From: Microcystis aeruginosa NIES-843
Lineage (GTDB): Bacteria > Cyanobacteriota > Cyanobacteriia > Cyanobacteriales > Microcystaceae
Assembly (NCBI RefSeq): GCF_000010625.1
Contig: NC_010296.1
Span: 5,130,001 to 5,162,000 of the forward strand
Length of the DNA stretch: 32,000 bases
Direction of reading: 5' to 3'
Positions 1 through 32,000 of the stretch are shown here, one piece after another. The notes beneath the pieces are model-generated. The model worked only from the letters and a program-made list of their open reading frames with translations. It was not told the origin of the DNA and made no database searches. A program made the position numbers and the translations under genes. The stretch's first letter is position 1, and each line of letters begins with the position of its first letter.

Positions 1-487
1 AACCGATGCTAGTGAGACCTTTTACTTGACAAACTTTGAGAGCTTGATGGATATTGGCGGAATTTCCCGAAGTGGAAATACCGATAAACACATCACCAGG
101 GTTTCCTTCCGCTTCTATCTGGCGGCTAAAAATATATTCGTAACCATAATCGTTAGCGATCGCTGTTAAACTGGCGATATCGCTATTGAGGACGCGAACT
201 GGCAAAGACTGTCTTTCTTTCAGAAATCGGCCGTGCAGCTCACCGCCAAAATGGATAGCATCGGCGGCACTGCCCCCATTACCGGCGACTAATACTTTGT
301 GGTTGTTGCGATAAGCATGGATGCATACTTGGCAAATCTCTTGGATTTTCTCTAGATATTTTGTCTCGGTTAGTAGTTTTTTCTTCAGGTTATAAGCTTC
401 TTCCAATTCAGTCTTGATTAAAATTGACAGAGAGGGATCGCTCTGGAAACTATCCAATTTTTTGTTTGATTTTTCCACCATTCGCAT
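1..487 (-). CDS. gmhA: D-sedoheptulose-7-phosphate isomerase (SIS domain); C-terminal end cut by the window edge
   Basis: Own translation of the minus strand from ATG at 487-485: MRMVEKSNKK...HKVLVAGNGGSAADAIHFGGELHGRF...DVFIGISTSGNSANI. The GNGGS and STSGNS motifs and overall colinearity match E. coli GmhA as I remember it. It is absent from the ORF track because it runs off the window. Confidence 0.85.
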   Translation of the reverse strand, partial: MRMVEKSNKKLDSFQSDPSLSILIKTELEEAYNLKKKLLTETKYLEKIQEICQVCIHAYRNNHKVLVAGNGGSAADAIHFGGELHGRFLKERQSLPVRVLNSDIASLTAIANDYGYEYIFSRQIEAEGNPGDVFIGISTSGNSANIHQALKVCQVKGLTSIG

Positions 488-1090
488 AGGTTTGATTTTC
501 CAATTTTTATTAGTTGAATAAATTTAACTCTCAATCATCCTGTCATTACATTGAATAGTATCAAAAGACCAGAATCGCTGTCCATTAATTGGGTACAAAA
601 CCCCTAGCATGGTAGAATTGATCACGGGACAAGAAAAACAGGCCGATGATAGTTCTAGAGAAACCTAGAGCGATCGAGTCAAAAGAGTGATCTTTTGCCG
701 GTTATTCTCGGAATATACGACAAACGCAGCCAACTCTAGCACAATTTGTTTTGTTTGTAAATAAATTTTTGATGTATTCTGGCCGAGACGGGGGATTTCT
801 GAGCGGGGGATTCAACCCTTGCGAGTCTTGGCCTTTTGTTTGGCTGGACAAAAATGTTAACAATTCATGACAATATTGCTGATATAATCAAAAGCCGAAA
901 GGCTTGAAGGCGTATAATATGCCGTGATTGCTATACTCTGACACCTAGATAGTAAAGAGAAGCAATTTAGCCGAGAAAACTAGCACAAATCGCTACAATC
1001 CCTCGAATTTTGTCTGTGCATCAGTTCAAGCTCTCGTCTCTGACAGAAGAACTGAGAATTCTAGTCCCCGACTCGAAAAAGTCCAACATA

Positions 1091-1750
1091 ATGAATCCTT
1101 TCCCCGCAATTTCTGTCAATGACGGCCACCAAAAATACCCGTATCCGCCACCTCCTGGCAATTCTGACCGCAAAAGCGAAGATAGAGCAAAAAAGAACAA
1201 AGCCTTATTTCTCGATCGAGATGGGGTAGTTATCGACTATATCCCCTACCTGAGTAAACCAGAACAGGTGAGCATTCCCGCCGGGGCAGCGGCTGCCTTA
1301 AAACAGTGGCAGGATGCCGGCTATCTGCTGATCATTATTACCAATCAATCGGGACTTGCTAGGGGCTATTTCACTTGGGACGATCTGGCGGCGATTCACG
1401 GGCGCATGATTGAGGAATACCGACAATTGGGGGTGCATTTTCACGATCTTGCCATCTGCCCGCACCATCCCGACGAAGGTTGTCTGTGCCGCAAACCCTC
1501 CCCCTATCTGCTGCTGGCCGCCGCCCACCAATACGGAATCGATTTAGCCCGCTCGTTGTTTATCGGCGATGCGCCCAGTGATCTAGAATGCGCCCTAGAA
1601 GCTGGTTGTCAGCCCGTATTGCTCTTAACAGGGCGAGGAAAAGTCACCCTTGGGGAGATCGAGAAATACCCAGTTCAGATTCCCGTGTATGGCCAACTAA
1701 AGGAAACGGTAGAATTATTGTCAAAAACCGCTGCCGAGATAGAATTATGA
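1091..1750 (+). CDS. gmhB: D-glycero-D-manno-heptose 1,7-bisphosphate phosphatase (HAD-IIIA)
   Basis: Track ORF 1010..1750. It has the LFLDRDGV HAD motif I, ITNQSG, the CxHxxxxxCxCRKP zinc motif and GD. The first ATG is at 1091 (MNPFP...); the track start at 1010 is a TTG. A Pro-rich extension of ~40 aa precedes the DRDG motif. Confidence 0.85.
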   Translation: MNPFPAISVNDGHQKYPYPPPPGNSDRKSEDRAKKNKALFLDRDGVVIDYIPYLSKPEQVSIPAGAAAALKQWQDAGYLLIIITNQSGLARGYFTWDDLAAIHGRMIEEYRQLGVHFHDLAICPHHPDEGCLCRKPSPYLLLAAAHQYGIDLARSLFIGDAPSDLECALEAGCQPVLLLTGRGKVTLGEIEKYPVQIPVYGQLKETVELLSKTAAEIEL

Positions 1751-2973
1751 GAATATTAGTCCTTTCTTGCAATAACTTTCCCTATCCACCTAGTCGCGGG
1801 GGAACCGAGGTTAGAACTTTTAACCTGATCAAATATCTTCATCAAAACCACGATGTCACCCTGTTCGCTCGTCGGGGGGAGAATGTCACCGAAACTCAGA
1901 TCGAAGAATTAAAAACCTTTACCGATGATCTTGTCTTATTTCCGCTCCGGCAAATTCCCGCTCAAGGCAAGGGACTGACAAAACTAATCGGTCAAACAGG
2001 GCGCTTTCTGGGGGCAATAGGACAGATGACCCCTGCTAGTGTTCTTAGTTATCGTTCGCCGCTCATTCAAGAGCGAGTAGATGAATACGTCGAGCAGCAA
2101 AAATGTGATGTAATTATCTGCGCTCACAGTATCAGCGAGATTTTTGTCCGGCCAGAATACCGTCAGCGAGTCAAAACAGTAGTGGATATTCACAGTTCCG
2201 TGTACGGTTGGACACGCAATCATCTAGATAGAGGAGCCTCCGCCTATCCACTGCGGGATTTTCTCTATCTGCCCTTACTCTATCAGTACGAAAAACGTTA
2301 CTGTGCCAAGTTTTCGCCCTTGGTGGCCACTACCGATTACGATCGCGAACAATTGTTAAAGATCCTCCCGGATGCACGGGTGGAGATCGTGCCTAATGGC
2401 GTGGATTTAGACCTTTTTCCCTATCGTCCTCAGGATCCCGGCGGTCATAATTTGGTCTTTGTCGGGGCCATGAGTTCTACCCATAATATCGATGCCGCCC
2501 GTTTTTTTGTTCTAGAAGTCCTGCCAGTCATTCAACAGCGATATCCCGACACCACTTTAACCCTAGTGGGGGCAAACCCAGCGCCAGAAGTTCTCGAACT
2601 TGCCAAGTATCCCGGTGTGAGCGTGACGGGAACCGTTCCCTCGACAGTGGAATATTTACACCGAGGAACCGTTGGTGTGGTTCCCCTGCGGGTGGGATTG
2701 GGAATCAAGTGCAAAACCCTAGAATCCATGGCCGCTGGGATTCCGATTGTCGCCAGCGATCGCGGTTTAGAGGGTTTAACGGTGGCAGCAGCGGGAATTC
2801 CCCCTAGGGCGTTGCGCGCCAATAGCGTTGCTGAGTACGTTACAGCGATCGCTAGGTTGTTCGATGATCCTTCTGTGCGAGAACAACTGTCCCATAATGC
2901 CCGGGCGATGGTGGAATCGGAGTACACCTGGGAGCGAGCGGGACAAAGGTACGAGGAAATTTTGCGGGACTAA
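1747..2973 (+). CDS. GT-B glycosyltransferase, family 4-like
   Basis: MRILVLSCNNFPYPPSRGGTEV N-terminus and a C-terminal GIKCKTLESMAAGIPIVASD motif. ATG 1747 overlaps the gmhB stop (ATGA at 1747-1750), suggesting translational coupling. The upstream part of track ORF 1588.. overlaps gmhB out of frame and is not credible. Confidence 0.85.
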   Translation: MRILVLSCNNFPYPPSRGGTEVRTFNLIKYLHQNHDVTLFARRGENVTETQIEELKTFTDDLVLFPLRQIPAQGKGLTKLIGQTGRFLGAIGQMTPASVLSYRSPLIQERVDEYVEQQKCDVIICAHSISEIFVRPEYRQRVKTVVDIHSSVYGWTRNHLDRGASAYPLRDFLYLPLLYQYEKRYCAKFSPLVATTDYDREQLLKILPDARVEIVPNGVDLDLFPYRPQDPGGHNLVFVGAMSSTHNIDAARFFVLEVLPVIQQRYPDTTLTLVGANPAPEVLELAKYPGVSVTGTVPSTVEYLHRGTVGVVPLRVGLGIKCKTLESMAAGIPIVASDRGLEGLTVAAAGIPPRALRANSVAEYVTAIARLFDDPSVREQLSHNARAMVESEYTWERAGQRYEEILRD

Positions 2974-3054
2974 TATTGTTCTTAACCCCGAAATTTCCCT
3001 CGAGACTGTTTGAGAGTTTTACCGCCATAAAAATTGATTTTTTGGAGCCTAATC

Positions 3055-4173
3055 ATGAAAGTTTTAATAGTAGGAAATTACGTCAATGATCGGCAGATCA
3101 GTATCAATCGTTTTGTCGGTTTAGTGGAGAAAGGACTCAGACAAAAAGGACACGAAATTCGGCGAGTGCAAGCACCGCCTATTTTCGGTCAACTGAAGCC
3201 TTCTCCCCAGGGAATCGGCAAGTGGTTAGGGTACATCGATAAGTTAATTATTTTCCCAGTGCAGTTACGTCAGCAGCTTGATTGGGCTGATATCGTCTGC
3301 ATTTGTGATCAAGCTTTATCCTATTTAACTCCCTATCTAAAAGATCGCAAATATTTTGTCATCTGTCACGATATGCTGGCCATTCGTTCCGCCCTAGGAG
3401 AAATTCCTGAAAATCCCACCAGTTGGACGGGAAAACAGTATCAGGCTATGATTTTGCGAGGACTAAAACAGGCTAAATATGTTGTCTGTTCTTCCGAAGC
3501 TACTCGTGCCGATGTTCTCCGTTTAACTAAAATTGCTCCCGAACAAACGGAAGTAATTGAGGATTGCTTGAATCAGGGATACGGTCCGATGACAAAAGAA
3601 GCAGCAGTAGCTCTGGTGGGCAAATTTAATATCAACCGTGATTATCCCTGGTTAATTCATGTCGGAGGCGGCCAATGGTATAAAAATCGATTGGGATTGC
3701 TGAAAATATTCAAGAGGTTAATCACTTTCCCCGGTCTGGAAAATTGCCGATTGATCCTGATGGGAAAACCTTTGCTGCCGGATATGCGAGAATTTGTTAA
3801 TCAGAATAACTTGTCCGCACAAGTAATCGAATTAGGAACCGTCTCTGATGATGACTTACGCGCCTTTTATTGCCTAGCAACTGCTTTAATTTTTCCCTCC
3901 TTTCAGGAAGGATTCGGTGTTCCCGTTATTGAAGCTCAATCCTGTGGTTGTCCCGTCTTTACCTCCAATCGTCTCCCCATGACTGTTATCGCTGATGATG
4001 CAGCCGTTTACTTCGATCCCACCGAACACGAGGCCGCCGCTACTATTATTGCAGAAAATCTTCTCGCTCCCGATCGCCTGGAAGATTTGAGGCAAAAAGG
4101 TTTTATCAATGCCACTCGCTTTACTTACGAAAGAATGATCCAATCCTACGACCGATTATTGCCAAAATTGTAG
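3055..4173 (+). CDS. GT-B glycosyltransferase, family 4-like
   Basis: MKVLIVGNY start at 3055. The FPSFQEGFGVPVIEAQSCGCPVFTSN motif fits the EX7E-type GT4 signature. Same strand and operon-like spacing after the previous GT. Confidence 0.8.
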   Translation: MKVLIVGNYVNDRQISINRFVGLVEKGLRQKGHEIRRVQAPPIFGQLKPSPQGIGKWLGYIDKLIIFPVQLRQQLDWADIVCICDQALSYLTPYLKDRKYFVICHDMLAIRSALGEIPENPTSWTGKQYQAMILRGLKQAKYVVCSSEATRADVLRLTKIAPEQTEVIEDCLNQGYGPMTKEAAVALVGKFNINRDYPWLIHVGGGQWYKNRLGLLKIFKRLITFPGLENCRLILMGKPLLPDMREFVNQNNLSAQVIELGTVSDDDLRAFYCLATALIFPSFQEGFGVPVIEAQSCGCPVFTSNRLPMTVIADDAAVYFDPTEHEAAATIIAENLLAPDRLEDLRQKGFINATRFTYERMIQSYDRLLPKL

Positions 4174-4500
4174 TCTAGCGCTTTTTGGCGAATCATTATC
4201 CTGCCAATGCGATTTTAAGCGGGGAGGATATGGTTCTGGGGTTCACTTTGGCCCTAGAAATCTTGCTGTAAGAGTGATCGTCCTTTTTTAAATCCTACAG
4301 TAATCATTTTTCCATAGCTCCTTTGCTTCCTTGTAGTGTTGTTTAATTGGGGTTTACTGAATAAATCTAAAAACCTTGTTGGATAATATCTTTAGGCTTT
4401 TTTGAAATCAAAAAGTGCCAGCCATTGGAGGAATCGGGGGGAAAATTAAGGCACTTTTTCCCTGAAAATTAGGTAATTGACCCCCTGAAAATGGGTAAAA

Positions 4501-4560
4501 CCCTACACCCCACACCCCACACCCTGCCCCACGAAAAACTTTTTCAGCAGACCCTAATTG
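4501..4560. repeat. CCCYACA heptamer run plus conserved tail (dispersed repeat family, copy A)
   Basis: ccctaca ccccaca ccccaca ccctgccccacgaaaaactttttcagcagaccctaatt. The same tail (ccccacgaaaaactt.tt.agca.accctа-like) recurs at 26120-26160. Confidence 0.7.
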
Positions 4561-4571
4561 GCACTGTGAAT

Positions 4572-4754
4572 TTATCTGTCGCCTGTAAGACTTTTGATAA
4601 TCTTTTTAGCCAATCGCTCATTAATTTCTCGATGTCTGGGAATTGGTTCTGTTTTTCCAGTATCTGGATTATGGTAAATATCGTGTTTCCCTCCACGTCT
4701 AATCAAATAGCAGCCCGCTTGCTCTAATTGTGCAATTAAATCATGTCTTTTCAT
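4572..4754 (-). CDS. hicA: HicA-family mRNA interferase toxin
   Basis: 60 aa: MKRHDLIAQLEQAGCYLIRRGGKHDIYHNP...IPRHREINERLAKKIIKSL, a typical YcfA/HicA. It overlaps the upstream hicB-like gene by 4 nt. Confidence 0.85.
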   Translation of the reverse strand: MKRHDLIAQLEQAGCYLIRRGGKHDIYHNPDTGKTEPIPRHREINERLAKKIIKSLTGDR

Positions 4755-4942
4755 GCGAGTTCAAACTCTGCAACTCTCTTGATTCCGGGGATTTCTTCAG
4801 TAGTAAATGTTTTGTAGAGATCGACCAAGTTTCCGATTAATTCTTCTAAGTCAACACCTTGGGTCCAATGATCTGGAAATTCATTCAAATAGCCCAAGAA
4901 CATCCCATCTGATTCTTTCCAATATGTATATGGAATCTTCAT
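4751..4942 (-). CDS. hicB: HicB-like antitoxin (short form)
   Basis: 63 aa: MKIPYTYWKESDGMFLGYLNEFPDHWTQGVDLEEL. This is a HicB N-terminal fold pattern, and the gene is coupled to hicA by an ATGA overlap. Confidence 0.7.
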   Translation of the reverse strand: MKIPYTYWKESDGMFLGYLNEFPDHWTQGVDLEELIGNLVDLYKTFTTEEIPGIKRVAEFELA

Positions 4943-5164
4943 GGTGAAATCCTCATTCTGCGTTGCTAAAGATATTAAGTTGACCCCTATTATAACTGAA
5001 TTGCTCCCAAGCCACGATCAGCTTTATTATCAGGGTTGGCAACGAGATTGCCGCCTTACACTTCGTTAATGCAGCCTACCAAAGCGGCGATCGCCCATTC
5101 AGACAGATTTAGGTGTTGGGTGTTGGGTTTCGTTCCGAGGGTTCAATCTACGGACTACGGACTG

Positions 5165-5287
5165 TTAAATTAGAATATCAAATGTTTGATTATTTAGCCA
5201 ACGATAAACACTAAAATCTCGCCTATCTGTGGTTAATATTCTGTTCTCCTTAATTGTTTCAGCTAACACTACTAACGAAGCATCGGG
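5165..5287 (-). pseudogene. PIN-domain (VapC-like) toxin, C-terminal fragment only
   Basis: Own translation: PDASLVVLAETIKENRILTTDRRDFSVYRWLNNQTFDILI*. It matches the C-terminal D-A-S/L-V-x-LAE...D-x-DF half of PIN toxins. No N-terminal half and no start codon. Confidence 0.6.
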
Positions 5288-5302
5288 TTTTATTTTTTTA
5301 TT

Positions 5303-5484
5303 GGGAGCATCTCACTTACGCGATAAGTAATTATACTTAGCCTAAAAGCCACTCTTAATCGTGTCTTGGAACGAAATAGAGGCTTTTAAAGACTGCGTAC
5401 ATGGAGAATTAAAACAAGAATTACCCTCGAAAAGCCTATTTTTCCACTAAGTATTTATGCTCATTGCAAAGGTGAGATGCTCCC
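5303..5484. mobile_element. MITE-like element with 13-bp perfect terminal inverted repeats
   Basis: gggagcatctcac at 5303-5315 and gtgagatgctccc at 5472-5484, with further internal imperfect pairing. It has no coding capacity and sits between two PIN fragments. Confidence 0.55.
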
Positions 5485-5486
5485 GT

Positions 5487-5611
5487 TTTATTTGAAATGG
5501 CTCCGTATTTTTCCAACGATAGGTATTAAAATCTCGATAATCAACGGAAAGAATTTGACCTGAACCTAATTCTTCTGCTAAAATAACCAAAGATGCGTCG
5601 GCTAAATCCAT
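5487..5611 (-). pseudogene. PIN-domain (VapC-like) toxin, C-terminal fragment, preceded by an in-frame stop
   Basis: Own translation: (LI*KYRDLP)MDLADASLVILAEELGSGQILSVDYRDFNTYRWKNTEPFQIK. A TAA lies in frame 7 codons upstream of the Met. Confidence 0.55.
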
Positions 5612-5666
5612 TGGCAAATCTCTATATTTTTAGATCAGTTCTTCAGTGTGTTGGCACTGCTTAGTT

Positions 5667-5933
5667 TTACGGAAAAAATCTATAAATTTCTCTTCTGTGT
5701 AAGAATCGACTAAAGATCAGTTCATCGTTAATAATTGCAACACCAATGCGATAATCTCCTATTTTGATACGATAAAAACCCTGATAACCTTTAATCTTTT
5801 TGAGGTTTTTTACATCATCCAGTGTTTGAGCTAATTTGCATTCATTGACAACAGTTTTGATCTCAGATAATAGTTTTTGATCTTTAATTTTTCTTAAGTC
5901 TTTGGAGAATTTGGCTACAAATTGAATTTTCAT
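5667..5933 (-). CDS. RelE/ParE-family toxin
   Basis: 88 aa: ...YQGFYRIKIGDYRIGVAIINDELIFSRFLHRREIYRFFP, a classic RelE/StbE C-terminus. ATGA overlap with the upstream antitoxin. Confidence 0.85.
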   Translation of the reverse strand: MKIQFVAKFSKDLRKIKDQKLLSEIKTVVNECKLAQTLDDVKNLKKIKGYQGFYRIKIGDYRIGVAIINDELIFSRFLHRREIYRFFP

Positions 5934-6139
5934 TCAGCTTCTCCATTGAGAATAGCAAAAACTTCTTCTTCTGGAACAAATTCACCATTTAATCCTTCCG
6001 TAATAGCATTAGCTAAACCAATATCTTCTAGGGCTTCGATAACAATTTCATAAAATAGTTCCCGTTTGTTTTGCATCATTTCAATGAGGATTTCGGTTAG
6101 GATTTCTTTGGTTTTTTCTTCGGTAATGATCGATGACAT
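5930..6139 (-). CDS. Antitoxin partner of the RelE/ParE-family toxin
   Basis: Probable start MSSIITEEKTKEIL... at 6139; the track ORF extends to 6217 with an unconvincing leader. Small and acidic, and coupled 4 nt into the toxin gene. Confidence 0.65.
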   Translation of the reverse strand: MSSIITEEKTKEILTEILIEMMQNKRELFYEIVIEALEDIGLANAITEGLNGEFVPEEEVFAILNGEAE

Positions 6140-6222
6140 TGCGCTTAGTCCTTTATTTAAAGTTGGCTGGTGCGTTACATTAATATTAACACACCTTAAC
6201 GAGATCGGCGATCGCACTTAGA

Positions 6223-6558
6223 TTAGGATTTATTTCGATACATGACCTGGATACTTACACTAGAGTTTGCTACGGCTTGGGGAGTGACTAAGATTTCTAT
6301 ATTCTGACCTAATGCTACTAGAAAGCTAAACATCTGCTCAAGAGAAAATTTTTGCAATCTGCCATTTTTTAAGTTAGAAATTTTAGCCTCGTCAATTCCC
6401 AAAATTTGACTGACCTCCTGCTGGCTTAATCCTTTTTCAGTAATCAGATCATAAATCACTGAAGCCAGCTTGACTTTAGCGAGTTTTTCTTCAGCATTAG
6501 CAAAGCCTAAGTCTTCAAAAATGTTTCCTGAACTAATAGTATATTCTGTCATAATCAT
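6223..6558 (-). CDS. XRE-family HTH antitoxin (HigA-like)
   Basis: 111 aa: ...LITEKGLSQQEVSQILGIDEAKISNLKNGRLQKFSLEQMFSFLVALG, a typical HTH_XRE. It lies downstream of a Gp49/HigB-like toxin gene. Confidence 0.8.
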   Translation of the reverse strand: MIMTEYTISSGNIFEDLGFANAEEKLAKVKLASVIYDLITEKGLSQQEVSQILGIDEAKISNLKNGRLQKFSLEQMFSFLVALGQNIEILVTPQAVANSSVSIQVMYRNKS

Positions 6559-6618
6559 TTATCCCCTTTTTGGTATTTATTGTTGCTCTTTGGCAATCTC
6601 CTGTGCTTTTTTCAGGCG

Positions 6619-6933
6619 TTATTTGATTAGATCAATATTTTGTTTTGGTGTTTTAATCCCTGATTTTGATTTTTTCTTAAAGGCATGGAGAATAAAAATA
6701 GCATTGCTTAGTTTAAGAGCATAAACTGTTCTATAGGTATCGGTTTGATAATCGCTGACTATTTCAAAAACACCATTAAACCCCTTTAAGCTTTTGACAT
6801 TAGGATGATTTTGATTATTCTGAACACGATAAAGAATGTAGCCAACTTCATCAACAACCTCTTCAGGAAATTCTAATAGCTCCTTTTTTGATGCTCCAAT
6901 CCAGATAACAGTTTTCAGTTGTTTATCTACCAT
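6619..6933 (-). CDS. Gp49/HigB-like RelE-superfamily toxin (13 codons shorter than the reading frame suggests)
   Basis: MVDKQLKTVIWIGASKKELLEFPEEV...TYRTVYALKLSNAIFILHAFKKKSKSGIKTPKQNIDLIK*. ATG at 6933; the track start at 6960 is a TTG. See the finding on the premature TAA. Confidence 0.75.
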   Translation of the reverse strand: MVDKQLKTVIWIGASKKELLEFPEEVVDEVGYILYRVQNNQNHPNVKSLKGFNGVFEIVSDYQTDTYRTVYALKLSNAIFILHAFKKKSKSGIKTPKQNIDLIK

Positions 6934-7004
6934 TTTTTTGAAAAAATGTGACAAATACAAATAAAAAGCTCATAAATTTGTTATAAAAATCCTCAAGACT
7001 AAGT

Positions 7005-7032
7005 TTGACAAAAAACCTGAGATTGTTATATT
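7005..7032 (+). promoter_or_regulatory. Sigma70-type promoter-like motif at the 5' edge of repeat copy 1
   Basis: TTGACA (7005-7010), 16-nt spacer, TATATT (7027-7032). It is conserved in copy 2. Called from sequence pattern only. Confidence 0.4.
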
Positions 7033-7357
7033 CTACAGGTTACAGGCTTTGAGAGAAGGATAACCAACCCCCACGCCCCACGCACCAATTATATCATTCA
7101 TTCTGCCTGAATATCAAACAGGAACTAGAAACCTGTTACTAGGGAGAGATTACTGCGGGGGGATATTCGGTAGCAGTTAAATAATCATAATAAAAACCAC
7201 TCCAGACACAGAGGACACAGTGGCGGCTCTTGTCGGGTGCGTTAGTAATAGAGTAACACACCAATTTTCTTAAGATGGTGCGTTACGGCGCGGTAATAGT
7301 TTAATTATTAACAAATCTCCTTTAAATACGCGCAAACACGCACCCTACAAGCTACTA
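7005..7357 (+). repeat. ~350-bp dispersed repeat, copy 1 (candidate MITE or ncRNA locus)
   Basis: Near-identical to 8257-8599, with about 18 substitutions and two indels by eye. The last 13 nt supply the final codons and stop of the higA-like gene at 7345. Confidence 0.85.
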
Positions 7358-7641
7358 ACAAGGCTCATTTTGACTCGTTGATTAAGGGCAGTGGCAATTT
7401 TTTGTAGCATTATTAGGGGATTGTCTTGATAGTCAGCGTCTTCTAGATCTTCAATAACGGATTGCTCAACATGGATTAGGTCGGCTAGTTGTTGTTGAGT
7501 TAATCCAGCATTCATACGAGCGTCATAAATCAATTGTGCGATTTCTGAGTTGAGGGATTCTAGGGCAATTTGTTCTTTGATTGTGGGATCGTCTGCAATC
7601 ATTTGGTGAATGATTTTTACGGCATCTGTGGTTTTAGGCAT
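7345..7641 (-). CDS. XRE-family HTH antitoxin (HigA-like)
   Basis: 98 aa: ...ARMNAGLTQQQLADLIHVEQSVIEDLEDADY. Overlaps the upstream toxin gene by 8 nt. Confidence 0.8.
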   Translation of the reverse strand: MPKTTDAVKIIHQMIADDPTIKEQIALESLNSEIAQLIYDARMNAGLTQQQLADLIHVEQSVIEDLEDADYQDNPLIMLQKIATALNQRVKMSLVSSL

Positions 7642-8026
7642 TGTTTATTTCTCCTTGATAAGTATGAAGTTCTGGATTTTGTTTAAATTGTGCTTTTCTT
7701 TGGATAATTCTCTCGATGTCTTGTGAGGGAACGGCGGAAGTTTTTTTGATAAGAGCATGACCAATAATTGCTATATTTTGACCATGATAAAAATAGAGGA
7801 TTCGATATTGTATGGTTCCCTGTTTGGCTCTAAGCTCCCAGATATCATTTCTGAGATAATCGGCAGCAGGGCGGCGCAGTTCATGACCTTGTGCGGCAAG
7901 TTGTTCGATTTTGGTTATACATTTGGCAAATCCTTTTTTATCAGTTTTGAGTAATTTCTGAAGCCACTCAACAACGGGTGAGATGCCTTCTGCTTCTTGA
8001 TAAAAGATGATTTTTGTCTTTGGCAC
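7634..8026 (-). CDS. Gp49/HigB-like (DUF891-type) toxin
   Basis: 130 aa with a GTG start: IIFYQEAEGISPVVEWLQKL...WELRAKQGTIQYRILYFYHGQNIAIIGHALIKKTSAVPSQDIERI. Confidence 0.8.
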   Translation of the reverse strand: MPKTKIIFYQEAEGISPVVEWLQKLLKTDKKGFAKCITKIEQLAAQGHELRRPAADYLRNDIWELRAKQGTIQYRILYFYHGQNIAIIGHALIKKTSAVPSQDIERIIQRKAQFKQNPELHTYQGEINNA

Positions 8027-8256
8027 GTTTCTTTTGAAATAGTATGCGATGAAAAATCAATAAATGTAATCAGGTGATGGTGATGGGTATCGAATTGCTG
8101 GATAGCTCATAACCTCGTTGAAAAGAATTATGCGATCGCCCCTTGTTTATCCCCTAAATTAAACTTAGAAATTCCGCGATAATAGACATCAACATCGTTA
8201 AGTATCGAGTTCCCCAAAAGCTGATGTTTCCGTGAGCAAAACCCCTAAAATTAGAC

Positions 8257-8284
8257 TTGACAAAAAACCTGAGATCGTTATATT
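8257..8284 (+). promoter_or_regulatory. Sigma70-type promoter-like motif at the 5' edge of repeat copy 2
   Basis: TTGACA (8257-8262), 16-nt spacer, TATATT (8279-8284). Confidence 0.4.
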
Positions 8285-8599
8285 CTACAGGTTACAGGCT
8301 TTGAGAGAAGGATAACCAACCCCCACGCCCCACGCACCAATTATATCATTCATTCTGCCTGAATATCAAACAGGAACTAGAAACCTGTTACTAGGGAGAG
8401 ATTGCTACGGGGGGATATTCGGCAGCAGTTAAATAATCATAATAAAAACCACTCCAGACACAGTAGCGGCTCTTGTCGGGTGCGTTAGTAATAGCATAAC
8501 GCACCAATTTTCTTAAGATGGTGCGTTACGGCGCGATCATAGTTTAATTATTAACAAATTTCCTTTAAGTACGCGCCTAACGCACCCTACAAGCTACTA
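8257..8599 (+). repeat. ~350-bp dispersed repeat, copy 2
   Basis: Direct repeat of 7005-7357. It holds hairpins ggtgcgtta/taacgcacc and ggtgcgttacggcgcg/cgcgcctaacgcacc (better paired than in copy 1) and aacagg-N9-cctgtt. Confidence 0.85.
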
Positions 8600-8629
8600 C
8601 AAACCACAGATTACTACCTCAATTTTTTC

Positions 8630-8656
8630 AAAAAAATCGACCCGCCTAGCGGCGGG
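8630..8656 (-). terminator. Putative intrinsic terminator of the kinase gene
   Basis: On the minus strand: cccgcc-gcua-ggcggg (6-bp GC stem, 4-nt loop), then ucga and U7. About 60 nt downstream of the stop at 8717. Confidence 0.5.
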
Positions 8657-8716
8657 AAAAAGAGAAAAATTGAAAAAAGTAAAAAAGGGTAAAAAAGGGT
8701 AAAAAGAGAATAAGGG

Positions 8717-10540
8717 TTACAGAGTCCTCCCAGCACCGCACACCACCCGAAAACCGAAGTAGTAGTCGTTGACGCGGCGGTAGAGGAAGTCGCGGTAAGC
8801 GGAACGGCAGAAATAGGGATCGTCGTACCAAGAACCGCCCCGCAGTATTTGATAATCATTATCATTTGTCAGCCAAGCACTGCCATCCTTTGGCGCTCCG
8901 ATATAGTTATCGTGCCAATTGTCCTCGCACCACTCCCAAACATTGCCACTCATGTCATACAGTCCCCAAGCATTAGGCCTTTTCTGGCCCACAGGATGAG
9001 TTTTATCCTGAGAATTTCCGTTATGCCAAGCGTAATCTCCTAACTGATTGGCATCATCACCGAAATAATAGCGAGTGGTTGTCCCCGCACGACAGGCATA
9101 TTCCCATTCCGCTTCCGTCGGTAGGCGATAGGTTTTTCCTGTTATTTGACTCAATTTTTGGCAAAAGGCTTGAGCATCATTCCAACTAACCTTTTCTACC
9201 GGATTTTGGGGATTGTTTTGAAACAGAGAGGGATTGTTTCCCATTACCGCTTCATATTGTGCCTGAGTCACTGGATATTTCCCAATAGCAAAACTGTTGA
9301 CTTGAACTTGGTGTTGAGGCTTTTCATTATCGCGAGCATCGGGATCACTGTCAGGAGATCCCATCATAAATTTTCCTCCAGGCAGTTCCACCATTGCTAA
9401 CTGTAACCCGCCAGGGAGTTTTTCAGTAAAATCTGATGGTGATGTTGCTGGTAATAATTTTAGCCAGGCATTTCTCTTGTCAATTACTAATGCGATCACC
9501 GCTCCAAATACAATCATCCCGATGCTATTATATAGCCATTTACGCCTAGTTATCCCTGATGTAGTGCTAATTTTTCTCTGAGGAGGAGGTGAAACGGTAG
9601 TAGGTTGTACTACAGTTCTACTCGAGGGAAGATTATTCAACGCTGTCAGAACTTCCGAAGCTGATTGATAGCGCTGGCTAGACTTATCTTCTAACATTTT
9701 GTTCAAGATATTCGCCCAAAAATCACTAATTGATCTTTTTTGAGATTTTAATACCGATTGCCATAACCATCGCCGCTGATCCACATCATAGACCGAATCA
9801 GGCAAATTACTGTTACTTTGGGGGAAACATCCTGTTAATAAACGGACACAGGTAGCGGCTAAACTATATAAATCACTAGCGGCGACTGCACTGCCCATGA
9901 TATGTTCATAAGGAGCATAACCGGGAGTGTATAAACCTGTCCCCATTTGGGAAGTTTGTTCTTTAATTCCCCCAAAATCAATTAACATCAATTTACCATC
10001 ACTCCGACGACGCATCAGGTTATCCGGTTTGATGTCACGATGAATCAATCCTTTAGAATGGAGATAAGCAAGGACTGGTAATAAATCCCGTAATATTTCT
10101 TGGATTTTCTGCTCACTAAATTTTCCTTCTCTTTGATATTCTTGAAAGAGGGTTTCTCCTTCAATAAATCCTTCTACTAAATAGAGAGAGTTTCCTTCCG
10201 AGAAGTAGTCATAAACGCTCGGAATTTGTTCGTGTCTTAATTCGTCTAATTTTTCCGCTTCTCTTTGAAATAACTCCTTAGACTTCTCAAGAGCCGCTCC
10301 CTGCATTTGAGCGATAAACTTTTTAATAACGCGGGGTTTGCGATTAAAATTCAAGTCCTCGGCTTTATAAGTTCTACCGAATGCGCCCTCTCCTAAAACC
10401 CCGACAATGAGATAACGGCTATGAAAAGAATATGATTGGCTAGTTTGGCTTAAATTTCCGCCACATCCTTGACAATAGCTATAATGAGTCGGATTTTGAG
10501 GATGGGAACATTCGGGATTGAGACAGTAGAGGATACTCAT
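8717..10540 (-). CDS. Transmembrane Ser/Thr protein kinase with N-terminal Cys4 zinc ribbon and C-terminal FGE-sulfatase/C-type-lectin-fold domain
   Basis: 607 aa. CLNPECSHPQN...CQGCG; kinase motifs GEGAFGRTYK, HRDIKPDN, DFG; one TM helix (WLYNSIGMIVFGAVIALVI); FGE-type domain (GKYPVTQAQYEAVMG...WEWCED...LRGGSW...FGFRVVC). Confidence 0.9.
   Translation of the reverse strand: MSILYCLNPECSHPQNPTHYSYCQGCGGNLSQTSQSYSFHSRYLIVGVLGEGAFGRTYKAEDLNFNRKPRVIKKFIAQMQGAALEKSKELFQREAEKLDELRHEQIPSVYDYFSEGNSLYLVEGFIEGETLFQEYQREGKFSEQKIQEILRDLLPVLAYLHSKGLIHRDIKPDNLMRRRSDGKLMLIDFGGIKEQTSQMGTGLYTPGYAPYEHIMGSAVAASDLYSLAATCVRLLTGCFPQSNSNLPDSVYDVDQRRWLWQSVLKSQKRSISDFWANILNKMLEDKSSQRYQSASEVLTALNNLPSSRTVVQPTTVSPPPQRKISTTSGITRRKWLYNSIGMIVFGAVIALVIDKRNAWLKLLPATSPSDFTEKLPGGLQLAMVELPGGKFMMGSPDSDPDARDNEKPQHQVQVNSFAIGKYPVTQAQYEAVMGNNPSLFQNNPQNPVEKVSWNDAQAFCQKLSQITGKTYRLPTEAEWEYACRAGTTTRYYFGDDANQLGDYAWHNGNSQDKTHPVGQKRPNAWGLYDMSGNVWEWCEDNWHDNYIGAPKDGSAWLTNDNDYQILRGGSWYDDPYFCRSAYRDFLYRRVNDYYFGFRVVCGAGRTL
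8729..8845 (-). other. Candidate DGR-type variable region (VR) within the kinase C-terminus
   Basis: The 39 codons hold only 12 adenines, all at codon positions 1-2 of Tyr/Asp/Asn codons. All 6 Arg are CGN and more than half the codons end in C, in sharp contrast to the A/T-rich flanking codons. No TR or RT in the window. Confidence 0.5.
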
Positions 10541-10663
10541 AAATCATCTGGAGGAATTTGATTAAGTACCTAAAAAAAATTGATGATCTCATTGAGAGAA
10601 GATGTGTAGGCTCCCTTAGGCGGTTACAAATCCCGTCAAAAAACCCAAATTAATAATCCGCCG

Positions 10664-10723
10664 TAACGCACCGATTATATGATTAATTGTACCTGAATAT
10701 CAAACAGGAAACAGAAGCCTGTT
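10664..10723 (+). repeat. Partial diverged copy of the ~350-bp repeat (core with the aacagg-N9-cctgtt hairpin)
   Basis: gtaacgcaccgattatatgattaattgtacctgaatatcaaacaggaaacagaagcctgtt versus cacgcaccaattatatcattcattctgcctgaatatcaaacaggaactagaaacctgtt in copies 1 and 2. Confidence 0.7.
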
Positions 10724-10738
10724 CCGCGGCAGTGGGAG

Positions 10739-11059
10739 TTAGGGGTTGCTAACAGGGGGAACAGTGATGACAAAGCGGATAACAGTTCCGATAACTGCTG
10801 TTGCCAAGATGGTGATTAATGCCCAAATTTGGGCTTTCTGGGAGCCTTTAATCTCTTTTAAATCACCTTGTAAGGTGTTGAATTCTCCCTGTAATGCCTT
10901 GAGATCTCCCTTTACTTCGGCCTCGAATCTGACTTGAACAATCCTGATCTCTGTGACATCTTTCTGGAGCGCGTCTAGCTTCTGATTGGTCTCTTTAAGA
11001 TTCTGATTAATCTGGTCTAGGATTTTTCCTAAATCGGTTTCGATGGTGGGGCCGCTCAT
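10739..11059 (-). CDS. Small coiled-coil protein with C-terminal transmembrane anchor, function unknown
   Basis: 106 aa with heptad-like LKETNQKLDALQKDVTEIRIVQ...LQGEFNTLQGDLKEIKG, then a hydrophobic IWALITILATAVIGTVIRFVI segment. Confidence 0.6.
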   Translation of the reverse strand: MSGPTIETDLGKILDQINQNLKETNQKLDALQKDVTEIRIVQVRFEAEVKGDLKALQGEFNTLQGDLKEIKGSQKAQIWALITILATAVIGTVIRFVITVPPVSNP

Positions 11060-11070
11060 GGGTTAGACTC

Positions 11071-11244
11071 CTAATTAATTGGTGCTGTTGTTTCTGACTT
11101 AGATTTCAGGGTTTGAACAAATTGTAAAACTTTTTGTTGCTTTTCCAGTGTCAGTTCTCGCCATTGTTCAAGTATTTCTTCATTCTTTACCCATAAATAC
11201 CTCGCTCTTGAATTATGAATTGTTTGGTTTTGAGCAAGGCTCAT
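11071..11244 (-). CDS. Small hypothetical protein, DUF2281-like antitoxin-type C-terminus
   Basis: Probable start MSLAQNQ... at 11244. LTLEKQQKVLQFVQTLKSK resembles the (E)xQQxVLDFVEFL motif of small antitoxins. The track N-terminal extension to 11373 is translated palindromic repeat. Confidence 0.4.
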   Translation of the reverse strand: MSLAQNQTIHNSRARYLWVKNEEILEQWRELTLEKQQKVLQFVQTLKSKSETTAPIN

Positions 11245-11287
11245 CAAGTAGCTGGTTATAATTAAATTAAAAATGGATTTTAGGTTC

Positions 11288-11365
11288 GATCCCCCCTGCC
11301 CCCCTTGATAAGGGGGGTGCCGATAGGCGGGGGGATCCCCCCTGCCCCCCTTGATAAGGGGGGTG
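11288..11365. repeat. Two tandem 32-nt GC-run palindromic units
   Basis: gatcccccctgccccccttgataaggggggtg at 11288-11319 and 11334-11365. Each holds a cccccctt-gat-aagggggg hairpin, and the junction forms ggggggatcccccc. Confidence 0.8.
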
Positions 11366-11394
11366 TCTGACAACTTTTAACGCCTACCTACTTA

Positions 11395-11420
11395 ATAAAA
11401 ACCACTCCAGACACAGAGGA
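11395..11420 (+). repeat. Short solo fragment of the ~350-bp repeat
   Basis: ataaaaaccactccagacacagagga is identical to 7190-7215 of copy 1. Confidence 0.6.
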
Positions 11421-11494
11421 AACAAAGATCATATCATTTTTGGTTTGCGGTGGACGTTGTAGAATAGAGAAAACCTACTGCGCTGATAGATACC

Positions 11495-11725
11495 ATGCCC
11501 TCTCCTGCTATTACCACGATCATCAAGATGGTTGAGTCTCTGCCTGATGAGCTTCAAGAGCAGTTAGTAGATTATGTTCGAGCTTATATTGCAGAAATTG
11601 AAGAAGAAAAACGATGGGATCAGTCGTTTAAACAGACGAAGAATAATCTAGTCGCAGCAGCACGGAAAGCCAAAGAAGAGATTGCAGCAGGCTTGTCCAC
11701 GCCGATGGATTATGAGCAGCTATGA
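11495..11725 (+). CDS. Antitoxin of a ParE-like toxin module
   Basis: 76 aa: ...MVESLPDELQEQLVDYVRAYIAEIEEEKRWD. ATGA overlap with the downstream toxin gene. Confidence 0.7.
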   Translation: MPSPAITTIIKMVESLPDELQEQLVDYVRAYIAEIEEEKRWDQSFKQTKNNLVAAARKAKEEIAAGLSTPMDYEQL

Positions 11726-11985
11726 ATTCCGCGACATTGCCCTCATTTTGGCAGAAGTATCGCGACTTGAAACCAGCAGTCAAAGCCGGAGCCAGGAAAG
11801 CATATCGGTTATGGGTAGAGAATCCGTTTCATCCATCGTTACATTTTAAGTGTATTGACAGCGACGAAGATATTTGGTCAGTGCGTGTAACGAAGAGTCA
11901 TCGAGCTTTGGGGGTGCTGTCAGGGGATACAGTGACCTGGTTTTGGATTGGCGATCATGATGAGTACGAAAAGTTTTATTCGTAA
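11722..11985 (+). CDS. ParE-like toxin (RelE/ParE superfamily)
   Basis: 87 aa: ...NPFHPSLHFKCIDSDEDIWSVRVTKSHRALGVLSGDTVTWFWIGDHDEYEKF, the characteristic ParE-like_toxin pattern. Confidence 0.75.
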   Translation: MNSATLPSFWQKYRDLKPAVKAGARKAYRLWVENPFHPSLHFKCIDSDEDIWSVRVTKSHRALGVLSGDTVTWFWIGDHDEYEKFYS

Positions 11986-12096
11986 AACAGAGGAACTACA
12001 AGCCTATTCCACTCGAACTTTAAAAACCCCCTTGCCACTCTCCTATACTTTTTAAACAGGATTTAGTATCACTCCCTCATAATGACATTCGATAAA

Positions 12097-13557
12097 CTAG
12101 ATAGCATAGAGACTTTTTTCGGAAGTATCAAAGTGAGCAAGCGTAATTTTTTTGGCGAGGATAGAAGTTTTTCCAGGCAAAAAAACAGAACGTTGCTGGA
12201 AATATTCGCCAAAATATTGACGATAGAGAGGACAACTGACTCGGCAAAACTTACCTTGTCGGTGAATCAGTCCGAGACTTTCTAGGTGAAAAGCCGCCAT
12301 TAAATCAATTTCTATGTCTTTTTCCGCCATCACCACCTTAGCAAAGATAGCCGCCAAATTGCCCTTTAAGTATTGCAGATGCCAAAGTAAACGTTTAAGA
12401 TGGTCTGCAAAAATATTACTTTCCTCCCCGATAGAAGTAGCTAAAATGGTTTCTAGGGTACAATTACTCCGAGCAATATGATAGCAAGCAAGACGAATTA
12501 AATAGGGATTCCCCCCTAGAAATATCCGTAATTTTTCGCAGTCAAAATTCTGCTCTAATCCCTGTCTTTGACTTAATTCTCGTACTTGTGCGCTGGTAAA
12601 ATTAGGCAATTCGATCGGTAAACCAAGACTGAAAGGAGATTGATAGGTATCTGAGGTTTTATCAAGCTCCTGTGCAGGGGAATAGGCAACAATTAAACGT
12701 AATTTTTGCCAGAGGGGTTTGTTTTTGCCTTCCTCGTGCCAGAGGTGGAGAATACTAAAAAATTCTTCCCTTAGCTGTGGATAGGGGAAAAGATATTCAA
12801 GATCATCAAAGGCAAGCACTAAAGGGCGATCGAGATGGGAGAGAATATGCTTTTCTAGATAGATTTTACAGTTAATTTTACCACCTAAGAATTCATCCCA
12901 ATCCTCTGGGAGATGATTGTCTAAATCTAACTGGCGACTAATACTAACACAAAGCCAACGCAGCCAGTGATTTAAATCTTGAAAAATTGATCTTTCTGCT
13001 AACCGAAAACTGAAATAAAGGGTATGGTATTGCTGTTGTTGTGCATAATTAATAATTCTAGTCATCAGGGAAGTTTTTCCCATTTTTCTGGCCGCGTTAA
13101 TCCGGATAAGACTACCGCGGCGTAATATCTCTTGATAACAAGTCTGTTCTAGATTATTTCTGTTGATATAAAAGGGGGAATTGAGGGGGACTTGTCCCTC
13201 TGGTAACTCAGGCAATAGTTGAGGATTAATAGTGTTAGTTTCTGGTAGGTTAGGACGATAATAATCGCTATTTTCTAAAGTTAAATTAAAAGCTTGAAAA
13301 CAATGTTTCAGGGTTTGTTTATCCACTCCCGATTCACAAGCAAATACCTTCATCAGAGTATCTACCCCTAAAAGAGTTTTCTCGCTGAGGACTTCTAGGG
13401 TGAAACGATGACCGCGATTATCCCGATACTCCGCTTCTTGTTTGGCAGTAAGTAATTTTTCTAGTCCCGTGGGGGTAAGGACAACCCCGCGTCTGCGGCG
13501 CTGTTTTTCTGGTTTTTCCATGATAGTTTTTCCCTGTCCTGAACTCAAACTCTGCAC
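12097..13557 (-). CDS. AAA-like (AAA_35-type, STAND-like) ATPase with N-terminal HTH-like domain
   Basis: 486 aa. N-terminal RRRRGVVLTPTGLEKLL...GVDKQTLKHCFQAFNLTLENSDYY; Walker A-like ARKMGKTSL; Walker B-like LVLAFDDLE. An alternative start is MEKPEK at 13521. Confidence 0.7.
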   Translation of the reverse strand: MQSLSSGQGKTIMEKPEKQRRRRGVVLTPTGLEKLLTAKQEAEYRDNRGHRFTLEVLSEKTLLGVDTLMKVFACESGVDKQTLKHCFQAFNLTLENSDYYRPNLPETNTINPQLLPELPEGQVPLNSPFYINRNNLEQTCYQEILRRGSLIRINAARKMGKTSLMTRIINYAQQQQYHTLYFSFRLAERSIFQDLNHWLRWLCVSISRQLDLDNHLPEDWDEFLGGKINCKIYLEKHILSHLDRPLVLAFDDLEYLFPYPQLREEFFSILHLWHEEGKNKPLWQKLRLIVAYSPAQELDKTSDTYQSPFSLGLPIELPNFTSAQVRELSQRQGLEQNFDCEKLRIFLGGNPYLIRLACYHIARSNCTLETILATSIGEESNIFADHLKRLLWHLQYLKGNLAAIFAKVVMAEKDIEIDLMAAFHLESLGLIHRQGKFCRVSCPLYRQYFGEYFQQRSVFLPGKTSILAKKITLAHFDTSEKSLYAI

Positions 13558-13713
13558 CTCTACTAGAGGTTTTGAGTTTCCTATAGACTTCTCCTCAACA
13601 GGAAAACAATCAATTCCGTAATTTTACTGGTTTAGCCATCGAGAACCTAGGAAAAATAACCAGACCACTTATTTTCTTCCCCGTCTGAGTTATTTCTGGG
13701 ATAGGGGTAAATC

Positions 13714-14061
13714 TTAGCCTACTTGCTGACGATAGCTATTCATTTCTAGGCTATCTTCCCCATAAAGATCCTCAATGTGTTCATGACAACAATCGATCGC
13801 AAATTGATCGAATTCTCCCGGTGCAATTTGATACATTTTGGCAAAAATATCGGGTTGAACACGACAAAATTCTGGTCTCTGGTCATAAATGGTACAGAGA
13901 CGGGTTTGGCGATCGAAGTTTATACACCAACCTTCTTCCCCCACCATGCTGAGATATTGACTTAATTGTGCGGGAGTCAGATATTCTTCTAAGTCAGGAC
14001 GCTCATCGGGATTTAGTTGACAACAAGCTCCACAATTTTTAATACATTTCCAATTGGCCAT
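13714..14061 (-). CDS. YkgJ-family Cys-cluster (Zn/Fe-S) protein
   Basis: 115 aa: MANWKCIKNCGACCQL...CTIYDQRPEFCRV. Confidence 0.75.
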   Translation of the reverse strand: MANWKCIKNCGACCQLNPDERPDLEEYLTPAQLSQYLSMVGEEGWCINFDRQTRLCTIYDQRPEFCRVQPDIFAKMYQIAPGEFDQFAIDCCHEHIEDLYGEDSLEMNSYRQQVG

Positions 14062-14218
14062 ATAACCGGTGTGCCGCGACGAATTAATCCTAGTACCTAC
14101 TGACTAGCTTACTAGCAAATAGTCGCAATTTTGCCTTCCAGTAGCAATTACCCTCAATAGTTTTAATCTAACCCAGCGATCGGGAGTGAGAGCTTGACTA
14201 GGCAAGGATCTAATAAAA

Positions 14219-14290
14219 TGGGCGTTGTAAGGGTCGAACTTACGGCATCCTGCTTGTAAGGCAGGCGCTCTACCACTGAGCTAAACGCCC
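14219..14290 (-). tRNA. trnV: tRNA-Val (anticodon UAC), CCA not encoded
   Basis: Reverse complement GGGCGTTtaGCTCagtggtaGAGCgCCTGCctTACaaGCAGGatgccGTAAGttcgaccCTTACAACGCCCa. It folds as 7-bp acceptor, D, anticodon and T arms with a TTCGA T-loop. Confidence 0.95.
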
Positions 14291-14371
14291 GAATTAATTT
14301 TGTACTTTCTCAGCATAACATATATTTTTAAAAAAGTATATTATTTTTTTGAGCAAGTTAATTTTTTTCCG

Positions 14372-14908
14372 ATGCCCTCTGGTCGAACTCACGATCGCAT
14401 TACCCTAATTCTGTTGCCACCGATTGCGGGGGCGAGTTTTTTGGTCAGTGGCAGTGGTAAATTAACCCTGTTACTCTTGGCCAGTTATTTGTTTAGCGGA
14501 TTCCTGTTTGGGCCGGATCTTGACATCCACTCGGTTCAGTACAAACGTTGGGGTTATCTGCGCTGGTTGTGGCTACCCTACCGTTCCATGATCCGTCATC
14601 GCGGTTGGTTATCCCACGGTTTATTGATCGGCACAATTTTTCGGTTATTTTACTTCGGTAGTTTTCTTTTACTAGCGGCGATCATCATCATTCCCATCCT
14701 GCAAAGTTTCTGGGGTATAGACTGGGATTGGCGACTGTGGCCGCAGCAAGCGATCGCATTATGGCAACAGTATCCCCGGGTAGCGATCGCTATTTTCCTG
14801 GGTTTAGAATTAGGGGCGATGAGTCATAGTTGTAGTGATTGGATCGGATCGGCCTATAAACGTTCTCGAAAAGTGGCTCAAAAACCGGTAAAAAAGAAAA
14901 AACGTTAA
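14372..14908 (+). CDS. DUF2227-like putative metal-binding membrane protein
   Basis: Start MPSGRTHDRITL at 14372; the track start at 14300 lies in an AT-rich leader. Several hydrophobic segments and a basic tail. Confidence 0.6.
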   Translation: MPSGRTHDRITLILLPPIAGASFLVSGSGKLTLLLLASYLFSGFLFGPDLDIHSVQYKRWGYLRWLWLPYRSMIRHRGWLSHGLLIGTIFRLFYFGSFLLLAAIIIIPILQSFWGIDWDWRLWPQQAIALWQQYPRVAIAIFLGLELGAMSHSCSDWIGSAYKRSRKVAQKPVKKKKR

Positions 14909-14927
14909 TAGTCCCCGTCCACAATTT

Positions 14928-16448
14928 CTAATTATCCTTACTTTGATATTCTTGCCAAGTTTTCGGACTGATAAAGAGAGTTCCTTTTTCTTGCTGATCG
15001 GGAAACTGGATATAATTTTTCTCTAAATAATCCTTGAGTTTTGGTGATTGCAGAAATTGCTTTTCAAATCGATAGAGGAAAACTAAATCCGGCTGTCTTT
15101 TTTCGATAACTTCTAGGATAAAATTCCCATCAAGATTCTGATTGATAAATCTCTTTCTGGTTATGACAGCAGTTTCTGGGGGTGTGTTCAAAAAATATTG
15201 ATATATGTAGTGAGGATTGTCGGTTAACAGGAGTTTATCGGAGTTTTTAAATTTTTCAAACACAGCTTCTGCTAAAAGAGGTTTATACTTTTTGTTAAAT
15301 TGAACGTAGGCATTAATTGCAGGATCACGATTGGTAATTATTCTCAAGGTATTAAAGAGAAATTGACCAGAAAGGGAGAGAAAAATCAGCATTTTGAGAA
15401 CTAATTCCTGGGTTATTTTTCGATTTTGCCTAAATTCTCCGAGGCTATCAGTAATTTTTAACTGTTCGACAAATAAGGCAATTATCCAAACGGCAGGAAT
15501 AATTAAATGGATATAATAATAAGGCCAAATTGGGGCGACTGTGGCGAATCTAAATAGATTAGAACCCAACCATATCAAGGGCGGTAAAAGTGGTATTATA
15601 TTGCGAGTAAAAACCATCGCTATAATAGCGATCGCTGTCACGATTAGATAAATTGGTTCGTGCTGTAGGGCGCTTTGTAAGAGAGTCCATAAGGTGAGAT
15701 TTTCTTGAGTAAAACTAGAGGCAACGCTGACATGAGATTTAATAATATTTTCGTAGGAAAAAGGAAAAATAGTCAGGGAACCCAAGACAAAGACTAAAAC
15801 GACAGCGACTGACCAAATAACAATATCAATGATTCTTTTAATAAAGCTACTTTGTTGATTGAGAAAAATAATTAAAGCTACAGTTGGGATAATAGTAATG
15901 CCTGAAAGTTTAATTTGCAGGGAAAAAACGAAAGCAATGGCACTGAGTAAATACAGTCCATACTTAAGCTTACCCGTGAATTGAACGGCTTTAAAGATGA
16001 TAAAAATACTTAAGATTGTAAAAAAAAGTGAGGGTAACTCCCGCAACATTGTCGTTGATAGGGTAATATACACTAGACAGGTTGAGAGAATGAATACTGA
16101 TAAACAAGAGGCTAATATTCCGCAATTAACTCTCAGGATTAGATAAAAAATTCCTAACATAATTGTGGACAAAGAAAGCACCATAATGCGCGCCGCATGG
16201 ATAGTAAATCCTGTCACGCTTAACCAACCATTTAGTAAAAGAGATAAACCCGATAAATGATCGTGCCAAACTTGTTCGTAGAGATGATAACCTTGTTTAG
16301 TGACGTAGGCAAGTACCAGGGCCACCGCTTCATCAAAATTAACTATATAGGGATAATGAAGCGGGACTTTCCAGAAAACGATCCCTAGGAAAAAAACAGC
16401 AATGGCAATTAATGCCATTAAATCAAAACGATAAGATTTCTTATTCAT
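14928..16448 (-). CDS. Polytopic membrane protein, GT-C fold (ArnT/PMT-like) glycosyltransferase candidate
   Basis: 506 aa with more than 10 predicted TM helices. An early-loop FDEAVALVLAYV (DE motif) is typical of GT39/GT83-type enzymes. Confidence 0.55.
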   Translation of the reverse strand: MNKKSYRFDLMALIAIAVFFLGIVFWKVPLHYPYIVNFDEAVALVLAYVTKQGYHLYEQVWHDHLSGLSLLLNGWLSVTGFTIHAARIMVLSLSTIMLGIFYLILRVNCGILASCLSVFILSTCLVYITLSTTMLRELPSLFFTILSIFIIFKAVQFTGKLKYGLYLLSAIAFVFSLQIKLSGITIIPTVALIIFLNQQSSFIKRIIDIVIWSVAVVLVFVLGSLTIFPFSYENIIKSHVSVASSFTQENLTLWTLLQSALQHEPIYLIVTAIAIIAMVFTRNIIPLLPPLIWLGSNLFRFATVAPIWPYYYIHLIIPAVWIIALFVEQLKITDSLGEFRQNRKITQELVLKMLIFLSLSGQFLFNTLRIITNRDPAINAYVQFNKKYKPLLAEAVFEKFKNSDKLLLTDNPHYIYQYFLNTPPETAVITRKRFINQNLDGNFILEVIEKRQPDLVFLYRFEKQFLQSPKLKDYLEKNYIQFPDQQEKGTLFISPKTWQEYQSKDN

Positions 16449-16526
16449 AACTTTTTCTGGACAAGAATTGCTGCGTATCTTATCACAGATTGAGACATCA
16501 GTTATGGGTTAAAAAAGATACCAAGA

Positions 16527-17339
16527 TTACTTTTCGGAACTACGCCCTAAATCTTTAGATCTATGATAGGCCGCCACCACTGCCTCGATAATAGTCGATC
16601 GAAAAGAGCCTTTTTCTAATTGTCTCACCCCGGCAATCGTCGTTCCCCCGGGGCTAGTGACGCGATCCTTTAATTCCCCCGGATGTATGGCCGATTCTTT
16701 TAATAGGGTTGCCGTCCCCAAAACTGTTTCTAGGGCCAATTGAGATGCGATCGCTCGCGGTAATCCGGCCGCCACACCACCATCGCTTAAAGCTTCCACC
16801 ATCAAGGCCACAAATGCCGGGCCCGATCCCGATAATCCCGTTACCGCGTCCATCAAAGCTTCGGGAACTTCCACCACCGCACCGACCGCAGCAAAAATAT
16901 CTCTGGCTACGGCCAGATGTTCCGGTTCCGCATGACGACCGGGTGCGATCGCTGTAACCCCTTGTCCCACCGTGGCGGGGGTATTGGGCATCGTCCGGAT
17001 CACAGGGCGATCGGGAAAGCCCATTTCTAAGCGATTGAGGGTAACTCCTGCTAAAATCGAGATAATCAAGGGTTTTTCGGGTATTCCCAGCAAACTATTC
17101 ACTACTTGCTCTAAAATTTGCGGTTTTATCGCTAAGATTAACACCTCAGTTGCTCTAGCGGCTTCCCGGTTATCCTCACTGACTTGTACTCCGTAGGTAT
17201 TAACCCAAAAGTTGCGCCGTTGGGATTGGGGTTCACTGACTAACACCGTTTCGGGACTATAAATATTTTTTTTTAATAAACGGCTGAGAATGGCCTCGGC
17301 CATCACTCCACCGCCAATAATTCCTAAACGAATAGACAC
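16527..17339 (-). CDS. proC: Pyrroline-5-carboxylate reductase
   Basis: IRLGIIGGGVMAEAIL Rossmann motif, ...MPNTPATVGQG...SPGGTTIAG. A probable GTG start at 17339 gives 271 aa; the track ORF adds a 21-aa hydrophobic leader. Confidence 0.9.
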   Translation of the reverse strand: MSIRLGIIGGGVMAEAILSRLLKKNIYSPETVLVSEPQSQRRNFWVNTYGVQVSEDNREAARATEVLILAIKPQILEQVVNSLLGIPEKPLIISILAGVTLNRLEMGFPDRPVIRTMPNTPATVGQGVTAIAPGRHAEPEHLAVARDIFAAVGAVVEVPEALMDAVTGLSGSGPAFVALMVEALSDGGVAAGLPRAIASQLALETVLGTATLLKESAIHPGELKDRVTSPGGTTIAGVRQLEKGSFRSTIIEAVVAAYHRSKDLGRSSEK

Positions 17340-17463
17340 AGTATTATTGAAAGTAAAAAGTAAAAAAGAGAGATTTAGGTATCCTACCAAGAAAAAACGC
17401 ATCCTCTCGAGAATCGATCGATTTCTAGCTTCGACAAACTTAACGAGAGGACTATGGGAGGAT

Positions 17464-18036
17464 TCATTGAGCTAATCGACTGCTTTCGGCTCCCCAAGCA
17501 GGTGCGGGGGAAACGGGACGAGCCATTTTCGGGTTGTCGGTGATATCGTGAATAGTTCCGGAAAGGGTGCTAACTTTAACGCAGCTGGGGGTAAATAGGA
17601 AAATACTCTCACCGATGCGTTCTTGATGACCATCAATCGCGTAAGTGCCACCGGCGACAAAATCCACGGCTCTTTGTGCTTCTTCGGGATCCATGACGTT
17701 GAGATTTAAAACCACCGATTTGCGTTCTCTCAGGGTTTGGATAACTTGGGGCATTTCCTCGAAGGAATGGGGCTCGATCACGACTACTTCTGCATTATTG
17801 TTGTTAATACCTGGCATACCGATCACGTTGCTTCTGTTGAGTCCCATAGATGTGGCTGTACTGAGATTTAAAGGTTCGCGTTGACGACGATTGAGGGGAT
17901 CTTCTTCTTCGTTTTGATCCCTATCTTGGGGGGAAGACTTTTCCCAGTTCATTTCTTCGTAGTCGGTTTCGTCTTCGTCTTCTGGTTGTTCGGAGATGCC
18001 GACAAAATCTTTGAGTTTGGTAAAAATGTTGTTCAC
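17464..18036 (-). CDS. sepF: Cell division protein SepF
   Basis: 190 aa: [13 protein letters not shown], an acidic linker, then [30 protein letters not shown]...[17 protein letters not shown]. Confidence 0.9.
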
Positions 18037-18201
18037 AGTCTAAGTGTCCTTCAAAAGATTTTTTAGGTGGTCTTGGCTAGAGTCGGGGTTATTTTAGTGG
18101 CCTTTAACAACTTTTGCTCTCACTTGGTACAGGAGAACTATTTTGTTCAGGGTTCGTCATTCTAGTCGTCTGGAGGCAGCGGTTAGTTCCCTCTTTTCAG
18201 T

Positions 18202-18296
18202 TATAGTCATTTCAATTAAGATTGAGAATATCAATGCCAGAGTTCATAAGGGTTTAACTGGTCTAGAGTGTATCAGACTTATCTGAAATGACTATA
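18202..18296. mobile_element. Short MITE-like inverted-repeat element in the pipY-sepF spacer
   Basis: tatagtcatttca (18202-18214) and tgaaatgactata (18284-18296) are perfect 13-bp inverted repeats. cagttat occurs on both flanks. Confidence 0.45.
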
Positions 18297-18449
18297 TCAG
18301 TTATCAGGGGATAGTTTTCAGGGATTGGGAAAAAGTCAATTCCTCATTTCTAACCACCGGTTTCTAGACCAGACGCTGTAATCTTAAGATATATTGTCAC
18401 CGATTATTAAAATTCCTAGGAGTTTTTTCTGTAAATTTACGGAGATGGT

Positions 18450-19109
18450 TCAGTAAATACGATCGCCAAAGATGCTGGTTCCCACCCGGATCAAAGTGGC
18501 TCCGGCCTTGATAGCCAGAGGATAATCGTTAGACATCCCCATGGATAGATGAGGCAGGCATAAACTAGAGCTATTCTCGATTATTTGGGCTAAATCGCTG
18601 GTTTTTTCAAAGGCGGCTAACTTTTCCCCGGCGGATAATCCTTGGGGCAGAATTGTCATCAAACCTTGAATTTTTAGCTGTTGACAGTTGACTAAAGCGG
18701 GAATATCTGCTATCAGTTCGTCCGTGTCCCAACCGAACTTGTCGGGATCGGGGATAACTTTCACCTGTAGCAAAACTTGGGGATTAATCTCTAATTCCGC
18801 CGCTAGGCGATCGAGTCTTTGGGCTAATTTTAAACTATCGAGGGAATGGATTAAATCAAAAGATTCTAGGACTTTGCGGGCTTTATTTGCCTGTAGATGC
18901 CCGATAAAGTGCCAATAAATATCTGGGAGGTCTTTTAGTTCTTGCTGCTTCGAGATTGCTTCCTGTAGCTTACTTTCAGCAAAATCTCTCACTCCTGCCC
19001 GGTAAGCTTGACGGATATAATCGCTCGATACCTGTTTACTGACGGCAATCAGGCGCGTGGAGGGGGGTAGGGTAAGACGGATTGACTCGATACGACTAGC
19101 GATCGTCAT
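18450..19109 (-). CDS. pipY: YggS-family pyridoxal-phosphate homeostasis protein (PipY)
   Basis: 219 aa: ...RLIAVSKQVS...IGHLQANKARK...LSMGMSNDY. Its start lies 3 nt downstream of the pipX stop. Confidence 0.9.
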   Translation of the reverse strand: MTIASRIESIRLTLPPSTRLIAVSKQVSSDYIRQAYRAGVRDFAESKLQEAISKQQELKDLPDIYWHFIGHLQANKARKVLESFDLIHSLDSLKLAQRLDRLAAELEINPQVLLQVKVIPDPDKFGWDTDELIADIPALVNCQQLKIQGLMTILPQGLSAGEKLAAFEKTSDLAQIIENSSSLCLPHLSMGMSNDYPLAIKAGATLIRVGTSIFGDRIY

Positions 19110-19112
19110 GAA

Positions 19113-19385
19113 CTAGACTGAAAAGGTTTGTTGATAAGTTTGGTTGAGACTGTTAAATTCTTGCATATTACTGCGCCGTCGCAAATTCCGCAGCCGGTTT
19201 TCCACCAAAAGACGAGCATCGGAACGACTAATCGGATCGAACGAGACTTTTTTGGGTCCCACCGTCACCAGAAAAAAAAGACGTTGGGCATAAAGAGTGG
19301 TGAATAATTCCTGATGTTCTTCTAATAGACACACTCTGTATAATAGACCGAAAGTGGGATGATTGAGATAGGTTTCGTTACTCAT
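19113..19385 (-). CDS. pipX: PII/NtcA-interacting protein PipX
   Basis: 90 aa: MSNETYLNHPTFGLLYRVC...LFTTLYAQRLFFLV, matching the conserved PipX N-terminus. Confidence 0.9.
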   Translation of the reverse strand: MSNETYLNHPTFGLLYRVCLLEEHQELFTTLYAQRLFFLVTVGPKKVSFDPISRSDARLLVENRLRNLRRRSNMQEFNSLNQTYQQTFSV

Positions 19386-19892
19386 TCAAGCGATCGCTAA
19401 AGGAAAAGGATTGAGCGAACTAGAAAGTTTTTCAACAACAAAATCAAGCGGATGGCTCACAAACAACTGATTTTTCGGGGGTTTCCCTAGCCTGATTTTA
19501 CCAGAATCCTTCAATGACAACTAACGATGCCAGTCTATGTCATGATTTCCTGAGTTTTCACTTTTTCCCTGTTAACTTGGATACATCTCGGTGACAAGTT
19601 GTCACCATCAGAAATTAGCTCTGCTGCAAAAATCAAAGATTTTCCCTTAGCTGGGGAGACGAGGAGACAGGAAGATAAAAAAGACAATAGACAACTATGA
19701 TACCCATAAAAGCTAAGATTATGTCAAATTTATCTGGGTTTTTAGATATTTTGACCCGATAGCGGCGATCGGTGAACTGAAAACTCACATCTGATCACCG
19801 ATAACTGATAACTGATCACTGAATCACTGATGAAATGCCCTAAGCTTGTATTAAGCCTTTTTTAACTTCAAATTCCTTTAACCTCAATCAAT

Positions 19893-21434
19893 ATGGATTT
19901 TTCTAGTCTTGTTGCCAGTCAGCTAAACGCCGGCGTTATCTGGCCCGAAGGAATCCTGATTATTACCCTGATGGTGATTTTAATCGGCGATTTAATCGTG
20001 GGACGGAGTGCCAGAAGTTGGCTGCCCTACGTTGCGATCGCTGGTCTGCTCGCTGCTGTGGTTGCTCTTTACTTTACCTGGGACAATCCGAAACCAGTGG
20101 CCTTTTTAGGGGCTTTTGAGGGCGATAATCTCAGTATCGTCTTTAGGGCGATTATTGCTCTTTCTACCGCCTCCACAGTGCTGATGTCTATCCGTTATGT
20201 GGAACAAGCGGGAACCTCCCTAGCGGAATTCTTGGCCATTATGCTCACCGCAACCCTCGGGGGAATGTTCCTATCTGGCGCTAGTGAATTGGTGATGATC
20301 TTCATCTCCCTAGAAATGCTCAGTATTTCCTCCTATCTAATGACCGGTTACATGAAGCGGGATCCTCGATCGAACGAGGCCGCTTTAAAATACCTGTTAA
20401 TTGGAGCTTCTAGTTCGGCGATTTTCCTCTATGGTGTTTCCCTTCTCTACGGTTTATCCGGAGGTGAAACCAGTTTAAGTGCCATTGCCCAAAAATTAAC
20501 CGATGTTAACGGTGGTCAGTCCCTGGCCTTAGCGATCGCATTAGTTTTTGTGATTGCCGGTATCGCCTTCAAAATTTCGGCGGTTCCCTTTCACCAGTGG
20601 ACTCCTGATGTGTACGAAGGTTCACCCACTCCCGTGGTGGCTTTCCTCTCGGTAGGTTCCAAAGCGGCTGGTTTTGCCCTAGCAATTCGCCTATTAGTGA
20701 CGGTTTTCGGTCTAGTCAGCGAACAATGGCGGTTTATCTTTATCGCTCTAGCAATTTTGAGTATGATCCTCGGCAACGTGGTCGCCTTGGCCCAAACTAG
20801 CATGAAACGGATGTTAGCCTATTCCTCGATCGGTCAGGCGGGTTTTGTCATGATTGGTTTAACCGCCGGTACTGACGCGGGTTACTCTAGCATGATTTTC
20901 TATCTGTTAATTTACCTGTTCATGAACCTAGGGGCTTTTGCCTGTGTGATTCTCTTTGCTCTGAGAACTGGAACCGATCAGATCGCTGAGTATTCGGGAC
21001 TCTACCAGAAAGATCCGCTCCTAACCCTCTGTTTAAGCATCTGTCTCCTCTCTTTGGGGGGAATTCCGCCTCTAGCGGGCTTCTTTGGTAAGATTTATCT
21101 ATTCTGGGCCGGTTGGCAAGCGGGACTTTATGCCCTCGTCCTCGTTGGTTTAGTCACCAGTGTGGCCTCGATTTACTACTATATCCGTGTGGTCAAAATG
21201 ATGGTGGTCAAGGAACCCCAAGAGATGTCCGATGCGGTGAAAAATTACCCCGTTATCAATTGGACTCTTACCGGGATGCGTCCCCTACAGGTGGGTATTG
21301 TCCTCTCCCTAGTGGCGACTTCCCTGGCCGGTATCCTCTCCAATCCTCTCTTTACCCTAGCGACGGATTCCGTCACCACTACCCCCATCCTACAATCGGC
21401 GGCTCTGGCGACCCACATTTCCCGAGCAAATTGA
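19893..21434 (+). CDS. ndhB: NAD(P)H-quinone oxidoreductase subunit 2 (NDH-1 subunit B)
   Basis: 513 aa polytopic protein: ...[29 protein letters not shown]... Confidence 0.95.
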
Positions 21435-21700
21435 GAATCCCTGTTGATTTATCGGCGTTGTCAGATCAGAATAACAACGCCGATTGTAGGGCTAATTCAT
21501 GAATTAGCCCTACAGCTAATCCGTTTTTAATAGTGTGATTAACTCTCAATCGGCGGCCCTGGCGACCCACATTTCCCGAGCAAATTGAGAATCCCTGTTG
21601 ATTTATCGGCGTTGTCAGATCAGAATAACAACGCCGATTGTAGGGCTAATTCATGAATTAGCCCTACAGCTAATCCGTTTTTAATAATGTGATTAACTCT
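21393..21700 (+). repeat. Tandem duplication, 2 x 154 bp, spanning the ndhB stop
   Basis: 21393-21546 and 21547-21700 differ at 2 positions. Each unit holds the last 42 nt of ndhB, the hairpin ggcgttgt-N12-acaacgcc and a 28-bp perfect palindrome (21486-21513 and 21640-21667). caat sits at all three junctions. Confidence 0.9.
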
Positions 21701-21944
21701 CAATTTGTTCTAAAATAGACGCTAAAATATCTGTAGTTAATCCTTTAGCTTCTGCTTCATCACTAGCTTGATCCATAATTGGTGATAATCTTGCCGCTGC
21801 TTTTTGACGATATTTTTCTAATTCTAATTGAATAGTTTCAGTTAATTTGTTTTCTATGTTTGCTCGGTCATTGGGTTTAATTTTAGCGTAATATCTAGCA
21901 ATTTCTAAAGGAACTTGAATAGTGATTTCTGTCTTGCTATTCAT
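21693..21944 (-). CDS. Small hypothetical protein (antitoxin-like)
   Basis: 83 aa: MNSKTEITIQVPLEIARYYAKIK...EAEAKGLTTDILASILEQIES. No recognisable partner gene, and the family was not identified. Confidence 0.4.
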   Translation of the reverse strand: MNSKTEITIQVPLEIARYYAKIKPNDRANIENKLTETIQLELEKYRQKAAARLSPIMDQASDEAEAKGLTTDILASILEQIES

Positions 21945-22083
21945 GGTAATTGATTGTTCTTTTTACTTTTAACAGACCTCTATTGTAGCACAAAATCACC
22001 ATACTCATTGAATTTGACTCTATTGATGTAAAAGTTGCCATTGGATCAAAAAAATCAATGAATAGGGCTTGCTGAAAAAGTAC

Positions 22084-22148
22084 GGGCGAAGCATTCGGAT
22101 AGAAAATCTACGGTTTCACCGATAGGTTATTGCTCGAATGCTTCGCCC
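22084..22148. repeat. Long-stem hairpin repeat (14-bp perfect stem, 37-nt loop)
   Basis: gggcgaagcattcg (22084-22097) pairs with cgaatgcttcgccc (22135-22148). Confidence 0.7.
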
Positions 22149-22250
22149 CTACAGGACGCGGGCCGATGAAGACGCAAGGTTTTGAAGCACGATTGTATCA
22201 AAAGTTACAATTTAATAATTCTTTACATTCTTCTCCCCGACTAGCGACTG

Positions 22251-22336
22251 ATACTAAATCCGTTGAGTATAGGCTACATATCAGGACAGGCAAAAGGGGG
22301 AATAGATAATCAGTTTTTAATAACCGGATTTAGTAT
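22251..22336. repeat. MITE-like element with 12-bp terminal inverted repeats
   Basis: atactaaatccg (22251-22262) and cggatttagtat (22325-22336). A solo ggatttagtat end also occurs at 12059-12069. Confidence 0.5.
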
Positions 22337-22370
22337 TAAGACTTTTTCTAAGCTTAACCTGCTTTTTGCC

Positions 22371-24404
22371 TTACTCAAATTGGCCAAGTAGAAGACTCAT
22401 TTGGTTAACAACATTCTCACTTGCCTTTAACGCTTCTTTTCTAATTGCTTGAATTTCAGCCATACTTTTTGCGATTCTCTGCTGTTCAGATTGGGGTGGA
22501 ATAGGCACTAAAACTTTTGACAAATCATCTACTAAAATAGTAGGAATAGCATGACCTGTCATGTACCTTTTAATCTGACGCAAAAAAAAGTCTGTTCGCA
22601 TATATACTAATAAAAACAAAGGCTCGACTCCCTGAATATTTCTTAATACTGAAAATCCATTTGAGCAAATTGCCCCGTCTTCATCTTCTGTGATTAGGGC
22701 TGTTGCTTGGCGTGGTGTTCCTGTACTTGCTCCTGAAATTGCTGTAATAATATCGCCTTTGTACAATCTATAAGTTGCGCGAGATGGGGCTTCATGTGCC
22801 TTAATTATTTGTTGGGAAACAACTTGCATTGTACGATAATCAACATCGGAAATAGCGATATATCTAATTTCACTATCCCTAGCTAAACGAAAATCAGCCG
22901 CCTCTCTCAAAATATCGGCAATTTCACCTAAAGGTTTCGCTCCAATAGATTTCAGATGTTCTAATAATTTTTGGTCATTGGGTAAATAATGTTCGGCATC
23001 CAGTCTCGAATTGAGCAGGGTATTCTTAACTGTATAAATACAATCGCTGTTTTGTGCAAATTCCCCATTGATAAATGACCTAAAAGATTGAGAAATATCA
23101 TCTATATCATCGTCAACTATTGGCAAACCTGATTTTGTTCGGGCTATAACTCCCGACTCGTTGCGCTTATATATTGTTTGTCCTTTAACGTCATAGCCTA
23201 TTTTTTTGATTTGTGCCATAAAACAAGAATCATGGTTTGCTGGTAATTTTTGAACCACCAAAAGTGATGTCTTGATTCCTGTGCCGTATGGTACAAAGGC
23301 TTCCGGCGGTATGGAAACAACACCTAATATTTTTGTTTGGGAGCGCAACCAATGCCGAATCGGTCCATTAGAGATATTTTGTAATAAACCATCGGGCAGA
23401 ATAATCGCCATGCGTCCACCTGCGCGCAATAATTTTATAGATTTCTCAATAAATAAAATATCGGGCGACTGACCCGCTAAAACGGTTGGGGAAACTTCCC
23501 AACCATTGGACGCTGATTTATGCCATTTCCGGGCAAGAAGATATGATTTAAGAATTTTCTGGTCTTCTACTTTTCCTTTATTTCCGAAAGGAGGATTGGT
23601 CAAGATAACATCAAAGGAATTATTTAATTTTTCATCTTCGATAAGCGCATTAGTGCAGATAATTTCTGAACCTGTGCCACCTTCAAAAACTAAACGAATC
23701 ATTCCCGAAAGGGCGACATCAGGATTAAATTCAATTCCTGTAATACTTTCTTGCACAAAACTTGCTATATCGAACTCTGGATTATTTTGTCGAACATGGT
23801 TTATTGCTTGAATTAAAAAACCACCACTTCCGCAAGCAGGATCTATAATTTTTTCGTTTGGTTTGGGGTCTATCATTTCAACCGCAAGGCGTACAATTGG
23901 GTGAGGGGTAAAAAATTCTCCCCTATCTCCACGCTGGTGTCTATTTACAAAAGTCTGAAAGGCTTCACCTTTTATATCGCCAGATGTTTTAGTTAAATTA
24001 ATGTACTGTAACCTGCCTACAATATAAGCAAGAGTCAAAGGTTTTAACTTGAATGTGTCATCGGTGAAAAATCCCCGATAATGATTCTTGATGGAGGTAA
24101 ATAATTGACTGAGACGCGACATAAATTCATCGGACTTATTTGCTACGATGGCTTTATATTCACTTGCCGTAACGCCAAAATTTACAGATTGCTTGGCAGA
24201 TTTTTCATCATGAAGTTTGATGATGATTAGTTTAACCATCTCGTGAAAAATCTTGTCTTTGAGCATTCCTTCGTTGGCGTAAATATAATTATGGCACTCT
24301 TCAAAAACTGCGGAAAGATTGTTAGAAGGTCGTAATTCCTGAATTTGCGGGAGTTTTTCAGGTAACAGGCTATCTTCGGAAAATAACAATCCTTGCTCTT
24401 TCAT
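22371..24404 (-). CDS. N6-adenine DNA methyltransferase (gamma class) fused to a single HsdS-like target recognition domain
   Basis: 677 aa. Motif I IIDPACGSGGFL, motif IV ILTNPPFG, and a C-terminal ~230 aa with an HsdS-type TRD plus conserved helix (PIPPQSEQQRIAKSMAEIQAIRKEA). No nuclease domain was recognised. Confidence 0.8.
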   Translation of the reverse strand: MKEQGLLFSEDSLLPEKLPQIQELRPSNNLSAVFEECHNYIYANEGMLKDKIFHEMVKLIIIKLHDEKSAKQSVNFGVTASEYKAIVANKSDEFMSRLSQLFTSIKNHYRGFFTDDTFKLKPLTLAYIVGRLQYINLTKTSGDIKGEAFQTFVNRHQRGDRGEFFTPHPIVRLAVEMIDPKPNEKIIDPACGSGGFLIQAINHVRQNNPEFDIASFVQESITGIEFNPDVALSGMIRLVFEGGTGSEIICTNALIEDEKLNNSFDVILTNPPFGNKGKVEDQKILKSYLLARKWHKSASNGWEVSPTVLAGQSPDILFIEKSIKLLRAGGRMAIILPDGLLQNISNGPIRHWLRSQTKILGVVSIPPEAFVPYGTGIKTSLLVVQKLPANHDSCFMAQIKKIGYDVKGQTIYKRNESGVIARTKSGLPIVDDDIDDISQSFRSFINGEFAQNSDCIYTVKNTLLNSRLDAEHYLPNDQKLLEHLKSIGAKPLGEIADILREAADFRLARDSEIRYIAISDVDYRTMQVVSQQIIKAHEAPSRATYRLYKGDIITAISGASTGTPRQATALITEDEDGAICSNGFSVLRNIQGVEPLFLLVYMRTDFFLRQIKRYMTGHAIPTILVDDLSKVLVPIPPQSEQQRIAKSMAEIQAIRKEALKASENVVNQMSLLLGQFE

Positions 24405-24551
24405 TTTTCCAGTTTGATTTGACCGTTTTCCGTTGCGGGTTGTTGAATAGATAGACTATTTTTAGCCTTGACTGCATTCCTACCAAACCAGTCTTTTAGT
24501 GAACAGAGAACATCGCCATCTTGATTAAACAAGAACTTGGCCTTGTACCTA

Positions 24552-24580
24552 ATTATAGAATATAAATTAGAGGATGTCAA
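24552..24580 (-). promoter_or_regulatory. Perfect consensus sigma70 promoter upstream of the methyltransferase
   Basis: The minus strand reads TTGACA (24580-24575), a 17-nt spacer, then TATAAT (24557-24552), about 150 nt upstream of ATG 24404. Confidence 0.55.
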
Positions 24581-24683
24581 GAGATAAAAAATTCAGTTTA
24601 ATGTTAACCAAAGTGAGTAAAAAAAGCTTAGAAATTGTTTAGGGCAGAAATTCGGAGCATCTTTCAATTTGACAACGCCTATT

Positions 24684-24711
24684 GTAGGGCTAATTCATGA
24701 ATTAGCCCTAC
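24684..24711. repeat. 28-bp perfect palindrome, third copy
   Basis: gtagggctaattcatgaattagccctac is identical to 21486-21513 and 21640-21667. Here it is flanked by the direct repeat ttgacaacgcc (24669-24679 and 24716-24726). Confidence 0.85.
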
Positions 24712-24776
24712 AGCTATTGACAACGCCAAATTCAACCTTTTGATCAGGTGGTGGCACTCACCTGATTTATTTTTAG

Positions 24777-25868
24777 CTATACATTAAAACGGAATAGTAA
24801 AACATCACCCTCTTGAACAATGTATTCCTTGCCTTCACTTCTGACTAAACCTTTTTCTTTGGCCGCGCTCATCGTGCCACTATTAACTAAATCCTGATAA
24901 GACACGGTTTCTGCACGAATAAAACCCCGTTCAAAATCCGAGTGAATAACTCCGGCTGCCTGGGGTGCTTTCATCCCAGAAATAATCGTCCATGCGCGGG
25001 TTTCTTGGGGTCCAGTGGTGAGATAGGTACGCAGTCCTAATAACTCGTAGGTAGCTTTAATTAAAGATTTTAATCCCCCTTCTTCTACTCCTAAAGAACC
25101 GAGAAAATCTTTTCTTTCTTCCTCCGACAATTCCACTAATTCCGATTCTACTTGAGCAGAAACGATCACAACTTTGGCCTGTTCCTCTTGGGCAATTTTA
25201 CGGACACTTTCTACCCAATCATTACCCGTGGCCAGATCATCTTCGCTCACATTAGCGGCATAAATAATCGGTTTACGACTCAATAAACCGAGATTTTTAA
25301 TTAATTCTTCTTCCTCTTTGCTTAAATCCACTTTTCGCGCCGAAATACCGTCATTAAGACAAATTAGGATTTTTTCAAGGATAGCCAATTCTTCGGCGGC
25401 TTCCTTGCTATTTTTCGCCTGTTTGCGTAAACGTTCCACCCGCTTCTCCACCTGTCCCAAATCCGCTAGAGCTAACTCTAGATTAATCACCTCGATATCC
25501 CGGGCCGGATCCACGGACCCGGAAACATGAATAATATCATCATTATCAAAACAGCGCACCACATGAACGATCGCGTCCACTTCCCGGATATTAGCCAAAA
25601 ATTGATTACCCAATCCTTCCCCGCGACTCGCACCCTTGACTAATCCGGCGATATCGACAAATTCAATCCGCGTCGGCACGATTTTCTCAGAATTAGAGAT
25701 TTTAGCCAAAACCTCCAGACGTTCATCGGGGACGGATACCACACCCACATTCGGTTCAATGGTACAAAAGGGGAAATTAGCGGCCTCGGCCTTGGCATTA
25801 GCCACCAGAGCGTTAAATAGGGTCGATTTACCCACATTTGGCAGTCCCACGATTCCAGCTTTCAACAT
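24777..25868 (-). CDS. ychF: Ribosome-binding ATPase YchF
   Basis: MLKAGIVGLPNVGKSTLFNAL start at 25868 gives 364 aa, with the TGS-type C-terminus ...YIVQEGDVLLFRFNV. The track start adds 17 aa. Confidence 0.9.
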   Translation of the reverse strand: MLKAGIVGLPNVGKSTLFNALVANAKAEAANFPFCTIEPNVGVVSVPDERLEVLAKISNSEKIVPTRIEFVDIAGLVKGASRGEGLGNQFLANIREVDAIVHVVRCFDNDDIIHVSGSVDPARDIEVINLELALADLGQVEKRVERLRKQAKNSKEAAEELAILEKILICLNDGISARKVDLSKEEEELIKNLGLLSRKPIIYAANVSEDDLATGNDWVESVRKIAQEEQAKVVIVSAQVESELVELSEEERKDFLGSLGVEEGGLKSLIKATYELLGLRTYLTTGPQETRAWTIISGMKAPQAAGVIHSDFERGFIRAETVSYQDLVNSGTMSAAKEKGLVRSEGKEYIVQEGDVLLFRFNV

Positions 25869-26007
25869 AAAAATTGCTTGATAAACATCATCCCGACCTC
25901 TCACTATATCAGGCTGCATCTCGTTTTTGTGAATCCGGTTGATGAGAAAGACTCTCGATAGTCAACAGCTTAGTTAACATTTGCTGAAAAAATTTTTCCT
26001 GGAGGTA

Positions 26008-26126
26008 GGAGACTCCGATTCAGGAGACTCCGATTCAGGAGACAGGAGATTATTTTTATTTATTCTCCCCATTTCCCCATTTCCCCATTTCCCCATTTCC
26101 CCACACCCCACACCCCACACCCCACA
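26008..26126. repeat. Three adjacent short tandem arrays
   Basis: (ggagactccgattca) x2.4 at 26008-26043, (ccccattt) x4 at 26067-26098 and (ccccaca) x4 at 26099-26126. They are followed by the conserved tail shared with 4522-4560. Confidence 0.85.
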
Positions 26127-26430
26127 CCCACGAAAAACTTATTTAGCAAACCCTAGTTAACATTTATTCAAGTTCCTTAACTAAAAGTAGGCGAGACTTT
26201 ACAAGAGATTGCGAGAATGGGATGTGATGCTTGAGACTGAGTTAGGGTGAAGAGTAAGAAAGAATACACCTGTAGCACTGGGCAAAATTATGGCAAGACA
26301 GGCCTTTCACTTCTAAATACATCCTGAGAGTAATTTTCAGTGCTATGACAGTATATTTCCTAGGGCGATCGAGTGTAAATATCGCCCAATCGCCGCAACT
26401 AATCACTAAATCATTCTTGGGGGTATCTGT

Positions 26431-28464
26431 ATGAATCAAAGTATCGGAGCAAACACCCGTAATGTGGCCCTTGTCGGCCCCTACTCCAGTGGAAAAACCT
26501 CCTTACTGGAAAGTTTACTTTTCGTCACAGGAGCCATCACCAGAAAAGGTAAAATTAGCGATCGCAATACCGTTGGTGATAGTTCCACCCAAGCACGGGA
26601 TCGACAGATGAGTGTAGAAGTTTCCGTTGCCCATAGTCAATACCAAGACCTAAATTTTACCTTTCTCGATTGTCCCGGTTCGATCGAATTTGCCAGTGAA
26701 ACCTATAATGCCCTCGTCGGGGCCGGTGCTGCTATTATCGTTTGTGAACCGGTGGTCGATCGAGTTCTCACCCTGGCTCCCTTGCTAAAATTCCTCGATG
26801 ATTGGGAAATTCCGCATCTAATCTTCATCAACAAGATGGATCGCTGTAATAGTCACTTTAACGAAGTCCTACAAGCTCTCAAATCCGTTTCTAGTCGTCC
26901 CCTCGTTCCCCAGCAATATCCTATCCGTCAGAACAACGAAATTATCGGATTCATCGATTTAATCAACGAACAGGCTTATCATTACCATGCTAACAGTCCC
27001 GCCGATCCTGTCGCTTTACCCGACCACCTCAAGGAAGAAGAACAGATTGCTCGACAAGAAATGCTGGAAACGATCGCCGAATTTGATGATCATCTTTTAG
27101 AAGAACTCCTCGAAGATATTAACCCCTCCCGGGAAGAAATTCTCCAAGACTTAAAACAAGAACTGGGAGCCGATCAGATAGTACCCGTGTTCTTCGGTAT
27201 GGCGGAACGGGACTATGGTGTGCGTCATCTCCTCACCGCTTTAGTGGAAGAAACACCGGCCCCGACGATTACCGCCAATCGTCGCGGTCTCGATCCCAGT
27301 GCGGATGGGGATGCGGTGGTACAAATCCTCAAAACCTATTTTACTCCCCAGGGCGGTCGCCTGTCCCTAGCGCGAGTCTGGCAGGGAACCCTTAGCGATG
27401 GCATGGCCTTGAACGGTGTGCGGATTGGTGGTATCTATCGTCTCATGGGACAACAACAACAACCCTTACAGCAAGCGCAAGCGGGGGAAATTGTCGCTCT
27501 CGGTCGTTTGGAAGGAATCGGCACCGGAGACGTGGTTAGCAGCGGTAGTCAAAAACCCGACCTTCCCAAAGGTTTACAACTCAAACCCGTCTTTGCCTTG
27601 GCCATTGCTGCCGCCAATCGCAAGGATGAAGTGAAATTAAGTTCAGCTTTGACGAAACTGATCGAAGAAGATCCCTCCCTCCACTGGGAACAACACGGCG
27701 ATACTAAAGAAGTGATTCTCTGGGGACAGGGAGAAATTCATCTGCAAGTGGCCCTCGATCGCCTAGCGCGCAAGTATAATCTACCGATGACCACCCATCT
27801 ACCCCAAGTTCCCTACAAGGAAACGATCAAAACCAGTACCAAATCCCACGGACGTTATAAACACCAAACCGGCGGTCACGGTGCTTTTGGTGATGTGTAT
27901 CTCGATATTAAACCCTTACCCCGGGGGGAAGGTTTCCACTTCCATGAAAGCATTGTCGGTGGTGTCGTCCCCAAACAGTATATCCCTGGGGTGGAAACGG
28001 GAGTGCGGGAATATCTCGGTCATGGTCCTTTGGGTTTCCCCGTGGTGGATATTGATGTTACTCTCACCGATGGTTCCTATCACAGTGTCGATAGTTCCGA
28101 ACAAGCTTTTAAACAAGCGGCCCGTCTAGCGATGACGGAGGGACTGCCTAAATGTCATCCGGTCTTATTAGAACCCATTCTATCGGTGACGGTTCTCGCT
28201 CCCTCAGAATACACTGCCAAGGTTTTACAGTTAATCAGTGGTAAACGCGGTCAAATTCAGGGTTTTGAAGCTTCTGCGGAGTGGAAAGGTTGGGATCAGG
28301 TAACGGCCTATCTACCCCAAGCGGAAATGCACGATTTTATCGTTGAATTGCGTTCTTTGACTATGGGTGTCGGTTTCTTCCAGTGGGATGAGGATCACCT
28401 GCAAGAAGTGCCGGATAAACTGCGCGATGCGGTTTTAGCCATGCAGGGTAATGGTAACAAGTAG
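26431..28464 (+). CDS. Elongation factor G paralogue (EF-G2-like translational GTPase)
   Basis: 677 aa. G1 GPYSSGKTS, G3 DCPG, G4 NKMD, and domain IV/V motifs (HSVDSSEQAFK). Confidence 0.85.
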   Translation: MNQSIGANTRNVALVGPYSSGKTSLLESLLFVTGAITRKGKISDRNTVGDSSTQARDRQMSVEVSVAHSQYQDLNFTFLDCPGSIEFASETYNALVGAGAAIIVCEPVVDRVLTLAPLLKFLDDWEIPHLIFINKMDRCNSHFNEVLQALKSVSSRPLVPQQYPIRQNNEIIGFIDLINEQAYHYHANSPADPVALPDHLKEEEQIARQEMLETIAEFDDHLLEELLEDINPSREEILQDLKQELGADQIVPVFFGMAERDYGVRHLLTALVEETPAPTITANRRGLDPSADGDAVVQILKTYFTPQGGRLSLARVWQGTLSDGMALNGVRIGGIYRLMGQQQQPLQQAQAGEIVALGRLEGIGTGDVVSSGSQKPDLPKGLQLKPVFALAIAAANRKDEVKLSSALTKLIEEDPSLHWEQHGDTKEVILWGQGEIHLQVALDRLARKYNLPMTTHLPQVPYKETIKTSTKSHGRYKHQTGGHGAFGDVYLDIKPLPRGEGFHFHESIVGGVVPKQYIPGVETGVREYLGHGPLGFPVVDIDVTLTDGSYHSVDSSEQAFKQAARLAMTEGLPKCHPVLLEPILSVTVLAPSEYTAKVLQLISGKRGQIQGFEASAEWKGWDQVTAYLPQAEMHDFIVELRSLTMGVGFFQWDEDHLQEVPDKLRDAVLAMQGNGNK

Positions 28465-28658
28465 GCGATTTCGCCTCTGGTGTGGTCTATTGAGAAAAGG
28501 GAGAATCCCCCTCCCTTCCCTGATGGGTTACACAAGAGGTAGAACCTCTGGAAATGCGTTGCAAGGGTCTCCCTTGCAACGAGGTAATGGAGTTGCTGTG
28601 GCGATTCGATATATATGTACCAAACAAAAAAAGTGAAAAAGTGCAAGGCTTTATGGCC

Positions 28659-30272
28659 TTACAATTCTTCTCTCTTGCTATTTATCTCAGGGGAAAAAGC
28701 TAATATTTGTGCGGTTTTAAAAATAGCTAAAGCTAAAATACCAAACCAAAACACGAGGTAAATTCTTCCTAAACTTTTAAATATAGGAATATCCTTGGCT
28801 TGATGAAGCCAGTTAAAAGGTAGAAAAATTATACGATTAAATTCTGCGTTCAGGTATTCCCTTTGTTCCGGAGTTGCTCTTTGGCAGGGAGGAAGAGATG
28901 AATTCAATAAGCATCCCAGATTAATCATCCTTTGTCCCAATCGGAAATCCAATCTAGTTCCCGGTACGCCTATATTTTTTTGAGACATTTCCATGATGGG
29001 GTGCATAGTGACGGACGCTAATTGAATGACCATGGCAATAGCTATTATTGCCACCATTAAGTTCCTCCTTATCCCTCGATATGATAGTAAAGATTGCAGG
29101 AAAATGCCAATCAAGGGAATTAAAAGCAATTGCACAGAGGTCACATGATATCTGGCTCCCCAAGCTAAATCTCCGCCCCAGGCAAAAAATCGAGAATATG
29201 CTAATAAATGTAGAAAAAGATTGAGAATATTGACTAGGATATAGATACGAATATATATGTTTATTTTTTTCCAAAGAATGGCAGCTATAACTAAACAGGG
29301 TAATAGCAAAGGATCATAAATAAAAATGCTTTTAGCTGGATCGAAAAGAGCACCGATGAATCCAACGTGATGAGCGTAAATAAAGGGATAGTTTGGCTCT
29401 AGGTTAGGCATTCCATTCCACAATGGATCGGTAGTTAATTGTATCTGTTCCACTTTTTTACCAGACATAAAGAAGCTGCCGTAGCGCCAGTAATCAAAGA
29501 GTCTCCCTATTAAAGTAAAGGGAATAAAACCAAGAATCCAGATTCCAATTGCTTTGATTAATTCTGGTACACTTTGCTTAAGTCTTTCTCGATATTGATA
29601 GATTAGACAACTCAAGAAAAACAGGAAAACCGATAGGGCGTGTATTAGACTTGTTATTCTCATTAACATAGCTCCACCTAAAGCCAGTCCGCTCATAAAA
29701 GCTAGGCTTGGATTTTTGGAGAAGGAATAGGCTAAAGCAGCAACGTAACCTATCATGACAAATAAAAGGATTTGATTGTTCTGTTGATGTATTTGGGCAT
29801 AGTGTAAGAAGGTTGTACCCAAAAAAAAGATAACAGACCCTAATTGGGCAATTCTCTCATTGAAACCAAATTCTTTTAGCAACCAGAAGCAAGTAAGAAC
29901 GGCAGCAATGTTTAAAGGGATAAAAATAAGGAAACTTACCACTAACTGTCGCCAATTTTTTTCTGGAATAGCGGGAAACAAGTAATGAAGCCAAGTCCCC
30001 AATAAATCTCCAGGTAACATCAATAAAGACTGACCTTGTTCATAGGCAATATAACGCTTTCCATCAACTCCTAGAACTCCAAAACGAATATCTCCACGAA
30101 TTTTAGGTTTAGTTTCGGAAGTAACCTGAACTTCTGAATCTTTTGTCCACCAAGCATGGGACATTTGTAATCGCAAACCTGTATCTATGATACCCATATT
30201 TCCAATATTGATGACAAGAAACCATAGCAAAGCGATTAAAGCCAATTCTGCTTTATATTTATTCTTTTTCAT
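28659..30272 (-). CDS. Polytopic integral membrane protein, function unknown
   Basis: 537 aa with many hydrophobic helices. I do not recognise a diagnostic motif. Confidence 0.5.
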   Translation of the reverse strand: MKKNKYKAELALIALLWFLVINIGNMGIIDTGLRLQMSHAWWTKDSEVQVTSETKPKIRGDIRFGVLGVDGKRYIAYEQGQSLLMLPGDLLGTWLHYLFPAIPEKNWRQLVVSFLIFIPLNIAAVLTCFWLLKEFGFNERIAQLGSVIFFLGTTFLHYAQIHQQNNQILLFVMIGYVAALAYSFSKNPSLAFMSGLALGGAMLMRITSLIHALSVFLFFLSCLIYQYRERLKQSVPELIKAIGIWILGFIPFTLIGRLFDYWRYGSFFMSGKKVEQIQLTTDPLWNGMPNLEPNYPFIYAHHVGFIGALFDPAKSIFIYDPLLLPCLVIAAILWKKINIYIRIYILVNILNLFLHLLAYSRFFAWGGDLAWGARYHVTSVQLLLIPLIGIFLQSLLSYRGIRRNLMVAIIAIAMVIQLASVTMHPIMEMSQKNIGVPGTRLDFRLGQRMINLGCLLNSSLPPCQRATPEQREYLNAEFNRIIFLPFNWLHQAKDIPIFKSLGRIYLVFWFGILALAIFKTAQILAFSPEINSKREEL

Positions 30273-30322
30273 GATTGCTCAATAAGTTAAAATTGTTCAC
30301 ATTCAATTTTTGTTTCGCCAAT

Positions 30323-30442
30323 TCAAGTCTGAATTGCATCACTGCCTGATCTATCTTCATAGAATACTTCATTCGGGGTAGGATAGTCAAGACATTTTTG
30401 AGGACGATTGTTAATCAAGTTTACGGCTCTTTCTACTGGAGT
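30323..30442 (-). pseudogene. C-terminal remnant of an IS30-like DDE transposase
   Basis: Own translation: TPVERAVNLINNRPQKCLDYPTPNEVFYEDRSGSDAIQT*. The LNNRPRKxLxxxTPxEVF motif is typical of IS30-family C-termini. A stop lies immediately upstream, and there is no catalytic domain. Confidence 0.5.
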
Positions 30443-30561
30443 TTAGACTAAATGTTTACCCAAGCGGTGATCGCCGAATCGCAAGGGCGATCGCTATTTC
30501 AACGATCAAAGCCTGTTGTTTACATATATTAATAAAACGAGAATAACAGGTTCTTCGTTAC

Positions 30562-30693
30562 TTAGTATGGTTCGATATGGGGGCATAAATCGACTGAATC
30601 CTTATCTGGCAAGAGACTTAATTGATTAGTTCGCTCTAGATCGAAAACAATTGGCAAAAATTGCAGCAATGTCTTTCTATATAAGGGTTTCAT
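30562..30693 (-). pseudogene. Short ORF coupled to the antitoxin stop; probable toxin remnant
   Basis: 43 aa (MKPLYRKTLLQFLPIVFDLERTNQ...) starting in an ATGA overlap with the upstream antitoxin-like gene. It is too short for an intact PIN or RelE toxin. Confidence 0.3.
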
Positions 30694-30869
30694 CCCTTAT
30701 AACCCCCGTCCATTGCATAACACAAACCGAAGAGCCGGCTGGGAGAGATAGAAATGAGTTGAAAGTCTTGACCTTCATTATTTTGAATAATAATTTCTTG
30801 GCCTTCTGCGGCGGCTTTAAGGAGTTCAGGTAGTTGACTTTGGGCTTCGTTTAAAGTTATTTTTAACAT
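30690..30869 (-). CDS. Phd/YefM-like antitoxin (59 aa, below the ORF-track cutoff)
   Basis: Own translation: MLKITLNEAQSQLPELLKAAAEGQEIIIQNNEGQDFQLISISPSRLFGLCYAMDGGYKG*. The N-terminal 45 aa fit the Phd/YefM pattern; the tail is atypical. Confidence 0.55.
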   Translation of the reverse strand: MLKITLNEAQSQLPELLKAAAEGQEIIIQNNEGQDFQLISISPSRLFGLCYAMDGGYKG

Positions 30870-31103
30870 AGCTTTGTTGAGTTAAATATTAATTTTTAGC
30901 TGATAATTTACTTTAGTTATCTCTAATTTATTATGAATTTATTCGAGAATTTTTTCACAATTTTTAAGCAAAAAATCGCCAATTCTTGGCATAATTTAAG
31001 CACTTGTTGGCAATAGCTGATAGCAAGTTCAGGGCGATTGGTTTTGTGGGCGATTTCAGCGAGAAACACCAATTCGGATTTGAAGTAGCGCAATGTTTCT
31101 AAA

Positions 31104-31364
31104 TTATTGGCGATAGACTTCTCTGCGATGTTTACATTGCAAGATGAGTATTGTCTGTTTCGCATCATCAATTTCATAAAGCACTCGATAATCACCGATA
31201 CGGAGACGGTGTTACTGTTCAGAATTTTTTAATTTAACAATGCCAGAAGGACAGGGTTCTATTTCCAAACCCTTAATTTTTTCAAGAATACGACCTTTCA
31301 TAGCATTAGGTAAGTCATCAATCTGTTTTTGTACAGATTTAGAGATTTTAATACTATAACCCAT
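31104..31364 (-). pseudogene. RelE/ParE-family toxin with an in-frame TAA at codon 51
   Basis: Own translation: MGYSIKISKSVQKQIDDLPNAMKGRILEKIKGLEIEPCPSGIVKLKNSEQ*HRLRIGDYRVLYEIDDAKQTILILQCKHRREVYRQ*. The stop is at 31212-31214, where family members have Tyr. Confidence 0.75.
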
Positions 31365-31370
31365 TATGAT

Positions 31371-31605
31371 TTAATCCTTGCTCAAGTATTGTTCAAGGGT
31401 CACATAGTCGCCTGATTGATATTCATCCCGAACTTGCTGAAGTTCTGCTAGGGGTTTCCTCATCGTCTTGATAGGAAGCCTCTTCTGCTTGAAAAATTTG
31501 TTGTTCTAGTATTTCTAATAATTGTTGTTTTTGCGTTAAGTCAAGGGATTTAATGGCTTCGGTTAGAGATTCAAACGTAATTTTAAGATTGATGGTGGTA
31601 CTCAT
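31371..31605 (-). pseudogene. Cognate antitoxin with a frameshift in a C-run
   Basis: Track ORF 31423..31605 ends ...DDEETPSRTSASSG*. Shifting the frame after gaggaaaccc gives LAELQQVRDEYQSGDYVTLEQYLSKD*, which ends at 31371, 6 nt before the toxin ATG. Confidence 0.65.
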
Positions 31606-31839
31606 GAAATTTCTCCTATTTGGATAAAAAGTTAAATTTTGAGAATTGCTTTAATTTTCATGGTTGGTATAGCTGATCAAGGGTTTCTAATTTCCTTCTA
31701 ATGTAACCTGAATTTTTACGAGGAGTTCCTCTCCGTCTTTCATTAGGGTAATGCCTAGCTCCTGGGGGAATTTAAGGGCTTGTTGGCAGTAGTTGAGAGC
31801 GCAATCGCGGTCTTGAGAATTGTCCATCATATTTGAACG

Positions 31840-32000
31840 TTAAGCGACAGCAAAGCCTGTATAGGGTCTAATTTCAGGGGATTTAAAGGCTAAAATAATC
31901 TGGTTTTGAGGGATTCCCGCAGCTACTAATTCATCGGCAATACCATCCTCAGTTCCGTCGTGTTGAATCCAAATTTTTTGATCAATAATATCAATATGTA
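31840..32000 (-). CDS. xisI: XisI-family protein; N-terminal part lies beyond the window edge
   Basis: Own translation: ...HIDIIDQKIWIQHDGTEDGIADELVAAGIPQNQIILAFKSPEIRPYTGFAVA*, matching the conserved XisI C-terminus. Confidence 0.8.
   Translation of the reverse strand, partial: HIDIIDQKIWIQHDGTEDGIADELVAAGIPQNQIILAFKSPEIRPYTGFAVA

Follow-up and report, generated by a model that had tools for sequence, protein, structure and literature searches.

Can a gene be recognized as the target of a diversity-generating retroelement (DGR) where no template and no reverse transcriptase (RT) lie beside it? This question is raised by a minus-strand gene (positions 8717..10540) in a 32-kb stretch of the Microcystis aeruginosa NIES-843 chromosome, hereafter the window (32,000 nt). 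The gene encodes a 607-aa bifunctional Ser/Thr kinase and FGE-family (C-type-lectin fold) protein, as assigned from the ORF list, Pfam and an exact-sequence look-up, and its adenine-poor 3′ end had been proposed as a DGR variable region (VR) in an initial annotation made from the letters alone. Our analysis supports this proposal: with a probability of about 0.85, we regard positions 8729–8845 (minus strand) as the VR of a remote DGR target that is an orphan in NIES-843, with its last diversified state frozen.

The VR (8729..8845, minus strand; 117 nt, 39 codons) was delimited by ungapped comparison with a template repeat (TR) from another Microcystis locus, L010. Read from 8845 to 8729, it is exactly the 39-codon segment listed in the initial annotation; it makes up the final 39 codons of the lectin-like domain, at the 3′ terminus of the ORF, lies within the C-terminal part of the PF03781 match (aa 382–600), and ends 9 nt before the stop codon. 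As originally counted, it has 12 adenines in 117 nt, all in Tyr, Asp or Asn codons, where they occupy position 1 or 2; position 3 has none. Its composition departs from that of the rest of the gene in overall A content (at most 12/117 vs 31.4%; binomial P = 6e-8), in A at position 3 (0/39 vs 29.9%; P about 1e-6) and in C-ending codons (22/39 vs 16.8%; P = 2e-8), and no other in-frame run of 39 codons in the gene has so little A. All six Arg codons in the VR are CGN; elsewhere in the gene, Arg is most often encoded by AGA. The codons just upstream are A-rich and of the NNT type, again as first described. The accompanying claim that every scaffold residue has an A-free codon needs one correction: codon 10 (CCC) is A-derived, since the TR has CCA there, with a silent third-position A.

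The exact-sequence look-up identified the protein as BAG05403.1 (WP_012267865.1, B0JGY7) of M. aeruginosa NIES-843, and Pfam returned Pkinase (PF00069, E = 2.2e-39) and FGE-sulfatase (PF03781, E = 2.5e-60). The kinase domain (aa 46–297; 9650..10405, minus strand), placed by PF00069 and motif positions, contains GEGAFG (50), VIKK (71), HRDIKPDN (167) and DFG (188), that is, the Gly-rich loop, catalytic Lys, HRD and DFG of a Hanks-type Ser/Thr kinase, so that kinase activity is predicted. A single hydrophobic helix (aa 335–353, WLYNSIGMIVFGAVIALVI; 9482..9538, minus strand) was the top Kyte–Doolittle 19-residue window of the protein, and the topology suggested by this helix would place the following FGE-sulfatase/C-type-lectin-fold domain (aa 382–600; 8741..9397, minus strand; PF03781) outside the cytoplasm. 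A diversified domain in that predicted position would make the protein a receptor kinase whose sensor tip can be re-programmed. The domain order given in the initial annotation is therefore upheld by Pfam and hydropathy for the kinase, the one transmembrane helix and the FGE domain; the N-terminal zinc ribbon that it also listed is only a possible one, read from a Cys pattern in the translation (C6-x4-C11 ... C23-x2-C26; 10463..10525, minus strand) in a stretch where Pfam gave no match. For the FGE domain, a PDB sequence search found PvdO (5hha, E = 3.6e-38) and the Treponema denticola variable protein TvpA (2y3c, E = 4.1e-33), and the C-terminal stretch that includes the VR aligns to the end of the TvpA chain (residues 157–292 of 294). 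By sequence, the domain is homologous to TvpA, a DGR variable protein of solved structure.

We scanned species-representative genomes with a degenerate VR pattern and obtained matches in Microcystis only, at 10 loci, of which L010 is an AAC-rich TR. The initial annotation had predicted a template of about 120 nt that would match the VR at every non-A position and carry AAC or AAT at the variable codons. Such a template does exist in other Microcystis genomes and metagenome contigs (L010 and L028–L031); it is 117 nt long and runs TAC AAC AAT CCA AAT AAC ... AAC x4 ... GAC AAC x5. The neighbors forecast for it were found as well, the TR lying directly 3′ of bAvd and a DGR-type RT at all five loci. 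At L010, the order is a NACHT-GUN4-FGE target, bAvd (PF22296, E = 4.6e-19), an RVT_1 reverse transcriptase and then the TR, and L028–L031 contain an intact bAvd, a 360-aa RT and the same 6-AAC TR. The RTs of these loci (352–360 aa) have IGNLTSQ and YVDD motifs, and the Microcystis RT is 73–78% identical to the DGR RTs of the cyanobacteria Nostoc, Fischerella, Calothrix and Nodularia. On plasmid p1 of strain NIES-2481 (L026), a truncated RT is followed by a 7-AAC version of this TR, and plasmid p1FD4 of strain FD4 (L027) carries a second DGR lineage comprising avd, RT, TR and two targets. DGR cores broken by MITE or IS insertions are common in Microcystis.

In the ungapped comparison with the TR of L010, and equally with that of L028–L031, all from other Microcystis strains and not from the source genome, the NIES-843 VR has 18 mismatches, all among the 30 TR adenines, and none at the 87 non-A sites (hypergeometric P = 1.3e-13). 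A cognate TR beside bAvd and RT, together with A-only mismatches, bears out the reading of this segment as a DGR variable region. The same specificity is seen across the population. Three loci (L019, L024 and L025), which are metagenome contigs and may come from genomes with or without an RT, match the window at 100% identity over 427 nt upstream and in the 3′ flank, yet differ from its VR at 20–21 TR-A sites and at none of the VR non-A sites; silent third positions and flanks are fully (100%) conserved where the A sites differ. Among 13 distinct VRs, differences occurred in 224 of 390 A-site cells but in 8 of 1131 non-A cells; of the 30 A sites, 29 varied. Variation between strains is confined to A-derived positions in both comparisons, as had been anticipated.

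Several features around the VR resemble sites that a DGR would use. Its 3′ end (8729..8755, minus strand; GGTTTTCGGGTGGTGTGCGGTGCTGGG), identified in the VR/TR alignments, is A-free and made of G+C/T only, and is invariant in almost all VRs and in TRs. By analogy with the BPP-1 model (PMC3240598), it may correspond to the GC-rich part of the IMH (initiation of mutagenic homing) element. It is followed by a VR-specific end, AGGACTCTGTAA (Arg-Thr-Leu-stop; 8717..8728, minus strand), in place of which TRs have ATTACTCTTGAT or ATTACTCTTTAT: most VRs found have AGGACT, with GGGACT (L001) and AGGACC (L003) as exceptions, whereas all TRs have ATTACT. This difference would be of the IMH vs IMH* kind and would mark recipient and donor. 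Downstream sequences of all VR loci also revealed a pyrimidine-rich spacer with ACCCTTTTTT repeats (8657..8716, minus strand) that is conserved 3′ of most paralogous VRs.

Beyond the spacer, a terminator-like scan and DNA folding located the GC hairpin with a 4-nt loop that the initial annotation had reported, CCCGCC-GCTA-GGCGGG (8641..8656, minus strand), with a 6-bp stem starting 61 nt past the stop codon. The same stem occurs 3′ of many VRs, including cassette-internal targets in L010, L014 and L015, with GCTA, TAGC, CTTA or TCAC as the loop. In phage DGRs, the hairpin consensus is a GC-rich stem of 7–10 bp with a 4-nt GRNA loop (sense strand), 4–34 bp after the VR (PMC3240598). The 6-bp stem (8 bp in BPP-1), the non-GRNA loops, which appear in both orientations, and the distance of 61 nt from the stop codon rule out a classic phage-type cruciform. 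Because the agreement lies in the GC-rich stem and the 4-nt loop size only, the hairpin may still have a structure-dependent role. It is followed by a TCGATTTTTTT tail (8630..8640, minus strand), and hairpin and tail form an intrinsic-terminator-like site in the scan. The hairpin thus reads equally well as a terminator, and any function in retrohoming would be putative.

Taken by homology to the BPP-1 paradigm, these elements suggest how the VR may have arisen. The cassette of bAvd, RT and 117-nt TR would be transcribed in DGR-bearing Microcystis, and the RT would copy TR RNA with random misincorporation opposite adenines. The resulting cDNA would replace the homologous 3′ end of target genes, so that as many as 17 codons for the ligand-binding face of the domain with the C-type-lectin fold could be randomized; about 1.2e17 protein variants were computed on the premise that every TR adenine can become any base. 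In the present case, the target would be a membrane-anchored Hanks-type Ser/Thr kinase with the diversified domain predicted outside the cytoplasm. Should a DGR core be acquired again, this VR retains what would allow the core to act on it: the A-free 3′ end, the AGGACT end and the hairpin downstream.

We then asked where that core is with respect to NIES-843. Repeat finding, an ungapped two-strand scan that tolerated up to 60 mismatches, and low-stringency blastn recovered the VR itself but no second copy (TR) within the 32 kb. No RT was found by Pfam among the ten largest ORFs of the window, tblastn gave no RT or Avd remnant below E = 1, and an Rfam scan of the window returned one tRNA only. 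The earlier statement that the 32 kb hold no second copy and no RT is thus confirmed, and Avd is likewise absent. Beyond the window, a myRT census lists seven RTs in NIES-843, all of the group II intron type (PMC8934634). The combination of a window devoid of a core and a genome with no DGR-class RT in the census indicates that the VR is most probably a frozen orphan, which agrees with the “remote or fossil target” of the initial annotation. It would be an orphan that keeps its cis elements, with neither a TR nor a broken RT expected elsewhere in the genome on the strength of published RT censuses, which may miss pseudogenes.

A contrary possibility is that a functional Avd–RT–TR unit lies elsewhere in the 5.84-Mb NIES-843 chromosome, missed by the census, and that the VR is still diversifying. 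According to PMC7517822, remote targets far from their RT are usual in cyanobacteria, and the VR scaffold, with 0/87 non-A mismatches to the TR, is undecayed and its cis elements are intact. Nevertheless, the seven RTs of NIES-843 are all of another class, and the same paper names only NIES-2549 as a Microcystis genome with DGR components, NIES-843 being absent from its DGR-bearing cyanobacterial genomes. Furthermore, an identical VR allele was found on three independent metagenome contigs, one with a cassette deletion downstream and one with a single substitution at a non-A site; sharing of one allele and an ordinary non-A substitution are as expected of a frozen VR. We consider a live target improbable. 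A core on a plasmid or other mobile element, acting in trans and since lost from NIES-843 or never sequenced, is somewhat easier to envisage but still unlikely. Microcystis plasmids do carry DGR parts (NIES-2481 p1, FD4 p1FD4), and the 6- and 7-AAC TR lengths match the VR length variants in the population. However, the copy on NIES-2481 p1 is a degenerate one in which only aa 103–350 of the RT remain and Avd is missing, the intact cores (L028–L031), which lie on short contigs, may be chromosomal or plasmid-borne, and the RT of NIES-2549 is listed under the chromosome record CP011304 (PMC7517822). A phage origin of the RT and TR was rejected: the closest RT from a phage shares about 40% identity, and the TR is absent from IMG/VR contigs.

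The allele may also have been imported. On this view, no diversification of the VR ever took place in the NIES-843 lineage, and the allele, or the lectin module with its 3′ flank, was recombined in from a DGR-bearing Microcystis. The genes at L024 and L025 share the N-terminus (90–93%) and the lectin domain (94.6% with the VR) with the NIES-843 gene and differ mid-gene, which points to a mosaic lectin module, and this module occurs with the same 3′ flank in kinase, NACHT, CHAT and tandem multi-lectin proteins. In addition, the full-length protein is the sole member of its 90% cluster, which therefore holds no exact orthologue with another VR allele, the closest alleles being mosaics that share the lectin module. 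We regard import as a real, if minority, possibility; it does not exclude the frozen-orphan reading, since DGR retrohoming would have produced the sequence in either case. That the segment has nothing to do with a DGR, its A-poor NNC codons being due to a local bias in composition, to chance or to ordinary diversifying selection among paralogues, has next to no probability. The FGE motif GGSW...CRSA.R...GFR is also retained in relatives that are not DGR proteins, PvdO among them, so part of the VR scaffold would be conserved anyway. Against this stand a TR with AAC at the variable codons that adjoins bAvd and a DGR RT, and the conservation of silent third positions and flanks beside differing A sites. 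A non-DGR origin is refuted by the confinement of VR/TR mismatches to TR adenines, the L019, L024 and L025 alleles, and the 13-VR comparison.

DGRs with remote kinase–lectin targets are already known in Microcystis, and the NIES-843 VR adds a further member. For strain NIES-2549, Vallota-Eastman et al. (2020; PMC7517822) give an RT (AKE65309.1), a kinase–CLec variable protein (AKE65307.1) and remote variable proteins (AKE62606.1, AKE65350.1 and AKE64189.1), in keeping with the initial annotation, which took kinase–lectin proteins to be published cyanobacterial DGR targets; the NIES-843 protein is not among the targets named in the accessible text of that paper. Both strains have a Ser/Thr kinase target with a C-terminal C-type-lectin/FGE domain, remote targets and a VR at the 3′ terminus, but the RT is present in NIES-2549, whereas none is reported for NIES-843. 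The cyanobacterial DGRs of Nostoc sp. PCC 7120 and relatives, with RTs of the 73–78% identity given above, likewise have kinase, NACHT or CHAT targets with CLec domains, and such targets have been proposed as signal-transduction or “antigen sensor” proteins. Their RT subclade, 5E, was reported to be almost exclusively multicellular (63 of 64 characterized species; Dore et al., bioRxiv 10.1101/2023.09.22.558884), whereas Microcystis is unicellular and colony-forming; its RT is likened to theirs by sequence identity.

The BPP-1 DGR (Brt, Avd, TR, Mtd VR, IMH, hairpin/cruciform; Guo et al. 2011, PMC3240598) shares with the present system the adenine-specific transfer from TR to VR. In both, the VR lies at the 3′ end of a gene with a CLec fold, its own end is GC-rich and free of A and precedes a sequence that discriminates VR from TR, and a GC hairpin with a 4-nt loop occurs 3′ of the VR. 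Apart from the hairpin differences described above, the Microcystis system is cellular rather than phage-borne, and the NIES-843 target is remote from any core. T. denticola TvpA has the same FGE-type C-type-lectin fold, and the VR stretch aligns to within two residues of its chain end, but TvpA is a lipoprotein that has no kinase domain and has its own DGR core adjacent.

Microcystis is a major bloom-forming toxic cyanobacterium, and in its natural populations the sensor tip of a predicted membrane receptor kinase differs between otherwise identical alleles. These differences point to strain-specific sensing of putative ligands. A DGR target could be recognized here from codon composition alone, although the locus, and probably the genome as well, lacks both RT and template. 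RT-centered DGR surveys would overlook such orphan targets and may therefore undercount genes shaped by DGRs; the orphans are also a natural system in which trans-acting retrohoming, and the cis elements that it requires, could be studied. As a speculative picture, in which we place limited confidence, the Microcystis DGR core would come and go as an accessory element, at times borne on plasmids and frequently broken, whose chromosomal receptor-kinase, NACHT and CHAT targets outlive it as retrohoming-competent orphan VRs. If this were true, NIES-843-like strains would harbor sensor specificities that are frozen but open to re-randomization in trans once a core is gained, recombination of lectin modules would also carry DGR-made alleles from strain to strain, and diversification would act at the level of the population pangenome rather than of single genomes.

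The segment at 8729–8845 (−) lies in the kinase/FGE gene (8717–10540, −), and on re-reading, its coding strand (8845 to 8729) matched exactly the 39-codon string given in the initial annotation. Its A-poor, NNC-rich composition was confirmed: adenines make up 12 of 117 nt, compared with 31.4% in the rest of the gene (P = 6e-8), none of the 39 codons has adenine at the third position (29.9% in the rest of the gene; P about 1e-6), and 22 of 39 codons end in C (16.8% in the rest of the gene; P = 2e-8). As had also been claimed, all 12 adenines fall within the first two positions of codons for Tyr, Asp or Asn, and all six Arg codons are CGN, AGA being the commonest in the rest of the gene. One assignment was wrong: codon 10 (CCC), taken for scaffold, is CCA in the template repeat (TR), that is, it has a silent third-position adenine.

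The predicted AAC/AAT template beside a diversity-generating retroelement (DGR) reverse transcriptase (RT) and Avd was found in other Microcystis (L010 and L028–L031). We scanned a species-representative genome collection with the central variable region (VR), setting positions 1 and 2 of the suspected variable codons to N. All 10 matches were in Microcystis; nine were further VRs and one was a TR, at locus L010 of Microcystis sp. M015S2, reading TAC AAC AAT CCA AAT AAC TGC CGT TCC GCT TAC CGC AAC AAC AAC AAC CGC CGC GAC AAC AAC AAC AAC AAC GGT TTT CGG. The gene order there is NACHT-GUN4-FGE target, bAvd (PF22296, E = 4.6e-19), RVT_1 RT and TR, the TR beginning 21 nt past the RT stop. Reconstructed by removing a 139-nt inverted-repeat insertion, the RT comprises 352 aa and contains IGNLTSQ and YVDD. 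Its relatives are 97% and 93% identical in Microcystis MAGs and metagenomes, and 73–78% identical in Nostoc, Fischerella, Calothrix and Nodularia. In contigs L028 (from Microcystis sp. LE18-22.4A) to L031, both bAvd and the 360-aa RT are intact, and the TR is identical to that of L010.

The mismatches were of the DGR type proposed for this segment. Compared with the TR, the window VR has 18 mismatches, all among the 30 aligned with TR adenines (TR-A sites) and none among the other 87 (hypergeometric P = 1.3e-13). Across 13 distinct VRs of the same length class, 224 of 390 A-site cells were changed relative to the TR versus 8 of 1131 non-A cells, with 29 of the 30 TR-A sites varying. Homology between VR and TR extends from CTGCGGGG (8845) to GCTGGG (8729). 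Beyond it, most VRs continue with AGGACT (exceptions: GGGACT at L001 and AGGACC at L003) and all TRs with ATTACT, a difference of like kind to that between IMH and IMH*, by which the BPP-1 model (PMC3240598) tells recipient from donor.

Natural populations showed the confinement of variation to A-derived sites that had been anticipated. A single metagenome scan with the gene-specific codons just before the VR returned, among others, alleles L019, L024 and L025, which are 100% identical to the window over the 427 nt preceding the VR and across the 3′ flank, bar a hairpin loop. Within the VR, 20–21 of the 30 TR-A sites differ from the window and every non-A site is the same; the sole other nearby difference is a 4-nt inversion of that loop (GCTA versus TAGC). 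Differences restricted to A sites on identical flanks are what recent mutagenic retrohoming into this module should leave behind. The second variable block also varies in length, from 6 to 9 codons among metagenome alleles, and the TR on plasmid p1 of M. aeruginosa NIES-2481 has a 7-codon second block (GAC plus six AAC) versus 6 (GAC plus five). Separately, genes at L016 (4464–6200), L017 and L021 encode 3–6 tandem lectin-like domains, each with one VR-like segment that comes after the same run of codons as the window VR and has a second block of 6–9 codons. In two adjacent domains the first variable block is the same and the second differs, as if the 3′ part alone had been rewritten.

The window itself holds the target and nothing of a DGR core. 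As initially stated, the segment has no second copy there: repeat finding, an ungapped scan of both strands and low-stringency blastn with the TR from relatives each returned the segment alone. The reported lack of an RT in the window was borne out by tblastn with Microcystis DGR RT and bAvd, which gave no match below E = 1. The larger ORFs encode glycosyltransferases, an AAA_35 ATPase, NdhB, a type I/IIG methylase, YchF, EF-G and others (Pfam); the only Rfam match at gathering score is a tRNA gene (14219–14290, −). For strain NIES-843 as a whole, seven RTs are listed, all of group II intron type (PMC8934634), and a survey of cyanobacterial DGRs lists NIES-2549 as the only Microcystis genome with DGR components (PMC7517822). 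An identical 607-aa product is encoded on three ENA metagenome contigs (L011–L013); L011 matches the window at 100% identity across 3.4 kb, and L013 has one VR substitution, at a non-A site. These alleles are consistent with a VR whose rewriting has ceased in this lineage. Given the censuses without a DGR RT in NIES-843 and this shared allele, we regard the region, on literature and indirect evidence, as an orphan (frozen) remote target.

Microcystis DGR cores are patchy and often damaged. In L010, the RT is split by the 139-nt insertion (6203–6341), a MITE whose terminal inverted repeats read GGCTCTTCTCGG...CCAGAAGAGCC, apparently with duplication of CTGGCGA; the VR of the adjacent target differs from the TR at non-A sites and by one extra codon. 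In metagenome contigs L014 and L015, the TR breaks off after about 60 nt, interrupted by unrelated AT-rich sequence (about 7085–7193 and 6719–6879, respectively), with RT (P0002) and bAvd intact. DGR parts also occur on plasmids: NIES-2481 p1 (L026, 30458–43201) has an RT cut to aa 103–350 and no Avd, and p1FD4 of M. aeruginosa FD4 (L027) carries a second DGR lineage with its own TR, a 75% identical RT, ISMae4 between avd and RT, and two FGE-family targets. No close RT was found in phages, and the TR was absent from a viral contig collection.

The GC hairpin with a 4-nt loop noted initially is present 61 nt past the stop (CCCGCC-GCTA-GGCGGG, 8641–8656, −). The same stem (CCCGCC-N4-GGCGGG) followed by TCGATTTT lies downstream of many VRs, including cassette-internal targets of L010, L014 and L015, and is precisely missing from others, L002 and L003 for example, and from one of two VR flanks in L022. 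It also scores as terminator-like, and it does not conform to the phage DGR hairpin consensus (7–10 bp stem, GRNA loop, 4–34 bp from the VR; PMC3240598). The loop (region 8645–8652) reads GCTA in the window, whereas alleles whose flanks are otherwise identical (L019, L023, L024, L025, L004 and L006) have the reverse complement, TAGC, an inversion suggestive of extrusion or recombination of the palindrome in vivo. The spacer between stop and hairpin (8657–8716) is rich in pyrimidines and contains three ACCCTTTTTT repeats; similar repeats, CCCTTTTT, come after almost every paralogous VR but not after the TR. Farther downstream, direct repeats of about 370 nt (6964–7333 and 8216–8576; 92–93% identical) flank a Gp49/HTH toxin–antitoxin-like gene pair (7345–8026), which metagenome contig L012 lacks by a loss exactly between the repeats. 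Partial copies (10666–10745 and 11393–11424) lie upstream of the kinase gene and of the next small-ORF pair, and in two copies there is a promoter-like TTGATA-18-TATAAT (8369→8340 and 10703→10674). The arrangement resembles a series of gene cassettes with a portable, promoter-carrying repeat between them.

The 607-aa product is identical to BAG05403.1 / WP_012267865.1 / B0JGY7 of M. aeruginosa NIES-843. Pfam assigns a protein kinase domain to aa 46–297 (E = 2.2e-39; motifs GEGAFG, VIKK, HRDIKPDN and DFG) and an FGE-sulfatase domain of C-type-lectin fold to aa 382–600 (E = 2.5e-60), and aa 335–353 form the sole strongly hydrophobic stretch. No signal peptide precedes the kinase and a single TM helix follows it, from which a periplasmic position is predicted for the diversified domain; the protein would then be a receptor kinase with a variable sensor. 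In the alignment with TvpA, a DGR protein of solved structure, the variable residues lie in the part matched to its corresponding C-terminal stretch. The kinase gene has an AAA_35 (STAND-like) ATPase gene 1.5 kb upstream (12097–13557, −; 486 aa, E = 9.7e-117).

By homology to the DGR model, an RT–Avd complex would reverse-transcribe TR RNA with random incorporation opposite A, and the cDNA would replace the VR starting at its A-free, GC-rich 3′ end. Seventeen codons (NNC, NNT, TNC and GNC) would be randomised with stop codons impossible, for up to a computed 1.2e17 or so protein variants. Among multidomain DGR targets of cyanobacteria, kinase–CLec proteins are the most frequent, and remote targets are common there; NIES-2549 provides a published case of a Microcystis DGR that has kinase targets (PMC7517822). 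The window locus is a further member of the same published kind and would not surprise a specialist. Particular to it are its orphan status in an apparently RT-less strain, a downstream hairpin that deviates from the phage consensus, and direct evidence from populations that variation between identical flanks is limited to A sites.
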